Sequence record: LR597647
DNA from: Escherichia phage rV5_ev147
Length of the DNA stretch: 64,000 nt
Strand: one strand, 5' to 3'
The notes below the pieces were generated by a model, which was not told where the DNA came from, did no database searches, and saw only the letters and a list, made by a program, of their open reading frames with translations. Positions within the stretch are counted from its first letter, which is position 1; the number at the start of each line of letters is the position of its first letter. Position numbers and translations under genes: made by a program. This document shows, in pieces, positions 1 through 64,000 of the stretch.

Positions 1-231
1 GTCGGACTGATAGCGTTGTGCCCAGATTGTCACACATCTGTGCATCCTGGGTTAGCAAATATCCGTGGAAAGTATGCTCAGGCAGTTAGTCAGTTGGCTA
101 AGGTGAATAAGATCACCAAGGGTATGGCAGAGGCGTATTACCGAGACTGCTTTGCAGAGTGGCGTGAGCTTAGTAAAGTTCCAGAATGGAAGACTGACTT
201 TTCGTGGATAGAGGGTTACCTTGATGGCTAA
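1..231 (+). CDS. hypothetical protein, possibly 5'-truncated by window edge (CPDCH Cys motif)
   Basis: ORF frame open to position 1; first ATG at 16. Confidence 0.3.
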   Translation, partial: VGLIALCPDCHTSVHPGLANIRGKYAQAVSQLAKVNKITKGMAEAYYRDCFAEWRELSKVPEWKTDFSWIEGYLDG

Positions 232-514
232 GAAACCTTTAAAAGAGAAATTTGATAAGACAGCTTTTGTATTCGATACACCTCTGGACGACATCATCAG
301 AGGTATGCAATCCTTGTATCGGAAGGCTGAATCTGAGCAGTTGTCTGAATCAGAACTTTACTGGCTTGGTTGGTGGGAGTTAAACCTGCCTAAAGCTGAA
401 AGTTCTTGTCTGAGAACTGTTAAAACGTGCGCCCAAGAAAACGCTGCACTTGGAATCTACCACAAAAGGAAAAGATCAACAAAAAGCTCTCCAAGAAAGA
501 CCAAAAAGTCTTGA
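221..514 (+). CDS. hypothetical protein with basic C-terminus
   Basis: ORF collinear with neighbours; Lys/Arg-rich tail. Confidence 0.35.
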   Translation: MMAKKPLKEKFDKTAFVFDTPLDDIIRGMQSLYRKAESEQLSESELYWLGWWELNLPKAESSCLRTVKTCAQENAALGIYHKRKRSTKSSPRKTKKS

Positions 515-540
515 CAAAAGTGTTATTAATCTGATATTAT
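511..540 (+). promoter_or_regulatory. sigma70-like promoter (TTGACA-18 bp-TATTAT)
   Basis: consensus -35 at 511-516, -10 at 535-540, RBS aggag before ATG 574. Confidence 0.5.
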
Positions 541-573
541 CGGTCAGATATCTATAAACTAGGAGAACTAGAT

Positions 574-882
574 ATGCTTAAAATTTTTATTGTTGAAGAT
601 AAAGATATTGTCCAGTTGTATGCAAACGAGAATCATAAAGGTATGATTCTGAAGAAGGCAAGCAACCTTCATGAAAACACAATTCAACCTGGCGATGTAA
701 TTAAGATCTGTGGTTATATGATATCAGACTCCTTGATGAAAATAACCCACCACTGGGGGTCTAATCCGTTCCTTTTTGAAAAGTATTGGGATGTTGAGTC
801 ACTTATTGCAGAGAGTGATGATGCATTCCATTACAGCATCCAACCATCTTGCAGAATAACTAACAGGAGGGTCTTTGAGTAG
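574..882 (+). CDS. hypothetical protein
   Basis: ORF with upstream promoter and RBS. Confidence 0.45.
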   Translation: MLKIFIVEDKDIVQLYANENHKGMILKKASNLHENTIQPGDVIKICGYMISDSLMKITHHWGSNPFLFEKYWDVESLIAESDDAFHYSIQPSCRITNRRVFE

Positions 883-2014
883 AGAATATCCACTTATTGA
901 GTCCATAGATTGTCTGGCTGATCTTCTTGAACCTGACGCTATAGTTTATTATGACTTCGATCAGGTTGCATATCAAGCTGCAGCAAGTTGTGAAAAAAGG
1001 ACAATTGAGGTAACACACAAAGCCTCCGGACGTAAGAAGATGTTTAAAACACGAACAGAGTTCTGGGGGCGGCAGAAGAACACCGTTGGTGGTTGGTTAA
1101 AAGCTGAGAATACCAACCGTGAAGCTGCATGTAAAAAGGCTGGCAAGGAGTTTATTCCGTGGACACGAGAAGATTTCGATGTCTTGGATATCCAAACCCC
1201 TGATCCTGTAGAGAACTGCTTGCACACAATTAAGTGTAAAGCTAATGCAGTCCTTAATTATCTCGGTATTCCGGAAGATCGGTGCGTGGGGGTACTTGGA
1301 GGCACAGGTAATTTCAGACTAGATCTTCCCATGCCGGAAAGATATAAAGCCAACCGTAACAATACTCTTCGACCACTGCTGCTTGGAGATGCAAGACAGT
1401 ATCTCCAAAAGCAGTATAATGCTCAAGTGATCAACGGTATCGAGGCTGACGACTGGTTAGCTATCCAGCAATTTGAAGGTTGGAACCACTACCAAAAAAC
1501 AGGTAAGTTCAACAAGTTTATTATCTCTATTGATAAGGACCAAAGAACACTACCGGGGCTTGTGTTCGATCCCATGCGAAACGATAAGGGAGATTTTGTA
1601 AGAGAAACCCCTATGCTGATCGATAACGGTATGGGGAACATCTTCATGAAGCCTAATGGAGAGGTTGGTGGTTACGGAATGCTGTTCTTCGGATACCAAA
1701 TGCTGTGTGGTGACTCTGCTGACAACATTAAGCCGTATCAAGGACTTATCGGTAAGGGTAAGTTCGGAGATGCCTCAGCATTCTACCTACTGTCTCAGTG
1801 CAGCACTCCAAAGGAGATGTGGGTGGCTATTATTGATCAGTACAAGAAGTGGTTCCCAAAAGGTGTTGTTAAGTATACTGACTTCAATGGTATTGATCGT
1901 AGAATTTCCGTAGGTCAGTGGATGAGTATAATTTTTGACTGTTTGTATATGAAGCGAACATTCAATGATCAAACAAAACTTGTTAACGTTCTTAGAAATG
2001 TTGGAGCAATTTGA
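875..2014 (+). CDS. 5'-3' exonuclease / flap endonuclease (FEN family)
   Basis: motifs GIEADDWLA and LCGDSADNIKPYQGLIGKGKF match the 5'-nuclease signature (EADD, GDxxDNIPG..GIG.KTA). Confidence 0.75.
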   Translation: MSREYPLIESIDCLADLLEPDAIVYYDFDQVAYQAAASCEKRTIEVTHKASGRKKMFKTRTEFWGRQKNTVGGWLKAENTNREAACKKAGKEFIPWTREDFDVLDIQTPDPVENCLHTIKCKANAVLNYLGIPEDRCVGVLGGTGNFRLDLPMPERYKANRNNTLRPLLLGDARQYLQKQYNAQVINGIEADDWLAIQQFEGWNHYQKTGKFNKFIISIDKDQRTLPGLVFDPMRNDKGDFVRETPMLIDNGMGNIFMKPNGEVGGYGMLFFGYQMLCGDSADNIKPYQGLIGKGKFGDASAFYLLSQCSTPKEMWVAIIDQYKKWFPKGVVKYTDFNGIDRRISVGQWMSIIFDCLYMKRTFNDQTKLVNVLRNVGAI

Positions 2015-2346
2015 TGACTAAAAATTCTGTAGATAACGCAATTATGGAAGCTGTTTTTGAGGATGATCACACAACAGGGACACTTAAAACAAAAAATACA
2101 TTCGTTGTTGCCACAGGTATGTGGCGGTTGTATGAAGATGACACCATTTCATACATCCTGTACACGGATGATTACGCAGATGACCGTGTATGGTCTGCTG
2201 TTTTAAAAGAGGATTGTGAGCTGATTGAGGGCGAGCGGTTATGCATGTTCACCAGTGTGGAAACAGATGTTAAGCTTTGCTCTCTCGTATTGTTCAAAGA
2301 TAAGGCTTATGCTCCTGATGAAGGAGAGGAGGATGAGGAAGCATGA
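2011..2346 (+). CDS. hypothetical acidic protein
   Basis: ORF, overlapping stop/start with neighbours. Confidence 0.4.
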   Translation: MMTKNSVDNAIMEAVFEDDHTTGTLKTKNTFVVATGMWRLYEDDTISYILYTDDYADDRVWSAVLKEDCELIEGERLCMFTSVETDVKLCSLVLFKDKAYAPDEGEEDEEA

Positions 2347-2972
2347 GAGAGCGTCTATTATCCATAGACCAGTCGTTGACACACACAGCTTGCGTTGTAT
2401 GGGACGATGGAAAGCCTGTTCATAAGGTTGTGTTACGAACTCAAAGCTCATCTGCAAAAGAGAAGAAACCAGGGACGGTTTCTTTTGCAACAGCTGCTGA
2501 GCGTATTGACTGGATCTGCAAACAGGTCAGATATTATATCCACACGCACGGCGTTGACACTGTAGTTATGGAAGGGCTTTCCTTTGGATCACGCGGGGAT
2601 GCCACACGTGAACTGGCTGGGTTGTTTTACGGTCTTGAAGTTATGCTTTGGGATGCCTTAGCTGATTGTGAAAATGACGGCCTGTTTAAGGTCCACACAG
2701 TGACACCAACAACTGCCAAAAAGTTTGCTCGTGGTCATCTTCCTGAGGAACTTGCTTTCGAGGAGAAGAAAAAGCTTGACAAAAAGACAGGTAAAGAGCA
2801 TACTGTGAAGAAACCTGTTACGATGGATAAAAAGTTGATGGTTAAGGCCTGCGAAGTATCTGAACCTGGGTTCCTAGATGGGATCAATTTGGTACAAGGT
2901 AAGGCCGATCTCGCAGATGCTTATTGGATAGGCAGGGCGCATCTGGAGGGATTATCGCAAAGCGTAAAATAA
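2343..2972 (+). CDS. RuvC-like Holliday junction resolvase (putative)
   Basis: IDQS...VVMEG...ATRELAGLFYGLEV pattern resembling RuvC catalytic D/E layout. Confidence 0.5.
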   Translation: MRERLLSIDQSLTHTACVVWDDGKPVHKVVLRTQSSSAKEKKPGTVSFATAAERIDWICKQVRYYIHTHGVDTVVMEGLSFGSRGDATRELAGLFYGLEVMLWDALADCENDGLFKVHTVTPTTAKKFARGHLPEELAFEEKKKLDKKTGKEHTVKKPVTMDKKLMVKACEVSEPGFLDGINLVQGKADLADAYWIGRAHLEGLSQSVK

Positions 2973-3529
2973 GAAAGAAAGCTGTCAAAGCCCCCGTTCA
3001 TAACGGGTGGTTAAAAGATTCTAAGGACATAGCCAACTTTCGAAAAGAATTGTCAGAGGAGCAGGATGGTCTTGATCCTATCTTGTGCGAGCCACTTCGT
3101 AAGCCTTGTTTGGATCATGACCATCTGACTGGTCGTTGCAGGGGTGTTTTGTCCCAATGCACTAATACCTTTGAGGGGTATGTGCTTAAATACTGGATGA
3201 AATACTGTAACGAGTATACAGATTGCAGTTTATCAGAGGCGTTGCGCCGGATGGCTGACTATTTGGAGAAAGACTACAGCGACTCCCCGCTCCACAAAAA
3301 CTACAGAGATGATATGACAAAGTTCTTGAGGAGATGCTCTAAAGCTACGATCATTGCACGAGCAGAATCAGATCTCAATCTTGTCATTAATCCGGAGTGC
3401 ACCAAGCATGAGGCTATTGAGTTCTACATGCAGGAGTTTATAAAGAAAACTGAGGAGAGAGATTTCTATGGGGATGAAAAAGGTATTCAATCCTTGCGAT
3501 TCAGTTCTGATCAGGATGAAATACCGTAA
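2924..3529 (+). CDS. endonuclease VII-like (HNH-type) recombination endonuclease
   Basis: CLDHDHLTGRCRGVLSQCTN matches T4 endo VII core (LDHDH..G..RG.LC..CN); start codon uncertain. Confidence 0.7.
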   Translation: MDRQGASGGIIAKRKIRKKAVKAPVHNGWLKDSKDIANFRKELSEEQDGLDPILCEPLRKPCLDHDHLTGRCRGVLSQCTNTFEGYVLKYWMKYCNEYTDCSLSEALRRMADYLEKDYSDSPLHKNYRDDMTKFLRRCSKATIIARAESDLNLVINPECTKHEAIEFYMQEFIKKTEERDFYGDEKGIQSLRFSSDQDEIP

Positions 3530-3689
3530 CTGGAAAGGTGTTGTTGCAGATCGCTGCGTTACTGAACCTAATTTATGGTTTGGCTCTACAGAGTATCATA
3601 AAGAAGAGCAGTGGTTGATGCGTGCCTTCGATGTAGACAAGGGCGAATATCGTGACTTCGCTTTAAAAGACATTCTTCAGTTTTACTAA
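3468..3689 (+). CDS. hypothetical protein
   Basis: ORF; start uncertain (overlap with upstream gene). Confidence 0.35.
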   Translation: MGMKKVFNPCDSVLIRMKYRNWKGVVADRCVTEPNLWFGSTEYHKEEQWLMRAFDVDKGEYRDFALKDILQFY

Positions 3690-3701
3690 GGAATCTTAAC
3701 G

Positions 3702-4685
3702 ATGATGACAAAGTTAACTCTTGAGCAAATTTTAACACTAAAGCAACAGGGATACACTAATAGACAAATTGCTCGTGAATTTTTAGGCCGTGAGTCACGT
3801 GAGAGCTGGATCCGACTACAGCTTAAACGTGCACAAGAGAATATGTCAGAGATTGTAGGAGAAGCAACGGAGCGCTTCCTTGAAGAGCACAAAGGTGCTA
3901 AAGTTTGGGTGTATGATACAGAGACATCTCCAACAAACGGCTGGTTCTTTGGGCACTATAAGACCAACATTCAAACCTGCGGTATTGAAATTATGCCCTA
4001 CATGCTAACTTTCGCAGGTAAGTGGTTAGACAGTCCTAGTGTGGTTGACTGCGCTCTTCCTGATTACAAAATGTGGGATGAGGATATTCACAATGATCTC
4101 GAATTGATTCAGGATTTGTGGTATTATCTGGATAAATGTGATGTCGCAGTAGCCCACAATTCAGGTTTTGACTGTGGGTGGGCCAACCAACGATTTGCAT
4201 TTCACGGATTGCCTCCAACAAGCCCCTACAAAGAGGTTGACACCCTTAAAATGATCAAGAAGGCATTCCGTTTGAATGCAAACACTTTGGAGTATGCATG
4301 CAAATACTTCCAACTTGCCCGACAGAAACTGATTGACCACACATTTGAAATGTGGATCAAGTGTGTTCACGGTGATCTTGAGGCGTTTAAACAGATGCGG
4401 GAGTACAATGTTGGCGATATCCTATCTCTGGAAGGCCTGTATTTGCTGGCTCGCCCGTTTGCTAAGCAGCACCCCAACATGTCATTGTACTACCAGGATG
4501 AGGAGCCAAAAGTTCGTTGCCCACGCTGTGGTGGAGAACACCTTCACGAGGAAGAAGCTTTGGCGTATACTCAACTGAGTGCATTTAAAACATACCGCTG
4601 CGAAGGTTGTGGATCTGTTGTTCGTGACCGTAACAACATCCGCACCAGAGAAGAAATGAAAAATACCCTGATTCAGATAATCTAA
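3702..4685 (+). CDS. DnaQ-like 3'-5' exonuclease with N-terminal HTH and C-terminal zinc ribbon
   Basis: Exo motifs VYDTETS and AHNSGFDCGW; HTH TNRQIAREF; CPRCGG...CEGCG. Confidence 0.65.
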   Translation: MMTKLTLEQILTLKQQGYTNRQIAREFLGRESRESWIRLQLKRAQENMSEIVGEATERFLEEHKGAKVWVYDTETSPTNGWFFGHYKTNIQTCGIEIMPYMLTFAGKWLDSPSVVDCALPDYKMWDEDIHNDLELIQDLWYYLDKCDVAVAHNSGFDCGWANQRFAFHGLPPTSPYKEVDTLKMIKKAFRLNANTLEYACKYFQLARQKLIDHTFEMWIKCVHGDLEAFKQMREYNVGDILSLEGLYLLARPFAKQHPNMSLYYQDEEPKVRCPRCGGEHLHEEEALAYTQLSAFKTYRCEGCGSVVRDRNNIRTREEMKNTLIQII

Positions 4686-4693
4686 CAATTATA

Positions 4694-4720
4694 GGGAGGC
4701 TTGCGCCTCCCTTTTCCTTT
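4694..4720 (+). terminator. rho-independent terminator
   Basis: hairpin GGGAGGC-ttgc-GCCTCCC followed by TTTTCCTTT. Confidence 0.6.
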
Positions 4721-4730
4721 TGGAGGCACT

Positions 4731-5549
4731 TTGAGCAAGAAAGAGTCCAACGACAAATACTACACAAACCCTGAGTATGCAGAATATCTTGTTGGTAAAG
4801 TAAAAGATAAGTATGGGAATTGTGCATACGTTGAGCCTTCTGCTGGAAGGGGTTCTTTTTCAAAACTATTTTCAGAGATACTGTCGTACGATTTAGTACC
4901 AGATCCTGAATTTGAAGGACCAACACCGTGCATTCAGGCAAACTTCTTGGAGGTGCATCCCAAGGCAGATGTCTTCATAGGTAACCCACCATTTGGCAAG
5001 AATTCATCCTTAGCTTGCAAATTCTTTAACCATTGTGCATCATTGCTAGAGCTTGGAGGGGCTATAGCCTTCATCTTGCCACGGACATTTGAAAAAATAT
5101 TTTTTGCAAACAAACTGGACATGTCGATGCACCTTGTCTACAGCGAAAGGTGCCCTAAGAATTCGTTTTTACTTAATGGCAAACCTTATGACGTGCCATG
5201 TGTTTTCCAAATTTGGGAGAAAAAGGCGTGCAATAGGGATCCTGTAGAGATTGGAGAGAATAAGTTATTTTCTTTTAGCACACCAGATGACTACGACTTC
5301 TGTGTAAGACGTGTTGGGTATAATGCTGGAAAAGTATTGGGGGATGATGACCCAAAATCTGAAGAATCAACATATTTCATAAAATCTTTAGTTAACGGTG
5401 TTGACAGAGTGTTTGCTGAATGCTATTCTTCTTTTCAAGAAGAAGCAGGTAAGACTGCTGGAATGAAGAGTATAGGTAAGAAAGAACTACAATACATTTT
5501 GGAGACCAGGTATGATCAAAAGCATAGACTTGACCAAAGAACTTACTGA
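4731..5549 (+). CDS. DNA N6-adenine methyltransferase (TTG start)
   Basis: AdoMet motif VEPSAGRGSF and catalytic IGNPPFG; GGAGG RBS 5 nt before TTG 4731. Confidence 0.7.
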   Translation: MSKKESNDKYYTNPEYAEYLVGKVKDKYGNCAYVEPSAGRGSFSKLFSEILSYDLVPDPEFEGPTPCIQANFLEVHPKADVFIGNPPFGKNSSLACKFFNHCASLLELGGAIAFILPRTFEKIFFANKLDMSMHLVYSERCPKNSFLLNGKPYDVPCVFQIWEKKACNRDPVEIGENKLFSFSTPDDYDFCVRRVGYNAGKVLGDDDPKSEESTYFIKSLVNGVDRVFAECYSSFQEEAGKTAGMKSIGKKELQYILETRYDQKHRLDQRTY

Positions 5550-5970
5550 TGCAAAAGCTTTTGGTGAGACAGCGGTACAAAGAGGACAGGCGATGGGACT
5601 GGCACTACCTTTCGTCTTAAAAGAGCACTTTACAGATTTTCAACTTATCAAAGGTGATAAGGGAATGCTTATCCTGGAGCATAAGTTGAGTAAGAAACGC
5701 TATAAAGTCGTTTTTAATTCTAAAGCTCCAACAAAACTGGGATTCAGAACTTACAATCTTAACCCATCCTACACTAAGGGTGTTGGAAGGGTAGAACAAC
5801 AGCATTTCAGTGCCAGAGCTTCTTTAGCCCCTTTGATGCTAAATTTCTCAGGGGTGGCTTTAGGATACCTTGATAAGAAAAGGGTTCTTCATGTTCGTTT
5901 CACAGACTTTGTAACGCTTTTAGCTAACAACGAGGTTGATGAGAAGGGACGTGTAAAAACAAACTTCTAA
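5512..5970 (+). CDS. hypothetical protein
   Basis: ORF collinear. Confidence 0.4.
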   Translation: MIKSIDLTKELTDAKAFGETAVQRGQAMGLALPFVLKEHFTDFQLIKGDKGMLILEHKLSKKRYKVVFNSKAPTKLGFRTYNLNPSYTKGVGRVEQQHFSARASLAPLMLNFSGVALGYLDKKRVLHVRFTDFVTLLANNEVDEKGRVKTNF

Positions 5971-5985
5971 TAACGCATAGTATGA

Positions 5986-6189
5986 TTGGAGACCGAAATG
6001 ACACTAGAGTTAACAATTCCAGACAGCTTTTCAGAAAACTTTATCCCAGAAATGATGAGTAAGATGCGATCATTGCTTGATCAGATTGAGGAGGTTGTTT
6101 GGGAAGACGATGCTGTAGTGGCTAACGAGCTGGTAGATAAGTGTAAAAGTATTATTGATGCAGTTGAAGAATACCACGGAGGTTTTTAA
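5986..6189 (+). CDS. hypothetical acidic protein
   Basis: ORF with RBS. Confidence 0.4.
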   Translation: METEMTLELTIPDSFSENFIPEMMSKMRSLLDQIEEVVWEDDAVVANELVDKCKSIIDAVEEYHGGF

Positions 6190-6803
6190 TGGATATTATT
6201 GTTCTTAACGCCCCACCCAGCAGTGGTAAGGATCACATTGCAGATCTCTTGTTGGAAGCTATTCCTAACTCACACCACCGTGAGGTTAAGGAAATGCTCT
6301 TCAGTGTGGCAATTAAGGCAGCTGGTGTAACTCCTCAACTCTGGAATGCACTTTATGACCGCCACTACAAAGAAGAGCCTTGCCCTTTCTTAATGATAGA
6401 CGGCAAGCATGTTTCTCCGCGAGAATGGATGATCCATTGTAGTGAAAATCTGATTAAACCTATCTTTGGTGAAGATGCTTTCGGTAAAGCCGCAGTCGCA
6501 TCTTTGAAGAAAGATTTCCCTGAAGGTAAAGGGGTTATTGTTTACTCCGATGGGGGATTCAAAGAGGAGCTGGCATGCCTTAGCGAGTACGCATACAGCA
6601 CAGGTGGAGATCTGTTGTTGTTCCGTATTCACCGTGTAGGATATGACTGGGGAAATGATTCCAGAACCTATCTAAGTCTGGAAAAGAACGGAATAAAAGG
6701 GGTTGAGTTTGATGTTGTAAACCCTGAAGGTGCACCTTGGGAGTGTGCATCGGAGATTGTGTGCAAGTATATTGATGCTAAAGAGGCCCAAGAAGAATGT
6801 TAA
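6189..6803 (+). CDS. deoxynucleoside monophosphate kinase-like P-loop protein
   Basis: N-terminal IIVLNAPPSSGKDHIADLL resembles phage dNMP kinase P-loop. Confidence 0.55.
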   Translation: MDIIVLNAPPSSGKDHIADLLLEAIPNSHHREVKEMLFSVAIKAAGVTPQLWNALYDRHYKEEPCPFLMIDGKHVSPREWMIHCSENLIKPIFGEDAFGKAAVASLKKDFPEGKGVIVYSDGGFKEELACLSEYAYSTGGDLLLFRIHRVGYDWGNDSRTYLSLEKNGIKGVEFDVVNPEGAPWECASEIVCKYIDAKEAQEEC

Positions 6804-7390
6804 TCGGAATTGATGTAGATCTGACACTGGTAGATTCAGGAACAGCATGGTGGGAGTGGTTGGAGCGTTTGTATGGTCCAGCCAGTAAGACAGTAGCTAA
6901 ACCTTCTAATGGGCTAATGTATTACGATCTGTCAAAGTATTGGCCTGATCGTCCCAAAGAAAACATCATAGGACCTTTTGATTTCTGGAGTGATCCGTTC
7001 CTCTACGACTTCCTTAAGCCTGAAGAGGGGGCTATTGAGGTTATGAAAGATTTGGTGGCTCGTGGTCACAAGCTTGCATTTATCTCGGTATGCAAGAAAG
7101 GTCACCTTGCATCTAAATCAAGGTTCTTAAAGCGTTGGACCAGTGATTTTATGGATCTGGACGATCACACCCAGGGCCACGGCTTCTACGCCACACATTT
7201 CAAAGGGAATGTGGCTGTAGATGTTATAATTGACGACAGGCATGAATACCTGAACCAATTCGCTTCACGACCTGAAGTTATTAAAATCCTAAAAGATACG
7301 CCTTATGAGCAATTCGAGGAGTTAAAGGTCAGTGTTGACTATACCGCTAATAGCTGGTATAAAATAGGAAAATTTTTAGAAGGTATTTGA
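6797..7390 (+). CDS. HAD-family 5'(3')-deoxyribonucleotidase
   Basis: N-terminal IGIDVDLTLVDS (DxD HAD motif I) and later VIIDD. Confidence 0.55.
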   Translation: MLIGIDVDLTLVDSGTAWWEWLERLYGPASKTVAKPSNGLMYYDLSKYWPDRPKENIIGPFDFWSDPFLYDFLKPEEGAIEVMKDLVARGHKLAFISVCKKGHLASKSRFLKRWTSDFMDLDDHTQGHGFYATHFKGNVAVDVIIDDRHEYLNQFASRPEVIKILKDTPYEQFEELKVSVDYTANSWYKIGKFLEGI

Positions 7391-7391
7391 A

Positions 7392-7592
7392 ATGGGCAGA
7401 TGTTCTAAAGGTGGCGATCCTGTAGTCAGATACGGTGACTGGCTAGAGGTGTATGATCTAGGAGGTAAGCTAGTGTATGCCTCTAGGATCACCCAAGATA
7501 TGTGCTCTGACATGTTCAACAGATACCTTGCATTTAAGGCCAACATAAACCCAGACGAAATTTCCAAAATTAAAACAAGGAGAGCTAAATAA
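7392..7592 (+). CDS. hypothetical protein
   Basis: ORF. Confidence 0.4.
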   Translation: MGRCSKGGDPVVRYGDWLEVYDLGGKLVYASRITQDMCSDMFNRYLAFKANINPDEISKIKTRRAK

Positions 7593-8575
7593 TGCTAAAA
7601 CTGTGCACTGCAAAGATTATTGCTGACAGCATTTCCGAGAAAGGTAAGCGTATCACCACTTTTGAACTAGAGTATCCTCGAATTATTCACTCAGAGCTTA
7701 TGACGCACCGAGTGTTCAGCCGAAACGCCATGTCTTCCCGTGCAGTACCTGTCGGCAAGATGCTGCAACAGATTGTGGAGAATCCGGCAATGCCAGTTCG
7801 CTTCGGTGTAAATAAGCGAGGAATGGAAGATGGTGGGGAACACGATCAAAAGATCCGTGTAGAGTACACTGACATGGAGCTAACTCCTGAAGAGTTTTGG
7901 AAAGAAGCTGCAAAAAACGCCGCTTGGCATGCAGAGAAGTTCGCCCTTGCTGGTTACCATAAGCAAGTATGTAACCGCTTAGTGGAGCCGTTCCAGCGCA
8001 TGAAAACAGTTGTAACAAGCACCGAGTGGAATAATTTTTTCCACCTCCGTTGCTGGCACGATGCGGATCCTACGATTCAGATGTTAGCTAATTGTATGTG
8101 GGAGGCTCTTGAGAATAGCACTCCTGAAATCCTTAAACCGGGTCAATGGCACACCCCATATGTAGAGCACGTTTATTTGGACGGAGAGTTTAACTACGCT
8201 GTACGTGACACAGAAGGAAAGCTCTGCATTCTCGATACTAAAGAAGCTCTGTCTATCAGTGCTAGTTGCTGTGCACAAGTATCTTATCGAAATATTGACA
8301 GCACGTTTGAAAAGGCAGATAGTGTGGCTAAAAAATTGATTGGTGGGGATCGTATTCATGCAAGCCCTTACGAGCACCAGGCAACACCTATGGATCACGA
8401 TAACGCAATGGAACGTTTAAACTACTACCTGTCTTCATGTGAAATCACACAAGACATCAGTACTTGGCAGGAAGGTGTAACCCATCAAGACCGTGATGGT
8501 AAATTCTGGTCTGCCAACTTTTGTGGGTGGGTTCAGCACAGACAACTGCTTAATAACCACTTCGTGAAAGGTTAA
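7592..8575 (+). CDS. thyX: flavin-dependent thymidylate synthase ThyX-like
   Basis: THR-x7-SSR resembles ThyX signature RHR-x7-SxR; sits in nucleotide metabolism module. Confidence 0.5.
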   Translation: MLKLCTAKIIADSISEKGKRITTFELEYPRIIHSELMTHRVFSRNAMSSRAVPVGKMLQQIVENPAMPVRFGVNKRGMEDGGEHDQKIRVEYTDMELTPEEFWKEAAKNAAWHAEKFALAGYHKQVCNRLVEPFQRMKTVVTSTEWNNFFHLRCWHDADPTIQMLANCMWEALENSTPEILKPGQWHTPYVEHVYLDGEFNYAVRDTEGKLCILDTKEALSISASCCAQVSYRNIDSTFEKADSVAKKLIGGDRIHASPYEHQATPMDHDNAMERLNYYLSSCEITQDISTWQEGVTHQDRDGKFWSANFCGWVQHRQLLNNHFVKG

Positions 8576-8604
8576 TCCTATCACAGCGATAGGTAACTTT
8601 TGTG

Positions 8605-8633
8605 TTGACTAATAGTATTAGATAATCTATAAT
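8605..8633 (+). promoter_or_regulatory. sigma70-like promoter (TTGACT-17-TATAAT)
   Basis: consensus hexamers, 17 bp spacer. Confidence 0.55.
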
Positions 8634-8634
8634 A

Positions 8635-9135
8635 ATGGCTCACTTTGTTGGTGAGCCAGAAATGGAGACAGATATGAGTAATGTTATGATTCCTAAAAAG
8701 ACATTTATTTCAGTTACTTTAGATTTTCTATCTACCGTCCCCGGGTTTAACGTTCGCACACGAAACGGTCTCCGAGCTGCACTCTTTGCCGTAGGGTTTG
8801 ATTTAAAAAGTATTGATGTTCTTCGTGGAAAAAACGTTCGATGCAAAAATAAGCCAACACATTATCGAAAGGCAGATGTATTTGCTGGTGTCATGCGTGC
8901 AGACTTTAGATACCCACAAATGTATAACGGTGTAGATATTTTAGATGTAGATAAAGCACCTGGTGAGGCAATGCTTGTTCAAGATCTCCCGTATGATATC
9001 CCTGTAGAGGATCGTGTTAATGTAAGAAAGTATACAAAACAATCTGAAAAGGCTGAAGATATTCATATTGTTGATGAACCTTTCAATTTTGAAGATCTGC
9101 ATCGCCTGGAAAAATTATTCGGTATTGAAAGCTAA
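8635..9135 (+). CDS. hypothetical protein (start uncertain)
   Basis: ORF; first ATG lies inside promoter footprint so true start probably downstream. Confidence 0.4.
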   Translation: MAHFVGEPEMETDMSNVMIPKKTFISVTLDFLSTVPGFNVRTRNGLRAALFAVGFDLKSIDVLRGKNVRCKNKPTHYRKADVFAGVMRADFRYPQMYNGVDILDVDKAPGEAMLVQDLPYDIPVEDRVNVRKYTKQSEKAEDIHIVDEPFNFEDLHRLEKLFGIES

Positions 9136-9145
9136 GGTGGTGAAG

Positions 9146-9376
9146 ATGAGTCATAACTCCAAGTGGAAGGATCTTGGTTTTGCAAGTCGGGCAGAGTATG
9201 TTGGTTGGCTTTGGTTCAATGGCCTGACAAACGATATTAAAATGTATGATGATGTCTATTATGACGAGTATACAGGTAAAATTATAAATATCTCTGTAGA
9301 AGAGGATACTTTTATCCAGCAAGATACTGATACCTGCCTTGATAAATACGTTAGTGAAGTGGAGGAAGCAAATTGA
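9146..9376 (+). CDS. hypothetical protein
   Basis: RBS aaggtggtgaag before ATG 9146. Confidence 0.4.
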   Translation: MSHNSKWKDLGFASRAEYVGWLWFNGLTNDIKMYDDVYYDEYTGKIINISVEEDTFIQQDTDTCLDKYVSEVEEAN

Positions 9377-11688
9377 TCACCAAGGTAATTAAAAGCAACG
9401 GATGTGAAGTGGCATTCGATCCAGAACGTTTAAATAAGGCAGCTATTTTCGGTGACGATGGTAACGGCAATTGGTCACATATTGCACTGGATGCCTACAA
9501 GCGGTTGTATGATGGATGTACAACCAAAGAAGTTAACCAAGCTATTATAGACTCTTGTGTTAGCCGTAAAGACGAAGCACATTCCCGTATGGCTGGTCGT
9601 GTTCTTATTGGTCAGATCTATAAAGAGGCTTTTGGAGGGTTTACAAAGATCCCTTCCTTACCATCATTTTACAATGACATGGTTGAGAAAGGTTATTGGG
9701 AGGATATGGGTTATAGCTTTACCGAGCTAAACACTTTAGACGCTGTTATTGACCACAGTAAAGATCTCGGTTATGGCTATGCAGTCCTTAAACAGTTTCG
9801 CGACAAATACGGGATCAAGGATACTCTTAAAGACACCTTGTTTGAATCTCCCCAGATGATGTTTATGGGGATAGCAATGGCTGTCATGAAGAATATGCCG
9901 AAAGAACGTCGTATCAACGATGTTGTAAAATTATACACTTATCTGTCCGACTTAAAGATCAATGCCCCAACACCGTACTTAAACGGGCTGCGCACAGGTA
10001 AGACAGGGTATGCATCTTGTTGTGTAATAAAAGCTGACGATACAGCAAAATCTATTGGTGTGGCACGTGAAGTTGCGTACACAATGACGGTTAACCAAGC
10101 AGGTATCGGCTACTACTTATCCTCAAGATCTGCAGGCGATGGTGTTCGTGGTAACACTATTAAACATATGGGTAAGATTCCATATTATCGAGGTATTGAT
10201 GCTGGGGTTAAGGAGAACAGACAACAATCACGTGGTGGTTCTGCAACAGTATCATTCCTTGCACTGGACCCGCAGATTGATGAGCTAATCCGTTTGAGAA
10301 ACCCTATGACTGTTGCTTCAAAAAGAATCAACACCATGGACTACTCCATCGGTATTAATAGGTCGTTTATCAACCGTGTGGCTAAGAATTTAGATTGGAT
10401 GCTTGTTTCTTATAAGCACGCGCCTCAACTGCATGAGGGTATCTTCACCATGTCTATGGAGGAGTTTGATGCAGAGGTTGATCGTATTGCTAAAGATGAC
10501 AGTATTCCTAAAACATGGATCCGAGCTAGAGATCTTGCTGTTGAACTGATCACGCAGCGCACTGAGGTGGGAAGGCTGTACGTATACTGGACAGATGAGA
10601 TGAATAGACATACACCTTTTAAAGATGTGATCTATTCAAGTAACCTGTGTGCAGAAATAGCCCTCCCGACAAAAGGCTATTCAGATATGCGTAATATCTT
10701 CAAGTACGATGCTGATGATGGAGAGGTTGCATTGTGCTTCCTGTCATCTCTTGTAGCTGGAAGGGTTACTCCAGAGGAGTATGAGGATGTTGCATACTAC
10801 ACGGTGCTTATGATTGACAATGTTATGGAAATCATGACATATCCGTATGAAAATATGGAAAGCACAGTTAAAAAACGCAGATCCATCGGGGTTGGCCTTA
10901 CCAATGTTGCACATTTTATTGCCAGCCACAAGGTTACTTACGGGTCTCCTGAAAGTAAACAGCTCGTTCACGATCTTGCAGAACTTCACAGCTACAGCTT
11001 GCATAAGGCAAGTTTACGGTTGGCAAAAGAGCGTGGTGTCTGCGAGTGGATGCATAAAACAAAATATCCAGAAGGTTGGTTACCAATCGACACCTATAAC
11101 AAAGAGGTCGATAGCGTGGTGAAAGATCCTTCTCTTAAACAGGATTGGGAAGGGTTACGTAAAGAAATCATTGAGAATGGTGGGCTACGTAATAGCGTTC
11201 TTGAAGCATATATGCCTAATGAAAGCTCTTCGCTGGCAACAAACACCACTAACGGGGTTTATCCTGTCCGTGAGCACATTATCTTTAAAAAGTCGCCACA
11301 AGGGCAGGTGCTGTTTATCGTTCCTGACTATGATGAGTTGAAAGAGTATTACACCTCGGCTTGGGACGTTGATACTAACGACATGATCGATATGTATGCC
11401 GTGATTCAAAAATTCACAGGTCAGGCAATCAGCGCGGATTTATACATAGACTACACCAAGTTGAAAGATGGTAAAATTTCAATGAAGGAGCAGTTAGGGT
11501 ACCTTATCCGTGCCACTAAATTCGGGATGAAGACATGGTATTATTTAAACTCTAGGGTTGGTGCTGGTGACTCCTTGGCAGAGGAACTTCATGCCAAGAA
11601 ACAGGCTGAAGATGAAACCAGAAAGAACTATCCTTTGATTGCAGATAGTTCAGTTGAAGATCCGTATTGCGAAAGCTGTGCACTATAA
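9373..11688 (+). CDS. nrdA: ribonucleotide reductase class Ia large subunit NrdA (TTG start)
   Basis: N-terminal ATP-cone, catalytic SNLCAEI motif, C-terminal CESC pair; GGAGG RBS. Confidence 0.9.
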   Translation: MITKVIKSNGCEVAFDPERLNKAAIFGDDGNGNWSHIALDAYKRLYDGCTTKEVNQAIIDSCVSRKDEAHSRMAGRVLIGQIYKEAFGGFTKIPSLPSFYNDMVEKGYWEDMGYSFTELNTLDAVIDHSKDLGYGYAVLKQFRDKYGIKDTLKDTLFESPQMMFMGIAMAVMKNMPKERRINDVVKLYTYLSDLKINAPTPYLNGLRTGKTGYASCCVIKADDTAKSIGVAREVAYTMTVNQAGIGYYLSSRSAGDGVRGNTIKHMGKIPYYRGIDAGVKENRQQSRGGSATVSFLALDPQIDELIRLRNPMTVASKRINTMDYSIGINRSFINRVAKNLDWMLVSYKHAPQLHEGIFTMSMEEFDAEVDRIAKDDSIPKTWIRARDLAVELITQRTEVGRLYVYWTDEMNRHTPFKDVIYSSNLCAEIALPTKGYSDMRNIFKYDADDGEVALCFLSSLVAGRVTPEEYEDVAYYTVLMIDNVMEIMTYPYENMESTVKKRRSIGVGLTNVAHFIASHKVTYGSPESKQLVHDLAELHSYSLHKASLRLAKERGVCEWMHKTKYPEGWLPIDTYNKEVDSVVKDPSLKQDWEGLRKEIIENGGLRNSVLEAYMPNESSSLATNTTNGVYPVREHIIFKKSPQGQVLFIVPDYDELKEYYTSAWDVDTNDMIDMYAVIQKFTGQAISADLYIDYTKLKDGKISMKEQLGYLIRATKFGMKTWYYLNSRVGAGDSLAEELHAKKQAEDETRKNYPLIADSSVEDPYCESCAL

Positions 11689-11695
11689 TTTTAAA

Positions 11696-11716
11696 GGGGC
11701 TTCGGCCCCATTTTAG
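11696..11716 (+). terminator. hairpin with T-run between nrdA and nrdB (attenuator/partial terminator)
   Basis: GGGGC-ttcg-GCCCC followed by ATTTTAG. Confidence 0.45.
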
Positions 11717-11726
11717 AGGTAGAATA

Positions 11727-12815
11727 ATGGCTGTATTTAATGCTGAGAACACCGCTCATAAAACTGGTGACTATCCGCTGTTTCTGGGACAGCAAATGGG
11801 TATGTACGACTCTATCAACAAAAAATATCCACAACTGTTTGAACTATACAAAAAACAAAAAGAGCAAGATTGGGCAGAGGATGAAGTGGATTTGTCGCAA
11901 TCTATTTCAGATTTTGTAACATGCTCAAAGTCAACTTATGACGTGATGGTGCAGACCTTGATGTGGCAATGGGAGGCTGATAGCGTTGCGGCAAGATCGA
12001 TCATCTGCCTCTTTTCACCATTCATCACTAATAGTGAGCTTTTCACTTTATTGATGAAACAGTCAGAGATTGAAGTTCTTCACGCACTAACTTACTCAGA
12101 GATTGTTAGACAATGCCTCCCCAATGCCCGTGAGATTATAGAAGAGATTCAGGAAAACCAAAACGTTCTGAGCAGATCCGGCGTTATTGTCAAATACATG
12201 CAAGAGCTTGAGGTTATTGGTGCAAAATACCGCCTGGATCCTTCTAGTGTTGAAGAAGATATTGTGCGGAAATGCATTCTTAGAGCGCTTTTTGCGCTTT
12301 TAGCTCTGGAAAGTATTGAGTTTATTGCAAGTTTTGCATGCACTTTCGCAGTAGCTGAACAGGGTATCTTTGTTCAGGTGGCGCAGCTTGTTCAAAAAAT
12401 CATGCTTGACGAAATGCTACATTCGAAAGGTGATTTTGCCATCATTGATATCTTGCTTAATGATCCCGCATGGGAGAAAAGCTTCCTTGAGATAAAGGGG
12501 GAGTTAAAAGAGATTCTTGATGAAGTACGAACCAAAGAGTACGGTTGGAGTGACTATATTTTCAGCGAAGGAAGAGCGATTATAGGTCTTAACTCACCGT
12601 TGCTTAAAGAGTGGGTTGACTATAACTGCTCACCGATTTATGATTACTACGACATCGACAAAGACTTTGTGCCGCCAACAAAGGACCCGCTACCGTTTAT
12701 GCAGGTGTGGATGAAACCTTCATTACAACAGACGGCGAACCAAGAAATGTCGAACACTGACTACCGCGTCAACACAACTGTTAACGACGCTGAAGAAGAA
12801 ATTTGGGAGTTTTAA
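11727..12815 (+). CDS. nrdB: ribonucleotide reductase small subunit NrdB
   Basis: di-iron ligand-like E/H motifs, position after nrdA. Confidence 0.8.
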   Translation: MAVFNAENTAHKTGDYPLFLGQQMGMYDSINKKYPQLFELYKKQKEQDWAEDEVDLSQSISDFVTCSKSTYDVMVQTLMWQWEADSVAARSIICLFSPFITNSELFTLLMKQSEIEVLHALTYSEIVRQCLPNAREIIEEIQENQNVLSRSGVIVKYMQELEVIGAKYRLDPSSVEEDIVRKCILRALFALLALESIEFIASFACTFAVAEQGIFVQVAQLVQKIMLDEMLHSKGDFAIIDILLNDPAWEKSFLEIKGELKEILDEVRTKEYGWSDYIFSEGRAIIGLNSPLLKEWVDYNCSPIYDYYDIDKDFVPPTKDPLPFMQVWMKPSLQQTANQEMSNTDYRVNTTVNDAEEEIWEF

Positions 12816-12818
12816 TAT

Positions 12819-13097
12819 ATGAGCTGCGAAAAATCTTTTTTCATCATCATTTACGGTAAGGATAACTGCCCACATTGTGTCAGAGCAAAAGAATTTGCAA
12901 TCAGCAAAGGTCTGCCTTTTGTATATAAGACACTTGGCGAGGGCTACACAAAAGAAGAGCTTATTGAGAAGTGCAGTCCAATTGTCCCCAGAACGTTGCC
13001 GCAGATCTTCTTAGAAAGCGATCTTGACAGTGTCCATATAGGCGGTGCCGACGATTTCATCTCTTTTGTTAAGAATGGTTTTGGAGAGAAAAAGTGA
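12819..13097 (+). CDS. glutaredoxin/NrdH-like redoxin
   Basis: CPHC active site in first 20 residues, 92 aa. Confidence 0.7.
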   Translation: MSCEKSFFIIIYGKDNCPHCVRAKEFAISKGLPFVYKTLGEGYTKEELIEKCSPIVPRTLPQIFLESDLDSVHIGGADDFISFVKNGFGEKK

Positions 13098-15217
13098 AAG
13101 TTGTAAAACGGGACGGTAGAGAAGAGTTCTATAACGGAATTAAGGTGATCAAGGCGGCAGAGTCCGCCTTACTTGAGTCTGGACATACTGAAGAAGAAGC
13201 TTACCGGATCGCCTGCGCGGTTAATGAAGTTGTTGCTAACAATCTACCAACCGACCAGTGCACGATCTCTGTAAAAAATATCCATATCCTTGTTGAAGAT
13301 GCTCTTATGGATATGGGTTTAAAATGTGCAGCCAGAGAATACATCCAGTATAGACAGACAAGAGATAATAACAGAGAGGCAGGTGGAAAACTGCTTGCAG
13401 ATATTAGTGGCTTCTTGGATCGAACTTGTGATGAATTTACAAAAGAAAACGCAAATAAGCCTACTAATCATGTACACACTCATCGCGACCTGCTTGCAGG
13501 TATTCTTAGCAAACACCTTGCATCAACACAGATCCTGCCAGACCGTGTCTCCGAAGAGCACAATAAAGGATTCATCCATGTGCATGATCTTGACTACTTG
13601 ATCAGTCCGTTAACAAACTGTTGTTTGGTAAATTATCCAGATATGTTGGAAAACGGATTCAACATTGGTAACGCCCATGTCAGTAAGCCGAAGTCAATAG
13701 GGGTTGCAACAACAATCCTTAGCCAAATCTCTAGTGCGGTAGCTAGTGCTCAATATGGTGGTCAGACTATGAGCCATATTGATCATTATCTGGCACAGTA
13801 TGCTGAAGCAACCTATGAGAAGAACCTTAAATTTTGCCAGGAACATTGGTTGCCGGATGCTGAAACTGTTGCAATGCAAATGACAGATAAAGACGTATTT
13901 GACAGCATGCAGACTTTGCTCTATCAAATCAACACGTTAACTTCTGTCAACGGGCAAACTCCATTCATCACATTGAGTTTAGGACTGGATACCTCGGTCT
14001 TTGGTAGAATGATTACCAAAAACTACCTGAAAGTCCACAAAATGGGTCTTGGTGAAGAACGTATCACACCTGTGTTCCCTAAAGTGCTGTTCTTCCTGGA
14101 AGAGGGTGTCAACATGAACCCTGGGGATCCTAACTATGATTTGAAACGATTAGCTCTGGAATGCTGTGCAGAACGTATCTATCCTGACTTCGTATCTGTA
14201 CCACTAAATAGAAAAGTGACAGGCTCGACAGATGGCAAAGTAACTAGCATGGGTTGCAGGAGTTTTCTTAGCAAATACAATGACTTGGAAACAGGCGAGG
14301 AGAAATACCTTGGCAGATTTAACTTAGGCGTTGTTAGCCTTAACCTGCCAATGATTGCGGCAAAAGCCAAGACGGAAGGTGTTGATTTCTTTGCAGTTCT
14401 TGACGAATACTTGGATCTTGCATACGAGGCTCACCTTGTAAGGGTTAATCGTCTAAAAGGAACAAAGGCAGGGCAGAACCCCATCATGTGGTGTGAAGGC
14501 GCTCTTGCTCGCCTGGATCCTGAAGAGAGTATTGATAAACTCTTCTATGACGGGTACGCTTCCATCAGTATTGGGTATATCGGTGTGTATGAAACCTGTC
14601 AGATTTTGGGCAGAGAGGGTGACAAGGCTTTAGCTCTTGGAATCCTTCAGCACATGAGAGATGCTTGTGAGCGATACAAGAAGGAAAGTAGACTAGCATT
14701 TAGCTTGTACGGCACTCCTTCTGAGAGTCTATGCTATAAAGCTGCAACCTGTCTGGATCGTGAATATCCGGAAGTGTTGAAGCACGAGCATGAATATCTC
14801 ACCAACAGTTTCCATCAGCCAGTATGGATAAATAGCTCTCCTTTTGATAAGTGGGAGTATGAGGAAGGTTTTGCTATGATCTCCTCTGGTGGCAACATCG
14901 GATACGTAGAAACACCTAACCTGAAAAACAACCTAGATGCTTTAGAGGCTCTTGTTGACTTCGGGTATAAACACATTATGTATTTTGGTATTAACCAACC
15001 TGTGGATAAATGTCTCAAGTGTGGTTTCTCTGGTGAGTTCAGTGCAACAGCTAAAGGCTTTGTATGCCCAGAGTGTGGAAACCATGAAGAGGGAACGATC
15101 AGTGTAATTCGACGTGTGTCTGGATACCTTTCCAGTCCTAACTCCCGTCCTTACAATAAAGGTAAGCAAGCGGAAGTTATCGAGCGAGTTAAGCACTACG
15201 GAAGTTGTGGTTGCTGA
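13094..15217 (+). CDS. nrdD: anaerobic ribonucleotide reductase NrdD (class III), GTG start
   Basis: ATP-cone VVKRDGREE, C-terminal CxxC...CxxC and glycyl-radical motif RVSGY. Confidence 0.85.
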   Translation: MKVVKRDGREEFYNGIKVIKAAESALLESGHTEEEAYRIACAVNEVVANNLPTDQCTISVKNIHILVEDALMDMGLKCAAREYIQYRQTRDNNREAGGKLLADISGFLDRTCDEFTKENANKPTNHVHTHRDLLAGILSKHLASTQILPDRVSEEHNKGFIHVHDLDYLISPLTNCCLVNYPDMLENGFNIGNAHVSKPKSIGVATTILSQISSAVASAQYGGQTMSHIDHYLAQYAEATYEKNLKFCQEHWLPDAETVAMQMTDKDVFDSMQTLLYQINTLTSVNGQTPFITLSLGLDTSVFGRMITKNYLKVHKMGLGEERITPVFPKVLFFLEEGVNMNPGDPNYDLKRLALECCAERIYPDFVSVPLNRKVTGSTDGKVTSMGCRSFLSKYNDLETGEEKYLGRFNLGVVSLNLPMIAAKAKTEGVDFFAVLDEYLDLAYEAHLVRVNRLKGTKAGQNPIMWCEGALARLDPEESIDKLFYDGYASISIGYIGVYETCQILGREGDKALALGILQHMRDACERYKKESRLAFSLYGTPSESLCYKAATCLDREYPEVLKHEHEYLTNSFHQPVWINSSPFDKWEYEEGFAMISSGGNIGYVETPNLKNNLDALEALVDFGYKHIMYFGINQPVDKCLKCGFSGEFSATAKGFVCPECGNHEEGTISVIRRVSGYLSSPNSRPYNKGKQAEVIERVKHYGSCGC

Positions 15218-15220
15218 TTC

Positions 15221-15251
15221 TTGACAAAAGCCACAAGGATGTGGCATATTA
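15221..15251 (+). promoter_or_regulatory. sigma70-like promoter with palindrome GCCACAAGGATGTGGC in spacer
   Basis: TTGACA at 15221; palindrome 15230-15245; -10-like ATATTA. Confidence 0.45.
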
Positions 15252-15280
15252 TTGACACACAGTGAGCTAGGAGGTGCAGT

Positions 15281-15397
15281 ATGTCATCAGGTATTTATAA
15301 AATTTGCAAGTGCGGCTGTAGTTGTAATCTTCGTTGGTGCAAGGCACTAGACGATTTTATTTGGCATTGCCCTAAATGTGATGCGGAGTATCTATGA
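15281..15397 (+). CDS. 38-aa Cys-rich zinc-ribbon-like micro-protein
   Basis: AGGAGG RBS; CKCGCSC...CPKC; ATGA overlap with nrdG start. Confidence 0.4.
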   Translation: MSSGIYKICKCGCSCNLRWCKALDDFIWHCPKCDAEYL

Positions 15398-15867
15398 ACA
15401 TTGCTGGATACACAGAAATATCTTACACCGAAGGACCAGGTATTAGAACTGCCTTGTGGGTATCTGGGTGCCCACACGCTTGCCCTGGTTGCTTTAATCA
15501 GGCATTTTGGTCAAAAGATAAGGGGAGGAAGTTCACTGAAGAAGACTTGCAAAAAATCTTGTCAGATTTAGATAACCCGTCTGTGTGCGGTATCTCTCTA
15601 CTGGGTGGAGAACCCTTAGCATACTATAATGAGCCAGATATTATTAGCCTGATGGAGAAAATTAAGGAAAAATTTGGTGACAAGAAAACTATTCTTGTAT
15701 ATACTGGGTTCACATTTGACCATATCTCTAGTGATGTTCTTAAACTGGCTGATATCATCATTGACGGTAAGTATGTAAAAGATTTACCAACCAAGAAACC
15801 GTTCCGAGGCAGTGATAACCAAAGAATGTTTAAAAAAGTATCAGGCGGTTGGGTTCAGGTAGACTAG
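15394..15867 (+). CDS. nrdG: anaerobic RNR activating enzyme NrdG (radical SAM)
   Basis: CPHACPGC radical-SAM cluster motif. Confidence 0.8.
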   Translation: MNIAGYTEISYTEGPGIRTALWVSGCPHACPGCFNQAFWSKDKGRKFTEEDLQKILSDLDNPSVCGISLLGGEPLAYYNEPDIISLMEKIKEKFGDKKTILVYTGFTFDHISSDVLKLADIIIDGKYVKDLPTKKPFRGSDNQRMFKKVSGGWVQVD

Positions 15868-15870
15868 TTG

Positions 15871-15900
15871 TTGACAAAGCTTTGTTGAGTTGGTTATAAT
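15871..15900 (+). promoter_or_regulatory. sigma70-like promoter (TTGACA-18-TATAAT)
   Basis: consensus hexamers. Confidence 0.55.
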
Positions 15901-15929
15901 TGCCGTAATGAAAGCAGAGGAGGTGCCAA

Positions 15930-16043
15930 ATGGCTAAAAAAGCCTTGAAGAAGGCGTACAAGAAAGAGATTGCGCTTGAGCTTAAGAAAAAACACAAGCG
16001 TGAAAAGAAACATCATGAAGATGAAGAGGGGGTGCAACAGTGA
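15930..16043 (+). CDS. 37-aa highly basic peptide
   Basis: strong RBS agaggaggt; Lys-rich; stop overlaps GTG start of next ORF. Confidence 0.35.
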   Translation: MAKKALKKAYKKEIALELKKKHKREKKHHEDEEGVQQ

Positions 16044-16390
16044 CACAAGAACGTATCGATTTGGCTAATAAGTTTGTAGATCTCATTTTGCCACGGTTAG
16101 TTACTCAACATGCAGATGCTATTTCTACTAATCTTGATGGCTTACGCCTAATGCTGAATCGCACAGATGACCCTCGTATTCGGGCTGATTTAGAAGCCTC
16201 TGCCAACAAACTGGAAAAGTTCTTGCAAGTAGACACGCAAGAAGCCTTGCACAAGATTATGGTGGAAGGTTTCTCTAAAGAATTTACCATTAAAGAGCTT
16301 AAGGAGCTGATCCACCAAGAAGAGATGAATATCCGAGTTCAGGCTGTTGCAAGCAGCATGGAAGCGGCTATTGAAAAACTGTTGCAGTAA
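16040..16390 (+). CDS. hypothetical protein
   Basis: ORF. Confidence 0.4.
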   Translation: MTQERIDLANKFVDLILPRLVTQHADAISTNLDGLRLMLNRTDDPRIRADLEASANKLEKFLQVDTQEALHKIMVEGFSKEFTIKELKELIHQEEMNIRVQAVASSMEAAIEKLLQ

Positions 16391-16428
16391 AAGTACTTGG
16401 CACATCTCAATCTGAAAGGAGTCCCAAC

Positions 16429-17217
16429 ATGGGTCGAGCTAAAGAAACAAAACGCATGCGTGATGAAGCTAGAGAGGCTCGCAAATCTGATCGCCTGCGT
16501 AAGGCTGCTGAGAAATTTGCTGACGAAAGAGAGCACACCGCTCCAGCTCTCCGACCAATGAATAAGAAGCAGCAAAAGTATCTTGATTATCTAGGGTCAC
16601 GTAAGATTATTATTGTAAACGGTGTGTTTGGATCCGGTAAGACATTCATGGCATCTGCATATGCAGGTGATCTTCTGCGTAAGAACGAGATTGATAAGAT
16701 TATTGTTGCACGTCCTTACGTTCAGACAGGAAAGACTTCAGGATTTAAACCTGGAAATGCAATGCAGAAACTGTGGCCCTATCTTCGAAGCATGATGGAC
16801 ACGATTTGTCGTCGTGTTGGCAAAGGTGCTTTTGCCGCAATGCTGGGAGACGGTCAGAACAGCCGTATCGAGATTTGTGAAGTTGAAAGCATTCGTGGTC
16901 GTAGTTTCGATGAGCGATGCTTTGTCCTGATTGACGAGGCACAGCAAACTAACCCTGAAGAAATGTTGTCAATTATCACAAGGATCTCTGATCAAGCCAC
17001 CCTTGTAATTATGGGTGATAATAGCCAACGTGACATCCCTGGTAAATCTGGCCTTGCATGGGTGACGGATTTCTTTACTCGTCATCCAGATCCTGAGGTT
17101 GGAATGATCAGCTTTGATAGTCCAGACGATGTCGTTCGTTCTGGGTTGGGTCGTCAGATCGCACTCAATCTTATTGAGGATCGTGCAAATCATATTTGGA
17201 CCCCTGTTTCCGAGTAA
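16429..17217 (+). CDS. phoH: PhoH-like ATPase
   Basis: Walker A GVFGSGKTF and PhoH-like IIVARPYVQTGK...GFKPG. Confidence 0.75.
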   Translation: MGRAKETKRMRDEAREARKSDRLRKAAEKFADEREHTAPALRPMNKKQQKYLDYLGSRKIIIVNGVFGSGKTFMASAYAGDLLRKNEIDKIIVARPYVQTGKTSGFKPGNAMQKLWPYLRSMMDTICRRVGKGAFAAMLGDGQNSRIEICEVESIRGRSFDERCFVLIDEAQQTNPEEMLSIITRISDQATLVIMGDNSQRDIPGKSGLAWVTDFFTRHPDPEVGMISFDSPDDVVRSGLGRQIALNLIEDRANHIWTPVSE

Positions 17218-17261
17218 TACAGAAGGGTGGTTATTCCACCCTTAAATATCTAAAACAGTTG

Positions 17262-17290
17262 TTGACAAATAGGTAAGCTTTAGATATTAT
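17262..17290 (+). promoter_or_regulatory. sigma70-like promoter (TTGACA-17-TATTAT)
   Basis: consensus hexamers; preceded by hairpin GGGTGG-ttatt-CCACCC. Confidence 0.55.
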
Positions 17291-17318
17291 TATCGGACAA
17301 AACAGAGAGAAGGACAGT

Positions 17319-17630
17319 ATGGCTACAATACAAGAGAAACTGAATAAAATATACTGCCTGTTTGTCTATAACGGCGAGACAATTTTGGCAAATAAGGGAT
17401 CCAAGAATGTGTGGACCAAGGACAGCGGTGGTAATATAATTAACTTAGCGTTGCTACGTGAGCGCCGACACAGATTCTTTATCGAGTCTCGAATTATTGA
17501 AAGCAGCACTTGCTACAGAACAGGCGATAAAGTAATTGTTGACAATGATACGTGGTATGTGGTAGACTGGCAATCATCGAGTTGTGATGCTTCTGACAAT
17601 CGTAAGTATTCCATAGTGATTGCTAAATAA
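17319..17630 (+). CDS. hypothetical protein
   Basis: ORF downstream of promoter. Confidence 0.45.
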   Translation: MATIQEKLNKIYCLFVYNGETILANKGSKNVWTKDSGGNIINLALLRERRHRFFIESRIIESSTCYRTGDKVIVDNDTWYVVDWQSSSCDASDNRKYSIVIAK

Positions 17631-17690
17631 AGGTAAATGTGAATCAGGTTTAAATAAATAGCTTTCAACTTCCAATATTAAGGATTTCTC

Positions 17691-18740
17691 ATGAATTTAA
17701 CACCTCGCAGAACCATGGTACACGGCATGAAAGAAAAACAGAACGGTTTCGAACCTATGAGTAATAAAATGTTTGGTATGCCGGGCGGTATCATGGAAAC
17801 ATACAGCTACCCAACACCTGTTGTTGACCACGTTCTTTATATCGACGATTTGGAAGACTTACAAGATCATATGTCTCGTCTGCAGACGATCCGTATGGCT
17901 CAGCCGGAAGAAAGCATTCGGGTGATCATCAATAGCCCTGGGGGTTGCGTGCACATTGCAATGGCTTATCTGCAGGCATTCCGAGAGTCTCAGGCAAGCG
18001 TTGTTGCACATGCTGAAGGGATGTGCTGCTCTGCTGGAACAATCTTATGGCTTGGTTGTAAAGAACGTACTGTGGCTCCGGACACAGAGTTTATGTTCCA
18101 CTACTATCAAGGTGGCACTTATGGTAACGGTGTGAACATGAATACTCAGGTCAGCTACTGGAAAAAACGTTTTGAACGCCTGATCGAAAAATACTACGGT
18201 GGGGTGCTGACAGAAGATGAGATCGCATCCATCACAGCTGGTGGCGAAGTGTGGTTGGACGGAGAAGAGCTGGCAGCACGCACTGGAGCTATTATTCTGG
18301 ATGAAGGCAACATACAACGCATCCAGAACGGACAAAAACCGAAAAAGCTTCTGGCAAAAGGTGATGAAGAAGGCGTGTTAGGTGAAGCAGGTCTTCCGGA
18401 GATTCACCAGTGCACATCTTTAGATGAGTTAGTTCATGCTGTTGAATCTGCAAAAGCGGGTGGTTCGAAAGGTGATGTTCACACTGTGTTCCTGAATCTG
18501 CAGATGGAAAGTGGCGAGACCGTCAGAATTGCCCTGAGTGAGATTACTTCAGAAGATCTGCAGAGATTCTCTGTCGTTGAACTTCAGGATATTCTGTCTC
18601 AATTGAAGACTACTCTGAACGGCGGTGAAGAGGTTAAGGTGAAAGATAAGACTCGCAAGCGTCTGGTGGACAATATTATTAAAACAGCAAAAGAGCTCAA
18701 TGAAAAAATCCTGGGTGCAGGAATTGTCGAAGAAGCTTAA
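17691..18740 (+). CDS. ClpP-like serine peptidase with C-terminal extension
   Basis: INSPGG and GMCCSAG motifs resembling ClpP/S49; 349 aa. Confidence 0.55.
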   Translation: MNLTPRRTMVHGMKEKQNGFEPMSNKMFGMPGGIMETYSYPTPVVDHVLYIDDLEDLQDHMSRLQTIRMAQPEESIRVIINSPGGCVHIAMAYLQAFRESQASVVAHAEGMCCSAGTILWLGCKERTVAPDTEFMFHYYQGGTYGNGVNMNTQVSYWKKRFERLIEKYYGGVLTEDEIASITAGGEVWLDGEELAARTGAIILDEGNIQRIQNGQKPKKLLAKGDEEGVLGEAGLPEIHQCTSLDELVHAVESAKAGGSKGDVHTVFLNLQMESGETVRIALSEITSEDLQRFSVVELQDILSQLKTTLNGGEEVKVKDKTRKRLVDNIIKTAKELNEKILGAGIVEEA

Positions 18741-18752
18741 ACATTAATTCTA

Positions 18753-18777
18753 AAGCCCTCTTCGGAGGGCTTTTATG
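18753..18777 (+). terminator. rho-independent terminator
   Basis: AAGCCCTC-ttcg-GAGGGCTT followed by TTTAT. Confidence 0.6.
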
Positions 18778-18791
18778 ATCTGGAGATTTGC

Positions 18792-19325
18792 ATGACTTGT
18801 GCTAGAAAACCTGATGAACAACGTAACGCCTACGATGAGTATGTGACACCGGAGTGGTGTGCAGAAGGGCTGTATGACCTTATTCCGTTCCCAGAAGACT
18901 GGACCTACTTAGAGCCTTGCAGGAATAGTGCCTCAGGTGTGTTCTACTCCCGTATGCCGTTAGGATCTGCATGGGGAGAAATACAAGAAGGTGTTGACTA
19001 TCTGAATACAGAATACAACCATGTTGACTGTATTATCACCAACCCACCATACAGCCTGGCTCGTGAGTTTGTAGACAAGGCGTTGAAAGATGCTGACGTA
19101 GTTATTATGCTTTTGCGTCTTAATTTTCTGGAAAGCAAAGCCAGATTTGAATGGTGGCTTGATAATGCACCTACTACTGTGATCACAATATCTAAGCGTC
19201 CATCATTTCAATCAAACGGCAGAACTGACGGGCAAGCATATGCATATTTTGTGTGGGATAAGAAAAACCGTTTAGACTTGCCGCCGTTTATGTGGTTGGC
19301 ACCCCCAGAGGTAGACCTGAAATGA
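18792..19325 (+). CDS. phage Dam-type DNA N6-adenine methyltransferase
   Basis: CIITNPPYS catalytic motif, about 170 aa. Confidence 0.75.
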   Translation: MTCARKPDEQRNAYDEYVTPEWCAEGLYDLIPFPEDWTYLEPCRNSASGVFYSRMPLGSAWGEIQEGVDYLNTEYNHVDCIITNPPYSLAREFVDKALKDADVVIMLLRLNFLESKARFEWWLDNAPTTVITISKRPSFQSNGRTDGQAYAYFVWDKKNRLDLPPFMWLAPPEVDLK

Positions 19326-19606
19326 AAATGAGTGCTAAGGACAAATTACACCAGCTAGCGCTAAAACGCCCTGTAACGCTCCCTGACGAGCTTAACTCCA
19401 TTTATGATGCGATTGTAGGGGAGATACAAAATAAAGCGTTAGCAGGCTTTCTGGGGTGCGGATTTTCGATAAATCTACCCTCGCATCTCTCAGATTACTT
19501 CCCGCACATTGTTGGAGATTTAAGGGCAGGAGGTCTGCAGGTAGATGTTGTTGGCATCTCCCCAGAGAAAAATAATACGGTTGCCTACTTGACAGTAACC
19601 TGGTAG
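19322..19606 (+). CDS. hypothetical protein
   Basis: ATGA overlap with upstream stop. Confidence 0.4.
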   Translation: MKMSAKDKLHQLALKRPVTLPDELNSIYDAIVGEIQNKALAGFLGCGFSINLPSHLSDYFPHIVGDLRAGGLQVDVVGISPEKNNTVAYLTVTW

Positions 19607-19642
19607 TTGTGTATTGTTGTTTTCAACAAGAGGGGGTCATTT

Positions 19643-19882
19643 ATGTACAAGTCATTTTCAATCTACTCAAGACAGGCGAAACACTGCACAGAGATCCTGA
19701 TCACTCAGAAAAAATCTGTGGAAGGTGAGTGGGAATATCACCATAAAATGTTGCGTCCAGACTGGGTTTTTGATAGACTTATTGCTATGATCCCTCTCGG
19801 AGAAGTATACCCTCTGACAGCCCATCGCGATGCTTGGGATTTAATTGATTACATAGATTCATTTAAGGAGCCTAGATTATGA
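19643..19882 (+). CDS. hypothetical protein
   Basis: RBS agggggt before ATG 19643; promoter-like TTGACA 19589. Confidence 0.4.
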   Translation: MYKSFSIYSRQAKHCTEILITQKKSVEGEWEYHHKMLRPDWVFDRLIAMIPLGEVYPLTAHRDAWDLIDYIDSFKEPRL

Positions 19883-20277
19883 AGATTGAGATTACTAAAG
19901 AAGGTAAGAAAGTGTCCGGCAACTATGCAACAGTAATTCGGGATTTAATGTTTGAAGCCACCAAGATCGGTACATCTAAAGTTGGTCAAACTGTTAGTGT
20001 GAAAAGTAATATCTCCACAGGAGAGAAGGTATTCATTGTGGTCAAAGGGCAGGATCCCGTGGAAGGAACAGTGGGCCGAGGTGGCTACCTGTGCATTTCT
20101 GAAGAGCCGCGTATGTTAGTGGCTGACGCTACTATGGGTGGGAAACGTGTGTGCGAGGCGGATGAGGTAATGATTATCCAACCTGTTGATCCAGATGACC
20201 CAGCAACTTGGGTGGTAGGAAATGAAATCTTCTCTTTAGAAGAGTTATCCTTCCCAGCACCGCGCTCTGTTCAGTAA
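19879..20277 (+). CDS. hypothetical protein (possible distant member of small-protein family 1)
   Basis: MKIEIT N-terminus. Confidence 0.4.
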   Translation: MKIEITKEGKKVSGNYATVIRDLMFEATKIGTSKVGQTVSVKSNISTGEKVFIVVKGQDPVEGTVGRGGYLCISEEPRMLVADATMGGKRVCEADEVMIIQPVDPDDPATWVVGNEIFSLEELSFPAPRSVQ

Positions 20278-20314
20278 TAATTTATCTTACCAGGGACGGT
20301 AGGTAGGAGGTAGC

Positions 20315-20548
20315 ATGAAAGTTAAATTTCTTACAGATTTAGGGTACCCTTCCTTGGTTGACTGTGTTGGTAAAATTGTGGAAGCAAAACGGCTATCTGC
20401 AAACGAGAATGTTGTCCTGGTTAAAGGGAAGGATTTACTAGCTGCAGGTGCAGAGTCTGGCAGGATCTCTCCTGATTATATGTATTACCTATCTTTAAGT
20501 AATCTGCCAGAGCGAGGCGGTAAAGGCCTTGAAGTTGTGGAGGAGTGA
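20315..20548 (+). CDS. small acidic protein, paralog family 1
   Basis: MKVKF..GKDLLAAGA..EVVEE. Confidence 0.5.
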   Translation: MKVKFLTDLGYPSLVDCVGKIVEAKRLSANENVVLVKGKDLLAAGAESGRISPDYMYYLSLSNLPERGGKGLEVVEE

Positions 20549-21078
20549 CAGGTATGCTTCTGATTAACTGGGAAGACCTCTATGGGGACAAAGACCCTGT
20601 TGCGTTTGTTGATCGTAGGTGGAGATACACTGAAGAACAACTGGCGGCAAAAAATTTAACTGCAAAACGCAGAAAGATCATCCAGTGCAAGTACAAATAC
20701 GCACAGTTTGCTGCAAAAGTGTCTCCACAAATCGAGAACTTTGTGCTTAAATTGTATGACGAGTACCTCAAATTCAAATTGGATTTTGTGCAGGTGTACC
20801 GTGCACAGGTACGACCAGATACCAACATATGTAGATGGAAGGTTGTTTGTGAAGGTAAAGATTTGCCGCTCAGCTTGACAATTGAGTGGCGTTATGGGTA
20901 TCATGAGTGTGGTCTGTATGATATTTGGGATGTCATTGTAGATCCTGCTAAGCATCTGAACACAGAGGAGCTGGAATATATCAATAAGGTTATTCTCGAT
21001 ATGTTTTTCAGCTACACACATGAAAACTCTGAGAAAGAACGGGATAATTTTCTTGACACCCTCAGCGACCATTTGTAG
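20545..21078 (+). CDS. hypothetical protein
   Basis: ORF. Confidence 0.45.
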   Translation: MTGMLLINWEDLYGDKDPVAFVDRRWRYTEEQLAAKNLTAKRRKIIQCKYKYAQFAAKVSPQIENFVLKLYDEYLKFKLDFVQVYRAQVRPDTNICRWKVVCEGKDLPLSLTIEWRYGYHECGLYDIWDVIVDPAKHLNTEELEYINKVILDMFFSYTHENSEKERDNFLDTLSDHL

Positions 21079-21108
21079 TATACAATTTAACCTACAAAGG
21101 GAGGACCA

Positions 21109-21336
21109 ATGAGTATAAATGTTGTGCTAATAGGTTACCTGGTAATGTCCGTTATAACAGCGGTATTCTTGACAGGTGTATGCATCGTGTCCAGACGAAG
21201 GGTGAAGTTTGATGATTTTATCACCATCATCACTGCTGCACCTTTTTGGCCTGTTGTTATCTTCATCGTAATAATGTGCCTAGTTGATTACTACAAGAAT
21301 ATCAGGAAGGAGAGTAGGGATGGAGACCGCACCTAA
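21109..21336 (+). CDS. small membrane protein
   Basis: two hydrophobic segments; RBS aagggagg. Confidence 0.45.
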   Translation: MSINVVLIGYLVMSVITAVFLTGVCIVSRRRVKFDDFITIITAAPFWPVVIFIVIMCLVDYYKNIRKESRDGDRT

Positions 21337-21472
21337 AACTATCTATACTGTTCTTAAAGAGATTGCGTTCTACGCAGATCTTAGCCAGGCACCTTTATGG
21401 GAAAAGAGCATGTATTTAAAATGGTGCGTTAATTTAGGGAGACCTTCCAGTGTTTCAAGCCATGTTTATTGA
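21320..21472 (+). CDS. hypothetical small protein
   Basis: RBS aggaaggag before ATG 21320. Confidence 0.3.
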   Translation: METAPKTIYTVLKEIAFYADLSQAPLWEKSMYLKWCVNLGRPSSVSSHVY

Positions 21473-21555
21473 GATGCTATCTGGGATATTGTTACTGGTA
21501 GCCATCTTAGGTGGTGCAGTTCTGATGTATAACTATCTTGAAAAAGGAGACAGCA

Positions 21556-21741
21556 ATGGTAAAAAATAAATCTTTAGAGCAGGCTGAAAACCTTCTCCAC
21601 GAGCTGGTAAAGGAGTGGAAAGTTGAATACTCAGATTTTAATGCACGAGAGGGTGAAGATTATTGGCCTACGGAGCGCTCAGAGGGCGAATGGTATCAAG
21701 ATTTTATAGAGTGGTTATATCAGACGTGCGATGAGGGGTGA
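21556..21741 (+). CDS. hypothetical acidic protein
   Basis: RBS aaaggaga before ATG 21556. Confidence 0.4.
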   Translation: MVKNKSLEQAENLLHELVKEWKVEYSDFNAREGEDYWPTERSEGEWYQDFIEWLYQTCDEG

Positions 21742-22208
21742 CGATGTTTGTTAAATATGTAAAAACGTGCCTCAACAGTCTTGGCAGAGAGCATTGGTAC
21801 ACCTTGCTTGAAAAAGGGGAAATTTTAACAAAATCTGGAAAGATAACTTTGATACCTCTTGATAGTAAAGGTAAAGACCCGTCACGACTTGTTATAGATG
21901 ATTACGTTACAGGTGTGACGTTCGAGGTCTCTGTGGAGAGGTTAATACGCAGAGCTGGCGGCCCTTATGACCGAAGAGAGTATGTTTTCGATTCCGTTAC
22001 AGAGATGGGGGAGCATCCGTCTTTAATGTTCAGGATGGTAATCAGAGATATGAGGTCATCTATAGATAGGATCGTAAAGGACATTAAGGAACCTTTTAGA
22101 GTAAAAGTTAAGAAGTTTTTCGATTCTAAGATTAACATACTCGCCGTTGCACTAGGTGTAGTTCAACTTCTGTTAATTTTGCACTATTTTGAACTACTAT
22201 TTAAGTAG
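21738..22208 (+). CDS. hypothetical protein with C-terminal hydrophobic anchor
   Basis: ORF; C-terminal ILAVALGVVQLLLIL. Confidence 0.45.
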   Translation: MTMFVKYVKTCLNSLGREHWYTLLEKGEILTKSGKITLIPLDSKGKDPSRLVIDDYVTGVTFEVSVERLIRRAGGPYDRREYVFDSVTEMGEHPSLMFRMVIRDMRSSIDRIVKDIKEPFRVKVKKFFDSKINILAVALGVVQLLLILHYFELLFK

Positions 22209-22270
22209 TAGTTGAGATATGGCACAAAGGATGTGCCATAGTGAAATAAACTAAGAAAGAGGTAGAGAGA

Positions 22271-22618
22271 ATGCCAAAGATTAAAACGTTATTACTGTGG
22301 GTAGCTGTTTTAGCTTTTATAGGGTACTGGACTTGGGAAACTGAATTAAAAGATATCGGATATACCAGTCTTGAGAGCAAGGCGTGCATTGGCATAACCG
22401 ATGCGTTCAGGCAAAATGCTATGGATCACGAATGTGTTGATGCAGATATAGATGAGAAACTGTCTAAGGACAAAGATTTTTACCATGGGCATGCTTTACT
22501 TGATAGTGGTGACACTGTAGAGTTCTGGTCGTGGTTTCGTGAAGATGGAACAATAAAAACAGCAGTAAAGATCTCTAACAAAGAGTTAATGCTGTTGCAG
22601 CAAAAGGAGGCTCAATGA
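22271..22618 (+). CDS. hypothetical protein with N-terminal TM/signal segment
   Basis: RBS agaggtagagag; TLLLWVAVLAFIGYWTW. Confidence 0.45.
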   Translation: MPKIKTLLLWVAVLAFIGYWTWETELKDIGYTSLESKACIGITDAFRQNAMDHECVDADIDEKLSKDKDFYHGHALLDSGDTVEFWSWFREDGTIKTAVKISNKELMLLQQKEAQ

Positions 22619-22902
22619 TCTGGATATCCTATGCTGATGGCACCATGCTGTATACTGCAGGTACCAGATATGAAGTTCAGGAGAACGATAAAAAATTTAT
22701 CGTAAAAACATTTGACAAGGACGACAACCTTTTGCTAGAATTGACTTACAAAGTTGGAGAGGTATCCAATATCCAGTTGGATTGTGGTCATAAAGATAAT
22801 CCACTCAAAAAACCTGGAGTAGGTAAGGCTTCAGAAGAACGTCTGTCTCGTATTGCAGAAAGCGTTTCTCCCCAAAAATCTAAGAAGAGGACTAGAAAAT
22901 GA
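22615..22902 (+). CDS. hypothetical protein
   Basis: overlapping stop/start. Confidence 0.45.
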   Translation: MIWISYADGTMLYTAGTRYEVQENDKKFIVKTFDKDDNLLLELTYKVGEVSNIQLDCGHKDNPLKKPGVGKASEERLSRIAESVSPQKSKKRTRK

Positions 22903-23093
22903 AAAACTTACGTTTTAACACTTATTACTACAACACATTGAATGATTTGTATTATATTGTTCGAAGTAAAAGTCCTGAAACAGTCCTATTCTGCCGCGAA
23001 CCTTTCAAAGGGGAGGAAGTAGAGTCTGAGATGAATGTTAGCCAGATCACCTCTTTGTTGCTCTCAGGCGCAATGGAAGAAGCAATATTCTAA
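22899..23093 (+). CDS. hypothetical protein
   Basis: ORF. Confidence 0.4.
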   Translation: MKNLRFNTYYYNTLNDLYYIVRSKSPETVLFCREPFKGEEVESEMNVSQITSLLLSGAMEEAIF

Positions 23094-23111
23094 ACCAGGC
23101 AGGAGGGTTTT

Positions 23112-23300
23112 ATGAAGCACTATTGCCTGTCTGGTAGAATGGGTGCAGATTGTGATTGGGTTTTCTTAAAACTTGTCAGCATTCGAGAGTTCATCCCAGA
23201 GGAAGAGCAAGAAAGCGAGCTGATGTCATGGATCAACCATTACGGTAACACTTTTCGGCATGTTAAGGTAGAAGAGTTGCCAAGCGAGGCTGAATTATGA
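23112..23300 (+). CDS. hypothetical protein
   Basis: RBS aggagggt. Confidence 0.4.
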   Translation: MKHYCLSGRMGADCDWVFLKLVSIREFIPEEEQESELMSWINHYGNTFRHVKVEELPSEAEL

Positions 23301-23593
23301 AACTTTTTGAGTGGTTTAAAAAGTTTAAATATAAAGCTGTAGCCATCGTGCCGTGGTCCATTCAGTGGGTTGATGAAGGTGGTCTACCGATACCTGGTGA
23401 CAAAGATACTGGGTACTGGATTATGATGGAGAACGGGTTTGGAAAGCGAAAGTATACGTGCACAAACTCTACTCGATCTGCACTTAATAGAGTGCCTGGT
23501 TACAAACTTATGGTTGTGTGGAAAATGTCAGGCGTGCCTCCAGCCAATGCTCAATTTCTTACTGACAATCCGACCACGGTAGAGGGAGATTGA
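23297..23593 (+). CDS. hypothetical protein
   Basis: ORF. Confidence 0.45.
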   Translation: MKLFEWFKKFKYKAVAIVPWSIQWVDEGGLPIPGDKDTGYWIMMENGFGKRKYTCTNSTRSALNRVPGYKLMVVWKMSGVPPANAQFLTDNPTTVEGD

Positions 23594-23877
23594 TAATGAA
23601 AAAGATTAACAGTAGTGAAGTAGAGTTTAAACTTGTCGGAAAAGGCACTTACTGGGAAGTTCGTCAAAAGGTATATTTGTTCGGTCTTATTCCCTACTGG
23701 TCTAAATTCTACTGGGGAGCTAACGAGTTGGGAAGATACGCCACCAAATCAATGGCACTTATTGGTATAGCAGAGTACATTGCAGCCCGAGACAGGGTTG
23801 GAACCACTTATTACTACACTGCTGACGATATTCGTAACAGTGTTTACGTCCCACAACCACCTGATGGAGACCGTTGA
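23590..23877 (+). CDS. hypothetical protein
   Basis: ORF. Confidence 0.45.
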   Translation: MIMKKINSSEVEFKLVGKGTYWEVRQKVYLFGLIPYWSKFYWGANELGRYATKSMALIGIAEYIAARDRVGTTYYYTADDIRNSVYVPQPPDGDR

Positions 23878-24101
23878 TGAAAGTTAAAGTTTTAGATTCA
23901 AGCTTCTATATTGGTCAGGAGCCTTTAGTAGGAAAAGTGTTTACTGCTGTCCCTAACGAAGATTACCCTGACCTTTTAAAAATAAAAGGAGCAGATCTTA
24001 TTGCCGCTGGTGCATCTCAGGAATGCTTTGACAGTCAGTGGACCTATAACTTTGCCCTAGGTGAGGATGTAGAGGTAGTGGAGGACGATCATGAAGGTTA
24101 A
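23874..24101 (+). CDS. small acidic protein, paralog family 1
   Basis: MKVKVL..GADLIAAGA..EVVEDD. Confidence 0.5.
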   Translation: MMKVKVLDSSFYIGQEPLVGKVFTAVPNEDYPDLLKIKGADLIAAGASQECFDSQWTYNFALGEDVEVVEDDHEG

Positions 24102-24345
24102 AATTCTTGATTCTAACGTCTACTTGGGACAATCCTTCCTGAATGGAAAGGTCGTTCCTGCGGTATACTTTGAAGGGTTGCCGTGGGATGATCCTGTGCG
24201 GCAACATCACAGTTATGTAGGCCACAACGTGGTGTTTATCTTGGGATCAGACCTGATCACCGCTGGTGCACCTGAATATTATTTCGGGGAAGAGTCCTAT
24301 TATGCCTTTGGGGCAGGGTCAGATGCAGATATTGTAGAACTGTGA
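24091..24345 (+). CDS. small acidic protein, paralog family 1
   Basis: MKVKIL..GSDLITAGA..IVEL. Confidence 0.5.
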   Translation: MKVKILDSNVYLGQSFLNGKVVPAVYFEGLPWDDPVRQHHSYVGHNVVFILGSDLITAGAPEYYFGEESYYAFGAGSDADIVEL

Positions 24346-24357
24346 TGGGTAACCGTT

Positions 24358-24756
24358 GTGAAAAATAAACTATTCAAAGTTACAATGAAAATTCGCGGAG
24401 CTTGGAGCGTAAAGCAAGGGCGTATCCCAGAATTTGAGAAAGACTTCTACGTAGTCTCCACCTCGGAGGAGGCTGCATGCTGGCAGGCTGGCTATGCCTA
24501 TGCAAGAACCTGGTACGAAGGATACCAGACCGGGGGATATGACGGAGAAATTATCAGCAGGGGTGTGGAAGAAATTAATGTGTTGACAAGTGAAAAAGTT
24601 TTTGTTATAGTGCATCCAGATTCCAGAGTGAAGCATTACTGGAACGCCAGAACAAAAACTTGGACACCGTTTGCAGATTCTGCTACGCCACTTTTAAACC
24701 AGAAAGCTCTTGACTCTGCCCCAAGTTATGGGATTGTTGAAGAAAAGCTAAACTGA
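24358..24756 (+). CDS. hypothetical protein, paralog family 2 (start uncertain)
   Basis: C-terminal HPDSRVKHYWNARTKTWTP shared with ORF 26562-26957. Confidence 0.45.
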   Translation: MKNKLFKVTMKIRGAWSVKQGRIPEFEKDFYVVSTSEEAACWQAGYAYARTWYEGYQTGGYDGEIISRGVEEINVLTSEKVFVIVHPDSRVKHYWNARTKTWTPFADSATPLLNQKALDSAPSYGIVEEKLN

Positions 24757-24773
24757 AACAGTGAGGTACTAAC

Positions 24774-25064
24774 ATGATGGATTTAGTTCTGGACACGGAT
24801 AACACCGGAGAGTTTAAAAAGGATGGTGTAACAAGCGTTGACCAATCCTTCCCTGCCAAGATTGACTCAAAATGGACCTACAAGTTTGATGGAGAGATCT
24901 TCGCAAATGATGAGAAGGTTGTAGATGCTGCAGCCATTTTGAACGCTCTAGGGTACGACCCTGTGAATTCTTTGATCAAGGATCCTGTTGAGTTTGCAGA
25001 GTATGTTCGAAAAATGGCAGATCTTGCTGTGGATATTTTAAAAACTATCGACGACAAGCTGTAA
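24774..25064 (+). CDS. hypothetical acidic protein
   Basis: RBS gtgaggt. Confidence 0.45.
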   Translation: MMDLVLDTDNTGEFKKDGVTSVDQSFPAKIDSKWTYKFDGEIFANDEKVVDAAAILNALGYDPVNSLIKDPVEFAEYVRKMADLAVDILKTIDDKL

Positions 25065-25070
25065 AAACTG

Positions 25071-25099
25071 TTGACACAACGCTTCAGATTTAGTATCAT
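25071..25099 (+). promoter_or_regulatory. sigma70-like promoter (TTGACA-17-TATCAT) followed by leader hairpin
   Basis: hexamers plus hairpin AGAGGG-tttggtt-CCCTCT at 25110-25135. Confidence 0.5.
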
Positions 25100-25146
25100 T
25101 GTTTTAAAAGAGGGTTTGGTTCCCTCTTCTTTAAAAGGAACACGTT

Positions 25147-25464
25147 ATGCAAATTGAAATCACTGGCAACGTAGAAATCACTGAAGGTATGGTGTCTTTC
25201 ATTTCCCACAAAATGTCTAAGCTGGAGCGTTTGCACCCATCTGCCAACTATGCACGTGTGAGTGTAAAAGTTGAAAATGATCACCAGGAAGTTATGGCGT
25301 TCATTTTTGACAATTCTGGAAAAGAAGTTATTGCCAAGGCTAAAGGCAGTGATGCTTACGAGGCAACTGACCGTATGGTAGATGTTGCAGCACGTCAGCT
25401 GGCTAAATGCGGTGGAAAGAAAGGTAAGGGGAAAGGCAAAGTAAAGATTGACTTTGGAGAATGA
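25147..25464 (+). CDS. hpf: ribosome hibernation promoting factor / RaiA (YfiA) family homolog
   Basis: MQIEITGNVEITEGM...KLERL...VSVKVEN...G.DAYEA.DRMVDVAARQLAK follows E. coli HPF (MQLNITGNNVEITEAL...) along its length. Confidence 0.8.
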   Translation: MQIEITGNVEITEGMVSFISHKMSKLERLHPSANYARVSVKVENDHQEVMAFIFDNSGKEVIAKAKGSDAYEATDRMVDVAARQLAKCGGKKGKGKGKVKIDFGE

Positions 25465-25601
25465 GGTGCTACAATGGGTGTGATTGAGAAATTAGTCCCA
25501 AATGTAGAGATTGCATGCTTTGAAATTATGTTTGCAATCGCAGTTGTAGTTAATGTGTTAGGTTACGGCTATTAATATCAAATAATTGAGGAGACCTCTA
25601 A

Positions 25602-25871
25602 ATGAAAATTAAATTATTCAAAACTGAGCTGGCAGACAAAAATTGTGGTCTGGTTGAAGGCATGATTGTTGAAGCACAACCAGTGGACTATATGAAGGTG
25701 GTTCGTGATGCCCTGGGTGAAGGTTTTGATCTGATGGAGCCAGCCCTGCGGGAAGATGTTATCGAGATGGCTAAAAAGCACACACCTGAAGGTTTGGTGG
25801 TGTTTATTGCACCGGGTAACGGAGAAGAGTTGATTGTAACTCCTGATGTGTATGAGATTGTAGAGGAATAA
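25602..25871 (+). CDS. small acidic protein, paralog family 1
   Basis: MKIKLF..C-terminal YEIVEE. Confidence 0.5.
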   Translation: MKIKLFKTELADKNCGLVEGMIVEAQPVDYMKVVRDALGEGFDLMEPALREDVIEMAKKHTPEGLVVFIAPGNGEELIVTPDVYEIVEE

Positions 25872-25961
25872 TCCTGCTTGGATTAGCATACTTCCTCGAT
25901 AAGGAAGGTTTGTAATTATTTGTGGGAAAGGAATCCCATCTCTTACCAGAGGTGATACTAT

Positions 25962-26225
25962 ATGATTGTTTATTTTAAAACTTCAGGTGGATACCCTGAT
26001 TCTCAAAGCTTGATCGGAAAAACGTGCACAGCATACTCACCTCTTGATGAGGAGGTAAGCGATATTCTACGAAATATGTATCGGATTGATCCCCAAGAAG
26101 CTTTTGATCAAAACCTTGTATTTGTCAAGGGCTCAGACATGAAGTCTTTGGGAGCATTCCCTGAAGCAGATGATGATGCCGTTTATTCGTTCATGACCCC
26201 TTTTGAAGCTATGGTTGTTGGGTGA
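25962..26225 (+). CDS. small acidic protein, paralog family 1 (divergent)
   Basis: VFVKGSDMKSLGA segment. Confidence 0.45.
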   Translation: MIVYFKTSGGYPDSQSLIGKTCTAYSPLDEEVSDILRNMYRIDPQEAFDQNLVFVKGSDMKSLGAFPEADDDAVYSFMTPFEAMVVG

Positions 26226-26229
26226 TAAT

Positions 26230-26562
26230 ATGAAAGTACGCTTTATTGGTGAAACAATTCCTGTGCATCTCAGGTCGCCTGAAGATTCTGCGGATCTTGC
26301 ATCTCAGAAGGCGAGAGGTTATGATAAGAAAGTAATCTCAACCGATGTAGAACTTGAGGCTACTAGTCTACCTGACCCTGCTGCATTCTTTAATCATTAT
26401 GGATACTATTTCAGCAATCTGATGAATATCGGTGAGCTTGTGTTTATTAGTGGTGGAGAAATTGTTAGCAAGCTTGGCGGCGATCCGGATATCTTTCATG
26501 AAACCTGTCCTTTTGCATTTGTGGTAGGTTCAGATGTGGAAGTTATTGAGGAGGTGCGGTAA
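26230..26562 (+). CDS. small acidic protein, paralog family 1
   Basis: MKVRF..VVGSDVEVIEE. Confidence 0.45.
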   Translation: MKVRFIGETIPVHLRSPEDSADLASQKARGYDKKVISTDVELEATSLPDPAAFFNHYGYYFSNLMNIGELVFISGGEIVSKLGGDPDIFHETCPFAFVVGSDVEVIEEVR

Positions 26563-26957
26563 TGGTAAGCCTATACCGTGTTGAGTATAGCTCAGATACT
26601 GTATACAACGTAAGAAGCAAAGATCGCAGCGACAGAGTGCAAGAAATGTATGTTCTTGCCGACAGTCCGTTATCTGCAGCGTTCAAGGCAGGGGCTCTTG
26701 CATCTCGTTGGAAATTTGAAGGTGGATCTTTCTATGAAGAAACCCTTGAAGATTCTGTTGTTATTTCTTCTGTAGAGGTTTCAGATGACTACGAAGGGAA
26801 AAAGTTCGTAATGCGGCACCCACACAGCAACATTGCGTACTACTGGGATGTTCTGAACAACGAGTGGACCCCAGATCTTCAGAAGGCTACTGTGCTAACA
26901 CCGTTTTTGGCAGATAAGTTCCCACCAGAAGGTAATTTATCCGCACTGTTTCAGTAA
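26562..26957 (+). CDS. hypothetical protein, paralog family 2
   Basis: HPHSNIAYYWDVLNNEWTP shared with 24358-24756. Confidence 0.45.
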   Translation: MVSLYRVEYSSDTVYNVRSKDRSDRVQEMYVLADSPLSAAFKAGALASRWKFEGGSFYEETLEDSVVISSVEVSDDYEGKKFVMRHPHSNIAYYWDVLNNEWTPDLQKATVLTPFLADKFPPEGNLSALFQ

Positions 26958-26974
26958 TTTTCTTGCACACAGGT

Positions 26975-27004
26975 GTTGACAACGCCAACCCTGTGTGAAA
27001 TAAT
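26975..27004 (+). promoter_or_regulatory. promoter (TTGACA-18-AATAAT) bracketed by 8-bp inverted repeat CACACAGG/CCTGTGTG
   Basis: IR at 26967-26974 and 26990-26997 flanks the -35. Confidence 0.45.
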
Positions 27005-27033
27005 ACCTTCATCTTAACAAGACAGGGGACCGA

Positions 27034-27294
27034 TTGATGAAGATTAAATTGAAAAACCTTGAAACGGCAGAGATTCAGGACGGTGTTGATTTCCGTTCTA
27101 AAGATGGTGACATCTTAGAGGTAAATATTCCAACCTACGAGCTGATTAAAGGTTTTGGCAACGTTCCGGAAGAGGATATTACAGAAATTCTTATGATGTT
27201 GATTCTTGACGGAACTGTGTTTGTAGGTGAAGGTGAGAACGCTATTGCAATCCCAGGCCATTTTTATGAAGTAGTTGACGAAGAGGTGCTGTAA
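27034..27294 (+). CDS. small acidic protein, paralog family 1
   Basis: MKIKLKN..YEVVDEEVL. Confidence 0.5.
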   Translation: MMKIKLKNLETAEIQDGVDFRSKDGDILEVNIPTYELIKGFGNVPEEDITEILMMLILDGTVFVGEGENAIAIPGHFYEVVDEEVL

Positions 27295-27645
27295 ATGAAA
27301 GTAGAAATTACCGGTTTTGATGTGAATGTGGTTCCGGAAGATATTTTAGCTAAACTTCCAGAAGGTTTTGGTAACGGCGTTGTGGTGGATGCTGTTCCTC
27401 CTACCAAAGACATTCTGCTGCAGTATGGTGTAGCAGAGGAAGATGTCGATAAAGTTCTTACAATGATGGCAATCGATCGTGTTGTCGTTGTTAAAGGTCT
27501 CGATAATTTTGAGAGTGATCCCCTGATTATTCGTGGAGATGACTACAAAATCATCGATAATGAAGGCCAAGAGTTCTATGAACCTTGTGCAGAAGATATT
27601 CTTAACTTATTACTGGAAGCAGGTACCGAAGAGGAGGACGAATAA
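27295..27645 (+). CDS. small acidic protein, paralog family 1
   Basis: MKVEITG, very acidic C-terminus. Confidence 0.5.
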   Translation: MKVEITGFDVNVVPEDILAKLPEGFGNGVVVDAVPPTKDILLQYGVAEEDVDKVLTMMAIDRVVVVKGLDNFESDPLIIRGDDYKIIDNEGQEFYEPCAEDILNLLLEAGTEEEDE

Positions 27646-27974
27646 TGAAGATTGACCCGTTACTGAAGGCTCGTGCAGAAAAAGCGTACACCATTAAGTT
27701 GACCAACTTGGTTCCTACTTGTCATCCGGATGTAGGTTGGCCCGAAGGTTTGGTGGAGGGAACTGTAACAGCTGCATACCTTCCTAACATCAAATACCTC
27801 ATGGAAATCTTGGAGCTGGATGAGGAAACGGCAGAAGAGTTCCAGTTGGACATGAAACAAAGTGGGACTCTGGTTATTCACGGGTGGTACAATACTAAAG
27901 ATGCAGAAGACCCTCTGGTAACTTCTAATCTGGCATATGAAATCTTAGGGCCTTTGAACCTGGAGGAAGACTAA
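27645..27974 (+). CDS. hypothetical acidic protein
   Basis: ATGA overlap. Confidence 0.45.
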   Translation: MKIDPLLKARAEKAYTIKLTNLVPTCHPDVGWPEGLVEGTVTAAYLPNIKYLMEILELDEETAEEFQLDMKQSGTLVIHGWYNTKDAEDPLVTSNLAYEILGPLNLEED

Positions 27975-28261
27975 TGAAAGATCTGGTTAAGATTAAGATT
28001 AAAGATACCAATGGAGAACTCAGCCATTTTGGAATTAATGATGGTGACGAGCTGATCGCACACCTGCCTACCAAGGAGGTTGTAAGCAAAGCAGTTGCCG
28101 GAGAAGAAGCTGCAATGCAGGCTGCAGGTGTGGATGAAAACTATGTAGCTATGTGCATGTGCCGAGATCAGGTTGTTCTGTATAAAGCGTATCGACCAAA
28201 CGGAGCCACGGAGTGGCTTGTATTCCGACCCGAAGGATATGAAATCTTAGAGGCACTATGA
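27974..28261 (+). CDS. hypothetical protein
   Basis: ATGA overlap. Confidence 0.45.
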   Translation: MKDLVKIKIKDTNGELSHFGINDGDELIAHLPTKEVVSKAVAGEEAAMQAAGVDENYVAMCMCRDQVVLYKAYRPNGATEWLVFRPEGYEILEAL

Positions 28262-28350
28262 TAAATCTTGCCAAGGTTGCAACGGCACTGTTAATTATTT
28301 GCTGGTCAGTAACCTTAACACTGTGTCTTGTATTTCAGTGAGGTGCTTGT

Positions 28351-28614
28351 ATGAACATCCTGATGTGGGTTATAGCAGTGGCGTTTGTTGCATGTTTTTG
28401 CTGCTGGGTTGCGGTGAGGATTTCTGTAGCTACCCTTCGGAAGTTGGGGTTCTCAGAATGGGATATTAATATCCTTTCTTTTCGCAATGAAACAATCTCA
28501 GCCGCCCTGCTTTGTAAGAAATTTAAGTGGGAACCTTGTGAGGTCATGAGCTATCTAAGAACAGGCGATATCCCTGAAAGATTTAAAAAAGTTCTTGACG
28601 GCAAGGATAAATGA
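28351..28614 (+). CDS. small membrane protein
   Basis: N-terminal TM ILMWVIAVAFVACFCCWVAV. Confidence 0.45.
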   Translation: MNILMWVIAVAFVACFCCWVAVRISVATLRKLGFSEWDINILSFRNETISAALLCKKFKWEPCEVMSYLRTGDIPERFKKVLDGKDK

Positions 28615-28769
28615 CAGTATAGTGACTAACAAGAGGTGAGGGGTGACTGATTTTACTGAAGCTTTAATGATGGCCTTGTCTGTTTTAGCGCTATCGGTGT
28701 GTTTTGGGGCGTTATTCACATCTCTGGTTAAAGTTTTACATACAGTATTATTACCCAAGGAGCGCAGTA

Positions 28770-29021
28770 ATGACGAAGATTGACTTGAATGCTGGTGATC
28801 ATGTTGTTGTCAAATGCGTTGGAGATTATCTTGGATTCACAATCGGCAATACTTACGAGGCGGTAGTGGCGAAGGTTTATCATGATAAAGTCCTCAGTCT
28901 TGTATTTGACTGTGATGATGACGGAGATGACCGTTACGTCTGTGAGGTGCTGGCTCGTGACGATAGTGAAGACCAGAAATTCCTGGTTATTGAACTGAAC
29001 GGTATTTTTGTAGAACGTTAA
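28770..29021 (+). CDS. hypothetical protein
   Basis: RBS aaggagcg before ATG 28770. Confidence 0.45.
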   Translation: MTKIDLNAGDHVVVKCVGDYLGFTIGNTYEAVVAKVYHDKVLSLVFDCDDDGDDRYVCEVLARDDSEDQKFLVIELNGIFVER

Positions 29022-29049
29022 TTTAAAACAACATAAGGAGACTCTTACT

Positions 29050-29355
29050 ATGGCTAAATCTAAAGTTGAACTGTTCACCTCTCTTCCTTCTGACACTGCA
29101 GAACGTGATCGCCTTCGCAAAACAATTGAAGAACTGGTGGAACTCCAGCTTCAGATTAAAGATTTGAAAGATGCCATCAAGGATATCATTCTTGTTGAGA
29201 AGCAGGATCATCTGTATTCTCCTAAATTCATCAAATCTTTGGTGGCTACAGAGTTTGATATCCGCTACGAAGCTGAAAAACGTCGCGCTAAGATTGAAGA
29301 AGAGGTTGAGCACATGTCTGAGGCAGACATTCTGTTCAAACGCTCTGTAGAATAA
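29050..29355 (+). CDS. hypothetical coiled-coil protein
   Basis: RBS aaggagac. Confidence 0.45.
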   Translation: MAKSKVELFTSLPSDTAERDRLRKTIEELVELQLQIKDLKDAIKDIILVEKQDHLYSPKFIKSLVATEFDIRYEAEKRRAKIEEEVEHMSEADILFKRSVE

Positions 29356-29362
29356 TATGGCA

Positions 29363-29390
29363 GAGGGGCTACGGCCCCTCTTTCACTATT
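29363..29390 (+). terminator. rho-independent terminator
   Basis: AGAGGGGC-tacg-GCCCCTCT plus T-rich tail. Confidence 0.55.
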
Positions 29391-29407
29391 TGCAAAAGGA
29401 ACCAGCT

Positions 29408-29734
29408 ATGAGAATGCCAATCACTGTGAAAGAGCTAAATGAACGTGATGCAGGTGGTCTATGGCCTGCACGAAAAATCCGCTACGTCTATATGAAAGAG
29501 AATCTTGAACATCTTGATCAACAGATCAAGGTCGGTGATATTTTCGAGGTCTTCTATTCCAATCGTCGCAACTGGGAAACCATTCAGCCTTCTGGTTTTG
29601 TTCTTGCCAAACTTGACACTGGAGAAGTGATTATTCCTGGGTTGGATATTGTCTTCAAAATTATCCAGGAGTGGGATCCGGATAAGATTAGATATGAAGA
29701 GTTATTCGGTGAAGGTATTATCAAACCTGTGTGA
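29408..29734 (+). CDS. hypothetical protein
   Basis: RBS aaaggaac before ATG 29408. Confidence 0.45.
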   Translation: MRMPITVKELNERDAGGLWPARKIRYVYMKENLEHLDQQIKVGDIFEVFYSNRRNWETIQPSGFVLAKLDTGEVIIPGLDIVFKIIQEWDPDKIRYEELFGEGIIKPV

Positions 29735-30042
29735 GGTGGATTATGTCTACAAAGGCGGCTAAATACTCCTATATGCCATCAACCTCTGCAGAGGTAGACT
29801 TTAGTTTCGATGTGTTTCCACTGTTTGAGGTGGTTCTGGCATACCCAACAATACTATCTACTCCTGAATCACTTGTACCTGTTAAGTTGCAGAACGCTAT
29901 GCATTCCATGCACTACAACAACAAATGTAGGCACAGATGGTGTCAGGACGAGGAAAAAGATTTGGATAGTTTGAGAGATTTTGACAGTCACCTTTTGACA
30001 CCTTTCAGCTACTCCAACCTTGATAAGCCCTCGTGGGTATAG
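29731..30042 (+). CDS. hypothetical protein
   Basis: ORF. Confidence 0.4.
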   Translation: MRWIMSTKAAKYSYMPSTSAEVDFSFDVFPLFEVVLAYPTILSTPESLVPVKLQNAMHSMHYNNKCRHRWCQDEEKDLDSLRDFDSHLLTPFSYSNLDKPSWV

Positions 30043-30066
30043 CAAAATATCAAATTTAAGACACCT

Positions 30067-30095
30067 AGGACGCTCTGTGGCGTCCTTTTCTTTAT
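30067..30095 (+). terminator. rho-independent terminator
   Basis: AGGACGC-tctgtg-GCGTCCT followed by TTTTCTTTAT. Confidence 0.6.
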
Positions 30096-30255
30096 CTGGT
30101 GCACGATTGCATACCTTGGGTAGTTAATCTCATTACAGAGCGTTTAAGAGCTCCCTACAAACAACTCCATATTTCGAGCGTAGCGAGAACGCACGTCCGT
30201 TTTGACCCAAATCACCATACGCTCGGATTTTAACCAAACCCTCGCGGCGTTTCTG

Positions 30256-30284
30256 TTGACACATTACCGATCCAGTGATAGTAT
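30256..30284 (+). promoter_or_regulatory. sigma70-like promoter (TTGACA-17-TAGTAT)
   Basis: consensus hexamers. Confidence 0.5.
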
Positions 30285-30304
30285 CCACACATAGTTTGTA
30301 GAAT

Positions 30305-30406
30305 ATGGAGTACACAATGAGAACATTGTCCGAAGTTTTAGTGGTGATCCTGATGATCATTACGTCCATAGCGGCTGTTGCCGGAATACTCACGGGTGGA
30401 ACATGA
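30305..30406 (+). CDS. small hydrophobic peptide (29-33 aa)
   Basis: downstream of promoter; single TM-like segment; ATGA overlap with next ORF. Confidence 0.3.
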   Translation: MEYTMRTLSEVLVVILMIITSIAAVAGILTGGT

Positions 30407-30615
30407 TCAACACACATGCATCTGAAGAGACATCCGAAGGAGTGACCATCTGTCCCTTGGCCGAGCCGGGGAAAGAGGAAAACTTCGATTCTGAAGATTC
30501 TCCATCTCCGTCCCAGGTAGACCCTGAGGCTGATGACCTGACGTGGGAGGACATCGTAGACATCTGGTTCTCTATTATGCCTGAGCACGAAGAGTTCAGA
30601 GGTGGTAGACTATGA
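30403..30615 (+). CDS. hypothetical acidic protein
   Basis: ORF collinear with plus-strand arm. Confidence 0.4.
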   Translation: MINTHASEETSEGVTICPLAEPGKEENFDSEDSPSPSQVDPEADDLTWEDIVDIWFSIMPEHEEFRGGRL

Positions 30616-30736
30616 AGCACCGAGCCCACACCGGTTCCTCATGCTAAAGCATGGCCTGAAGAGGCAAACGTGTATAATTCCTGTGCATTAGAACGTATAA
30701 AACCCTGTTCACACTTTCATTCCCAGAGGAGATTTT

Positions 30737-30952
30737 ATGAAGATAGAGATATTTGGTGGAGCTGACAACACTCGTGGCCTGATTTACCTTGAATTCGATG
30801 AATCATACCTGCCAGAGGTGTTAAATATAGACTCTGTTGCTGAGGCTTTGGGAGTAAACCCTAAAGAACTCCACTCTTGTGCTGAGATCGATGGTTGGGA
30901 AGAGACCATGAACATTGATTTCAGTGAAGTAGAGGATGAACCGCTGGACTGA
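30737..30952 (+). CDS. small acidic protein (family 1-like)
   Basis: RBS agaggag; MKIEIFGG, acidic C-terminus. Confidence 0.45.
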   Translation: MKIEIFGGADNTRGLIYLEFDESYLPEVLNIDSVAEALGVNPKELHSCAEIDGWEETMNIDFSEVEDEPLD

Positions 30953-32423
30953 CACACAATTAGCTGCCCGGCTAAAGTGCTGGAAGCACCTATAACACAT
31001 CTTTCAACTAAATTTCCTACCACCACAATCACTTACCTCCCACACATGACTGTTTGCTTGTTTAGTGAGCAGTCATGCCTTGACATTCTTGCCTATCCTG
31101 ATAAAATTAAGTTCTTCTCTTTTCTTTTACCGAGTAATTCGGGTTTTCTGTTCTCTTCGGTTTGAAGGGGTATAGAGATACACCTGAGTGAACAGGGTGA
31201 ACAACCGAACCATTAGCTATGGCATTAGCATGGCGAAGCGGACGGGTGACGAAAGAGGGGCCGGAGGACACCAGTCACTGCCATATGATATATGGGTGAT
31301 AACCTGAAGAGTCTGAATAAGTGTTTAAGTACCAGTCAGAGGAAAAGGTGAATGGTAGCCGAAGGGGGGGAGGGGGGTTTCTTGTATCTTTAATTTGTAT
31401 ATTATGTATACACTTGTAAACCAATCTAATCTGAATCTGTTTACCACACAAAGCGGATAGAGACAAATATTGCCTATTAAACTTGAATTATTTATAGAAA
31501 ATACCACAACACCCCTTAAGTCTTTGATTTTACACACAAATCCTACAGATATTCAACCTCCATATTTAACATACTTGTAACATATTCCATACTCTACCTG
31601 TCTGATCAATTTCCCCAACTACATTCTCATATTTTCCCTGTCTGTACTACCCCTGCCCCGCCGGGAGTCCCGTCATATCTGGCTTTCCAGCAAATATCAC
31701 ACCCACAAATATCATTGCCTGAAGAGGGTTTCATCCCATAATACCTGCCTTACCTGAAGAGCGCTTCATACACCACGTAAATTTTTTAATTGACCTCCCC
31801 CTGCCCCGCCGGAGAGGTTGGCTTTTCCCACACAGACCTGAAGAGTCAGCCAGAAATATCTGAATAGGCCCAATTCTACCACGATTTTGACCTGACCTAC
31901 AGGGAGGCCCGAAGGGTCTAGCTTTCAGCTAGAGTCCTTGCAGGACCTACAGGAGCGCTGCCAGGCGGACGGAATGGGAATACTTCTCATTCTTATAACA
32001 ATTCTCAAATATCGAGGCAGTGAGAGAAATTAATAGGCCAGGCCGTTCACACAGTGGCACAACATTTGCAACCTATTTTGTGTGGATGAATGAGAATACC
32101 TATCATTGTGAGAACTGTTATCATTACGGGCAATTTAACATAATACCCATTATGCGCACCACTGGCGATACATACAAGGATTGATAACATGAGTTACAGT
32201 TTACGCATATAACAATCATATTTCTTACTATTTGTGTGGGATATAGTTAGCAGCCAATAGATTAGATATTGACCTGCGGACTTCCAACCGTCTAGACGTC
32301 TAAACGCCCACACAACAAGGATTATACATACATTACTGAATGTAAACAGGACCGCAAAAATGCTACCATACCAGTTTGTAAATTTTTCATGCAGCACTTG
32401 ACAAAGAGGAGGAAAACTTGTCT

Positions 32424-32475
32424 GACATAATGGTGACATAACTGACACGATTGACATAATTGACATGCCTGACTG
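32424..32475. repeat. iteron array: 5-6 direct copies of TGACA(T/C) at 9-11 bp spacing
   Basis: copies at 32424, 32435, 32444, 32452, 32461, 32470. Confidence 0.5.
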
Positions 32476-32520
32476 TTCACGCTCTCATTATTCCCGCCCT
32501 TACTATTCACGCCCTTTACT

Positions 32521-32610
32521 GCTTACATTCTTGATAGTCTACATGCTTAATGGTTTACATGACTAATAGTTTACATAGCTAACTGTTTACGCATAAACTG
32601 TTTACACAGA
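32521..32610. repeat. iteron array: about 6 copies of (G)TTTAC(A/G) at 15-16 bp spacing
   Basis: copies near 32523, 32540, 32555, 32570, 32586, 32601. Confidence 0.5.
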
Positions 32611-32618
32611 TATGATAA

Positions 32619-32910
32619 GCCATGCCATTCGTTTGCATGATAACAATAACGATCAACAACAATAAAGACTGAAATGATAACGTTGTTGATTTGACTGACT
32701 AACAATTAACAGGCTAATAATCTATGACATAATATAAAAGCAGGGCAACTATTAGCAGATCTATAGTTGCCTTGCTTGTTATGTCATGATTAACTAAATA
32801 CAAGGCAACTATGATCTGATTAATAGTTTGCAGACAAACTATCACGGGGGTGATGGTTACTGCTTTTATATTATGTCGCGACTCCGTCGCGCCATGCCAT
32901 TCGTTTGCAT
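32619..32910. repeat. 252-bp palindrome-rich segment flanked by perfect 20-bp direct repeats GCCATGCCATTCGTTTGCAT
   Basis: DR at 32619-32638 and 32891-32910; nested inverted repeats inside. Confidence 0.5.
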
Positions 32911-33571
32911 AGTTGCCTTATTGTTACAGATAAAATAATTGTATTGTTAATTATTTCTTATCTTTCTATTAGTCATCTAATGATTCCAGTTAGTATAGTA
33001 ACGTACAGTAAACATTAGACGACTAAAGATTTCTCTGATTATGATAACTTGCCGTGACAATTTCAGACTGTTTACGAAAAATGTTGACACCTGAGCTGAT
33101 TTATGTTATGCAATTTAAACGAATAATTATTTTATGCAGGTATTGACTATTCTGTTATTCTATGGTCGGAATAAATACTTAGCAGGCTATAGAATGGTGA
33201 GCGTACGTAAATTCTGAGATCTGTCGGCTATAGTTATACTCGATTTTTCACGTAGAACACGCTTTTTGGTTTGTGTAAGTGTATGACTTATAAAGATTTT
33301 TAGTTGTTGACAAGATATTGAAGATGTGCATCAGGTTAAATTTTGTGCAATAGCTGCATTACGTGCAATTTTGGAAGGAAAACGGGTAAAAATAGCACCG
33401 CTACCACACAATGAAAGGTTATGCAATAGTTATTTTACATGTATATTTGTACAGTGTGTGGGATTGATGGCTCGTCAATTATTCCACTTGCCAGGTAGGG
33501 CCGTTTATGGTAGGGAGGAAGAGCAGACAAAAAGAAAGGGACCTAAGCCCCTTGATAATTCAGTTAAAAAA

Positions 33572-33991
33572 TTATAATGATTCGTATATTTCAAAAATCC
33601 GATTTGCCAGGTCGTTACGGTACCGGAATTTTTCATCACGTTTGATCATAAGATCTTTATAGCCGTACTCTTTAAGCACTTCATTAACTTTATGGCGGCA
33701 CACCTTCATATTATCCTGAGCGTCACCAATAAACCTGTTGCTATGGTGCATGGCTTTAATTTCTTCTTCCAGGACCAGGGCAACTATGCGGACCGGATCA
33801 AGCTGATAGGCGGTAACATCCATGCGGCATTGTAAACGGCTTTTTACGTCTGCCACCGGATATACTGCAACCTCTTCCCCGTCAACATTGACAATAATTA
33901 GTTTACCATCGATTTCGAATCCTTTCGCCGCCGGACCGTGACAAAAAGCGTTATCAAAGCTATATGCCGGATTATTAGATTTAATGTTCAT
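33572..33991 (-). CDS. hypothetical protein
   Basis: first gene of minus-strand arm. Confidence 0.45.
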   Translation of the reverse strand: MNIKSNNPAYSFDNAFCHGPAAKGFEIDGKLIIVNVDGEEVAVYPVADVKSRLQCRMDVTAYQLDPVRIVALVLEEEIKAMHHSNRFIGDAQDNMKVCRHKVNEVLKEYGYKDLMIKRDEKFRYRNDLANRIFEIYESL

Positions 33992-34134
33992 GGTGTTTTT
34001 ACCTCTTAGTTAATTTTCTTACAACTTCCCTTCAAAAAAGAATATAGCAAAACTGCCGATCCCTGTCAACCAGGGATAGCATAATTTTTATGTGATCAAG
34101 GGGCTTTAAGCCCCTGACCGTGCACCTTGTTGTA

Positions 34135-34398
34135 TTATTTGTTGCTCATCCAGTTTTCCCAAGCTGCCTGATAATCTGCCTCACTACGGCGGATCTCTTC
34201 TTGCTCTTCAAGTCGGATCTCTTCTTCCAGGTACCCCAAGATGTCAGCCTTTTTGGTCTGGCGTAGCATCCAGTCATCTTTTTTGCGAGTGAAGATCTTA
34301 TAAGCTTTCTCGCAAACCTCTTTTTTGCTACCTTTCTGGACTTCAAGAACACGATAAGCCATATATTGAACTAATTTGAGCTGATCAAGGCGTTTCAT
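34135..34398 (-). CDS. hypothetical protein
   Basis: RBS aaagaggaaaaac. Confidence 0.45.
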   Translation of the reverse strand: MKRLDQLKLVQYMAYRVLEVQKGSKKEVCEKAYKIFTRKKDDWMLRQTKKADILGYLEEEIRLEEQEEIRRSEADYQAAWENWMSNK

Positions 34399-34460
34399 GA
34401 TGTTTTTCCTCTTTATGTGGTTTTTGTTTAGTGGGCCTTTTGGCCCGTGTCATTATCTTA

Positions 34461-34733
34461 TTACTTACGGCGGCAGAATTCAAGCGTTTTTAATTGATAA
34501 TCTTCCTCAGCCTGGAGTACAACCGCCTCGATCATTTCGTTGGCATTGTTGAAGCCATATCCTTTAGCGAATTCATCCGCACCACCTTCGTGATCATGTT
34601 CTGCGTTCATCGCTTCCACGAAATGGAATTCAAGATTATTGAGATAAGGGCTTGATGTTCCGTCCTCTTTTTCGATGAGATCCCAAATAGCATTGAAACG
34701 TGATTCAACTTCTTGGTTAATCCAGCTTAACAT
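34461..34733 (-). CDS. hypothetical acidic protein
   Basis: RBS agaggaaa before ATG at 34733. Confidence 0.45.
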   Translation of the reverse strand: MLSWINQEVESRFNAIWDLIEKEDGTSSPYLNNLEFHFVEAMNAEHDHEGGADEFAKGYGFNNANEMIEAVVLQAEEDYQLKTLEFCRRK

Positions 34734-34945
34734 GGCGTTTTCCTCTCTTCCGGTTGTTGTGTGGGCGCTTTTGCCCCCTTCGAGATAAATGCTACCCCAC
34801 CACCTGGCAGATGTCAACGGTTTTTATAGTTTTTATATAGCAGGCACACCCGGTGATTGTCTCCCCCCGTCGCCAGGTGCCTGCCGTGAAACAAGTATAA
34901 CAAAAAACAGGACCATTGCAAGCCCTGTTTTGTAGTTTATAAGGA

Positions 34946-35137
34946 TTATATTTTTTCGCCTATGTAGTCCGGTCGGTTTTTCTCTGTCATGCGCTTTAGC
35001 AATTCTTGCATGTTACTTATGGCTTGTAGTGTATCCCCTTCCAGGCTTGAATCGACATAATCAGGATCGTCTATGACCTTTCTATGATTATGATAACGCA
35101 GTACCGCCAATACCTTTCTAACTTGTTCGATATTCAT
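34946..35137 (-). CDS. hypothetical protein
   Basis: ORF. Confidence 0.4.
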   Translation of the reverse strand: MNIEQVRKVLAVLRYHNHRKVIDDPDYVDSSLEGDTLQAISNMQELLKRMTEKNRPDYIGEKI

Positions 35138-35286
35138 TTTTACCGCTCTTTAAAACAAGGTGCCAACCGTTTCCAATAGATCACTGACTACCAGGACAAT
35201 ACCGATCAGTACATACCTAACCATAAGGAGAAAGAGCGCCAGCGATCCCGCCACAATCCCCAAGGTGATGATTATCTTTCTCATGG

Positions 35287-35571
35287 TTAACGGTTTACGT
35301 AAGTTTTCCCGTTTACGGTGATGGGCAGATCCTCCAGGTCTGGATCTTCCTTAAGGTCGCGAGCAAGTTCACCGCACCGGACACCCTCGAATCCGTAGTA
35401 CTCTGTCGTGCCGTCCTTAAAAGTTTTAGCGGCAAGGCATAAGCGATAAGTAACCCCGATTCGATTGACGGCATGAATATCCGTTAGATTAACCTCTTTT
35501 GCCAGCTCTTTAGCCATTACAGGCGCATTAAGTCCAACAACCAGGGCAACCACTGCGATCATCTTTTTCAT
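35287..35571 (-). CDS. secreted/periplasmic small protein with signal peptide
   Basis: N-terminal MKKMIAVVALVVGLNAPVMA. Confidence 0.5.
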   Translation of the reverse strand: MKKMIAVVALVVGLNAPVMAKELAKEVNLTDIHAVNRIGVTYRLCLAAKTFKDGTTEYYGFEGVRCGELARDLKEDPDLEDLPITVNGKTYVNR

Positions 35572-35662
35572 TGTGTCTATCCTCTTTCTGCTACGTTTAA
35601 GGCGGCGGTAACCGCCTGTTTATGCTTTGTTGGTTAATTTTCGGGTATCGGTATAAATTAAA

Positions 35663-35878
35663 CTATGCTGTACGCTCAACTATAACAACGGTTTGAGGGA
35701 TCTCACCTTCCACCACTATCAAGGCCTTTTTCTGCGTGATGGATATCTTTGCCCGTTGCAGCGTGGCGGTGAAGTCTTTCATTTCGTCACGTGGTGTTTT
35801 AGTGCAATACCAGATCTCAGGCTTGCCGATCTGTAAGTTGCGTAAAAATTCCGTTTTGCCTGTTTTGTTAGTGATCAT
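35663..35878 (-). CDS. hypothetical protein
   Basis: RBS gaggt. Confidence 0.45.
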   Translation of the reverse strand: MITNKTGKTEFLRNLQIGKPEIWYCTKTPRDEMKDFTATLQRAKISITQKKALIVVEGEIPQTVVIVERTA

Positions 35879-35887
35879 TTGCCAACC

Positions 35888-35992
35888 TCACCCGATACCG
35901 TTGGAAGACAAGATCACATTAGCCATGGTTGCAATCAGGCCAATACCCAGGGCAATAACCAGGATCACCGCATCAATTAATTTCTGTTTCAT
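35888..35992 (-). CDS. 34-aa hydrophobic peptide
   Basis: RBS gaggaaaac; single TM segment. Confidence 0.35.
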   Translation of the reverse strand: MKQKLIDAVILVIALGIGLIATMANVILSSNGIG

Positions 35993-36333
35993 TTTGTTTT
36001 CCTCTTCTTGTTCCAGGTGGCGGACCATTCCACCGCCTTATGTATTATGCTTTGTAAGATGGTTGTTTGTTTTCAAACTATTTTAACGATAATCATCGTA
36101 CGCTTTATTAACCTGGCGAATATAACATTCAAAAGCCAGATCAATAGATTTATATTCACGGATATACTCACCATAGGAAACCACATACATTTCTATAGCT
36201 TCCTCATATGCGAGGAGAATAGAATCCAAGCCTACGATCTCAGTCTTTGCAATAATAGCCATGATTTTTATCCTCTTTGTGGTTGGTGGGGCTTGCCCCT
36301 TTGATTTATATACTACAGTCTTATATGGTCATG

Positions 36334-36567
36334 TCAACTATTTTCAAAAAATTTTTCTGCTGTGATATTTTTCCCGGTAGGGTTCGCTACTTTCAAAATT
36401 TTATCATGCACTGGACGCCCAAAAGAATAAGCGCCGTACACAGTACACCAATAATCGCCGTCAGGCTGTACTATTACCGCCGCATAGGGTACGCCTTTTT
36501 CGTTTTTGCTGACAAAATAGATCACGTTGCCATTAATAGCCTCGGCGCGTTTAATTTGTTCCATCAT
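36334..36567 (-). CDS. hypothetical protein
   Basis: RBS aagagagg; GC hairpin upstream. Confidence 0.45.
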   Translation of the reverse strand: MMEQIKRAEAINGNVIYFVSKNEKGVPYAAVIVQPDGDYWCTVYGAYSFGRPVHDKILKVANPTGKNITAEKFFENS

Positions 36568-36622
36568 GATGATTTGCCTCTCTTTATTTTCATAATTGGG
36601 GGCCTTTTCGGCCCCGCCAGGT

Positions 36623-36907
36623 TTATTTGTTGATAGCGTGCAGCGGGAAAGGTACGCCAGGTTGATAGATAACTTTTACAACCTCATCAGGGCAAAAGAA
36701 ATTACAAAATTCACCCTGATAAGCCTCATCCTCTTTTAATTCTTCATCAACATACTGGAAAAAGTAGTCAATGCTTGGATAATCCTGACCGGGATTATAT
36801 TCAACCATGGTTAATAACAATTCTTGATCATTCCGTATGATATGCATACCAGCTTTTAAGTATTTGGCTTCCATTTCTACTACATCGCCAACGGTAACAA
36901 TAGCCAT
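36623..36907 (-). CDS. hypothetical acidic protein
   Basis: RBS aggagtt. Confidence 0.45.
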   Translation of the reverse strand: MAIVTVGDVVEMEAKYLKAGMHIIRNDQELLLTMVEYNPGQDYPSIDYFFQYVDEELKEDEAYQGEFCNFFCPDEVVKVIYQPGVPFPLHAINK

Positions 36908-37114
36908 GGTTTTAACTCCTATCTATCCGGTTAATGATTGGAGGCCTCACCGCCCCCCCGACACCCTTTATTATCCATATTGTAGGACTTGATGCAAGTA
37001 CTTCTTTAAAAATTTTTTAAGCGCCTTGGGGGCCGCTGTAACGCCAAAATAATAAAGGCTATGCAACCGCATAGCCTTTATGTGATTATATCGCTGCAGG
37101 CCCTGCCAGGGGCC

Positions 37115-37465
37115 TTATTTTGCATTCTTTCCTATATTGCCGCTACGGTACCAGCGTTTACGGTGAAAATGGTAATAATCACCATCGGCATTAAACATCA
37201 GATGATTTTCAATAACCAGCTTACGAAGGTGGGCCGGATCTTGTTCCATTCTTGCCAGATTCTGGCGGCTGTTACGTAAGCGGATAAATTCCATATTCAG
37301 GCCGTTGATTGCAGCATGGATGTCAAAGTAACCACCTTTGAGACGTTCACGCATGGAGTTAAGCTCAACACAATATACAGATTTCTCACAAATCAAGGTA
37401 TTAGCCAGGGCGCGGACCTGGGCAAGGGGGTTAAGCTCATTAAGGTAATATAGTTTTACTTTCAT
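37115..37465 (-). CDS. hypothetical protein
   Basis: ORF. Confidence 0.45.
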   Translation of the reverse strand: MKVKLYYLNELNPLAQVRALANTLICEKSVYCVELNSMRERLKGGYFDIHAAINGLNMEFIRLRNSRQNLARMEQDPAHLRKLVIENHLMFNADGDYYHFHRKRWYRSGNIGKNAK

Positions 37466-37482
37466 AAAATCACCTGCTGAAA

Positions 37483-37788
37483 TTAGTTTGAGAAAACATC
37501 GTTCACAATAGCGATCACAATGCCGCCCACCTTGTCACGGTCAACAATGCACAAATCACCATAGATCATGTGGTAGTCTGGATGATCTTTCACGGAATAA
37601 TCAATGAGTGTTTTCTTGTCATCCAGCTTACTAACTTCCATTCTCATAACGATATGAGAATCATCAAAGGCATTATTCCGAAAAGTCATAACCTGACCGC
37701 CAGGGCACCCGGTGATTTCCACCTCCACGCCGTCTACGATCTGACCATCAAAGAAATAAAGATTATTAGCCTGGATAAACATGATCAT
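37483..37788 (-). CDS. hypothetical protein
   Basis: RBS aaaggag before ATG at 37788. Confidence 0.45.
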   Translation of the reverse strand: MIMFIQANNLYFFDGQIVDGVEVEITGCPGGQVMTFRNNAFDDSHIVMRMEVSKLDDKKTLIDYSVKDHPDYHMIYGDLCIVDRDKVGGIVIAIVNDVFSN

Positions 37789-37826
37789 TACTCCTTTTTG
37801 CACTGATTATTTTAACAGGGTTTAAA

Positions 37827-37870
37827 TTTACTTTATTGATGGCCCTGGAGTCAAGGCCATCTAAAAATAA
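37827..37870 (-). promoter_or_regulatory. conserved 44-bp element, copy 1 (palindrome GATGGCC-n10-GGCCATC with embedded TTGACT)
   Basis: identical to copies at 41566 and 42187; lies between stop of upstream gene and RBS of next. Confidence 0.5.
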
Positions 37871-37873
37871 ATT

Positions 37874-38074
37874 TTACAGGCCTACAATCTCTTTAATTCG
37901 TTTTACTGCTGCCTCAGCGCCTTGAGGGTAAAAATTATGGTAACCAATCACGCGAGTGATACTAATCGCCGTTTGATGATCTTCATAATCACCTTTAAAG
38001 ATTTCTTGACCGTCAATCAGCACGGCAATTTTTTCTTCTTTTTTGAAGTTAATAACGCGGATATTGTTGCTCAT
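37874..38074 (-). CDS. hypothetical protein
   Basis: RBS aaaggagaaac; 5' UTR hairpin GGGGAG-aca-CTCCCC. Confidence 0.45.
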   Translation of the reverse strand: MSNNIRVINFKKEEKIAVLIDGQEIFKGDYEDHQTAISITRVIGYHNFYPQGAEAAVKRIKEIVGL

Positions 38075-38169
38075 TTTGTTTCTCCTTTTGGAACTTTGTC
38101 TATGCGGTGGGGAGTGTCTCCCCGTTGATTGTTATTATCCATATTCTGGATCGGATTGCAACACTCAGG

Positions 38170-38210
38170 GAGAAAAAAATTTGAAAAGTTAGGCCCCAGG
38201 GATCGGGGCC
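38170..38210 (-). terminator. rho-independent terminator (minus strand)
   Basis: GGCCCC-gatccct-GGGGCC followed by T-runs. Confidence 0.55.
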
Positions 38211-38553
38211 GTTATCAATTACTTACAGCGATAAAATACATCCCTACGCCTAACAATATTTCAAGGGCGATGATCTCAAGCCATACCATAACACGGCGCG
38301 CCTTATCGGTGCGGGGCTTATCCTTGGGTGTCATCGTCTCCCCCTTTCCTCCTGTTAGCAGTGACGTGGTTTGCAATGGCCCCCAGGAGTATTATCACCA
38401 CGCACATTACAAGAAAAATTATCTCTGTCGTTGTTCGATCCATTGTTATAAAATTCCTTAAGATCAGGCCTGAAAATAAAGCTTTCGTTATTGAATCCAT
38501 CCCGCCAGGCGGCTGGCTTCAAATCTTCACTAAAGGGGTTAATTAACGTGGCA

Positions 38554-38925
38554 TTATTTAAACGGCTGGTCCACATATTTTCTATTCCTCTCAAATAGGC
38601 GATCCGCCTCAGTTAAACAAATCTCATGGGCGTGATCTCTGGTTTTAGCTTCATCGAAAACCTGTTGTGCAAGGCTGCAACGTAGGGAGACTGGAAGATC
38701 GCTGTAGTAGGCGTTGACAAATGTTTGAGCGTCGTACAGGTCTGAAAATACTTTACCCTTTCTATTATTCCCCTTGTCAACAATTGCAAGGATAACAAGT
38801 ACAATAGTTGCAACCACCCCCAGGAAAATAGATATAATAAACCATAAAAAAGCGGATCTACCCATCTTGCCAGCGATCCAGGCGTTGAACAAGGCAACTA
38901 CTACAGCCAAAATAATAAATTCCAT
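38554..38925 (-). CDS. membrane protein
   Basis: RBS aagagg before ATG at 38925; two TM segments. Confidence 0.45.
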   Translation of the reverse strand: MEFIILAVVVALFNAWIAGKMGRSAFLWFIISIFLGVVATIVLVILAIVDKGNNRKGKVFSDLYDAQTFVNAYYSDLPVSLRCSLAQQVFDEAKTRDHAHEICLTEADRLFERNRKYVDQPFK

Positions 38926-38989
38926 TCTATGTACCTCTTTTGCAGTTCTGTTTAACAATAAGGCGGCAAATATGCCGCCTGTTACCTGA

Positions 38990-39370
38990 TTAAAAAATAT
39001 CGCCGTAAATCTTTCCGCTTTCTGCCCACACCACCACGCGGGGCATGTTATCCCATACATCTTGTTTCAGATTTAACGCGTGCAATTCTTCGGTGGTGCT
39101 CATACCGGGCACGGGCTGATTGTATACTGCAAAACGACCGCCTGCATAATCATAGGCCAGAGTTAAATCACACTGGATCATCTTTTTGATCATGGCGTTA
39201 AGCATAGCGTTAGCCGCGTACTGGTCACGTTTTAAAGGCAACTCTTTGATTAGTTTGCGATAGTTTTCGATATGGTCGCACACTGTTTCACGTGGAAGAT
39301 CTTTCATATCTTCACGGAATGTAACCAGGTTAAACATAACGGTGTCAATAGCTTTAGTAGTGTTTTTCAT
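38990..39370 (-). CDS. hypothetical protein
   Basis: RBS aaagaggaaaac. Confidence 0.45.
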   Translation of the reverse strand: MKNTTKAIDTVMFNLVTFREDMKDLPRETVCDHIENYRKLIKELPLKRDQYAANAMLNAMIKKMIQCDLTLAYDYAGGRFAVYNQPVPGMSTTEELHALNLKQDVWDNMPRVVVWAESGKIYGDIF

Positions 39371-39460
39371 GATGTTTTCCTCTTTGTTTTGTGGGGGGCA
39401 AGTCATCTCGCCCCTTGAGTTTTTAATATAGCAGGTTTTTAGATTATTGCAACACTTTAT

Positions 39461-40084
39461 TTATGAAAAACTCATCTCCCCATATTCATCCACATCAAAC
39501 CGCCAATCATTGGCTTCAATAAGGCCGATCAGGTTTTCGGTAGTAAACTGTTCAAGATAGGCCTCCTCCAGGTCTACGTAAACCTTGCGGGATAGCTCCC
39601 GTACCGTCTCGGTGATCAGCTCTTCCAGCTCTTCAACTTTGTCCTCTTGCTTGGTGGTCAGGTCTAGCCAATTAGTATCGATGCACCCTCCTATTGTGTT
39701 TTCGTGATGATAATGGCTAAACGGGATACGTTCAACACTGGCTGATAACTCGCCATCGTGCATTGTGCCGAACAAGTGACGAATTGATCGGAACTTGGTC
39801 AGGGCCTTTACTTTACGCAAGAATTTTTCTAAATCCACGTTTTCAGCACTGATTGACGCGCCATCGCCTTGACACCAAAAGCCGGACCAACGTACTTCGG
39901 TATCTTCAAGGCCGTACTCTGGAAAGACATATTCTTTATAGTGTTCAATTACACTTTCTGCAAAAAAATTATCCCCGCTGTGTTCTTCTCTTTCGCGGAC
40001 CATTTCAATAGCTTTTTCTTTTTGTTCGTCGGTCAGCACGTCGAAAGATAAATTGTAACCTGTGGTAATGTTAACGGTGGTCAT
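39461..40084 (-). CDS. hypothetical acidic protein
   Basis: promoter, hairpin and RBS upstream. Confidence 0.45.
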   Translation of the reverse strand: MTTVNITTGYNLSFDVLTDEQKEKAIEMVREREEHSGDNFFAESVIEHYKEYVFPEYGLEDTEVRWSGFWCQGDGASISAENVDLEKFLRKVKALTKFRSIRHLFGTMHDGELSASVERIPFSHYHHENTIGGCIDTNWLDLTTKQEDKVEELEELITETVRELSRKVYVDLEEAYLEQFTTENLIGLIEANDWRFDVDEYGEMSFS

Positions 40085-40141
40085 GATATTTTCTCCTATT
40101 TTCTTTGTTAGTGGCGGGAAGTTTTCCCGCCTGTGTGTTTA

Positions 40142-40169
40142 AGTATACTTATCGAGATTTACTTGTCAA
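40142..40169 (-). promoter_or_regulatory. sigma70-consensus promoter (TTGACA-16-TATACT) with downstream 5' UTR hairpin
   Basis: hexamers at 40164-40169 and 40142-40147 (minus); hairpin GGCGGGAA-gttt-TCCCGCC at 40113-40131. Confidence 0.6.
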
Positions 40170-40419
40170 CACTATTTTTTAAATTATTGTGGCGTAAAAT
40201 GTTCAAGATCTCTTCAACGTCATCAACACGGCGGCAATTTTTAAACGCTACCAGTTGCCCCAGTATTTTAATCACTGGACGGCCTTGCCAGTGCCCTTGG
40301 AGAAAGCGAGCTTTAACTTTATCGGTGGAACTATCACGCCACCAAATGGCCTTGTTGTTGCAGTAGTAAAAATTATTCAGGACAACATCAACTTTATCAA
40401 AATTTTTTAATTTACGCAT
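40159..40419 (-). CDS. hypothetical basic protein
   Basis: ORF. Confidence 0.4.
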   Translation of the reverse strand: MRKLKNFDKVDVVLNNFYYCNNKAIWWRDSSTDKVKARFLQGHWQGRPVIKILGQLVAFKNCRRVDDVEEILNILRHNNLKNSVDK

Positions 40420-40451
40420 GGCGTTTACTCCTTTCTCTCTTTGATGTGGTT

Positions 40452-40479
40452 AGTATAGCTAACCTGTTTAAGATGTCAA
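40452..40479 (-). promoter_or_regulatory. sigma70-consensus promoter (TTGACA-16-TATACT)
   Basis: hexamers; RBS aaaggag before ATG 40419. Confidence 0.55.
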
Positions 40480-40621
40480 GCTTTAAATAAAATCACTGTC
40501 AATGATATTTTTAACGCCATAAAACGGCCCTAAGCGATGTTTTCAGGTTAAAGGGGGGGCGATTGCATAGGTGGGGCCTTTTTGGCGCTTACAGGGCCAA
40601 CCGGGGGCGCTATTCGTAGGA

Positions 40622-40659
40622 TAGAAATAAAAAGCCCCGCACAATGGCGGGGCGTTGGT
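40622..40659 (-). terminator. rho-independent terminator (minus strand)
   Basis: CGCCCCGC-cattgt-GCGGGGC followed by TTTTTATTT. Confidence 0.6.
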
Positions 40660-40661
40660 TG

Positions 40662-40859
40662 TTATTTGCCTTTGTGGCGGTATCGTTCCGCCTGTCGTTC
40701 ACGTTCCAAAAGCAGGCCCGGTAATTTGCGATCATAATGATTCCGCCAGATCTTCCCAAATCTTTTTGGCTTATTCAGTTTATTGTTGCGCTGGCGGCGT
40801 TCCGGCAGCTCTTCGGAAGCATGAGATCGCTTTACAATCTTCTCAAAATTAATCTTCAT
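40662..40859 (-). CDS. hypothetical basic protein
   Basis: RBS aggggggaa before ATG at 40859. Confidence 0.4.
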   Translation of the reverse strand: MKINFEKIVKRSHASEELPERRQRNNKLNKPKRFGKIWRNHYDRKLPGLLLERERQAERYRHKGK

Positions 40860-40913
40860 ATATTCCCCCCTTGCTAACTTCAATATTGGCCTGAATAGCC
40901 CGGATACGGCGCT

Positions 40914-41201
40914 TTATAACTTCCTGATCTGTGTGATCGTATCCCAAAAGTCTACGATTTTTGCGCCTCCAGCCTTTAGGCGGTATAGTGTTTCTTGCAT
41001 CTTGTAAGCCGGGATCGGTCGCGGTGTTACCTGGTCGCCCTTCTCATTCTTGTACTTGATAATATAGTCTTCATTGTCGTTGAATACCCAAAACGGGTAT
41101 TCTGTAAGGGCGTTGCTATCTTTTTCGTTTTTAGATTGGATCTTGTTTACAATTAAAGCCGTAGCAATAGCGCCAATAATAAAACTTGCCCCGCTGATCA
41201 T
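40914..41201 (-). CDS. small protein with N-terminal TM segment
   Basis: RBS aaaggagaaag before ATG at 41201. Confidence 0.45.
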   Translation of the reverse strand: MISGASFIIGAIATALIVNKIQSKNEKDSNALTEYPFWVFNDNEDYIIKYKNEKGDQVTPRPIPAYKMQETLYRLKAGGAKIVDFWDTITQIRKL

Positions 41202-41276
41202 GTACTTTCTCCTTTCATTGTATTGATAAACTATCTTTATAGATGGCCCTGCTACCAGGACCACCGAAAAAACAGC

Positions 41277-41522
41277 TTATTTGACGATACCGACAAAACA
41301 GATCCCGCCTTCCCCTATATAGGCAATATCGGTAATTTTATAATTTGTCAAGATCCGCGTGTTCAGATCATTAATAAAATCGGTCATCGCGTTGGTGTAG
41401 TTGTCTTCCGTGTCTAAGGCATAATCCCAGGTGTACACCTTTTTACGTCCGAAGCCTTTTACCATGATACGGGCGCTTTTGGTGTTGGTAGGGGCATAAT
41501 ATTTGGTGATTAGTGCTGCCAT
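41277..41522 (-). CDS. hypothetical protein
   Basis: RBS aggagtt; copy 2 of 44-bp element upstream. Confidence 0.45.
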   Translation of the reverse strand: MAALITKYYAPTNTKSARIMVKGFGRKKVYTWDYALDTEDNYTNAMTDFINDLNTRILTNYKITDIAYIGEGGICFVGIVK

Positions 41523-41565
41523 GGTTTTAACTCCTATGCATTAGTTCAGTGTTAACAGTATAAAG

Positions 41566-41609
41566 TTTACTTTATTGATGGCCCTGGAGTCAAGGCCATC
41601 TAAAAATAA
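41566..41609 (-). promoter_or_regulatory. conserved 44-bp element, copy 2
   Basis: TTGACT-18-TAAACT reading on minus strand, palindrome GATGGCC/GGCCATC. Confidence 0.5.
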
Positions 41610-41611
41610 TC

Positions 41612-41953
41612 TTACTCGTTTTCTTCCAGTTCTGCAAGCTCTTCTTTTGCTTCTTCTAACTCTGTCTGTAATTCCTGGTATTCTTCATCGTCCTCAATAT
41701 CCAGGCTGTCGATGTAGTCGCTAAATCCGCAGCGGTAAGCGATAGGATCTAGCTCCTTGAGGATACGCGACGGAAGAAAAGAAATGTTTCCGATCATAAT
41801 TTCGCCGTAGATCTCGTCTAACCATTCATCATAGTTTTCGTCGTACTTGTCCTCGTCGATTTCAAAGTTATCGATCTTGTTCTCAAGGTCTGCGATCTGT
41901 TTTTTCAGTGCGGCGATCTGAATAGCTTTTTCTGCGGCGGTCATAGTAGTCAT
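41612..41953 (-). CDS. acidic coiled-coil protein
   Basis: RBS aaaggagaaaac; promoter and hairpin upstream. Confidence 0.45.
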   Translation of the reverse strand: MTTMTAAEKAIQIAALKKQIADLENKIDNFEIDEDKYDENYDEWLDEIYGEIMIGNISFLPSRILKELDPIAYRCGFSDYIDSLDIEDDEEYQELQTELEEAKEELAELEENE

Positions 41954-42004
41954 GGTGTTTTCTCCTTTTGTGTGCTCTGGGAAGTTTTCCCGTTTACGTG
42001 TTTA

Positions 42005-42032
42005 AGTATATCAATCTAAGTTAGCTTGTCAA
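42005..42032 (-). promoter_or_regulatory. sigma70-consensus promoter (TTGACA-16-TATACT)
   Basis: hexamers; hairpin GGGAA-gtt-TTCCC downstream. Confidence 0.6.
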
Positions 42033-42152
42033 TTAAAAATTTAAGAAAAATTTTGCAAAACTGTTAGCGCTACTCATTAACATTTGCGCCAGGATGTAAC
42101 CGACAACGCAGGCGATAATAGTTACCTTTGTGTATTGGCGTGTAGTGCTCAT
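42024..42152 (-). CDS. 42-aa membrane peptide
   Basis: downstream of 44-bp element copy 3; hydrophobic core. Confidence 0.3.
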
Positions 42153-42186
42153 CTTAAAGCCCCCTTTTTCGCTTAGCTGAGATTAA

Positions 42187-42230
42187 TTTACTTTATTGAT
42201 GGCCCTGGAGTCAAGGCCATCTAAAAATAA
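42187..42230 (-). promoter_or_regulatory. conserved 44-bp element, copy 3
   Basis: same 44-mer. Confidence 0.5.
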
Positions 42231-42232
42231 AT

Positions 42233-42637
42233 TTAGTAAGTTTTAAGTACTTTACCGTCTAACCTGTCAAGCTGGATCTCAATAGCTGCAGAGAATCTAT
42301 TGTACACCACATCGCCCATAGAATCCAACCAGTCTATGACATTATACACTTGCTCTTTGTTCTTGCAGGTCCGGATCCGTTTCATGATGTAAGCCGGATC
42401 AATATTGGTACTCTCGTTGGTGCTCCCCTGTACCTGGTTTGCCGTATTAGTTACATCTTTAATGGCCTTTACCACCACCTGGAATGGCTTTAAGGTGCCT
42501 TTTGCGTTCATCTCACGCGCTTTTGCGGCGCGGTTGTTATATGTTACACAACGGCGGCAAATGTTGATCAAATGCATGTCAATAATTTTTTCATCGTTTG
42601 CCAGTTCATTCATGATGCGGCGTACGTTCTTATTCAT
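42233..42637 (-). CDS. hypothetical protein
   Basis: promoter, hairpin and RBS upstream. Confidence 0.45.
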   Translation of the reverse strand: MNKNVRRIMNELANDEKIIDMHLINICRRCVTYNNRAAKAREMNAKGTLKPFQVVVKAIKDVTNTANQVQGSTNESTNIDPAYIMKRIRTCKNKEQVYNVIDWLDSMGDVVYNRFSAAIEIQLDRLDGKVLKTY

Positions 42638-42685
42638 GATCTTTTTCCTTTGTGTTGGCGGGAAACATTCCCGCCTTTTGTGACT

Positions 42686-42714
42686 AGTTTACTTGAATTT
42701 TGCAGCGTGTCAAC
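42686..42714 (-). promoter_or_regulatory. sigma70-like promoter (TTGACA-17-TAAACT) with 5' UTR hairpin
   Basis: hairpin GGCGGGAA-tgtt-TCCCGCC at 42653-42675. Confidence 0.6.
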
Positions 42715-42719
42715 AATTT

Positions 42720-43118
42720 TTATTCGTGGGCGCATGTTACAATGTGCTTTTTATAGCCAAGGTGGTTAGCAAGTGCCGACAAAAACTCTTCTTCATAGAT
42801 CCAGCCGTTGGCAGTGATCCCCATAGCATTTAATGCGCTCTCAAGTGCTGCATTAGCTTTATCGTAACCGTGACCGCTCGCCTTCCCGCCAGTATAACCG
42901 TACTTATTGTTCTTGTTGTCGTGAATCCAAAAAACGCAGTATTGAGTGTTCCCGCTGGCGGCGGCATAATACCGGATCTCAGCTACTTCGTGCAAATTAT
43001 TGTCATCGTCCAGGCCAACCAGATTATAAGCCTTGTAGAATCCACGATCACGGCGGCAGTTCTTGACATCAGAAAAAGAAAAGTCCGCATTATCAAAGTT
43101 AAAGGTAGTGGTTTTCAT
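42720..43118 (-). CDS. hypothetical protein
   Basis: RBS aagaggat. Confidence 0.45.
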   Translation of the reverse strand: MKTTTFNFDNADFSFSDVKNCRRDRGFYKAYNLVGLDDDNNLHEVAEIRYYAAASGNTQYCVFWIHDNKNNKYGYTGGKASGHGYDKANAALESALNAMGITANGWIYEEEFLSALANHLGYKKHIVTCAHE

Positions 43119-43182
43119 GATTTTATCCTCTTAGTGTCTTTTGTGCTTTTAGTGTATTTGGTGTCGGACTATATGTCAATAC

Positions 43183-43380
43183 CTATTTTTTATTAAACCA
43201 GTGGTTGATCTGGCCTTTTGTCAGGGCGCAACGATTAAGCTGTTGCCGGGTATAGCTCTGACCGCGACGGAATTTATAAAGGCCTTGCCCGTTGTTGATG
43301 GTTACGTCCGCCTGGCAAACCATTTGATCGGTGACGGCCTGGCGAGTGTTGCGACGTACTTTAATTCCGTAGGCGTTCAT
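43183..43380 (-). CDS. hypothetical basic protein
   Basis: RBS agagagg. Confidence 0.4.
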   Translation of the reverse strand: MNAYGIKVRRNTRQAVTDQMVCQADVTINNGQGLYKFRRGQSYTRQQLNRCALTKGQINHWFNKK

Positions 43381-43468
43381 GATTTTTATCCTCTCTGTTA
43401 ATTAGTGTGGTGTTGTTCACCTTGCGAGGATAAGAATAACAGAACTATCCGAGCTGTCAACCATTGGT

Positions 43469-43639
43469 TAGAATTTTTTTGGTAAGAATTCTCCAGCCGC
43501 CGCCCCTGCCAGGTTAACCATCATTTTTTCGTACTCTTCTTTATGTTCCAACGCTCCCGCCATAGCCTTTTCAACCAGGGCGATAGCCTCAGCGTCATTA
43601 ATAGCTACATTTTCCAGGGGGATCATATTACCTTTCATT
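43469..43639 (-). CDS. 56-aa hypothetical protein
   Basis: strong RBS gaggagg 7 nt before ATG. Confidence 0.4.
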
Positions 43640-44165
43640 TTTGTACCTCCTCTTCAATTGTTACCTATCCTATAGCATAGGCCCACCAGGTTTGCAAGCC
43701 TTCATTCTCTCCTACCTGGTCAGTTAGGTCCTGCCAGGCTGGCCCCGCCAGGTTGCAGCGGTCAGCGCATCAGGTTAGAAAAATTTTTTTGAAAAGTGTT
43801 GACAGCGGCCCCGCCAGGTGGCACAATATACCTATCGAAAGGACGGCAGGCACCGGTGACGGGGAGACAACCACCGGGGATGGGCGCTGCATAAAATGAG
43901 AACGGTTATCATTATCGTCTAAAAATTTATGCAAAAACTTCTTGCTTTCTTTGTCCTGTGTGTTACTATAATAACAAGCCGGGGCAGTAGGGGCCGGGAG
44001 ACAATCACCGGGGGTGCCCGTTATTCTGCAAACGAGAATGATTATCATTCAAAATTCTAAATGAGAACTTTTCTCATTTCATAAATTTAGTTAGCATGCT
44101 AATTACCTACCGTGACAATTCTATATAAAATAATACCTCCTAAAATATTTCCATATACAAATTTT

Positions 44166-44365
44166 AAAAATCCATTTCCGAAAACGAAAAATCGCTTTCG
44201 TTCCCAAAAATTTTAGACCTGGTGCTGGACCAATTTCAAGAAAATCCGATTCAGAAAACGAAAAACAGATCGAGTACTGAGAAGTTTATCGAGAAAAATT
44301 TTCAGAAAATTCAATCTTTGAAACGAAAAACAGATCGAGTACCTAGAAAGCTGCACCGCAATTTC
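44166..44365. repeat. three degenerate tandem repeats of about 65 bp (AAAAT-C-ATT...GAAAACGAAAAA...ATTTCAAG)
   Basis: units starting near 44166, 44232, 44296; GAAAACGAAAAACAGATCGAGTAC duplicated. Confidence 0.45.
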
Positions 44366-44654
44366 AAGATGGTGGTTAGATTATTACCATAAAAGGTCAA
44401 GGGTGAGTGGGAAAGTTCTGGTAGAGGGGTGTGAGCATACGCGGAAAATCTAGAATGGTAGTCCGGAATATGGTGCAAACGATAGGATGAGTGGTTCAGC
44501 TCGTCGTGCCTACTCTGAAAAAATCCATTTTAGTTTTCGATCCATTTTCTGATTTTCTAACAATTTTAAAATATCTGGCCGGGTGAAATATCAAAAGGAG
44601 GAAATCCATTTTAGAAATCCTCCTTATACTTGATATGTCAGAAATTTTCAAGTA

Positions 44655-44984
44655 TCAGCTATCTTTGTTTTTAGGTTTATACATGCGGAGAGGTATAGTC
44701 TTTGTAACATTCCATTTACTCAACCCTTCCCAGCTCCAGTTGTGGGCATGGTATCCGGTTATGCATGCACTGCTGGAGTGATCGTAAGCATAAGAGAACG
44801 CTAAGCGCACCAGGTGAGGCCAGTCTTTCCACGGTTGTGGTCCGTAAGCTTTTCTCCAACACCGACACAAACTAAATGTCTCAAGAATAGGCAGGATAAC
44901 AAATCCATACACCGCCACCAGAATAGCCAGCGCAATGATTGTCAGGAATACATACCCTGCAGTTGAAACGATGATCTCTGTCAT
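44655..44984 (-). CDS. membrane protein
   Basis: N-terminal TM VFLTIIALAILVAVYGFVILPIL. Confidence 0.45.
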   Translation of the reverse strand: MTEIIVSTAGYVFLTIIALAILVAVYGFVILPILETFSLCRCWRKAYGPQPWKDWPHLVRLAFSYAYDHSSSACITGYHAHNWSWEGLSKWNVTKTIPLRMYKPKNKDS

Positions 44985-45184
44985 TTGTCGTCCCCTTTCT
45001 TACGGATATAGATGTGAGAGCCTGCCTGTATATAAATTTCTCGACCATCTTCTGCAAAGATATGAAATACACGATCACCTTCATACTCGATACGTGATAT
45101 CTTCATAATGGTCTTTCCACCTGGGATGCGGATCTCGTCCCCCACAGCGATGTTCCATGCAGATTTAAGCTTAAACATCTGCAC
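44981..45184 (-). CDS. hypothetical protein
   Basis: ATGA overlap. Confidence 0.4.
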   Translation of the reverse strand: MQMFKLKSAWNIAVGDEIRIPGGKTIMKISRIEYEGDRVFHIFAEDGREIYIQAGSHIYIRKKGDDK

Positions 45185-45416
45185 CCTCCTTTGGGAACTT
45201 AAACTCTGGCATAGCCATATACGCTACAACAGGGTTGTGATCAAAGTAGAACTGACCGTTAATTATCCCGGTTTTGTCCACATAGTTACCAGATCCTGCA
45301 AGAACAACCTCGCAAGCTCCGAAATCCACATTGCCATCCTCATCAGCCATGGCTACGATATACTTTCCAAGAGGCATGTTTTTAACGCCGTCTACAAATG
45401 TCCACCCTTTGTTCAT
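45171..45416 (-). CDS. hypothetical protein
   Basis: ORF. Confidence 0.45.
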   Translation of the reverse strand: MNKGWTFVDGVKNMPLGKYIVAMADEDGNVDFGACEVVLAGSGNYVDKTGIINGQFYFDHNPVVAYMAMPEFKFPKEGADV

Positions 45417-45436
45417 ACTTTATCTCCTGCATTCTC

Positions 45437-45769
45437 TTAAGGTAACCAGTAAACAATCTCGCCTTTCAGCTTCATGTCGTTTCCAACATAAATTTGCCAG
45501 CCATCCATCTTAGCAGCTGCAGGCCCAAAGTCATCCGCACCCCTTACCTCTTTCCAGGTCCCGTAGTCAGGTTGCCAGATGTAAAATCCACCTTCTTTGT
45601 CCCATGCTCCATACACTACGTTTAACAAGTTTCCCATTGCAACAATAGTGGGCCGTGGGAACAATGCATCTACAGATGCGCCACAATATCTGGTATCTTT
45701 TAAATTGCACTCCCAAAAGATGTCTGCCAGTGTGGCGGCGATAGCTTTACGTCTTTCTAATGTTACCAT
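45437..45769 (-). CDS. hypothetical protein
   Basis: ORF. Confidence 0.45.
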   Translation of the reverse strand: MVTLERRKAIAATLADIFWECNLKDTRYCGASVDALFPRPTIVAMGNLLNVVYGAWDKEGGFYIWQPDYGTWKEVRGADDFGPAAAKMDGWQIYVGNDMKLKGEIVYWLP

Positions 45770-45776
45770 ATCATAC

Positions 45777-45968
45777 TCACTTGTTGTTAATAAGTTCTAA
45801 AACTTTCTGTCTTACCTTATCAATATCTGTTGATTCAAAAACTGTACGATATCCCCAACTTTGCCCATAAGAATGGCTGCAATCACCATAACACCATTGC
45901 TCAATTTGATAGTATTCAAGGAACGGGTGCTGTCTAACTATGATACCGTCCCGGTTAAAAATTACCAT
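45777..45968 (-). CDS. hypothetical protein
   Basis: ORF. Confidence 0.4.
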   Translation of the reverse strand: MVIFNRDGIIVRQHPFLEYYQIEQWCYGDCSHSYGQSWGYRTVFESTDIDKVRQKVLELINNK

Positions 45969-46031
45969 AATACATCACTCTCTGTTAGTTTATGCGTATA
46001 TTATACACTGCAGTTTTCAGATGTCAACCTC

Positions 46032-46226
46032 TTACAGATTGCTCCAGTACAATCGGCATTTACATTTTGGGCAATGAGGTTCTTTTATGTAATAACCGTC
46101 AGTCTTTGGAACACTTTTTGGTGCAGTTTTAATATTGTACCTGGTAAAACATCGGAAGCAGGTTACCTCTCCAATCTGTTGATCGTTGATCCACTCGCCA
46201 GAGTAAAGTTCTTTCTTGTTCCTCAT
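46032..46226 (-). CDS. small zinc-ribbon protein
   Basis: CFRC...CPKCKC. Confidence 0.4.
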   Translation of the reverse strand: MRNKKELYSGEWINDQQIGEVTCFRCFTRYNIKTAPKSVPKTDGYYIKEPHCPKCKCRLYWSNL

Positions 46227-46462
46227 AAGCCCTCCTCAGTCCTCCAGAACAAATACCAACTCTCCGGTAAATGTTTTTGCAAAGTAATAGCCTGAACATT
46301 CATCACTTTTGTACAGCCACCACGTGTCCCAGTCAGGAAGTCGTACAAGGATATGCTAGGCCCATCTATTACTGGGTATTCTTCAAACGGCCCTTGATTA
46401 TCCGATTGCGTGGACACACATATGCAGGTTTTCATGCCAGAATCTCCAGCCAGAAAGCGCAC
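46223..46462 (-). CDS. hypothetical protein
   Basis: ATGA overlap. Confidence 0.4.
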   Translation of the reverse strand: MRFLAGDSGMKTCICVSTQSDNQGPFEEYPVIDGPSISLYDFLTGTRGGCTKVMNVQAITLQKHLPESWYLFWRTEEGL

Positions 46463-46656
46463 GGGAACACTTTGATGATTGAATCTTTACCCGGTTCGGC
46501 AGTTCTTTTTCCGTAGGGTAGGTAGAAATACCCTCCTGCAGATTCGAACACAGCCCCTTCGGTTGTATCTATCACAGCTAGAATTAAGATTTTAGTCTCC
46601 ACAGTGCTCTCCTCTCTTAGTTGTTGTGGAAACTATATCACCTCAGAAGATGGTCG

Positions 46657-47214
46657 TCAACACTTTTTGTACTCTACTACAACCACATCAATATCTGTGG
46701 TTGCAAGATTAATTACATCTTCTACATGTTCCCACTTTAGACCGCCAATACCGCATCCGATTTTAGGAATGTAGAACGGCAATGACACACCTTTGAATAC
46801 CTCGTTGACTCGCTCAAAACCTTTCATGATTGAGAAGTATTCAGCATTGGGCCCTGGGTAGAACTGGGTATACAGGTTGATTCCATATACGACCCTGTTC
46901 TTGGCAAAATGCTCCCAACAAGAAAACATACCCAGCTTGTCTAGATTCCCATAAGCAGTCTCTTTGTCGGCTGCCAGTGCTTGAGGGAACTCACGGGCAA
47001 TATCTTTCGCTATGCCTGCACCCATTGTGTGAAAGCAGTTACAACCGTGGATCATGTGGCCTGACCCTTTCTTGAAAATGGAGATTAGATCTCCCTTTAC
47101 AGTATCAATAATCACGGTATTCCAGCTCCTCTTCTGCAATTTCCAAAAACTCATCCCAACCCTGTGGCATATTTGAGTTGCCGAAGTGGCTTTCGTAGTA
47201 GAGATTTTTACCAC
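46657..47214 (-). CDS. macro-domain protein, TARG1/OARD1- and DarG-like (ADP-ribose processing)
   Basis: KGDLISIF...IHGCNCFHTMGAGIAKDI and IPKIGCGIGGLKWEHVEDVI parallel TARG1 (GDLF..HCISEDCRMGAGIA / MPRIGCGLDRLQWENV); start uncertain. Confidence 0.7.
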   Translation of the reverse strand: MVKISTTKATSATQICHRVGMSFWKLQKRSWNTVIIDTVKGDLISIFKKGSGHMIHGCNCFHTMGAGIAKDIAREFPQALAADKETAYGNLDKLGMFSCWEHFAKNRVVYGINLYTQFYPGPNAEYFSIMKGFERVNEVFKGVSLPFYIPKIGCGIGGLKWEHVEDVINLATTDIDVVVVEYKKC

Positions 47215-47530
47215 TTGGAAGGTAGAAATCTGTTACCTCATAGAATCCACAATCGTCGCACTCACCTTCTTCAAACTTGGCCTCAACCTTAATACCGAGG
47301 AAGGTGAAAAGTTTATGGATATCTTCAGTTTCGAACTCCCAGTGAATGTTGTTTTCCGCATCGGTGTAGAACTGGATCAGCAGACCATTGTCCAGTTTAC
47401 CAAAATACTCTGTGAAGTAACTTCCTTCCCAGAAATCTTTATGACAAATAATATCCATGCGTTTGCCCATAATAATGGTGTGAGCGTTTTGGGCATCGTC
47501 ACGAATCAGTTTTGGCATTTCATAGATCAT
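47105..47530 (-). CDS. hypothetical acidic protein
   Basis: ORF; 3' end overlaps macro ORF. Confidence 0.4.
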   Translation of the reverse strand: MIYEMPKLIRDDAQNAHTIIMGKRMDIICHKDFWEGSYFTEYFGKLDNGLLIQFYTDAENNIHWEFETEDIHKLFTFLGIKVEAKFEEGECDDCGFYEVTDFYLPSGKNLYYESHFGNSNMPQGWDEFLEIAEEELEYRDY

Positions 47531-47598
47531 CTTAGTTCTCCGGGTTCAACAGGTGGTGGTGCTACAGGAAGATCATAAAACATGGCTATCACAGTCTC

Positions 47599-47796
47599 TT
47601 ACACAGGAATTGCTTCAAATAGACCGTTATCTATACCGTCCTTCAGATAGAGATTATATTCTATGTCGGTATCTGTATAAAGGGCAGCATCCAGCATTCT
47701 ATCTGTGAGTCCATCCATCGGGTGGAGAAACCACCACCCACGCCAGTCAAAGTAACAGCCTGGTGCATCTTCTCTTACACGGATTCGATAAATCAT
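47599..47796 (-). CDS. hypothetical protein
   Basis: ORF. Confidence 0.4.
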   Translation of the reverse strand: MIYRIRVREDAPGCYFDWRGWWFLHPMDGLTDRMLDAALYTDTDIEYNLYLKDGIDNGLFEAIPV

Positions 47797-47892
47797 GGGC
47801 AGTGGCCTCCTGTTAGTTATACATCCCAGTTTTCTTCGTTCATCACGTCCTCCCGTTCTATGAAGTTATAATTGCACACCTTTCAACTTGTG

Positions 47893-48309
47893 TCAACAGA
47901 AAACTTCAACAAATTCTTCCACAGTTTTAATGTCGTGGGAAAAAGGTTTACGGCTATAACGGGCAATAGCACTATCAACCACCGCCCGGTACTCCAAATC
48001 TTCAGAATATTTCATGAAGCATTGCAGCGTCTCTGGGCAGATAGCTAAATAGCTCCACCACCCCTCTTCAGATTGGTAGTCGAATCCCATACTCTCCAAC
48101 CATGAAGCATATACGCCTGCACCTTCAAGCCAGTGAGTATTTTCATCCAGAAACTTGTTAATAGACATGTGAGCTTCTAAGCATTTATCCAGCTCTTTTC
48201 CGTTAACCAGCCATGCACTGACTGTGGCGCATCCGAGGTCTACAGATTGAGTTGACAGGTTGTATTGGTCATAGTTCTCAGGTTTAACAATGATATCTTC
48301 TAATGTCAT
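47893..48309 (-). CDS. hypothetical acidic protein
   Basis: ORF. Confidence 0.45.
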   Translation of the reverse strand: MTLEDIIVKPENYDQYNLSTQSVDLGCATVSAWLVNGKELDKCLEAHMSINKFLDENTHWLEGAGVYASWLESMGFDYQSEEGWWSYLAICPETLQCFMKYSEDLEYRAVVDSAIARYSRKPFSHDIKTVEEFVEVFC

Positions 48310-48371
48310 TTTTCAGATCTCCTTATACAAAAATGCCCCACCCTTTCGGGCAGGGCTATGTTAACTAGATG

Positions 48372-49598
48372 TTAGAATGGGATGTCATCATCAAAGGCGT
48401 ACTGTGCTGGATTCTGATCCATCGGGTCATCTTCCTCGTCATTTACAGGAGGAGCGTCTACAGTGTTTTGCTGTGGAGCTGCTTCCTGTTTGGCAGCTTG
48501 AGGTTCTTGATGGTCAGTGGACTCAGCACCGTTCTTGATCCAATCGTACAACGGCTCAGCCAGATTAGTCAAGACATCTTTTGCTTCTGCAGTAATTGCC
48601 GCTGCAAAATCATCAACTTTCGTTTTCTTGTCAATACGGCGACAAGCGTTCAACACCGCATTACCGACACTGGCACCTACTTCATCTTCAGTTCGGTTGG
48701 TGGCTTGAGCATACTCTTTCTTAAGCTCAATGGTGACTACGTGCAGTGTTTTAGCCACGCTTAGTGGGTCATCCACTTTAAACCCGCGATCCAGGATGAT
48801 CTGCAAAGCATTGATGCTATGCCCCGTCTCTACACCAATAGGGTCGTAAGAGGATTTACGCTTGCCACCAGAGCCTTGAGTGCCGTTCTCTGCCTTAGGT
48901 GGATAGGCTTTGAAACCACTGATAATGTTTCCGGTGTCTTTGTCAACAATGGCTGCAACACGACCACCTACTACCAGGTCTTTAAGCTGCTCATCAGTGA
49001 CAACCATAGCACCTTCGCCAATCTTGTGGTCATTAACAGTAACCACGTTGCCAACAATCTGAGTCACATCACCATAGATGCGTAAAACGTCCTGATTGGC
49101 ATTCTGCTGAGGTTTCTGCTTCTGGCCTTGTGATTGTGCACCTTGTTGCTGTTTTTGCTGTTGAGTCGCTGCTGGGGCCTCTCCTGCACCCAGCTTAACC
49201 ATTTTAGCCAGTGATCCTTTATAATAGGTCTTACCGTTATGCTCGTTTGCCTTCAAAGGGATATTTACGATCCATCCCGGCGTTACGGTTTCCCACTTGT
49301 CATCAATTTTAACAGAGACAGAGTCTTGATGACCAGGTTTAAGCAGCTTATCACCCATACTGATCCAAACTTCTTCACCACCTTGAAGCAGGTTATCAGA
49401 GGAATCCAGTTCAGAAATCAGTAAAGAGATGGTGTGGCTGGATTCAATTTTCTTACCTTGCCACACAGTGGTTTTAATACCTGTTGTAGGATCAGCACCT
49501 TTGATAGGTTTGATGCTGACACGTTTAATCATGCCGTGAGCCAGTAAAACAGTTTCACGCGGATTCATCGGGTTAGCAAATTGTTGAATAACGCTCAT
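48372..49598 (-). CDS. ssDNA-binding protein-like, with E. coli SSB-type C-terminal tail
   Basis: C-terminus ...YAFDDDIPF (E. coli SSB ends ...MDFDDDIPF); Q/G-rich low-complexity linker; next to replication genes. Confidence 0.55.
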   Translation of the reverse strand: MSVIQQFANPMNPRETVLLAHGMIKRVSIKPIKGADPTTGIKTTVWQGKKIESSHTISLLISELDSSDNLLQGGEEVWISMGDKLLKPGHQDSVSVKIDDKWETVTPGWIVNIPLKANEHNGKTYYKGSLAKMVKLGAGEAPAATQQQKQQQGAQSQGQKQKPQQNANQDVLRIYGDVTQIVGNVVTVNDHKIGEGAMVVTDEQLKDLVVGGRVAAIVDKDTGNIISGFKAYPPKAENGTQGSGGKRKSSYDPIGVETGHSINALQIILDRGFKVDDPLSVAKTLHVVTIELKKEYAQATNRTEDEVGASVGNAVLNACRRIDKKTKVDDFAAAITAEAKDVLTNLAEPLYDWIKNGAESTDHQEPQAAKQEAAPQQNTVDAPPVNDEEDDPMDQNPAQYAFDDDIPF

Positions 49599-49963
49599 TA
49601 TTTGTCTCCTTGTTCTTCGTTAGTGTTTGCCGTGTGTGCAAACCCTGCTTGAATTAATTTGTCCTGAACTTGAGCCAGCAGGCCCATTGCAAAACTTGTG
49701 GTCCCAGAGAGGGCCATCAGCATATCTCGTTGTTGAGCTACCCAACCTAAGGCATAGTCCAAACGACGATATTTTTCTTCTTCACGCAAAGCTTGGAATA
49801 ATTGTTCAGCCTCTGGCTGTTGTGTGAGCTCCTGAAGTCTTCCCATGAAAGAAGAAAGCACTAGCAGAAGAGACACTTGATCTTTACTTAACCCTAAGAA
49901 AAATTCTTGAGGTTGTTCTTGCTCGTTCATCGCAACCGACGCTTGATCGTTCATTTGTTCCAT
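49598..49963 (-). CDS. hypothetical protein
   Basis: ATGA overlap with SSB-like gene. Confidence 0.45.
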   Translation of the reverse strand: MEQMNDQASVAMNEQEQPQEFFLGLSKDQVSLLLVLSSFMGRLQELTQQPEAEQLFQALREEEKYRRLDYALGWVAQQRDMLMALSGTTSFAMGLLAQVQDKLIQAGFAHTANTNEEQGDK

Positions 49964-50046
49964 TATGGAATCTCCGATTTTATTTGAACAACATAGAAGG
50001 AGACACTATTTTAGCATCCCCTTCTGTAAATTACAATAGGTATTTG

Positions 50047-50292
50047 TTAGCCAATCACTTCGAAAGTTCCCCAATTCCCGTCCAGCAGGCAGGTGATCGG
50101 ATCTCCATCGTCGTCAAAGATTTCAAAGTTTTCAGCATCCAGGATGTGGCCCTCGAACACAATACTCTCGTCGCCACCACCAGAAATAACAGCGTATTCC
50201 TTACCTTGAGTCAAGTTTTGACACCCTTTGCCACCAAAACCTACTTCCACACAACGTACTTTCTGTCCTGCGCGAGCAACTACTTCAGCCAT
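50047..50292 (-). CDS. hypothetical acidic protein
   Basis: RBS aggagac. Confidence 0.4.
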   Translation of the reverse strand: MAEVVARAGQKVRCVEVGFGGKGCQNLTQGKEYAVISGGGDESIVFEGHILDAENFEIFDDDGDPITCLLDGNWGTFEVIG

Positions 50293-50309
50293 CTTAAGGT
50301 CTCCTGATA

Positions 50310-50630
50310 TTAATCGTCAAGTTCAAAATAGATTTTAACAGCTTCATCAAAGATTGGAATCCCGATGTTGTTGATAAGCTGCCAAACTACCATATCTTTA
50401 CCTGGATCTGGGAGAATGTCAACCTTTCTCCATGCGCTGTATATCCAGTTCGGACCACCTTCTGCACTAACTGGCAGATTTTCACCAGCTTCCTGTAGAT
50501 ACTTATACAGCAAAAGATATTCTGGATACTCTAGAACACTGTCCTCTGTAGTATATAGCAGTTCACGGTATACTTTTAAAAACCCTGCGGGGGTGATGTT
50601 TTCAGTCTTCATTTGCTGCTTCTCCTGCAT
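50310..50630 (-). CDS. hypothetical protein
   Basis: ORF. Confidence 0.45.
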   Translation of the reverse strand: MQEKQQMKTENITPAGFLKVYRELLYTTEDSVLEYPEYLLLYKYLQEAGENLPVSAEGGPNWIYSAWRKVDILPDPGKDMVVWQLINNIGIPIFDEAVKIYFELDD

Positions 50631-50994
50631 TCATCAGATCTGCCATAGCGTCACCAACGAAGAGGACAACCACATCGTTGACAGCGTCAGCATCATCTTT
50701 GTTGACGTTGCTGAATTTAGGACACACAGCAATGATCATATAGACACCGTTGCCCACCTGAACTGTCCGTGTGGTGCACATCATGGCGGTATTTGTGCCT
50801 TCTTTGAAGGCGAAGCCTTGAAGACGCTCCTCTAGAGTGTTACCGGTAGATTTCAGAAGCGCCAGCTCGTCCAAGGCATAGATGATATCTCCGGAAGTTA
50901 GTGTTGCCTTTCCATCAGACACCATAATCACTCCATCAGCACCGTCAAGCTTAGAGGCTTCAAAGATATCAATATCCCAAATATTTTTCATCAC
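50602..50994 (-). CDS. hypothetical protein
   Basis: ORF. Confidence 0.45.
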   Translation of the reverse strand: MMKNIWDIDIFEASKLDGADGVIMVSDGKATLTSGDIIYALDELALLKSTGNTLEERLQGFAFKEGTNTAMMCTTRTVQVGNGVYMIIAVCPKFSNVNKDDADAVNDVVVLFVGDAMADLMNAGEAANED

Positions 50995-51263
50995 GCTTCC
51001 TCGTCGTCTAAGTAATCATCAAGAGAGGTGAAGATTTCACCGAAGTATTCTAAGATTTCTAGCTCACGTGTGGTGCAGCAAACATAATCTCCTTGGTCGT
51101 CCTTAATAGTGGCCTCTTTACCCAGAATATCTACTTCAAGTTCATCGTTCAACAGGACGGCCCCTGTGTAAACTTTGTCAGCTGTGCAGTCCCGAAAAGC
51201 AGAGTCCTTCTCCAGATAGTCTGGCTTAACCTTGGCTTTAATTCGTTGATATTGTTTGGTCAT
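50991..51263 (-). CDS. small protein, paralog family 3
   Basis: DSAFRDCT and KDDQGDYVCCT shared with 51327-51581; RBS aagggg. Confidence 0.45.
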   Translation of the reverse strand: MTKQYQRIKAKVKPDYLEKDSAFRDCTADKVYTGAVLLNDELEVDILGKEATIKDDQGDYVCCTTRELEILEYFGEIFTSLDDYLDDEEA

Positions 51264-51326
51264 TGCTGTGGTCCCCTTTCGTTTTGATAGGGCCATTATA
51301 GTAGGCCCTATCACTGTTGTCAAGTA

Positions 51327-51581
51327 TTAATGTTCAGGTTTTACAAAAACTACTTCATTAACAGTGCACCAGACAGAGTCTCCTTCATCATCTTTAAAGG
51401 TAAGGCACTGTGCTGAGTTTTCCAGCTCATCGATCTCTTCTTGTGATAAAGGGGCCCCTTCTTCCAGGAGGGCTTTTACCAGAGGGTTCTCACAAAACTC
51501 TGCTTCATAAATTGCACCGACTGTGCAATCTTTAAAAGCTCGGTCATTTGCAACGCATTCTGACTTCAAAGTAATTTTCAT
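51327..51581 (-). CDS. small protein, paralog family 3
   Basis: DRAFKDCT and KDDEGDSVWCT. Confidence 0.45.
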   Translation of the reverse strand: MKITLKSECVANDRAFKDCTVGAIYEAEFCENPLVKALLEEGAPLSQEEIDELENSAQCLTFKDDEGDSVWCTVNEVVFVKPEH

Positions 51582-51657
51582 CTTAGCAGTCTCCTTAGTT
51601 ATTTAAAAATCAACGCTCTGTTTGTGTAAAGCATCTTATATCTAATCTTACTTCTTG

Positions 51658-52056
51658 TCAATGACTATTTTCAATCAGCCACACAGGGTCGAGGTAAATT
51701 TGTTGGCGTGTTGCCCAATGACAAACTTCATTGTACATCTGAACCTCTTTGTCCGTCAGTTCACGAATAGGCTCATCTATACCCCCATTTTTGTGGTAAT
51801 CCCAGTCGGCATCGATTTCCCACAGCCATGACTTGTTGTCACCACGCTTACGCACACAGAAGTCACCAGGACGGCCTGCCAGTGCATTTAAGAACTCGTT
51901 CTCCGCTCGCTCCTGAAGAATACTAAGGAGCAAAACGTTGGAGCATGACCGTAAAATATGCTTCAGCTCACAATCATCAATCTCAACTTCAATACGTTGT
52001 TTGACTGTGTGGGTACCTTTTACTAACATACTACCTCCTCTAAACGAACTCTGCAA
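51658..52056 (-). CDS. hypothetical protein
   Basis: ORF. Confidence 0.45.
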   Translation of the reverse strand: MQSSFRGGSMLVKGTHTVKQRIEVEIDDCELKHILRSCSNVLLLSILQERAENEFLNALAGRPGDFCVRKRGDNKSWLWEIDADWDYHKNGGIDEPIRELTDKEVQMYNEVCHWATRQQIYLDPVWLIENSH

Positions 52057-52234
52057 GAGTTGTGTTGTTCACTGCACCGCAGTAAATGGAGTATCCCAGC
52101 CCATTAGAGTGCAGAAACCACGGCGTGCCGAAATTATCTTTCACGTAGACATCACCGTTGTTTGTAAAGGGCCAATATTCTTCCCCAAGGGTAAAATACC
52201 TATTCATACCTTCAGCAAGATACTTTACTTTCAT
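52040..52234 (-). CDS. small protein, paralog family 4
   Basis: VKDNFGTPWFLHSNG aligns with 52231-52458 and 52455-52862. Confidence 0.45.
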   Translation of the reverse strand: MKVKYLAEGMNRYFTLGEEYWPFTNNGDVYVKDNFGTPWFLHSNGLGYSIYCGAVNNTTLAEFV

Positions 52235-52458
52235 AGGTCCTCTTCAACAACTACAAACTTGGCAAGCAAAGTGGTTCCGTAGATATGATACTCGCCGTTT
52301 GCCAGATGGGAGATAAACCAGGCAACCCCTTCCTCGTCTTTAATCATTTTATTTGCACGAGCTTTATCGTAATAAACCTCGTAGGTCTTTCCTTCTTTAA
52401 AGAATGACAGGTCTGTCATCTTTTCTTCTACAAAAGTAGCTTTAACCAAAGTTGTCAT
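52231..52458 (-). CDS. small protein, paralog family 4
   Basis: IKDEEGVAWFISHLANG. Confidence 0.45.
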   Translation of the reverse strand: MTTLVKATFVEEKMTDLSFFKEGKTYEVYYDKARANKMIKDEEGVAWFISHLANGEYHIYGTTLLAKFVVVEEDL

Positions 52459-52862
52459 TGATCGGTCTCCTTCTTGTTAAGTCTGAATACTGCAATAATA
52501 GCATTCCCAAGGTGCAGTGTCAAATCATTTCCAAGATACCACAGCATCCCACGGTCATCTTTAATGAAAGGGTAGCAATTTGGTGCCTTCTCTTTAATGA
52601 AAGGGTGACAATCTGGTGCCTTCCAGACATTGTACACTTTCCCAACCTGAAAGAAATCAGGCCCTGTCGGGATTTTGGTGCCTGGCCACACTTGAGATAC
52701 CTGAACACACTCCACCTGCATAATAACAGGGATAGTCATGGATGTAAATGTTTTTGTTGGCTCTACTACCATAAAAGTCTCCTCTTTGCTCAACAACACT
52801 TCCATGTGTTGATAGTTTACATTAGTGACAATCACCCCAATTACGACCACACAAGTATTCAC
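52455..52862 (-). CDS. small protein, paralog family 4 (with internal 11-aa duplication)
   Basis: IKDDRGMLWYLGNDL; KAPDCHPFIKE/KAPNCYPFIKD tandem. Confidence 0.45.
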   Translation of the reverse strand: MNTCVVVIGVIVTNVNYQHMEVLLSKEETFMVVEPTKTFTSMTIPVIMQVECVQVSQVWPGTKIPTGPDFFQVGKVYNVWKAPDCHPFIKEKAPNCYPFIKDDRGMLWYLGNDLTLHLGNAIIAVFRLNKKETDQ

Positions 52863-55599
52863 CTGTGATCTGGAACGGGACTCCCATCATTTTAGAAGCT
52901 TGCCAGAAGCAATGCACCACCATTTCACCCACAGGGCTCCAGATAAGTTCAAGCTTCCCGTCATCGTTCAGGATAGGATCGTACACCGTGTTTCCGTCTC
53001 TGTCAACCACTTCGTTTCCGTTCTCATCCTTGCGTGCCTTTTTGTACTTATGACCGTCAAACACATGAAGTTTGGCTTCCTGCTCTGCCTTAAATGCTTC
53101 CAATTCTTCAATTGTGTCGAAGGTGTACACAGTCTTATACTTAGGCGTGTCAGGGACTTGAAGTTGGTACTCATCATGGTAATAAATAATACGACGAACA
53201 CCTTCATCGTACCACCCACGCTTCACCATTTGGTGGTGCATGAGTATCCCAACTAAGTCACACAACGATGCACCGCCATTTTGTTGGTATGCATTGAGTA
53301 AAGAGTGTTTAGATCGAGTCCAGATAGCATGACCATCAAAAGAGTAGATAAACTTCTTACCCGTTGCTTCCCAGAATTTCTCCAGATCTTCTTTACGCCC
53401 CTTAAGACCCGGGTTGGCATCCCAGAGTGCATCGATTACCCTTTGTCCCAACTCTGGAGAGATATCCAGCATATCTGCAACTTTATCTTTTTGTGCCCCG
53501 TACATAACCCCATACGTGATAGGTTTACCGTCGTTACGAGATACCTCTCTGCCTGCTACTTTTGTATATGCCTCGGCGTTGTTTTGGTGTGCGTCTCCGT
53601 TACTTACAACATCATAATACAAGCCGTTGTCGAACTCAAAGGCACCCCAAGCCCCGATAAGCTGCTCTAAGTTGGACCCGTCAATACCGATCTCAAAGTA
53701 TCCCGGAGGAACACCCCACAGACTACGCATCTCTTTACCCATAACCACTTTAGGAGATGGTTTAGGCATGTTCGCACAAATACTGTGTTTCTGTCGGGAA
53801 GTGTTTGTTAACCCAGAACTTTTAGCAGGAAGCTTATGGTCAATCTTCAAACGTGGGTGATTAAGAAGACCAGTATCAACCTTATCCTCCTTGATTGGAT
53901 CAAGTACCGATCTGCGGTTTCGCAATGATAACCACAAGACGATATCTTTAGCCATCTCTCCGTTCAATTTTTCAAGATTAGGGCATAGGTGTCCAAACGT
54001 ATCTTTCAGTTGCGGAGAAGTAATAAGTGCCCTAGCTTTTCTACGTATTTTCCCGAATACTTCCTTTTTAATCCTTTCGGAGTTAGGAAAGCTTCGGAAC
54101 TTGTGCACGGTTGTCTGGAACTTAGCATCAGTTTTGTTCCAGAAGTTGATAATCAGGTCACAATACTCTGACTCTAAAAGCTCGTCCATATATGCATATA
54201 CTCGTGCATCAACATCTGCATCAGGTAGAGCTTTCTTCTTGCTGTCTTTAGTTACATCCTTAGTTCTCCACATTGTCGGAAGCCAACCAGCACTGATCAG
54301 GTATCGCTTAATGTCGTCCTGGTTGCTGATTTTCATAGGTATCTTGCAGTCCGGCATTCGCTTCTGCTGTAGATCACTTATTGCCTGATCCATTAGCTCT
54401 TTAGGTAAAGGTTGTGGTGTGGAGGTGCCCTTAATATAGCCTCTCAAGAAATCAGCCATCTTATCGGGGTCTTTGCAGCCCATCTCTTCACACCATTTTA
54501 TCCCCATCTTACTGACATCTCCTGTAGAGGTAAATGCTCGCTTAGGCGGGGCTTTGAACTCTAAAGCGCTCATATCTACAGGATAGCCAAGCTTATCTTT
54601 TAACCATTTCCAACCATTATTGGAGATTGTCCCATCTTGGTTAAACGGCTTTTCAGGGAACTTGGGCCGCTGAGACATTGACAGCTCTTTTAAAGGTAGT
54701 TGCGGTTCAACACGATCAGCGATTTCTTTCATCCACGCATCGCAACGGTCACGTAAAGCAATAGCCCCATCTATGTCAAAATACACACCCTGACGGGCCT
54801 GCAGCTCCATCAGGAAGTGCTGCAGCATGCCTCGGCGTAATGCGTTCTTCCAGGTGATCTTCTTGAACCCTTTCGGCTTCTCTTTGGCAGGATCGTACAT
54901 AAAGTTCTGCATGTCAGATTTGCCGTAGAATACACCTTTTGATTCCGCTACCAGCTCTTTCCAGAGCAGCTCCTGGATGATAACGTCCTCGAATACACGA
55001 TCCACATACTTCCACAACGGAAGATCGCGCCAGTCATCAATTTGAACTTTCTGGTTACCAAGGGCGTAGCCCCATGCCATAAGGCCGTGAGGACCGACAG
55101 GCTGCATTTTCTTAGTAACCGGGTTGAATACAGAGTCCGGACAACCTTTTGGTAAAGGGCGATCAGGCCATAAGATTCGGCTCATCGCCAACGTATCAAA
55201 CAGGTTGACCTGGTGGTCGTTGATAGTCCCCATGCATTTAGGATCACGGAACATATCAAAATGAATACCGGATAATCTTTCCATCAGCATAAAGTCATAA
55301 CTGTAGCAGTTATGGCAGTTCAAAGCTGTTGGTGACCAGTCGGAATTGCCTGTAAGCCAACCTTCTAACTCCGAAAAATCTGCTATGCGAACTTCAAAAT
55401 CTTTATAAAGAGTTTTCTTTGCCAGAATAAAGTTCTTAGCCTTCTCTATATCCTCCTCGGAGTAGTGTGTGCGGTCATTTAGAGGAAGGAACAGCATAAA
55501 ACGGTTCTTATTCAGCTCTTTAAACAGGCCGCAGTGATAATAAAGATCTGGGTCTTCCAGCAAACCGGATGACTCAAAATCGAAAGACCACATGCTCAT
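52822..55599 (-). CDS. DNA polymerase, family A, with N-terminal 3'-5' exonuclease
   Basis: Exo I FDFESSG; motif B-like KPITYGVMYGAQ; motif C YYHDEYQLQV. Confidence 0.85.
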   Translation of the reverse strand: MSMWSFDFESSGLLEDPDLYYHCGLFKELNKNRFMLFLPLNDRTHYSEEDIEKAKNFILAKKTLYKDFEVRIADFSELEGWLTGNSDWSPTALNCHNCYSYDFMLMERLSGIHFDMFRDPKCMGTINDHQVNLFDTLAMSRILWPDRPLPKGCPDSVFNPVTKKMQPVGPHGLMAWGYALGNQKVQIDDWRDLPLWKYVDRVFEDVIIQELLWKELVAESKGVFYGKSDMQNFMYDPAKEKPKGFKKITWKNALRRGMLQHFLMELQARQGVYFDIDGAIALRDRCDAWMKEIADRVEPQLPLKELSMSQRPKFPEKPFNQDGTISNNGWKWLKDKLGYPVDMSALEFKAPPKRAFTSTGDVSKMGIKWCEEMGCKDPDKMADFLRGYIKGTSTPQPLPKELMDQAISDLQQKRMPDCKIPMKISNQDDIKRYLISAGWLPTMWRTKDVTKDSKKKALPDADVDARVYAYMDELLESEYCDLIINFWNKTDAKFQTTVHKFRSFPNSERIKKEVFGKIRRKARALITSPQLKDTFGHLCPNLEKLNGEMAKDIVLWLSLRNRRSVLDPIKEDKVDTGLLNHPRLKIDHKLPAKSSGLTNTSRQKHSICANMPKPSPKVVMGKEMRSLWGVPPGYFEIGIDGSNLEQLIGAWGAFEFDNGLYYDVVSNGDAHQNNAEAYTKVAGREVSRNDGKPITYGVMYGAQKDKVADMLDISPELGQRVIDALWDANPGLKGRKEDLEKFWEATGKKFIYSFDGHAIWTRSKHSLLNAYQQNGGASLCDLVGILMHHQMVKRGWYDEGVRRIIYYHDEYQLQVPDTPKYKTVYTFDTIEELEAFKAEQEAKLHVFDGHKYKKARKDENGNEVVDRDGNTVYDPILNDDGKLELIWSPVGEMVVHCFWQASKMMGVPFQITGEYLCGRNWGDCH

Positions 55600-55657
55600 A
55601 TACAGTTCTCCTTAAAGGGGAGGCGGTTGTACTACCCCTCCCACTCTTTGTTAAACA

Positions 55658-57736
55658 TTAAAAAGGTGTTTCATCATCCTCAAAACCAGGAACATGGTCA
55701 GAGGACGGATCATCGTACTGGAGTTCTTCCTGCGTGTCAACAGGCTTAACAGTAGGAGTTACAACCTTATCAGCCACAACCTTGCCCATAGGTGTTTCTA
55801 CAACTGCATGCTCCTGATCCTCAAACATAGCCTGAGGTCTCCAAACAACCTCCCCACCTTCTCCATCTGTAAACATTTGCATTTCTTTGTCCCAGTACCA
55901 ATTACTGGCATCATGGAACTTACCTGTGTGCGGGTCCATAACCAAAGTGTCAGCAATACCTAGAGTTTTTGCTGGACGGTTTTTAAGACCTACCAGACGG
56001 ACACGTCCACGAGAACGATCCACCATTTCTTCGGCCTCGACACCTATGACTACCCAACTCAACTGTTCAAGCCCCGCCGATCCTCGCAAATTCTCTTTTC
56101 GCACAGGATACCAGAAAGGTAACGGGTTACCATCCTTGTCCTTAGGAGGCACAATCTCTGTACGTTTGAGGTGAGCGATCACCAAGATAAACACGTTAAA
56201 CTGCTTACAAAACGCAGCCAGCTGAGTCATAGCCATGTCCAGTTCTTTTCGCTCATCCTTAACATTAAGCCCTGAAATTACCATGGACAGGTGATCCAGC
56301 ACAATATAACGGCAATGGTACAGGCAAACCATTTGCTTAAGCTTGGTAATCAACTCATCCACCGGAATAGACCCGAAATGTTTGAACACCTTGATTTTTC
56401 CAGCTTTTGCCCATGATTGGTGAATCTCTGCGTGTTCTTGATCAGTTAAAAACTGGCTAGGATCTTCAACAAACTCTTTAACATCAAACCCTAACTGGTT
56501 TGCATACAAGGAGTTAATTGCTTCCTCTGGGTCCTCCTCAAGATGGATCATACATAGACGATCATCCTCTTCATAGTCATCAGCCTTCGGGCATGTCGGG
56601 TCCATTAGGTATCTTGCAATACAGTGTTCCAGTTTTTTAGCTACGGTTGTTTTACCGCCACCTGATGGACCTGTAAGCATTACGAGTGTCCCTTTGTGCA
56701 AGCCTTTTAGCATTTTTTGCAGTTTTGGGAACTCTGCGCTGATATCTACCCCGTTGGAAGTCTTTTTCCGCAAAGACTCGATAGAGAAGTCTTCTAAATC
56801 CGACACCGCATCAGGCACATATTTAACAGGATGCCGGAACATGTTGACAATATCTTCCAGCTTTTTAGCCTTCAGCATGTCTCGGATATCTTTTACACCG
56901 TCAGGGTCGTTTACTTCACCAGGGTATTCTACGTGGTAAACGTTATCAGCCATCAAAAATGCTGCGATATTGTGCGTGGCCTCAACACCTTTAATGACGT
57001 GTTTTTGCTTCTCTACCTCGTTAGCTGCATCGTTATCCATTGCCAGCACAACTGTTCCATAGCTACGGATAAACTTCTCATTGTTTGCAAAAGTATCTAC
57101 TGCGTTTGCACATCCACAGTTAATTCCAACAAAAGGCAGGCAGGGTTTTCCTGCCAGATCACCACCGTTGATAACTGCATCGATCCCGTCCTGGACCTCT
57201 TTAGCCCACTGCTTCACCTTTGCCGGGGCTTTAGCGTTGGTGAGAATCCCTTTTACTTGTATCTGATATGCAGCCTGCCATGCTGCAATAACATCACCTT
57301 CCCCCTCACAAACGTTAATTTGCTTACGGTTGTTGGAAGATGCACACAGCTTTTGCCCAAACATCTGAGAGTTAGCCTTTACTATGCCAACAACTGAGAA
57401 ATGGCCCCTTTGCTCTTTAGGAATCGTCCAGTCACGCTTTTTGAAACCGGACAGATTTCCGTAGCGGTCGTAATATGGGAAATATGTTGCAGTGACTGTC
57501 ACACCGTCTTCTTGTGACAATGCTGATCGCACACCAAAATATTGTGCAGCCATCAGACCGATATTTTGTTGTGGGACAGGGACAATTTTAGTATTTTCTA
57601 AAACAGTCTCTACAGTTTCAACTTCTTTTTCATCACGATAGTCTCGTTTCACACTTCCCCCACTTTTATACTTAGTTGCTTTCGGGTTTGGCTCACCGAA
57701 ACGGTTGTATGCAGATGCCATAAATTTACTTCCCAT
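55658..57736 (-). CDS. DNA primase-helicase (TOPRIM plus DnaB-like ATPase, T7 gp4-type)
   Basis: TOPRIM VVLAMDNDAANE; Walker A GPSGGGKTT; helicase motif VIAHLKR. Confidence 0.75.
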   Translation of the reverse strand: MGSKFMASAYNRFGEPNPKATKYKSGGSVKRDYRDEKEVETVETVLENTKIVPVPQQNIGLMAAQYFGVRSALSQEDGVTVTATYFPYYDRYGNLSGFKKRDWTIPKEQRGHFSVVGIVKANSQMFGQKLCASSNNRKQINVCEGEGDVIAAWQAAYQIQVKGILTNAKAPAKVKQWAKEVQDGIDAVINGGDLAGKPCLPFVGINCGCANAVDTFANNEKFIRSYGTVVLAMDNDAANEVEKQKHVIKGVEATHNIAAFLMADNVYHVEYPGEVNDPDGVKDIRDMLKAKKLEDIVNMFRHPVKYVPDAVSDLEDFSIESLRKKTSNGVDISAEFPKLQKMLKGLHKGTLVMLTGPSGGGKTTVAKKLEHCIARYLMDPTCPKADDYEEDDRLCMIHLEEDPEEAINSLYANQLGFDVKEFVEDPSQFLTDQEHAEIHQSWAKAGKIKVFKHFGSIPVDELITKLKQMVCLYHCRYIVLDHLSMVISGLNVKDERKELDMAMTQLAAFCKQFNVFILVIAHLKRTEIVPPKDKDGNPLPFWYPVRKENLRGSAGLEQLSWVVIGVEAEEMVDRSRGRVRLVGLKNRPAKTLGIADTLVMDPHTGKFHDASNWYWDKEMQMFTDGEGGEVVWRPQAMFEDQEHAVVETPMGKVVADKVVTPTVKPVDTQEELQYDDPSSDHVPGFEDDETPF

Positions 57737-58520
57737 TAATTCTGCTCCTTACTACAGGCTCGTTTGCCAGGAATACGGCTTTTGCCCAGCCACGTGGTGT
57801 GAGGCTTCGAATCATCTTCGTTCTTGCACTCTTTCCACCCAGCTTGGCGTGTTGCATGGAATACCCGCTAACCACGTCAACTATTTGCGGGACAGGTTTT
57901 GTGGCTGGGATTATAAATCCATTACCTATCCAGCCGCAAGTTATTTTTGGATAGGCATCACGTGGAGCTATAAATTCAGGAAACCATGGGTTTACATCAT
58001 CTTCCGGTAAATACCCGCCATAATCCGAAGGGTGAAAACGGTAATCAGGTTTGCGCCACAGTGTGGACATAACACCCACAGGATTCTCTACATGCCACGG
58101 GCAATCGTAAATCTCTCCCAGCTCTTCCGCAACCCGAGCATCCTTTACAGCATTAATTTGGATCATGGGGTCCTTAGCCAGCTTTTTCTTAAAATGTGCA
58201 GCACCTGATACCGCTAAATGCGTGCACGGAGGAAATGCAAGAATAAAATCTGGAGCCGGATACATGCAAAAAGTTTCCTGAGGGAACCACGGGTCAATCC
58301 AATAGTCCACATAGTGAATGTTGGGATGATCGGTGATCACCTCTGCATAACTGCCGTGATCAGCGCCTTCTGCATTAAAGCACAGGCACAGGTACCCAGC
58401 TTTTGCCCAGTCAATGACTGCACCACCAGACCCGTCAAATAGACTCCACACAACACCTTTGTGGTAGTGTTCTTTGTAGATAAATTTCAATTTGCTGTCT
58501 CCTAATGCAAAAAGCCCCAC
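57726..58520 (-). CDS. DNA cytosine-5 methyltransferase (compact)
   Basis: motif I LFDGSGG, motif IV FPPCTHLAVSG (PC dyad), motif VI HVENPVG. Confidence 0.65.
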   Translation of the reverse strand: MGLFALGDSKLKFIYKEHYHKGVVWSLFDGSGGAVIDWAKAGYLCLCFNAEGADHGSYAEVITDHPNIHYVDYWIDPWFPQETFCMYPAPDFILAFPPCTHLAVSGAAHFKKKLAKDPMIQINAVKDARVAEELGEIYDCPWHVENPVGVMSTLWRKPDYRFHPSDYGGYLPEDDVNPWFPEFIAPRDAYPKITCGWIGNGFIIPATKPVPQIVDVVSGYSMQHAKLGGKSARTKMIRSLTPRGWAKAVFLANEPVVRSRINGK

Positions 58521-58541
58521 CCTTTCGGGCAGGGCCTAGTG

Positions 58542-59024
58542 TTAAACCCGGATACCTATTGTATACTCGGTGGATACCAATGTCAAATCTAAATTTAAAA
58601 TTTCTTGCATCTCATAATATGCGTCCAGGGTTAGATACATTTCCCCATCCTTTTCTGCATACTTGTCCAAGTGCTTAAGGCATTTCGGATAACTATCGAG
58701 TGCAGCTTTCAGACACTCAAATTCTGTGCTGTTAATGAATCCTTCCATCTTAGCTACCCGTTCTGGAGTAACGATAGCACTGTAGTGAGATTTAGCTTCC
58801 TGAATGCAATGGGTCCAAGCATCAACTTTCTCTTCGAAAAGCCCGAAGAACTTCTTTTTGGTGAGCTTCAGATTCTTTAAGTGCTTAAGCACTCGGTTGC
58901 CGATCACAGCCACATCACGAAACTTAAGGATCACTTTGTCGATATCCTCGCGGCCTATTTTCACAAAGCAAGCCTCGCACATTTCAGGAGTGGCATAGCC
59001 TACTTTCCACATAAAATCTGACAT
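58542..59024 (-). CDS. hypothetical protein
   Basis: ORF. Confidence 0.45.
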   Translation of the reverse strand: MSDFMWKVGYATPEMCEACFVKIGREDIDKVILKFRDVAVIGNRVLKHLKNLKLTKKKFFGLFEEKVDAWTHCIQEAKSHYSAIVTPERVAKMEGFINSTEFECLKAALDSYPKCLKHLDKYAEKDGEMYLTLDAYYEMQEILNLDLTLVSTEYTIGIRV

Positions 59025-59036
59025 AACACCCTCTCC

Positions 59037-59432
59037 TTATTCCTGAAAAGCAACGATATCATATGAACTTGCAGATGATCCTGGTGAAGAATGACTCCAG
59101 TCTAGGTCATCAGAGTAGTCAGCGTACTGTGCACCACTACGTAGTTTGTATTTTACCCACTTACCTGGTGCAGGGTTTTCACCACCTTCCCATACTTCCC
59201 AGCCTTCTGGCAGGCCGTCCTGGGGGTAGTCATCCACCTCACTAATAATCTTAGGGTTTGGCACCAAGATCCCTGCAGGCTCTTCCTTCCTGATAAGTGT
59301 CCACACAGTGTAGGTGTCTGAGCAGGCGCATGATAGCAAAGTATATCCACTATTCAGAACTTCTGCAAGCTCTTTCTCAGCATCTTCCAACTTGGTTAAG
59401 TGGTATTGGACAATCTTCACATCTGTAATCAT
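59037..59432 (-). CDS. hypothetical protein
   Basis: ORF. Confidence 0.45.
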   Translation of the reverse strand: MITDVKIVQYHLTKLEDAEKELAEVLNSGYTLLSCACSDTYTVWTLIRKEEPAGILVPNPKIISEVDDYPQDGLPEGWEVWEGGENPAPGKWVKYKLRSGAQYADYSDDLDWSHSSPGSSASSYDIVAFQE

Positions 59433-59737
59433 CAGAAACCTCCCACTTCTTCGGCAAATGCAGCTGCTGTCGTCGCTGCATCAAGATAGGACTCTAGTTC
59501 ACGGGCTGCACGTTTGTAAATTGAGTGGCGCATATCGTTTGGCAGTTTGTGGAAGTCCACCTCTTCACCGTTGTGGTAAACATGCACATCAGTGATCTGT
59601 CTAAATCCATAATAGTCAACATCAGAATCACGACACTCTGGGTCTGGCAACTGGACAACTGCCTGAGCTTCCACAGTGAACATATCGTCAAGTTCAAAAT
59701 CGATTTCAAAAGTGTATGGTTTATAACGTTTCATCAT
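59432..59737 (-). CDS. hypothetical acidic protein
   Basis: ORF; start shifted to internal ATG to avoid overlap. Confidence 0.4.
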   Translation of the reverse strand: MMKRYKPYTFEIDFELDDMFTVEAQAVVQLPDPECRDSDVDYYGFRQITDVHVYHNGEEVDFHKLPNDMRHSIYKRAARELESYLDAATTAAAFAEEVGGF

Positions 59738-59750
59738 TTGATTGTACTCT

Positions 59751-61076
59751 TTATTGATCAGACTTATCTTTCGCAACTAAGGCCGGGGCAAGTTTGTAAT
59801 AACGGAAGCCACCACCACCTTGCCAGTTTACAGACTTAGAAATACCCCCTTGATCTTCGCCATCGATCACTTTTTCCAAGCGCGGAATAATATGGGTATG
59901 ACAATGATCACCTAGCTCGATTGAGATCCAGCGTCTTTTCATCTTATGAGCTACAGCAGCAGTAGTTCCCGAACCACCGAATGAATCCAATACCAAATCG
60001 CCTTCTCGCGTGCACATTTCGAAAATCCGCTTCAAAAGCGCTTCTGGTTTTTTCCCATTTTTGAAACTAACGCCGCCTTCATTTGCTATTCCATTCCAAC
60101 TAATGTCTGTCCAAACATCAGTTATTAGTTCCGCAGGTTGCATCTCACCGTCAATTTCCAAAAGCCTATTGGAGTAAAAGACCATTTGCCTACCATTTGC
60201 GATATAAAATCCTTCAACATCCTCATTTGGATGTACATAAACCTTATCCCTATCTTTCTTTGACTTCTCGATAGTTTCTTTTCTCTTTATTTTAGCACCA
60301 CCACCAATTGCAACAGATTGAAATACACGTTCTGCATTATCAATTGCGAATTGTGCTAATTCATCATCGAATGTATCAGGCAGTTTTTTCTTGGCTTCTT
60401 TTGCATCTTTATAGCCATTGGCCTTTGCAAACGCATCGGCAATACCGCACCACGTCCAATTTTTATAATGGTCATCCGGGTTTAATAGGTATTTGTTATA
60501 TCCTGTATCATACCCTTTAGGTATATAGATTTTGTTAAGCGGTTTCTGGGTGCGATCTTTTGCATATACAAGCAAAAAGTTTGCTGTGGAGAAAACTGTG
60601 GCTCCTGTTGCCTTAAATCCCGAAGGGGAATTTGTGGTCATCGATATAGTATTTAACTGATTTGCACGACCAAAAATCTCGTCCATCAAAACTTTTAAAT
60701 ACGCCATTTCGCAATCATCTAAGTGAACGAATATTACCCCATCATCACTTAGAAGATTACGAATTATTTCTAACCTATCCCTCATTAAGCCCAGCCAAAT
60801 GGAATGCTCCAGGCTATCATCGTAATGCTCAAAAGCCCTCCCGGTATTGAATGGTGGGTCTATGTAAACACACTTCACTTTGCCTGCATACTCTTGCTCT
60901 AGCGCCTTCAATGCTAATAAGTTATCTCCAAAAATCAGTTTATTATCAAAAATATCGTTTTCGGTCACTTTCTGGCTGTGGTAAGATTTGCTAGAATCTT
61001 CTAACAAAATGTGTGGCTCTAACTTTTTGCGCTCGTTTTTACCTATCCAGGTAAGTTCTAATTTGGTTTTGCTCAT
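59751..61076 (-). CDS. DNA methyltransferase, N6-adenine/N4-cytosine (beta class)
   Basis: catalytic VYIDPPFNTG then AdoMet motif DLVLDSFGGSGTTA (IV before I). Confidence 0.8.
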   Translation of the reverse strand: MSKTKLELTWIGKNERKKLEPHILLEDSSKSYHSQKVTENDIFDNKLIFGDNLLALKALEQEYAGKVKCVYIDPPFNTGRAFEHYDDSLEHSIWLGLMRDRLEIIRNLLSDDGVIFVHLDDCEMAYLKVLMDEIFGRANQLNTISMTTNSPSGFKATGATVFSTANFLLVYAKDRTQKPLNKIYIPKGYDTGYNKYLLNPDDHYKNWTWCGIADAFAKANGYKDAKEAKKKLPDTFDDELAQFAIDNAERVFQSVAIGGGAKIKRKETIEKSKKDRDKVYVHPNEDVEGFYIANGRQMVFYSNRLLEIDGEMQPAELITDVWTDISWNGIANEGGVSFKNGKKPEALLKRIFEMCTREGDLVLDSFGGSGTTAAVAHKMKRRWISIELGDHCHTHIIPRLEKVIDGEDQGGISKSVNWQGGGGFRYYKLAPALVAKDKSDQ

Positions 61077-61137
61077 CGTTTGGTGCTCTCCTTAGTTTTT
61101 TGTGGGGAGGAGGCCTCCCCTTTATACTCACATCTTA

Positions 61138-61479
61138 CTACTCAAGGTCTTCAGAGTCAAGCTCAAAAAGAATCAAACTGTGCATGCCTGCAGATAGATT
61201 AACACACCCTGCAACAATAAGGGTCTGATAGTAAGGTTCAGCACCCTCAATGTCTTCGTTAAAATCCACAACAAGGTAGTCACCTTTGTTAAAGGTGTAT
61301 TTGTCCGATGTAAACGCAAAACCTGCCCAGTCCCCTACTGCAGGGTCTTTATCAGTCACCTTTGTTAACAGTAGATCTTTTTCACGGGATCTTTTAGTAA
61401 AATCGTGAATCACAACATCCTTCTCTTCAGGAGTTGGATTGCCACACACGTAGTTAACTATATTTCTCCACAAACTCAT
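61138..61479 (-). CDS. hypothetical protein
   Basis: ATGA overlap with helicase gene. Confidence 0.45.
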   Translation of the reverse strand: MSLWRNIVNYVCGNPTPEEKDVVIHDFTKRSREKDLLLTKVTDKDPAVGDWAGFAFTSDKYTFNKGDYLVVDFNEDIEGAEPYYQTLIVAGCVNLSAGMHSLILFELDSEDLE

Positions 61480-62846
61480 ACGTCCCCCTCTTCGGCTCTG
61501 GTTTCAAAATCTTTCCTGACAATTTTGTCTAAGTCAGGGAATGTTGTATTGTAAAACTCTACGACTCGCGGGTCAACAATAATGTCAACTTCTCTTAGTG
61601 GACGCAACAAGTTTATTCCTTGTATTGTCTTAACCCGACTCAAAGCAACATACGTCATCCCAGGAGAGAAAGCTCCGTTCTTTCCAAGGTCCAGGTTGTA
61701 ACAATCTAGCGTAAGTCCTTGACTTTTATGAGATGTTACGGCATACCCAGATTTCAGAGGAAGTTGCCTGTATGACCCAATCACTACCCTCTCTATAAAC
61801 TTCTCCATCTTCCTTTCTGCAATGTTGTATCTCTGAGATGGCTTATACTCGTTATTTTCCCACAACCTCTGCTCTATGTCAACCTGTGTTCCATCTTCAA
61901 GCTCTACCACCACCGCCTTGTTCTTAAATTTAACAATTGTGGCACGTGTTCCGTTAACATAATAAGGTACTTTGTGCGTCGGGTCAACATCGTTGGCGGT
62001 TATCATAACTTTCATGCCAATTTTCAACTTCATCTCCTGCTCAACTGGCAGGGTGGAGGGAAACTTACCCTTCATTTCACCAGTGTATACCTTCTCTGGG
62101 GCGTTGATGGCATCATAGAACCTTCTGTTCACTTCCTCTGCTTGTTTGTTGGTGGCGCAAATTGTGAGAGCGTCTGTTGGTACACCGCCTTTGTAACAGC
62201 GAGCATTAAGTTCTGCTACAACCTCTTTTATGCGACGACCCTCACGAACACAGTTGAGCATTGTGGCAAATCGAATAGACTCCTGTCGGAACTGGTCTAT
62301 TAGGGCTATGTTGTGAAGGTCCAGCTCTTTCCAAGATTCGGTATAGCAACATAGGTCTGTGTGGTAGAAGTTGAAGTAGGCCTCCTTCTCCATAGAAGAG
62401 ACAACAGGAGGTGCCTGGTAAAAATCGCCAAACAATATGACCTGTATGCCTCCGAAAGGTTTGTCATTTTTTCGAAGGAAGCGGAGTTTCCTATCCATCT
62501 CTATAAACTTATCAGCACGGATCATAGAGATTTCATCGATAATTAGGATGGTAAATGCCTTGCTTTTCAAAGGCTTTGCTGTTTTTGCCCTTATTGCAGT
62601 CCAGTCAGACTCCATGCTCACACCTGCTGCAAGATCGAAGGTTCGGTGTGCTGTTGCTCCATTAACGTTTAAAGCGGCTACCCCTGTCGGGGCAACCGTT
62701 ATGCAAGAGTCTCCATACATTGACTGGATCATGTTGATGAGGTACGTCTTCCCACAACCTGCGGGTCCTGAAACGAAGACATTCTCCCCACTCATGATTG
62801 CAACAAGGGCAGCATCTGTGCCTACATCATACTGCCCTTTTTCCAT
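61476..62846 (-). CDS. SF1 helicase, Dda/RecD-like
   Basis: Walker A GPAGCGKTY, Walker B LIIDEISM, motif VTSHKSQGLTLD. Confidence 0.8.
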   Translation of the reverse strand: MEKGQYDVGTDAALVAIMSGENVFVSGPAGCGKTYLINMIQSMYGDSCITVAPTGVAALNVNGATAHRTFDLAAGVSMESDWTAIRAKTAKPLKSKAFTILIIDEISMIRADKFIEMDRKLRFLRKNDKPFGGIQVILFGDFYQAPPVVSSMEKEAYFNFYHTDLCCYTESWKELDLHNIALIDQFRQESIRFATMLNCVREGRRIKEVVAELNARCYKGGVPTDALTICATNKQAEEVNRRFYDAINAPEKVYTGEMKGKFPSTLPVEQEMKLKIGMKVMITANDVDPTHKVPYYVNGTRATIVKFKNKAVVVELEDGTQVDIEQRLWENNEYKPSQRYNIAERKMEKFIERVVIGSYRQLPLKSGYAVTSHKSQGLTLDCYNLDLGKNGAFSPGMTYVALSRVKTIQGINLLRPLREVDIIVDPRVVEFYNTTFPDLDKIVRKDFETRAEEGDV

Positions 62847-64000
62847 TACGCCTCCTCGTAAAGAATGTCGATAGTGTTACCGTCTCGGTCAACCACGTAT
62901 TCAATCGGGTCTCCGTCCTTGCGTGCTTCCGGAGCTACCACAATCTCATAGCGGCATGCACGGCACTTAGCGCTATTGTGTTGGTATGGCACACTAACCA
63001 CATCTGCAGGGTCAACCATGACAGTCATTACAGTGCCGTAGCTCTTTGCATACTCCTTGCTGGCGCAGTGTAAGCCATAGGAGCACGCAGCTTCAGGATC
63101 ATCCTCTACAAAGTTACGAGGCATGGATACAAAAGCACCCTGGTATTGTGGAACTTTACCACTGTGCCAATCCACCCACTTGCTGCCGTTAAACTGAACC
63201 CCTTTGTAGCAAATGATTCGACCATCTTCTGCAATCTGGATATCGTTGGCCTGCATAAAATCGTAGAGCATGTTTACAGATTTTGCAGAAGGATTGCGTA
63301 GCAGGCGAACGAGGAATTTCACATAGCGGTCATCCAGTGTTCCGTCTGCATAGTCTTTCTCAATTTTCTTTGCAATGGTGGATCGCATCTCTACACCGTA
63401 GTAGTAGAGCTTACCATCTTTCATGATCAGGTTGTCTGCAAGTGTGGTGAACTCATTCTTGCGTTCCAGCCAGACAAGGATTTCACCAATTGCCTCATCA
63501 TATTCCTGAACAGAGATATGGTCGAAGACTTTCTGGTAAACTTCCTCACTTTCGCTGCGGCGAATTTCAAAAATGCCTTCGTTGCAGGTGATCTGGAGGA
63601 GTTCCCCACAAATAACTACTAAAGGCTCGATGCTTCGAGTCTGTTGCTGAGACACACTGCTCACCACCTCCAGCACCGGGTCTTTGACTTCTACTAAAGG
63701 TTCTTCTGACTTGATTGCCACCCCAGTGAACCCCACACCGTGAACAACACACAGTGGGTATACCACGCCCCAACGTTTAACGGAACCTTCGCCTAAGTCT
63801 AAGATCATGGCGTACTTACCATTATCTTCCAGCCCATATCGAAATAGACGGGCCTCTTCACGGGTTTCAAAATCCTCACGGGTGTAGCAGACGCTGTCAC
63901 GGTCAGGATCGAACAACTCTGGGGCACCAACTGCCAGTGTCCAGGTTGTGTCGCCTTTCTCAATGGCACATGTGAAACCCTTCTTCTCAAGTTCTGCACG
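62846..64000 (-). CDS. hypothetical protein, 5'-partial (frame open to window edge); KxDG-containing, possible ligase-like nucleotidyltransferase
   Basis: frame stays open upstream of 63916 to 64000; IMKDGKLYYYG and GSKWVDW loosely resemble RNA ligase motifs. Confidence 0.35.
   Translation of the reverse strand, partial: RAELEKKGFTCAIEKGDTTWTLAVGAPELFDPDRDSVCYTREDFETREEARLFRYGLEDNGKYAMILDLGEGSVKRWGVVYPLCVVHGVGFTGVAIKSEEPLVEVKDPVLEVVSSVSQQQTRSIEPLVVICGELLQITCNEGIFEIRRSESEEVYQKVFDHISVQEYDEAIGEILVWLERKNEFTTLADNLIMKDGKLYYYGVEMRSTIAKKIEKDYADGTLDDRYVKFLVRLLRNPSAKSVNMLYDFMQANDIQIAEDGRIICYKGVQFNGSKWVDWHSGKVPQYQGAFVSMPRNFVEDDPEAACSYGLHCASKEYAKSYGTVMTVMVDPADVVSVPYQHNSAKCRACRYEIVVAPEARKDGDPIEYVVDRDGNTIDILYEEA

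Follow-up and report, generated by a model that had tools for sequence, protein, structure and literature searches.

A covarying branched hairpin near the predicted left chromosome end of rV5-like phages, a candidate cis-acting DNA element

Known phage end signals and the position of the locus

T7-type chromosome ends are said to combine a short direct terminal repeat with arrays of short repeats, and an inverted repeat near the junction was reportedly proposed as a hairpin intermediate (work attributed to Dunn and Studier in 1983 and to Chung, Nardone and Hinkle in 1990). The lambda-type iteron origin is built of iterons, an A+T-rich region and a flanking palindrome. A palindrome lying between direct repeats can be lost through a precise-excision-type deletion by replication slippage, as in the excision of Tn5 and Tn10. 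We know of no processing intermediates for rV5-like phages. Few coliphages are isolated more often than these phages, which have a place in cocktails for therapy and biocontrol. In T5, a conserved untranslated region filled with repeats and palindromes spans the inner end of the left terminal repeat (10.1101/866236), and Vibrio phage ICP1 has its pac site, together with a late origin, in an ORF-less space (PMC7145576). The replisome of rV5-like phage includes a T7 gp4-like primase-helicase, as in T7 (PMC3606486). The searchable literature yielded no description of the hairpin-plus-tail element reported here, and no transcriptome or origin mapping of an rV5-like phage was found in it.

The element was examined in a window of 64,000 nucleotides from Escherichia phage rV5_ev147 (LR597647), to which all positions below refer. 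Its sequence shows 100% identity with that of Escherichia phage rV5_ev156 (LR694165.1, Vequintavirus), where the window position equals the record position minus 72384. The segment of interest (32619–32910) sits in a stretch of approximately 2.6 kb without credible genes, toward which the + strand genes stop at 30952 and the − strand genes at 33572. The ORFs annotated within this gap matched no phage protein family and no Pfam family above the cut-off, the flanking ORFs carry no Pfam domain and fall into PHROGs of unknown function, and neither a tRNA nor a tmRNA was found in the window. As to a DNA-binding protein encoded nearby, the flanking ORFs show no recognisable domain and are uninformative. 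The cumulative GC skew reaches its maximum at the gap. The same skew change was described in the rV5 genome paper, which linked it only to the switch of transcription direction (PMC3606486); since the maximum coincides with the coding-strand switch, it was discarded as independent evidence of an origin or a terminus.

The physical ends of the chromosome can be placed by comparison with phage EdH4, whose record holds an exact 459-bp repeat at both ends. The first 40 nt of this repeat match the window at 31964 (40/40) and the last 40 nt match at 32382–32421 (39/40), so that the equivalent of the direct terminal repeat is 31964–32422. Terminal redundancies of 458 bp were reported for the Vequintavirus phages EdH4 and HdK5 (Korf et al., PMC6563267). 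Furthermore, independent records break at the same positions, those of ECP2303 and EcoIv14a_Aya at 32422 and those of the bov phages and YN3, which start at 31964. Thirteen records hold the 31964–32422 stretch twice, and the hairpin core is duplicated in no record. The EdH4 repeat, the reported redundancies and the coinciding record breaks together indicate that the convergent, gene-free gap represents joined chromosome ends in a circular assembly. Inferred by homology, the termini of this phage would therefore lie at 31964 and 32422, which maps the physical ends on the genome and makes the convergent intergenic gap an end-to-end junction. The 20-bp direct repeats or the core itself were also considered as the terminal repeat and rejected, because they are never duplicated at record ends and only 31964–32422 is. 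On this map, the segment lies 656–947 nt from the left physical end and approximately 200–490 nt inside the inner boundary of the terminal repeat, starting 197 nt in. The corresponding elements of EdH4 are located at 593 and 824 for the 20-mers and at 659 and 793 for the hairpin arms, spanning 593–843 nt from its left end. A terminal repeat of 514 bp (116,316–116,829) was published for Klebsiella phage KPP-1, and PhageTerm assigned it to the T7 type (PMC9862379); it is located in the gap that corresponds to this one. The distance from the end of the terminal repeat to the hairpin is 309 nt in KPP-1 and 304 nt here. Features of a packaging or end signal were thus found in the form of ends that are fixed and carry a short direct terminal repeat, as in EdH4, and cis elements placed near the boundary at a fixed distance. 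PhageTerm reports for Vequintavirus conflict with each other, having called circular permutation (PMC8407724), headful pac packaging (PMC13211470) and short terminal redundancy (PMC6563267).

From the repeat boundary rightward, the order of parts is a TGACATAA array, iterons, direct repeat copy 1, an A+T-rich spacer, the hairpin core, its tail and direct repeat copy 2. The 9-nt TGACATAA array occupies 32423–32470 (+ strand; period 9 and 4.7 copies in Tandem Repeats Finder), adjoins the terminal repeat with no base between them, and the gap holds five of the seven genome copies of this unit. It is followed at 32470–32612 (+) by about nine tandem iterons of 15–16 nt with the core ACTGTTTAC / TGTTCAC, which are the only such cluster in the genome and are hypervariable among strains. 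The spacer at 32639–32725 (+) is variable, consists of short TAACAA/TGACAA-type units and has a G+C content of 0.32; an additional G+C hairpin module is found in it in many relatives.

Such an arrangement resembles T7-type ends in its short direct terminal repeat (459 bp here), in the arrays that start at the repeat boundary and in a hairpin-forming inverted repeat that is at most a few hundred bp away from the junction. It differs in that the hairpin is on the left-end side, much larger, branched and provided with a conserved tail, and no sequence similarity is expected. The order of tandem iterons, A+T-rich spacer and large palindrome also recalls the lambda-type origin, whereas the absence of an adjacent initiator gene, the hypervariable iterons and the sub-terminal position set this locus apart. 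In comparison with Repeat Region 3, or the injection stop signal, of T5, the terminal repeat of T5 is approximately 10 kb long, and Repeat Region 3 carries eight ordered DnaA boxes, none of which exist here. ICP1 is likewise a large lytic myovirus; its replication proteins are of the T7 family, and a gene-free space exceeding 1 kb lies at its packaging terminus. It is, however, a headful packager with no branched conserved hairpin described, so that the comparison is by analogy only. T7-type ends, T5 and ICP1 are to be taken as the closest functional and positional analogues, not as sequence relatives.

Repeats and folding of the hairpin core

The two direct repeat copies, GCCATGCCATTCGTTTGCAT, are exact at 32619–32638 and 32891–32910 (both +), the second beginning 13 nt past the right hairpin arm. 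No further site of this 20-mer exists in the 136-kb genome, even when 4 mismatches are allowed. Between them lies an exact 18-nt inverted repeat, whose left arm GACATAATATAAAAGCAG (32726–32743, +) is the complement of the right arm CTGCTTTTATATTATGTC (32860–32877, +). In 60 dinucleotide-preserving shuffles of 31500–33600, direct repeats did not exceed 14 nt and inverted repeats did not exceed 13 nt, compared with the 20 and 18 nt observed. The 9-nt motif GGCAACTAT was located in both orientations, at 32744(+), 32763(−), 32804(+) and 32909(−), which are 4 of its 9 genome copies against 0.14 expected. Two short palindromes with GATC in the spacer are built on these sites: palindrome 1, GGCAACTAT-N10-ATAGTTGCC, at 32744–32771, where the substitutions of relatives fall in the spacer or loop, and palindrome 2, GGCAACTAT-N10-ATAGTTTGC, at 32804–32831, 60 nt from the former. 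The remaining half-site (ATAGTTGCC on the + strand) at 32909–32917 (−) overlaps the end of copy 2 and enters the right flank. This locus is the only place in the 136-kb genome with any of the following: the 20-mer, the 18-mer, the TGACATAA array, the ACTGTTTAC iterons or the GGCAACTAT palindromes. The first-pass annotation had claimed perfect 20-bp direct repeats, an 18-bp inverted repeat pair, GGCAACTAT-type sites in both orientations and short palindromes between the repeats. Each of them was recovered, and the repeat observation is stronger than was stated there.

A point missed by that annotation is that the nested repeats jointly form a single branched hairpin with a 152-nt core at 32726–32877. 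When folded as RNA, the + strand of this hairpin has a predicted energy of −79.2 kcal/mol (z = −11.3) and the − strand one of −72.2 kcal/mol (z = −10.2); the segment 32619–32910 folded as DNA gave −58.9 kcal/mol (z = −7.9). In the global fold, the left arm of palindrome 2 pairs with the right arm of palindrome 1. The 3′-side branch is a hairpin, AACTATCAC-GGGG-GTGATGGTT, at 32837–32858 (+), whose loop has one G more in phage Murica. A conserved tail, GTCGC-N6-GTCGCGCCA, follows at 32875–32894 (+), sharing its first bases with the right arm and its last ones with copy 2. The motif GACAYAAT, to which the TGACATAA units belong, is found at the base of both hairpin arms and also in direct repeats upstream. 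The inner minimum-free-energy fold is less certain than the outer stem, because the polymorphism C32756A disrupts a pair predicted for the long-range palindrome-loop pairing with no compensating change.

From the geometry, the first-pass annotation had suggested a cruciform-forming origin core or a small insertion. Of this suggestion, the hairpin-forming potential of the core is supported by the covarying outer stem and the shared topology of related folds (see below), but the insertion reading is not. Arms 82–188 nt apart are not easily extruded from duplex DNA, a point against a hairpin that acts as DNA. The two wobble pairs found in this phage both read G.T on the + strand, and the + strand fold was slightly more stable in 5 of the 6 sequences folded and also in KPP-1. 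This preference and these wobbles would also suit a + strand RNA, which calls for caution when the hairpin is read as DNA.

Conservation, covariation and the fate of the direct repeats

The core was detected in 117 of 119 Vequintavirus phage records, 109 of them with at least 95% identity; ten records at 80–90% identity have a 32-nt insertion at the hairpin apex. Conservation per 50 nt is 0.98–1.00 across 32750–32900, which is the maximum of the gap, as compared with 0.28–0.59 in the iterons and 0.32–0.65 in the spacer, where the value of 0.32 comes directly after copy 1. Both hairpin arms are invariant in the 19 Vequintavirus sequences compared that carry the element, and substitutions and indels of the core are confined to loops, spacers and the apex. 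The spacing from copy 1 to copy 2 varies among relatives (213–339 bp), a consequence of the mosaic make-up of the spacer.

Related genomes had been proposed as a place to look for the same segment, and diverged homologues of the core were indeed found in six further lineages: the viral contig L035 (140.6 kb), Av-05 (Avunavirus), TH18, A73 and LTH01 (Septuagintavirus), Klebsiella phage KPP-1 (Mydovirus) and Pseudaeromonas phage KLEP7. Those other than L035 were detected by a search with the L035 junction and by inspecting the gap in phages that also possess the flanking 139-aa gene. When the gaps of Phapecoctavirus, Septuagintavirus and KPP-1 were aligned directly to the one studied here, almost nothing matched, and the homologues were reached only through the conserved tail and the anatomy of the inverted repeat. 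Position in the equivalent gene-free gap and orientation are constant in all lineages with the element. Its members have a perfect outer stem of 16–22 bp starting with GACAY, a contiguous inner stem, a variable apex and a 3′-side branch; the fold topology is identical in every lineage examined, and the TGTCGC...TCGCGCCA block is invariant across the seven lineages aligned. In phAPEC8, the topology is shared and the tail differs. The L035 contig has a perfect 17-bp outer stem (GACATAATAACGCTGAG / CTCAGCGTTATTATGTC), a branch hairpin AATAACAC-GGGG-GTGTTATT that is analogous to that of this phage with compensatory changes, and the tail GTCGCTCCCTCCGGTCGCGCCA. A hairpin-plus-tail that covaries and keeps a fixed distance from the repeat boundary is thereby defined from Escherichia phages to Klebsiella and Pseudaeromonas phages. 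Two kinds of pattern matches were set aside as chance, namely palindrome patterns in three contigs (L018–L020) with no similarity to the window and tail patterns in two MAGs of 65–68% G+C with no inverted repeat.

The outer stem was compared among four lineages, in a small, hand-anchored alignment; the arms had been identified separately for each genome, always as a perfect inverted repeat. All 17 of 17 pairs are Watson–Crick in all sequences, with no G.U pair. Nine of the 17 pairs are altered on both sides (15 cells), none is altered on one side only, and none is broken. None of 500 shuffles was as good, and controls with slid partners were 25–50% paired. Over the lineages, the perfect stems measure 17–34 bp and are strictly Watson–Crick. 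This indicates that the pairing potential of the outer stem is under selection, and that it is pairing, not sequence, that has been conserved across genera.

The flanking direct repeats have a narrower distribution, being found only in Vequintavirus and L035. In Av-05, TH18, KLEP7, A73 and KPP-1 there is no flanking direct repeat, the longest shared word being 7–10 nt. L035 carries an exact 21-bp direct repeat, GCGCCATGTTATCGTTGCATA, at nearly the same offsets, with copy 1 at 114 nt to the left of the left arm (107 nt here) and copy 2 at 13 nt past the right arm in both. The L035 and Vequintavirus repeats are identical within each genome and differ from each other by two substitutions and two 1-nt indels, all four of which are present in both copies. 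Same offsets with different sequence indicate a repeat pair that was inherited and then homogenised, not inserted separately. Copy 2 starts within the last bases of the conserved tail (GCCA...), and copy 1 is a duplicate of this tail-proximal sequence, placed about 110 nt to the left of the hairpin. Within Vequintavirus, copy 1 is exactly GCCATGCCATTCGTTTGCAT in 14–15 of the 19 sequences that carry the element. Position 7 is C in both copies in 14 sequences, this phage included, A in copy 1 and C in copy 2 in 3, and A in both in 1, and the change G1A occurs in copy 1 only in 1 sequence. The repeat is thus mostly, not invariably, perfect, and one variant can fill both copies, C7A being found in copy 1 alone or in both. 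The pair shows concerted evolution, caused either by gene conversion or template switching between repeats joined by the hairpin, or by common selection, for example through one factor that binds both copies.

An empty site, for which a search among relatives had been suggested, was found once in the 119 records, namely in FV3 (two records of one phage), which retains a single repeat copy with both flanks intact. FV3 is nested among close relatives with filled sites, and its copy is the A7 variant, as in copy 1 of isim and AlexBoehm. Since its nearest relatives are filled and the element is older than the genus, the site reads as a loss, not as an ancestral empty site. FV3 thus represents a deletion from one repeat to the other, as is classically seen for palindromes within direct repeats. 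This event is like the Tn5/Tn10-type excision in its arrangement of direct repeat, long palindrome and direct repeat, and in that exactly one copy is kept; it differs in that the 20-bp repeats here are not target duplications of a transposon and that the event is seen in FV3 only. The deletion may also be an artefact of cloning or assembly. Unless it is, the core is dispensable in the laboratory, as FV3 propagates without it, which counts against the role at the chromosome end proposed below.

These data bear on the view of the first-pass annotation that the segment could be a small non-autonomous insertion with a duplicated target, that is, a MITE-like or integrative element that duplicated 20 bp. 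Perfect 20-bp repeats flanking the segment and the clean, single-copy FV3 junction are what such an event would leave. The direct repeats, however, do not abut the ends of the inverted repeat (87 nt away on the left and 13 nt on the right), and the element occupies one place per record in 119 phage records. It is likewise unique in the 136-kb genome, so that the search for the same segment elsewhere in it, as had been advised, came out negative. No match was obtained in 5,426 E. coli genomes, and the sole plasmid match is a 137.5-kb record, as large as an rV5-like phage genome. Moreover, the core occurs without direct repeats in five lineages (Av-05, TH18, KLEP7, A73 and KPP-1), and the repeats of L035 stand at equal offsets with another sequence. 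The GGCAACTAT half-site at 32909–32917 is retained in FV3, which shows that this motif family exists both inside and outside the repeat-bounded segment, and the only empty site carries the copy-1-type variant of its relatives isim and AlexBoehm. Mobile insertion is hence extremely improbable. A MITE with target-site duplication was rejected specifically, as neither abutting ends, nor multiple or non-homologous copies, nor empty sites consistent with a gain were found.

Possible functions and alternative explanations

On balance, we lean toward the view that rV5-like chromosomes carry a conserved, single-copy, cis-acting sub-terminal element that is inherited vertically, that the segment forms its core, and that this element acts as DNA at the chromosome end. 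At a concatemer junction, where this stretch would be single-stranded or strongly supercoiled, the hairpin could fold back as DNA. Together with the GACAYAAT and iteron arrays, it might then mark the left end for the recognition, cutting and duplication of the terminal repeat in packaging. The hairpin region might also, or instead, prime end-proximal replication through the T7-gp4-like primase-helicase of the phage. A role in packaging or end processing would be at least as likely as one in replication, because the hairpin lies approximately 300 nt inside the left terminal repeat and not at an internal site of the origin type. Repeats beside an A+T-rich region, which an origin would have, are present as the iterons at 32470–32612 followed by the spacer of 32% G+C; this is compatible with an origin and not specific to one. 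DnaA boxes are not enriched in the gap of this phage, and no initiator gene is recognisable among the flanking ORFs. The 20-bp repeats, a lineage-specific feature, would be held alike by gene conversion or common selection and would serve as the substrate of the slippage deletion that removed the palindrome in FV3.

The preference for DNA over RNA comes from the perfect, strictly Watson–Crick stems with no G.U in the outer stem, from the lack of a conserved promoter upstream of the left arm, and from the recurrence of GACAYAAT as upstream direct repeats and at both arm bases. The promoter-like sites of the window are absent in EdH4 and in relatives with a differing spacer. A search of Rfam 15 gave no match at E ≤ 1 in 30500–34500 and none on the element in Av-05, KLEP7, KPP-1 and EdH4.

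The main competitor is a structured noncoding RNA from the + strand, of about 150–170 nt with a shape like a three-way junction and a single-stranded 3′ tail containing CUCC/CCUCC, which would act in trans or as a decoy. A very stable fold (z = −11.3), strong covariation, and a + strand favoured in 5 of 6 folds with its wobbles as G.U are all properties expected of such an RNA. Also present in the window are an extended −10-like site, TGACATAAT, and a hairpin with a T run that resembles a terminator. In many relatives, the element is closely preceded by a terminator-like G+C hairpin, which would set it apart as a transcription unit of its own. The −10-like site, however, is within the left arm, and a transcript starting from there could not build the covarying outer stem; no conserved promoter precedes the arm, and the TG of the extended −10 is missing in Av-05, KLEP7, A73 and KPP-1. 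The T run past the branch hairpin is not kept in L035, Av-05 and KLEP7, perfect duplexes of 17–34 bp without any G.U are unusual in RNA stems, and no Rfam family matches. We therefore regard an RNA as unlikely. The T runs TTTTATATTAT (TTTTATATT) after palindrome 1 on the − strand and ACTGCTTTTATATT (CTGCTTTTATATT) after the branch hairpin on the + strand, which give the element the look of a terminator on both strands in Vequintavirus, could belong to a compound bidirectional terminator or insulator, which would block transcripts from both ends in a circular or concatemeric genome. In the joined form, the + and − gene blocks run toward each other at this site, and terminators are annotated here in the Murica and Alma records, that of Murica being a − strand terminator on palindrome 1. 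Against this, the gene blocks have terminator-like sites of their own at a distance (31130–31142 and 33553–33536), and L035, Av-05 and KLEP7 have not kept the T runs, in contrast to the outer stem and tail. Termination would also leave the near-invariant sequence, the conserved tail and the fixed distance of approximately 300 nt from the boundary unexplained, and this reading is improbable.

Still less probable is an entry signal like the iss of T5, in which a region rich in repeats and palindromes inside the leading terminal repeat pauses or anchors the incoming DNA. Three perfect DnaA boxes in the equivalent gap of L035 are in its favour, but the gap here has no enrichment of such boxes, and the T5 model is itself a hypothesis. 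Two-step injection is, to our knowledge, not described for rV5-like phages, which also counts against an entry signal.

Returning to the sub-terminal DNA element, a bolder version can be offered as a tentative and rather doubtful proposal. The hairpin with its GTCGC..GTCGCGCCA tail might represent a previously undescribed, telomere-like class of sub-terminal signal in Vequintavirinae and their relatives, in which a single-stranded fold-back of DNA (or a transcript) would direct the duplication of the terminal repeat or prime replication of the left end, and in which template switching promoted by the hairpin would keep the 20-bp repeats identical. The element of approximately 170 bp is a precise target for tests of packaging and replication, for which designs with compensatory mutations are obvious, and it bears on what synthetic or rebooted genomes must keep. 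For annotation, the ORFs in the gap are probably spurious, circular assemblies conceal the termini, and the palindrome is losable by slippage between the direct repeats.

Variation at the hairpin apex and in the preceding spacer

The apex of the conserved hairpin (32726–32877) tolerates insertions. A 32-nt insertion, AACATCCTCGAGACGAAGGCTATGCCTGAGTT, was located between positions 32778 and 32779 in rV5, phita32, and A112b, and in about 10 records in total (including the relatives' sequences L007, L012, and L013), and the apex of the homologous hairpin in Av-05 is larger than that in TH18. The variable spacer directly before the left arm, at a site homologous to 32680–32720, carries in many relatives (L002, L003, L007, and L011–L014) a G+C-rich double hairpin module composed of GCTGGCTATGCCAGGTGACCTTTGGTCACCCCTTCGGGTG followed by TTTCT, which is absent from rV5_ev156. 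This module looks like a terminator acting on the + strand. A hairpin of the same topology as that of rV5_ev156 was also found in phAPEC8 (Phapecoctavirus; L021, 5504–5649), where the outer stem is formed by GCTAATAATAAGCCA and TGGCTTATTATTAGC, and the branch hairpin AACCATCACCGATGGTT is similar to AACTATCACGGGGGTGATGGTT of rV5_ev156. The tails of the two hairpins differ, and the phAPEC8 gap is flanked on both sides by genes running in the same direction.

Terminal repeat and untranslated end regions

A block of approximately 37 nt, ATTACGGGCAATTTAACATAATACCCATTATGCGCAC (32123–32159), lies inside the terminal-repeat equivalent (31964–32422). Apart from this block and the hairpin tail, no stretch of the gap can still be aligned to KPP-1, A73, LTH01, and one metagenome contig, and the KPP-1 counterpart of the block is located within the published terminal repeat of that phage. 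This block may be a conserved signal within the terminal repeat. Two hypothetical-protein ORFs, 32020–32184 (+) and 32194–32466 (−), are annotated in LR694165.1 inside the same terminal-repeat equivalent, one of them crossing its boundary. Neither was called by other annotators, and neither gave a PHROG match or a significant Pfam match; they are probably not genes.

Strong strand asymmetry was observed in two stretches. The + strand is C-rich and G-poor at 31400–31900, where the GC skew falls as low as −0.56, and the − strand is C-rich and G-poor at 33000–33500, where the + strand skew rises to +0.27. Each region belongs to the untranslated tail of an end transcript that reads outward, and both therefore resemble Rho-utilisation sites. 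The right-end untranslated region (31300–31860) also contains repeated modules, namely four copies of CCTGAAGAG and two of CCCCTGCCCCGCCGG.

DnaA boxes in contig L035 and doubtful database labels

DnaA boxes were detected in the viral contig L035 (IMGVR_UViG_3300045988_159287; locus minus strand, 5345–5384 and 5529–5537), which has three perfect boxes (TTATCCACA) in 40 nt and a fourth near-match close by. They are located about 480 nt to the left of L035 copy 1, the first copy of its 21-bp direct repeat, roughly corresponding in position to the TGACATAA and iteron arrays of rV5_ev156; no DnaA-box enrichment was found in the window's own gap.

Eighteen records labelled "Campylobacter phage" (marked UNVERIFIED) are approximately 90–96% identical to this coliphage region. 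The core is also matched with 100% identity by CP057073.1, a 137.5-kb record labelled as an E. coli "plasmid" that looks like the genome of an rV5-like phage. The host or replicon type of these records is probably mislabelled.

What the first reader, a model, noticed from the sequence alone, without database searches (positions are those of the whole stretch)
37827..42230. Conserved 44-bp palindrome-containing element in three identical copies between minus-strand genes
TTTACTTTATTGATGGCCCTGGAGTCAAGGCCATCTAAAAATAA occurs at 37827, 41566 and 42187. Read on the minus strand it places a TTGACT inside a 7-bp palindrome (GATGGCC/GGCCATC) about 18 bp upstream of TAAA(T/C)T, so it could be a promoter whose -35 overlaps an operator. 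Each copy sits just after a stop codon and just before the next RBS.
Basis: seen in the sequence. Interest (0 to 1): 0.55.

Follow-up and report, generated by a model that had tools for sequence, protein, structure and literature searches.

The report
Repeated RNA hairpin between phage genes
The three identical 44-base repeats, plus a fourth diverged copy, in this rV5-type E. coli phage encode a conserved two-tier RNA hairpin between early genes that closely resembles phage T7's RNase III cutting sites, and the repeats also serve as recombination points that delete the genes between them; this is a familiar kind of element, newly recognised in this phage group.

Summary
The 44-mer occurs exactly three times (37827, 41566, 42187), and a fourth diverged copy lies at 41226-41280. 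The window is Escherichia phage rV5_ev156 (Vequintavirus), and these four are the only copies in its 136-kb genome. About 120 Vequintavirus records carry the element, usually in three copies.

The signal lies mainly in the RNA. The sense (minus) strand folds into a 10-13-bp A-U lower stem, a 2x3 internal loop, a 10-bp upper stem and a tetraloop (-22.7 to -28.2 kcal/mol; the antisense strand folds much more weakly). Across 36 variants 92.5% of cells are paired. Upper-stem changes are all G·U wobbles that work only on the sense strand. Lower-stem pairs show compensatory changes, and the loop varies freely. The fourth copy keeps the fold but has no -35.

The architecture matches the T7 early RNase III sites. 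A covariance model of the element, run on T7, ranks R1, R0.3 and R1.1 as its top three hits in the early region, and the known R1.1 cut maps to the U of AAU.

Chimeric elements with deleted intervening genes show recombination between copies, as with T4 PeSLs.

The promoter reading (9/12 match, 18-nt spacer) is not excluded but has no independent support, and the operator reading is not supported. No experimental data exist. This is a new member of a known kind, of moderate interest.

The parts
37825..37873 (-). Copy 1 of the structured element. Lower stem 37864-37873 with 37825-37834; 5' internal loop UA 37862-37863; upper stem 37852-37861 with 37838-37847; tetraloop ACUC 37848-37851; 3' internal loop AAU 37835-37837. 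Predicted RNase III cut between 37835 and 37834.
   Evidence: Exact repeat; RNA fold -23.6 kcal/mol, z -4.2; covariation; model hit of 82.5 bits.
41564..41612 (-). Copy 2 of the structured element. Upper stem-loop 41577-41600; AAU 41574-41576. Predicted cut between 41574 and 41573.
   Evidence: -22.8 kcal/mol, z -5.8; 79.3 bits.
42185..42233 (-). Copy 3 of the structured element. Upper stem-loop 42198-42221; AAU 42195-42197. Predicted cut between 42195 and 42194.
   Evidence: -22.7 kcal/mol, z -5.4; 83.2 bits.
41226..41280 (-). Fourth, diverged copy. It has the same two-tier fold: a 13-bp lower stem, a 2x3 internal loop (UC / UAU), a 10-bp upper stem GGUGGUCCUG/CAGGGCCAUC with two G·U pairs, and tetraloop GUAG. 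It has no TTGAC. Predicted cut between 41239 and 41238.
   Evidence: 68% identity; -28.2 kcal/mol, z -7.0; antisense -9.4; 71.6 bits.
42233..42637 (-). 134-aa gene upstream of copy 3. Its stop codon (42233-42235) forms the base of the lower stem.
   Evidence: PHROG of unknown function.
42686..42713 (-). Sigma-70 promoter-like site (TTGACA-16-TAAACT, 10/12) that would drive the 134-aa gene and read through copy 3.
42033..42152 (-). 39-aa gene downstream of copy 3.
42005..42032 (-). Sigma-70 promoter (TTGACA-16-TATACT, 11/12; P192 of the rV5 paper) that drives the 113-aa gene and reads through copy 2 and the fourth copy.
41612..41953 (-). 113-aa gene upstream of copy 2.
41277..41522 (-). 81-aa gene flanked by copy 2 and the fourth copy. 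It is deleted in phage 241Ecol014PP by recombination between the two elements.
40914..41201 (-). Gene downstream of the fourth copy (95 aa here, 117 aa in relatives). No promoter of its own was found.
40634..40653 (-). First canonical intrinsic terminator downstream of copy 2 and the fourth copy (GC stem followed by TTTTTATTT).
37874..38074 (-). 66-aa gene upstream of copy 1.
38134..38161 (-). Promoter-like site (TTGCAA-16-GATAAT, 9/12), followed by a 5'-UTR GC hairpin, upstream of the 66-aa gene.
37483..37785 (-). 100-aa gene downstream of copy 1.

Best explanation
Each copy is transcribed as part of a polycistronic early mRNA on the minus strand. There it folds into a hairpin of about 21-23 bp, with a 10-13-bp A-U lower stem, a 2x3 internal loop, a 10-bp upper stem and a tetraloop. 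I propose that this hairpin is a T7-type, single-cut processing signal for host RNase III. The enzyme would bind the two helical turns, read the U-A/U·G 'distal box' under the loop, and cut the 3' strand at the end of the internal loop (...GGCCAUCAAU^AAAGUAAA). The upstream cistron would then end in a protective 10-bp hairpin, and the downstream cistron(s) would be released as a separate mRNA with a 5'-monophosphate end, which uncouples their stabilities. Shown here: the repeats, the fold, its strand specificity, its covariation, its intercistronic position inside operons, and its resemblance to the T7 sites. Inferred: that RNase III is the enzyme, where it cuts, and the effect on mRNA stability. 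Separately, at the DNA level, the roughly 45-bp identical repeats act as substrates for homologous recombination that deletes the gene cassettes between them. That is shown by chimeric elements in related genomes.
For: (1) RNA-level, strand-specific structure. Sense-strand folds are -22.7 to -28.2 kcal/mol (z -4.2 to -7.0), against -9.4 to -18.1 (z -1.4 to -2.6) for the antisense strand. The model scores 72-83 bits on the sense strand and 33-42 on the antisense strand. (2) Covariation over 36 distinct variants from 17 genomes. 92.5% of cells are paired, against 36-56% with slid partners. The covariation score is 0.167 against at most 0.064, and 0 of 500 shuffles reach it. The upper helix is 99.7% paired, and its four variable pairs change only through G·U. 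Six pairs of the 13-pair lower helix, four of them within the 10-bp lower stem that RNAalifold also predicts, show changes on both sides. The fourth copy differs at about 30% of positions yet folds identically. (3) The loop is the variable part: ACUC, ACAC, ACGC, ACCC, ACUU, ACAU, AUUC. (4) Context. Every copy lies between cistrons, starts at the stop codon of the upstream gene, is downstream of a promoter with no terminator in between, and the next canonical terminators are further on. (5) Match to the T7 sites. With the same folding tool, T7 R0.3, R1 and R1.1 show a 9-10-bp upper stem, a tetraloop, a 3-nt 3' internal loop reading UAU or AAU, and a lower stem. With filters off, model R1 built only from the rV5 element gives as its top three hits in the T7 early region full-length, in-register alignments to R1, R0.3 and R1.1. 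Over the whole T7 genome, 3 of the 4 hits of at least 10.6 bits are these sites. T7 nucleotide 5887, the published R1.1 cleavage position (PMC8708148), aligns to model column 45, the U of AAU. (6) RNase III recognition rules (PMC1540722). These are an 11-bp helix from the cut to the tetraloop, with a distal box of U-A then U·G next to the loop-closing pair. The three main copies have exactly G-C (closing), U-A and U·G. They have A-U at proximal-box position 2, and a non-Watson-Crick A·A at position 4, where natural R1.1 has U·C. (7) A strict sequence-independent descriptor of this architecture finds only these four loci in 136 kb and none in 20 shuffles. (8) Recombination. L028 lacks window 41272-41559 and L015 lacks 41613-42186, and in each case the alignment blocks overlap by 46-47 nt on a chimeric element.
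Against: There are no experimental data of any kind, and no transcript mapping for this phage group was found. Each T7 hit is individually non-significant (E 1.5-2.9). R0.5, R1.3 and the five late T7 sites were not retrieved. Proximal-box positions 1 (U-A instead of G-C) and 3 (G-C instead of A-U) are non-canonical. In the fourth copy, distal-box position 2 is C-G and proximal-box position 2 is G·U, changes that lower reactivity in the uR1.1 model substrate. The near-perfect sequence conservation of the stems, with no double compensatory change in the upper stem across more than 100 genomes, exceeds what a purely structural RNase III site needs. It could reflect a second, overlapping function or gene conversion between copies. 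The sequences are closely related, so the compensatory changes represent only about 4-5 independent events. T7's R0.3, R1 and R1.1 coordinates other than 5887 are recalled from Dunn & Studier 1983, not checked against a record.
Confidence: 0.5

Rival explanations
1. The element is a PeSL-like composite cassette whose main role is at the DNA level. It would be an internal sigma-70 early promoter (-35 TTGACN in the hairpin loop, 18-nt spacer, -10 TAAAYT, A/T-rich upstream tract) that gives the downstream small gene its own transcription start. The stem-loop would attenuate read-through from upstream. This is compatible with, not exclusive of, RNA processing.
For: The hexamers are present in all three main copies and in nearly all orthologs, and two EdH4 copies have the perfect TTGACA. 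PhagePromoter called this site in phage Gotham. PeSLs are defined as a sigma-70 promoter with an AT-rich upstream region plus a stem-loop that can overlap the -35, lying between ORFans, and recombining to give chimeric elements (PMC2839356). The chimeras are observed here. T7 itself has the E. coli promoter C start (3113) inside the R1 hairpin region.
Against: The match is 9/12 with an 18-nt spacer, a class common by chance (47 found against 28 expected), whereas true early promoters here score 10-12/12 with 16-17-nt spacers. The rV5 authors did not list it among 33 promoters. The fourth copy conserves the fold but has no -35. The conserved TTG is accounted for by the stem, and the observed variation hits the remaining hexamer positions. 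The -10 covaries with its pairing partner, which a promoter does not require. The long A-U lower stem and the G·U-only variation have no role in a promoter. There are only four copies, not dozens spread over hyperplastic regions.
Confidence: 0.25
2. The element is a structured RNA that works without RNase III. It could be a barrier to 3'-to-5' exonucleases that stabilises the upstream cistron after cleavage elsewhere, for example by RNase E. It could also be a specific binding site for a phage or host RNA-binding protein that regulates translation or decay of the neighbouring genes.
For: The same structural and covariation evidence applies. The sequence conservation is very high, including unpaired positions (internal loop UA/AAU and the AAAG that follows), which suggests sequence-specific recognition. 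The stop codon always abuts the lower stem.
Against: This does not explain the specific likeness to the T7 RNase III sites, namely the 10+1-bp geometry, the WAU internal loop and the canonical distal box. No candidate binding protein was identified, and all flanking proteins are of unknown function.
Confidence: 0.15
3. The element is a Rho-independent transcription terminator, as annotated in phage Murica.
For: It is a stable GC-containing hairpin directly after a stop codon. It is annotated 'terminator' at two of the loci in NC_041871.
Against: There is no U-tract. The stem is followed by AAUAAAGUAAA on the sense strand and UAAAAAUAA on the other strand. It is not listed by the terminator scan, which does find the canonical terminators nearby. 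It is not among the 20 terminators of the rV5 paper. Genes downstream of the fourth copy have no promoter of their own, so that hairpin must be read through (inference).
Confidence: 0.04
4. The element is a DNA palindrome serving as an operator or other protein-binding site on double-stranded DNA, as in the first reader's operator idea.
For: There is a perfect 7-bp inverted repeat, conserved in over 100 genomes.
Against: Where the arms differ between copies, symmetry is kept only as G·U on the sense RNA and not as DNA symmetry. The strand asymmetry of folding and model scores has no meaning for a dsDNA site. The flanking A-U helix covaries as RNA.
Confidence: 0.04

Closest known systems
Phage T7 early-region RNase III processing signals (R0.3, R1, R1.1; the R1.1 model substrate)
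   Same: Both are intercistronic hairpins in host-RNAP early polycistronic mRNA. Both span two helical turns, split by an asymmetric internal loop about 10-11 bp below a tetraloop. The 3' side of the loop reads AAU (as in T7 R1) or UAU (as in T7 R0.3 and R1.1, and the fourth copy here). The U-A/U·G distal box lies under the loop-closing pair, as in R1.1. The rV5-derived covariance model picks these three T7 sites as its best hits in the T7 early region.
   Different: There is no detectable common ancestry, since only structure and short motifs are shared. Proximal-box positions 1 and 3 differ from the R1.1 optimum. The rV5 copies are nearly identical to each other, whereas the T7 sites differ from one another. 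Their lower stem starts at the stop codon of the upstream gene. The host phage is an unrelated 136-kb myovirus. Cleavage is untested.
PeSL (promoter-early stem-loop) cassettes of T4-type phages (Arbiol et al. 2010; Comeau et al. 2014)
   Same: Both are short conserved repeats between small early genes of unknown function, running from a stop codon to the next Shine-Dalgarno sequence. Both have a sigma-70-like promoter motif with an AT-rich upstream tract and a stem-loop that can overlap the -35. Recombination between copies leaves a chimeric element and deletes the flanked gene.
   Different: PeSL promoters are strong consensus promoters, and their GC-rich stem-loops were shown to terminate transcription. 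Here the promoter match is weak (9/12, 18-nt spacer), there is no U-tract, and the conserved unit is a long two-tier RNA helix. There are only four copies in one 4.4-kb stretch rather than dozens. The other promoter-plus-GC-hairpin cassettes in this window (for example 40116-40169 and 41979-42032) fit the PeSL description better than this element does.
Intercistronic stabiliser hairpins and REP-type elements in bacterial operons
   Same: Both are repeated, stable hairpins without U-tracts located after stop codons inside operons, and both can protect upstream mRNA from 3' exonucleases.
   Different: REP elements are host-chromosomal, have a different consensus and bind gyrase or IHF. This element is phage-specific (genus Vequintavirus only) and has the internal-loop geometry of an RNase III site.

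Membership tests
T7-type (single-cut) E. coli RNase III processing signal | Hairpin with about two helical turns (at least about 20 bp) of dsRNA | tested here: met
   A 10-bp upper stem plus a 10-13-bp lower stem in all four copies.
T7-type (single-cut) E. coli RNase III processing signal | Internal loop at the scissile position, about 11 bp below the tetraloop, which limits cleavage to the 3' strand | tested here: met
   A 2x3 internal loop directly below the 10-bp upper stem, so position 11 is an A·A (main copies) or C·U (fourth copy) non-pair. This is the same layout as T7 R1, R0.3 and R1.1 folded with the same tool.
T7-type (single-cut) E. coli RNase III processing signal | Distal box: U-A then U·G pairs next to the loop-closing pair (Pertzev & Nicholson 2006) | tested here: met
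   The main copies read 5'-UUG[loop]CAG-3', giving G-C (closing), U-A and U·G, and this is invariant in 28 main-type variants. It is not met in the fourth copy, which has C-G in place of U·G.
T7-type (single-cut) E. coli RNase III processing signal | Proximal box: pb1 G-C, pb2 A-U/U-A (no G-C), pb3 A-U, pb4 A-U/U-A or non-Watson-Crick (no G-C) | tested here: inconclusive
   In the main copies pb2 is A-U (met) and pb4 is A·A (acceptable), but pb1 is U-A and pb3 is G-C (both non-optimal). In the fourth copy pb2 is G·U. Natural T7 sites also depart from the R1.1 optimum.
T7-type (single-cut) E. coli RNase III processing signal | Lies in a transcribed, intercistronic part of a polycistronic mRNA, in the sense orientation | tested here: met
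   All copies lie between minus-strand genes, downstream of promoters, with no terminator in between. G·U pairs occur on the sense strand only. Transcription itself is inferred, not measured.
T7-type (single-cut) E. coli RNase III processing signal | Scores as similar to bona fide sites in a joint sequence-and-structure comparison | tested here: met
   With filters off, model R1 gives T7 R1, R0.3 and R1.1 as its top three hits in the T7 early region, full-length and in register, with T7 nt 5887 at the U of AAU. Individual E-values are weak, and seven other T7 sites were not found. In the negative control PVP-SE1, the three best hits shown skip the upper stem.
T7-type (single-cut) E. coli RNase III processing signal | Actual site-specific cleavage by RNase III in vitro, and rnc-dependent ends in vivo | not testable with these tools
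   No transcript-end or biochemical data were found for Vequintavirus.
PeSL (promoter-early stem-loop) cassette | Strong consensus sigma-70 early promoter | tested here: not met
   TTGACT-18-TAAAYT is 9/12 with a suboptimal spacer. Neighbouring early promoters score 10-12/12 with 16-17-nt spacers. The site is absent from the rV5 promoter list, and the fourth copy has no -35.
PeSL (promoter-early stem-loop) cassette | AT-rich tract upstream of the -35, and a stem-loop within or next to the promoter | tested here: met
   TTATTTTTA lies upstream, and the stem-loop encloses the -35.
PeSL (promoter-early stem-loop) cassette | The stem-loop acts as a transcription terminator or attenuator | not testable with these tools
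   There is no U-tract and the terminator scan does not list it. Read-through is required for the genes after the fourth copy (inference).
PeSL (promoter-early stem-loop) cassette | Recombination between copies yields a chimeric element and loss of the flanked ORFan | tested here: met
   The L028 chimera (copy 2 / fourth copy) lacks the 81-aa gene. The L015 chimera (copy 3 / copy 2) lacks the 39-aa and 113-aa genes. The alignment blocks overlap by 46-47 nt on the element.
PeSL (promoter-early stem-loop) cassette | Many copies spread through hyperplastic regions | tested here: not met
   There are four copies within 4.4 kb and none elsewhere in the 136 kb.
Rho-independent terminator | GC-rich hairpin followed directly by a U-tract | tested here: not met
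   The stem is followed by AAUAAAGU (sense strand) or UAAAAAUA (antisense strand), and the terminator scan does not list it.

The most novel reading that the evidence does not exclude
The element is a compact, triple-coded cassette specific to Vequintavirus. The same roughly 50 nt would serve as an RNase III (or phage-factor) processing site in read-through mRNA, as a weak internal sigma-70 promoter, and as a portable recombination module that lets small early genes be gained and lost. This overlap of codes, or recognition by a dedicated phage protein, would explain why almost every base except two loop positions is frozen across more than 100 genomes.
Probability: 0.2. Interest if true: 0.55.

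Novelty: new member of a known kind. Interest (0 to 1): 0.38.

Why it matters
rV5-like phages (Vequintavirus) are widely isolated and used for biocontrol and therapy of E. coli, yet their gene regulation is essentially uncharacterised. Public records annotate this same element in contradictory ways: as a promoter, as a terminator, or not at all. If it is an RNase III processing site, host RNase III shapes early gene expression in a large myovirus in the way it does in T7. That would give a directly testable prediction of four cut sites, correct existing annotations, and supply a compact natural part for splitting operon mRNAs. The chimeric elements also document a simple repeat-mediated route by which these phages lose small early genes, which matters when comparing or engineering therapeutic isolates.

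Tried and rejected
- **Rfam scan of 36000-44000 at permissive threshold:** no relevant family.
- **Literature:** the rV5 genome paper and its Table S4 list neither a promoter nor a terminator at these sites. No Vequintavirus transcriptome or transcription-start mapping was found.
- **IMG/VR pattern scan with CAGGGCCATCNATAAAG:** 18 loci, of which only the three Vequintavirus stretches carry the hairpin. The rest were chance matches that do not fold.
- **tblastn with the 81-aa gene as an anchor to reach distant relatives:** the gene exists only in Vequintavirus and a few unrelated siphoviruses, so it gave no distant orthologous intergenic regions.
- **Sister genus check:** phage PVP-SE1 (Seunavirus) has no model hit. 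With filters off, its three best hits shown skip the upper stem.
- **T7 late region:** the late RNase III sites were not retrieved. R0.5 and R1.3 were not retrieved either.
- **T7 site coordinates:** I tried to read the T7 RNase III site features from NC_001604 and V01146, but they are not exposed. Only R1.1 = 5887 could be confirmed from a paper. Two literature searches for the other coordinates found nothing.
- **Terminator reading:** rejected for lack of a U-tract.
- **DNA-operator reading:** rejected because of sense-strand-only G·U variation.
- **A first start codon for the gene after the fourth copy:** my coordinate was off by one and was corrected.

Full report
**Identity of the window and check of the observation.** The 44-mer occurs exactly three times, at 37827, 41566 and 42187, and never in shuffled sequence. 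The window is 100% identical to Escherichia phage rV5_ev156 (LR694165.1), record positions 72385-136384, genus Vequintavirus. All genes around the copies run on the minus strand. They are small early genes belonging to PHROG families of unknown function. A repeat search revealed a fourth, diverged copy (68% identity) at about 41229-41278. A covariance model and a sequence-independent structural descriptor both find only these four loci in the whole 136-kb genome.

**Distribution.** The 44-mer is present in 120 phage records, all Vequintavirus-like. Seventeen of those are labelled 'Campylobacter phage'. Most records have three places, and 107 records match at 100% identity, while the surrounding region is typically 92-97% identical. 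Across orthologous copies the 49-nt structured core is 96-97% identical, against 71-91% for the next 30 nt of intergenic DNA. The sister genus Seunavirus (PVP-SE1) has no copy. Annotators disagree. PhagePromoter calls the site a promoter in phage Gotham, Murica's record calls it a terminator, and the rV5 genome paper lists it as neither. Rfam has no matching family.

**Anatomy.** On the sense (minus) strand the RNA folds into a two-tier hairpin:
- a lower A-U-rich stem of 7-13 bp in the individual folds (10-13 bp in the consensus), which begins at the stop codon of the upstream gene
- an internal loop of 2 nt on the 5' side (UA) and 3 nt on the 3' side (AAU)
- a 10-bp upper stem, GAUGGCCUUG/CAGGGCCAUC, with one U·G pair
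- a tetraloop, ACUC

The fold energies are -22.7 to -28.2 kcal/mol (z -4.2 to -7.0). The antisense strand reaches only -9.4 to -18.1 (z -1.4 to -2.6), because the U·G pair becomes an A·C mismatch. The fourth copy has the same architecture with a different sequence: upper stem GGUGGUCCUG/CAGGGCCAUC, loop GUAG, internal loop UC/UAU, and a 13-bp lower stem.

**Comparative test of the structure.** I extracted every copy from 17 Vequintavirus loci and aligned the 36 distinct gap-free sense 60-mers.
- For the proposed structure, 92.5% of cells form standard pairs, against 36-56% when partners are slid by 1-3 columns.
- The covariation score is 0.167, against at most 0.064 in the slid controls, and no shuffle of 500 reaches it.
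- The upper helix is 99.7% paired. Its four variable pairs change only between Watson-Crick and G·U.
- The lower helix has pairs with changes on both sides: A-U/G-C, U-A/C-G, U-A/G·U/A-U and A-U/U-A.
- RNAalifold predicts the same structure independently.

The sequences are closely related, so these amount to only a handful of independent events, and I weigh them accordingly. The variable positions are concentrated in the tetraloop (ACUC, ACAC, ACGC, ACCC, ACUU, ACAU, AUUC), which is what a stem-constrained element predicts.

**Transcriptional context.** Strong consensus promoters (10-12 of 12, 16-17-nt spacers) lie at 42713-42686 and 42032-42005, and a weaker promoter-like site lies at 38161-38134. 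Each drives one gene and then meets a copy of the element with no terminator in between. The next canonical terminators are at 40653-40634 and 37081-37052. The layout is therefore promoter, gene, element, then one or more genes. The genes after the fourth copy have no promoter of their own. That hairpin must therefore be read through, which argues against a terminator. As a promoter the element scores 9 of 12 with an 18-nt spacer, a class found 47 times in this 13 kb against 28 expected by chance.

**Comparison with RNase III substrates.** Pertzev and Nicholson (PMC1540722) showed that E. coli RNase III needs an 11-bp helix between the cut and the tetraloop. It also needs a distal box of U-A then U·G next to the loop-closing pair, and a 4-bp proximal box next to the cut. 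Internal loops restrict cleavage to one strand and leave a protective 3' hairpin. The three main copies read 5'-UUG[loop]CAG-3'. This gives a closing G-C, then U-A, then U·G, which is the canonical distal box at the canonical place.
- Position 11 below the loop is the A·A of the internal loop, where natural R1.1 has U·C.
- Proximal-box position 2 is A-U.
- Proximal-box positions 1 and 3 are non-optimal (U-A and G-C).
- The fourth copy has a non-canonical distal box.

Folding the T7 early sites with the same tool shows the same plan. There is a 9-10-bp upper stem, a tetraloop (a 5-nt loop in R0.5), a 3-nt 3' internal loop reading UAU (R0.3, R0.5, R1.1) or AAU (R1), and then a lower stem. R1.3 lacks the internal loop.

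**An objective test of the resemblance.** I built a covariance model from the rV5 alignment only and scanned T7 with filters off.
- In the 8-kb early region, both strands, the three best hits are full-length, in-register alignments at T7 3096-3153, 848-905 and 5843-5902. These are R1, R0.3 and R1.1.
- In the remaining 31 kb there is one unrelated hit, so 3 of the 4 hits of at least 10.6 bits in the whole T7 genome are RNase III sites.
- Each E-value alone (1.5-2.9) is not significant. The coincidence is, because known sites occupy well under 1% of the positions scanned.
- T7 nucleotide 5887, the published R1.1 cleavage position (PMC8708148), aligns to model column 45, the U of AAU. My recalled positions for R1 (3138) and R0.3 (890) map to the same column.
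- In PVP-SE1, hits of similar score skip the upper stem altogether.
- R0.5, R1.3 and the five late T7 sites were not retrieved, so the likeness is to one architectural subclass of T7 sites.

**Proposed mechanism.**
- Shown: a conserved, strand-specific, intercistronic RNA hairpin of two helical turns with a T7-like internal loop.
- Inferred: host RNase III cuts once, after AAU. On the minus strand this is between window 37835|37834, 41574|41573, 42195|42194, and perhaps 41239|41238. The upstream cistron would be left with a 3' hairpin, and the downstream cistron(s) would be released with a 5'-monophosphate end, which separates their fates.
- The stop codon always sits at the base of the lower stem. 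A terminating ribosome would therefore open the helix, so processing may be coupled to translation of the upstream gene. This is speculation.

**DNA-level behaviour.** Two related genomes carry chimeric elements. In phage 241Ecol014PP (L028) the 5' half of copy 2 is joined to the 3' half of the fourth copy, and window 41272-41559 (the 81-aa gene) is missing. In an IMG/VR contig (L015) copy 3 is joined to copy 2, and window 41613-42186 (the 39-aa gene, its promoter and the 113-aa gene) is missing. In both cases the alignment blocks overlap by 46-47 nt exactly on the element. Some records hold only one or two copies, and in Gotham one copy has a 5-nt deletion in the 3' arm. Variants are often shared between copies within a genome, for example two ACAC loops in EdH4 and two ACUU loops in isim, which suggests gene conversion. 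This is the behaviour described for T4-type PeSL cassettes (PMC2839356, PMC4122927).

**Rivals.**
- Promoter (PeSL-like) reading: not excluded and could coexist with processing. T7 has the E. coli promoter C start inside the R1 hairpin region. However, every conserved base of the hexamers is already explained by the RNA structure, the match is weak, and the fourth copy lacks the -35.
- Structured RNA acting without RNase III (an exonuclease barrier or a protein-binding site): this fits the very high sequence conservation but not the specific T7 likeness.
- Terminator reading: fails on the U-tract.
- DNA-operator reading: fails on strand asymmetry.

**Verdict.** The best-supported reading is a T7-type RNase III processing hairpin in early operons that also acts as a recombination repeat. 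It is a new member of known kinds in an uncharacterised phage group. Confidence is moderate (0.5) because nothing has been tested experimentally.

Noticed in passing
window 40116-40169 and 41979-42032 (minus strand); similar units near 42657-42713, 38105-38161 and 39380-39452: These are repeated cassettes made of a consensus sigma-70 promoter (TTGACA-16/17-TATACT) followed by a GC-rich 5'-UTR hairpin (for example GGCGGGAAAACUUCCCGCC) and then an RBS and ATG. They fit the published description of T4-type PeSL cassettes better than the 44-mer does.
   Followed up: partly
window 44158-44348: Three imperfect direct repeats of about 52 nt (62-100% identity, spacing 74 and 65 nt), rich in AAAACGAAAAA motifs, lie in a stretch with only very short ORFs. 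A 17-pair hairpin was flagged at 44211-44174. This could be an iteron-like or non-coding RNA region.
   Followed up: no
window 40914-41201 (minus strand): The gene just downstream of the fourth copy encodes 95 aa here but 117 aa in EdH4 and other relatives. The two are 88% identical over the first 86 residues and then diverge, which points to a C-terminal frameshift or truncation in this 'evolved' rV5 isolate.
   Followed up: partly
window 40662-40859 (minus strand): This 65-aa gene is annotated in relatives as 'T7 gp1.1-like' (Murica gp107; 241Ecol014PP_00198). In T7, gene 1.1 is the gene immediately downstream of the R1.1 RNase III site. This is a curious coincidence and was not analysed further.
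   Followed up: no
public records matching window 36000-44000 (for example MG065635, MG065655, MG065662): About 17-22 GenBank records named 'Campylobacter phage', with host Campylobacter jejuni, are 93-95% identical to this E. coli Vequintavirus over the region and carry the same three elements. Their host labels look doubtful.
   Followed up: no
window 48330-48356 and 58509-58535: Two near-identical copies (96%) of a terminator-like sequence, AAAA(T/A)GCCCCACCCTTTCGGGCAGGGC. They correspond to terminators t213 and t232 of the rV5 paper.
   Followed up: no
window 52558-52623: A tandem duplication of a 33-nt unit (91% identity), TCTTTAATGAAAGGGTAGCAATTTGGTGCCTTC. Its coding context was not examined.
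   Followed up: no
L005 (phage Gotham MT682716) 9497-9540: The ortholog of copy 3 has a 5-nt deletion (GGGCC) in the 3' arm. This destroys the hairpin and shortens the putative promoter spacer to 13 nt, so it is either a natural loss-of-function copy or an assembly error at a hairpin.
   Followed up: no

Follow-up and report, generated by a model that had tools for sequence, protein, structure and literature searches.

PeSL-like promoter and hairpin cassettes among the small early genes of an rV5-like coliphage

Cassettes named PeSL (promoter-early stem-loop) are known from the T4-like phages RB49/phi1, PST/T4 and nt-1/KVP40 (Arbiol et al., 2010, PMC2839356; Comeau et al., 2014, PMC4122927). 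They are clustered among ORFans, finish with a Shine-Dalgarno sequence and an ATG, and undergo recombination, the junctions between related genomes being situated in the motifs; mini-circles and terminator activity are further features of PeSL. In E. coli, the stabilization of mRNAs by a 5′ stem-loop is established (Emory, 1992; Bouvet and Belasco, 1992; Arnold, 1998; Bricker, 1999; all listed in PMC3997798).

The 64-kb stretch analyzed here (the window) belongs to an rV5-like coliphage (Vequintavirus) and shares 99.8% identity with Escherichia phage rV5_ev156. The studied region is a minus-strand early block of small ORFan genes, in which all of the flanking ORFs (9/9) fell in PHROG families of unknown function and whose gene content differs among relatives, as comparison of related genomes showed. 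Between 33.5 and 64 kb of the window, no plus-strand genes were found and only one plus-strand promoter-like site reached 10/12.

The initial annotation had placed four units here, each with a near-consensus promoter, a short GC stem-loop and a strong ribosome binding site (RBS). The promoters were borne out at all four units, with TTGACA-N16-TATACT present exactly at three of them and with one mismatch, in the −10 hexamer (TAAACT), at the fourth:

40142-40169, minus strand: sigma-70-type early promoter TTGACA-16-TATACT, rV5 P185 (pattern scan, rV5 Table S4)
40452-40479, minus strand: sigma-70-type promoter TTGACA-16-TATACT, rV5 P186, hairpin absent downstream (pattern scan, fold, rV5 Table S4)
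42005-42032, minus strand: sigma-70-type promoter TTGACA-16-TATACT, rV5 P192 (pattern scan, repeat family D5, rV5 Table S4)
42686-42713, minus strand: sigma-70-type promoter TTGACA-16-TAAACT, rV5 P194 (pattern scan, rV5 Table S4)

All four match 10-11 of 12 consensus positions with 16-nt spacers, and have AT-rich flanks upstream and small early genes directly downstream; the −35 hexamer of P185 falls within the final codons of the gene upstream, and the 42005-42032 unit is a paralogue of the 40142-40169 unit (78% identity over 54 nt, repeat family D5). With up to two mismatches allowed, the TTGACA-N16-TATACT pattern occurred 18 times in the whole window vs 7.84 expected, a number reached in none of 100 shuffles. 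At the sequence level the four units carry the promoter of a PeSL cassette, with upstream flanks AATTTAAAAAATAGTG, CTTAAATTTTTAA and AATAAAAATTG. Sequence supports, to the extent that it can, their assignment as predicted host sigma-70 early promoters. The same four sites were predicted independently in the 2013 rV5 paper (Table S4), so that they are already published as predictions and are not new here.

The remaining claims held in part. A GC stem-loop was found in two of the four units, or three counting a remnant, whereas the P186 unit has none; three units have AGGAG or AAGGAG at 7-9 nt upstream of the ATG, whereas the RBS of the 42713 unit is weaker (AAGGAAAAAG). The following elements were identified:

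40113-40131, minus strand: leader hairpin GGCGGGAA-aac-TTCCCGCC (pattern match, fold −14.6 kcal/mol, z = −5.4)
42657-42675, minus strand: leader hairpin GGCGGGAA-tgt-TTCCCGCC (pattern match, fold −14.6 kcal/mol, relatives)
41979-41991, minus strand: degenerate 5-bp hairpin GGGAA-aac-TTCCC of the P192 unit (fold)
40085-40112, minus strand: CA/A-rich unstructured leader with AGGAG (sequence, fold)
40420-40451, minus strand: 32-nt leader with AAGGAG after P186 (sequence)
42638-42656, minus strand: CA-rich leader AACACAAAGGAAAAAGATC before the ATG at 42637 (sequence)

The pattern GGCGGGAA-N3-TTCCCGCC occurs exactly twice in the window, at the two perfect hairpins, vs 0.11 matches expected. Both have 8 bp and a 3-nt loop, start 10 nt past the −10 hexamer, lie between genes about 35 nt past the stop codon of the upstream gene, and fold with the same energy (z = −3.7 for 42657-42675). 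The remnant at 41979-41991 (−5.9 kcal/mol, z = −1.2) was indistinguishable from shuffled sequence, and folding revealed no hairpin after P186 (−0.6 kcal/mol). The distance from hairpin to ATG, about 19-37 nt, is far more variable than that from promoter to hairpin. The ATG at 40084 (minus strand) opens a 207-aa ORF corresponding to rV5 ORF185, of a PHROG family of unknown function.

Like PeSL, these units are intergenic composites of an upstream stop codon, an AT-rich flank, sigma-70 −35 and −10 hexamers, a G(n)-loop-C(n) stem-loop, a Shine-Dalgarno sequence and an ATG, repeated among the ORFans of an early, hyperplastic region; upstream stop codon, downstream Shine-Dalgarno sequence and start codon, ORFan cluster and plastic region were all found here. 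Of the four units, two have the polyG-loop-polyC stem-loop by the promoter, a third has a weak form of it and the fourth lacks it; five further promoters have it as well. The stem-loop lies downstream of the −10 hexamer as in one PeSL subclass but, unlike in PeSL, at one fixed place, 10-12 nt past it, and the phage belongs to the Vequintavirinae and is not T4-like. No sequence similarity of the rV5-like cassettes to the RB49 cassettes was detected. PeSL-like promoter/hairpin cassettes are a kind known from T4-like phages, of which the rV5-like phage is a further example.

Besides the missing hairpin of one unit and the earlier publication of the promoters, the initial annotation had overlooked how general this layout is: it is found across the early region and corresponds to that of the PeSL cassettes of T4-like phages. 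At least five further early promoters in the window are followed, 10-12 nt past the −10 hexamer, by a G-run/C-run hairpin and then by a CA-rich leader and an RBS:

39395-39452, minus strand: TTGCAA-16-TATATT, 10 nt, hairpin GGGGCGAG-atga-CTTGCCCC (39395-39414, −13.8 kcal/mol), outside the span first reported
38109-38161, minus strand: TTGCAA-16-GATAAT, 10 nt, hairpin GGGGAG-aca-CTCCCC (38109-38123, −10.5 kcal/mol)
36288-36337, minus strand: TTGACA-16-TAGTAT (rV5 P174), 10 nt, hairpin GGGGC-aa-GCCCC
34763-34817, minus strand: TTGACA-17-TAGCAT (rV5 P168), imperfect hairpin GGGGGC-aaaa-GCGCCC (−10.8 kcal/mol)
61104-61160, minus strand: TTGACT-17-TAAGAT, 11 nt, hairpin GGGGAGG-cct-CCTCCCC (−13.8 kcal/mol)

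Among the window units, different stems (GGCGGGAA, GGGGCGAG, GGGGAG, GGGGAGG and GGGGC) stand at the same offset, a sign that what the units share is a structure more than a sequence. When sites with at least 10/12 consensus matches were taken as promoter-like, a GC-rich hairpin was found 9-12 nt past the −10 hexamer at 5 of the 30 such sites on the minus strand of the window; all remaining offsets between −30 and +60 around them were free of such hairpins. Given a background of 69 GC-rich hairpins in 64 kb, about 0.13 would be expected at that offset (Poisson, p ~3e-7), and the coupling of hairpin and promoter exceeds chance. In Klebsiella phage FKP3 (minus strand, first 50 kb), a hairpin lies 9-14 nt past the −10 hexamer at 5 of 21 sites. 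Hairpins are missing from many further early promoters of the window (e.g., those at 46027, 51323 and 52523), and hairpins of the same G-run style precede an RBS at 36615 and 35617, where no promoter was detectable.

The explanation that we favor, with somewhat better than even confidence, is that the four units are PeSL-type early cassettes in which the hairpin most likely acts as a 5′ stabilizer or insulator of the mRNA, with a second role of the cassettes as homology patches. Between two small ORFan genes, each cassette comprises an AT-rich flank, a near-consensus sigma-70 promoter, in most units a hairpin with a G-run in its 5′ arm and a C-run in its 3′ arm, a G-poor, CA-rich leader, a Shine-Dalgarno sequence and a start codon. 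Judging from their consensus, the promoters would be fired by host RNA polymerase right after infection. Since the hairpin begins 10-12 nt past the −10 hexamer, it would stand at about +3 to +5 of the predicted transcript; with a start about 7 nt past that hexamer, 2-5 unpaired nucleotides would precede it and it would be the first structure of the mRNA. Like those of ompA and papA, such a 5′-terminal stem-loop would most likely hinder 5′-end-dependent decay (RppH/RNase E 5′ sensing); it would also keep the leader and the RBS free of structure, and in read-through transcripts the hairpin would be intercistronic.

The position of the hairpin is compatible with this role. As in the ompA and papA 5′ stem-loops (listed in PMC3997798), a stable hairpin a few nucleotides from the predicted 5′ end precedes an unstructured leader and a strong RBS. 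Unlike in that case, where a stabilizing stem-loop lies within about 4 or fewer nt of the 5′ end, the predicted overhang (2-5 nt for a start at 7 ± 1, as placed by the −10 hexamer only) reaches or exceeds the limit for protection. By the criteria reportedly set out by Emory (1992), protection with an overhang of this length would be borderline. Phage T7 offers another parallel in the 5′ stem-loop of its gene 10 leader. Against the stabilizer and PeSL reading, P186 and numerous early promoters elsewhere in the window have no hairpin and that of P192 is weak; the hairpin is therefore not essential. The promoterless hairpins before the RBS at 36615 and 35617 also speak against a stabilizer, since they point to a function independent of the transcript 5′ end. 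Simple stem-loops do not stop RNase E scanning (PMC9943677), so that an internal copy of the hairpin would not thus protect downstream RNA.

Termination was considered in both directions. Hairpin-plus-U-tract terminators close unit ends nearby, at about 38192-38210, at 38961-38980 and at the following site:

40634-40653, minus strand: canonical intrinsic terminator GCCCCGC-cattgt-GCGGGGC followed by TTTTTATTTC (terminator scan)

With Rho-independent terminators the leader hairpins share a short, GC-rich, intergenic form and the label in the HdK5 GenBank record, where the counterpart of 42657-42675 is a “putative transcriptional terminator, -14.00” on the gene strand; unlike them, they have only a weak antisense T-rich tail. 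No U-tract was present 3′ of the stem on the sense strand in any copy, counterpart or relative examined, the flanks there reading ACCAAC, AACACA, ACTAAC, ACTAACAAAG, AACACAAAGG and AGAGCACACA, and the terminator scan called the hairpins only on the plus strand. A Rho-independent terminator was rejected on these grounds, and for transcripts of the sense strand the hairpin is probably no intrinsic terminator. Without a U-tract, weak termination at best is predicted, which speaks against the activity known from PeSL. It is unlikely, in our view, that the hairpin is a terminator or attenuator of transcription arriving from upstream, which would leave each gene mainly on its own promoter. This is the function that the PeSL authors proposed for their stem-loops, one of which cut lacZ expression as strongly as rrnB T1, and it would suit the intergenic position, the stability, the HdK5 label and the promoterless hairpins. 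Besides the lack of a U-tract after every copy, the use of canonical U-tract terminators at unit ends nearby speaks against it, and a fixed distance of 10-12 nt from the −10 hexamer is needless for a terminator.

On the plus strand, hairpin and A-rich initial transcribed region might together form an intrinsic terminator stopping antisense transcripts before they reach the promoter, which we hold to be most unlikely. The scan flagged both perfect hairpins on this strand, GGCGGGAAGTTTTCCCGCC with the tail TGTGTGTTTA and GGCGGGAAACATTCCCGCC with the tail TTTTGTGACT, and T-rich plus-strand tails occur at several other units (e.g., TTGAGTTTTT and TTTGATTTAT), but the tails are poorer than those of the real terminators of the rV5-like phage, and A-richness past the −10 hexamer is expected of a strong promoter anyway. 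The near lack of plus-strand promoter-like sites and the lack of plus-strand genes from 33.5 to 64 kb weigh against it as well, as does the strand symmetry of G.U and A.C oppositions given below.

Conservation differed between units. The 42657-42675 stem was identical in 12 of the 12 Vequintavirus relatives with the unit, save for a 1-nt deletion beside the loop in three, and its loop read TGT, ACA or AACA. In this 42713 unit, 1 of 16 columns varied in the stem vs 21 of 51 elsewhere (Fisher p = 0.013; p = 0.0004 with FKP3 added), and 3/3 loop positions were variable; judged by these columns, the stem is significantly more conserved than the spacer, the initial transcribed region, the loop and the leader. 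In the 40169 unit, the stem (4 of 16 columns variable) was no better conserved than the flanks (19 of 60); its counterparts tolerate a mismatch, a G.U change and the loss of two outer pairs, and in Av-05 and TH18 they read GGCG-atacac-CGCC, 11 nt past the −10 hexamer. The tolerance of these stem changes and the lack of extra conservation in the 40169 unit also count against the stabilizer reading.

Compensatory double substitutions were not seen among true counterparts, covariation coming only from paralogues and other phages. A scan of IMG/VR in which only the GGGAA/TTCCC core was fixed gave 55 stretches with 50 distinct sites, and the next outer position was Watson-Crick paired in 31 of the 50 vs 11 of the 50 with the partner slid by 3. 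Outer stem sequences differed (GC/GC, GAC/GTC, GTG/CAC and AAGC/GCTT), and G.U and A.C oppositions were equally frequent; neither strand is therefore marked as the folding strand. The GCGGGAA/TTCCCGC hairpin also follows sigma-70 promoters, beside unrelated genes, in phi92-like and phAPEC8-size phages. This core is identical in Vequintavirus, Justusliebigvirus (FKP3) and contigs of about 149-153 kb, with varying loop and flanks, and over 90 nt one FKP3 cassette shares 77% identity with the 42713 unit, although the genes flanking it on either side are unrelated by BLASTP. Loops vary freely across copies (AAC, TGT, ACA, AACA, TGA, TAG, TTG, TGG and TAC).

The identity of this core, and a perfect 8-3-8 palindrome situated where repressors commonly block RNA polymerase, would suit a DNA operator at about +4 to +22 through which a dimeric phage or host repressor shuts the early promoters later in infection. 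We regard such an operator as very unlikely: unrelated stems of other lengths and spacings (GGGGAG-aca-CTCCCC, GGGGCGAG-atga-CTTGCCCC, GGCG-atacac-CGCC) stand at the same offset, outer pairs covary instead of conserving sequence, three phages have fixed a 1-nt deletion that alters the spacing, and degenerate copies persist. Two candidates for antitermination were rejected: a lambda-type nut boxB needs a conserved loop, whereas the leader-hairpin loops vary freely, and HK022 put consists of two large stem-loops (~70 nt), whereas here there is one 19-nt hairpin. An Rfam search gave no match.

Among relatives, junctions of gene presence and absence in the region lay at the following elements:

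41229-41278, minus strand: D1 repeat, divergent copy, 2 × 10-bp intercistronic hairpin (repeat search, genome comparison)
41564-41613, minus strand: D1 repeat copy (repeat search, genome comparison)
42185-42234, minus strand: D1 repeat copy (repeat search, genome comparison)
40497-40502, minus strand: second, orphan TTGACA, 17 nt upstream of the P186 −35 hexamer (comparison with relatives)

The first two D1 copies bound a 335-nt presence/absence polymorphism (a 246-nt gene), and the second and third bound a gene-cassette polymorphism of 622 nt (a 342-nt gene, the 42032 promoter unit and a 120-nt gene), which is missing from ECP26, ime and one IMG/VR contig; the junctions of both fall exactly within the repeats. 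The orphan TTGACA marks an insertion/loss point, at which UViG_3300010279 has a 540-nt block with two or three small ORFs, S127 BCL3 has an additional 171-nt gene, and other relatives have deletions of 23 or 11 nt. Separately, rV5 lacks window positions 37126-37468 through a gene-internal deletion away from any cassette.

Because they recur, the cassettes may double as short patches of homology for gene exchange, conversion, gain and loss. Such a role is shown for the neighboring D1 repeat and the −35 hexamers; whereas PeSL junctions lie in the cassettes, the clean indel junctions of the rV5-like phages lie in D1 and the −35 hexamers and not in the GC-hairpin cassette. The only signs of recombination in the latter are a 6-nt gene-conversion patch in ECP26 P185, where ACAGGC is replaced by the GTAAAC of the 42032 paralogue, and the conservation of the cassette across subfamilies beside unrelated genes (FKP3). 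Both would also be expected if the hairpin had no role in expression and were a passenger of a mobile promoter module, a recombination homology or a cruciform-prone repeat, as would the loop switch TGT/ACA, such as inversion within an inverted repeat would give, and the weak or missing hairpin in two of the four units. We find this improbable given the conserved 42713 stem, the independent stems at the same offset at many promoters and the covarying outer pairs.

RNase III requires roughly two helical turns, about 20 bp, of (interrupted) double-stranded RNA. Processing of the leader hairpin by this enzyme, as initially suggested, is unlikely, the stem being of 8 bp and not extending on folding. 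The units resemble the T7 early-region RNase III sites in having intercistronic hairpins in an early polycistronic region, but with a GC hairpin of only 8 bp; the neighboring D1 element, with about 20 bp in two helices (10 + 10 bp, internal loop) and covariation, is of the right size and fits the RNase III idea better, but is a separate element.

We also advance, as a doubtful but wider reading, that the module of promoter and 5′ GC-hairpin, in which the core GCGGGAA-N3-TTCCCGC recurs, is an expression cassette passed on horizontally and recognized specifically, and that it makes up, together with the covarying D1, a modular early-mRNA architecture. The cassette would be common to several lineages of large enterobacterial myophages, namely Vequintavirinae, Stephanstirmvirinae and, in variant form, a 121Q-size jumbo-phage contig; its hairpin might be recognized by, for example, a factor of host or phage origin through which early transcripts are protected or marked, and the D1 hairpins may be RNase III sites. 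If true, this modular early-mRNA architecture would also drive gene shuffling outside the T4-like phages.

Over the 3.8 kb surrounding the four minus-strand units, identity was 99.8% to Escherichia phage rV5_ev156 and 90-97% to over 100 further genomes of Vequintavirus; the window as a whole corresponds to approximately the final 64 kb of the rV5_ev156 record. The minus strand carries all genes from ~33.5 kb to 64 kb, and the units lie in a small-gene block equivalent to rV5 ORF185-195, where nine out of nine ORFs around them belong to PHROG families of unknown function. The promoters of the units are as follows:

40142-40169, minus strand, P185 (40169 unit), exact TTGACA-N16-TATACT
40452-40479, minus strand, P186 (40479 unit), exact TTGACA-N16-TATACT
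42005-42032, minus strand, P192 (42032 unit), exact TTGACA-N16-TATACT
42686-42713, minus strand, P194 (42713 unit), one mismatch

The near-consensus promoters of the initial annotation were thus recovered, and they rank among the best sigma-70 matches of the region. They are not new: Table S4 of the rV5 genome paper (PMC3606486) already predicts all four, and the rV5 GenBank record annotates P186 and P192. The four sites probably act as early promoters for the host RNA polymerase; no mapped transcription starts or transcriptomes of rV5-like phages were found in the literature.

Three other features of the window were recorded. The minus-strand ORF at 40914-41201 (95 aa) covers only positions 1-87 of a 117-position PHROG profile, and rV5_ev156 has a 117-aa gene annotated at this place, so the gene seems to be truncated by a 1-nt indel in the window; coordinates beyond ~41000 are offset by 1 with respect to the rV5_ev156 record. 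Where plus-strand genes give way to minus-strand genes, 1.1 kb of non-coding DNA (32467-33571) carries long inverted repeats as well as recurring motifs, GTAAAC/AGTTTAC among them; it may be an origin of replication or a region of bidirectional termination. The 606 non-coding nt at 44050-44655, with three ~52-nt direct repeats at 44158-44348 (family D2) and several hairpins, may be the "non-coding" box of the rV5 genome map.

The pattern GGCGGGAA-N3-TTCCCGCC matched exactly twice in the window (0.11 expected by chance), at 40113-40131 and 42657-42675, and both hairpins fold at -14.6 kcal/mol (z = -5.4 and -3.7, respectively). The 42032 unit retains only a remnant, GGGAA-aac-TTCCC (z = -1.2), and no hairpin was found when the sequence downstream of the 40479 unit was folded. 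A stem-loop had been described after each promoter; the feature is real, but the description holds for the 40169 and 42713 units only, the 42032 copy being degenerate and the 40479 unit having none. The proposal that the leader hairpin is an RNase III site was rejected, since the stem has 8 bp.

We read every intergenic region and classified all GC-rich hairpins. Five further sites in the early region of the window share one element order, namely a sigma-70-like promoter, ~10 A-rich nt, a G-run/C-run hairpin, a G-poor, CA-rich leader and a Shine-Dalgarno sequence:

-35 start at 39452, minus strand, hairpin GGGGCGAG-atga-CTTGCCCC
-35 start at 38161, minus strand, hairpin GGGGAG-aca-CTCCCC
-35 start at 36337, minus strand, hairpin GGGGC-aa-GCCCC
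-35 start at 34817, minus strand, imperfect hairpin GGGGGC-aaaa-GCGCCC
-35 start at 61160, minus strand, hairpin GGGGAGG-cct-CCTCCCC

A hairpin started 9-12 nt after the -10 at five of 30 minus-strand promoter-like sites and at none of the 30 at other offsets from -30 to +60, against a background of only 69 such hairpins per 64 kb. Since this offset is fixed whereas the distance from hairpin to ATG varies from 19 to ~37 nt, the hairpin is tied to the promoter and not to the start codon. At 36029-36082 the window has a decayed cassette (TTGAAA...AAAGCA with the hairpin GGTGGA-atgg-TCCGCC, the start codon lying inside the loop), whose counterpart in an rV5-like IMG/VR contig (L003, 5447-5520) is a good one, TTGACA-16-TAAAGT followed by GCGGGAA-tac-TTCCCGC.

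The hairpins of the region were also compared with its true terminators, each of which has a U-tract:

40634-40653, true terminator
~38192-38210, true terminator
38961-38980, true terminator

A U-tract was never found after the promoter-proximal hairpins. This speaks against the role of terminator that was proposed for the promoter-early stem-loop cassettes (PeSLs) known from T4-like phages, against the annotation of the cassette hairpin as a terminator in at least one GenBank record, that of HdK5, and against a sense attenuator, a reading to which we give lower weight, as we do to a terminator of antisense transcripts. Elsewhere on the minus strand, a strong terminator hairpin, GCCCTGCCCGAAAGGGTGGGGC plus a T-run, occurs twice (58509-58535 and 48330-48356; family D15; t213 and t232 in rV5). 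About 20 nt separate the 58.5-kb copy from a TTGACA-17-TACAAT promoter (rV5 P231) upstream of it, so that this promoter runs directly into a real terminator.

The 42713 unit was found in 12 of 13 Vequintavirus relatives, in which its stem is constant except for a 1-nt deletion beside the loop in three; 1 of 16 stem columns varied vs. 21 of 51 elsewhere in the unit (p = 0.013), and the loop occurs as TGT, ACA or AACA. Most phages have TGT, UViG_3300010279 has its reverse complement ACA, and three have AACA with a stem shorter by one base pair. The TGT/ACA swap resembles a short inversion inside the inverted repeat, which would imply occasional pairing or recombination of the arms at the DNA level. 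The 40169 stem is less protected (4 of 16 varying columns vs. 19 of 60): in one relative a C-to-T change has created a G.U pair, and another relative has an uncompensated mismatch. In the Avunavirus phages Av-05 and TH18, the counterpart of the 40169 promoter has a different hairpin, GGCG-atacac-CGCC, at 11 nt.

Klebsiella phage FKP3 (Justusliebigvirus) has three promoters with GCGGGAA-type hairpins downstream within 8 kb; one of these cassettes is 77% identical to that of 42713 over 90 nt, with unrelated genes on both sides by BLASTP. Downstream of the 42032 unit, the 113-aa ORF at 41612-41953 has an obvious motif in common with a 118-aa FKP3 protein (2429-2785 of the FKP3 stretch, L013), LDPIAYRCGFSDY and LDPTAYRCGKSDY, respectively, and both have acidic tails; BLASTP did not report the pair, and the FKP3 gene has no upstream promoter/hairpin cassette. 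Scanning IMG/VR for a promoter plus GCGGGAA-N3-TTCCCGC returned only 97-153 kb contigs and rV5-like contigs, every loop being different. When GGGAA/TTCCC alone was held fixed (55 stretches), the next outward position was Watson-Crick in 31 of 50 vs. 11 of 50 in a slid control, the outward helix extensions varied in sequence yet were complementary, and 33 of 50 had a Shine-Dalgarno-like sequence and a start codon within 60 nt downstream. No compensatory double changes were found among the true counterparts compared, and G.U and A.C in the stem extensions showed no asymmetry (4 vs. 4 and 3 vs. 1), neither strand being favoured. ORF185 has only two close relatives in IMG/VR; six distant homologues (24-31% identity) lack such a cassette upstream.

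Taken together, the comparisons with related phages and IMG/VR speak for selection on the structure rather than for a fixed sequence bound by a protein. The palindrome as a DNA operator is disfavoured because stem sequence, length and spacing differ from promoter to promoter; lower weight also goes to a hairpin that is purely hitch-hiking. From its spacing, the hairpin would be the first structure of the transcript, with a 5' overhang of 2-5 nt, and by analogy it probably stabilises or insulates the mRNA as do the 5' stem-loops of ompA and papA, for which stabilisation has precedent in references listed in PMC3997798. Caveats are that promoterless hairpins of the same style occur at 36615 and 35617 and that many early promoters have no hairpin.

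Other candidates were discarded. A boxB or put antitermination element was ruled out by the variable loops and the single short hairpin. The 3-nt loops suggested N4-type hairpin promoters, which require the virion RNA polymerase specific to N4-like phages; these were ruled out, since ordinary sigma-70 promoters precede the hairpins here. An obstacle to RNase E scanning in read-through transcripts was excluded, as RNase E scans past simple stem-loops (PMC9943677). Rfam at a permissive threshold gave one sub-threshold chance match in 37-45 kb, outside the four units.

The same early region contains copies of a 50-nt repeat, D1, whose fold is a stack of two 10-bp helices interrupted by an internal loop:

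37825-37874, minus strand, D1 repeat
41229-41278, minus strand, D1 repeat
41564-41613, minus strand, D1 repeat
42185-42234, minus strand, D1 repeat

Folding energies were -22 to -24.5 kcal/mol (z ~ -5.7 to -5.9). When 20 distinct copies, taken from 14 genomes, were aligned, pairing held in 96.5% of cells, four pairs were altered on both sides, and each one-sided change in the inner helix gave a G.U pair on the minus-strand RNA. The copies have no U-tract, and a TTGACT -35-like loop is not kept in a divergent subtype. D1 occurs about three times per genome, with matches in Vequintavirus only, and its size would suit a candidate RNase III-type intercistronic processing site.

The segment ~41613-42186, with a 342-nt gene, the 42032 promoter unit and a 120-nt gene, is missing from ECP26, from ime and from one IMG/VR contig, and 241Ecol014PP lacks a 246-nt gene. 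The junctions of both losses fall exactly inside D1 copies, and the missing lengths, 622 and 335 nt, are D1 spacings. In ECP26, the 40169 unit carries a 6-nt patch copied from its 42032 paralogue. Between two TTGACA hexamers upstream of P186, one relative has a 540-nt small-ORF block, another an extra 171-nt gene, and deletions of 23 or 11 nt occur in others. By sequence comparison, repeated regulatory motifs mark points of gain and loss of small early genes. The absence of 37126-37468 from rV5 is a gene-internal deletion unconnected with any cassette, and an apparent 1.6-kb insertion in three-piece BLAST matches was an artefact of a joined D1 repeat.

Previous work described the PeSLs of RB49 and phi1 as a sigma-70 consensus promoter, an AT-rich flank and a polyG/polyC stem-loop, which in one subclass lies downstream of the -10 (PMC2839356); with a Shine-Dalgarno sequence plus ATG at their downstream end, they cluster among ORFans and act as sites of recombination (PMC2839356; PMC4122927). 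In layout and setting this description fits the window cassettes closely, and judged on sequence they are PeSL-like. They differ in belonging to a phage family other than the T4-like one, in the fixed position of the stem-loop and in lacking a U-tract, whereas PeSL stem-loops were proposed as terminators; no sequence similarity of the cassettes to T4-like phages was detected. The novelty is modest, consisting of PeSL-like promoter/stem-loop cassettes in rV5-like and phi92-like phages, of a hairpin fixed where the transcript is predicted to begin, and of the repeated regulatory motifs at points of small-gene turnover. If confirmed, the finding would guide annotation where the hairpin bears a terminator label (at least one GenBank record), would supply a small natural module of strong promoter, 5' hairpin and unstructured leader with which these therapeutic phages could be engineered, and would mean that PeSL-type modular shuffling reaches beyond the T4-like phages.
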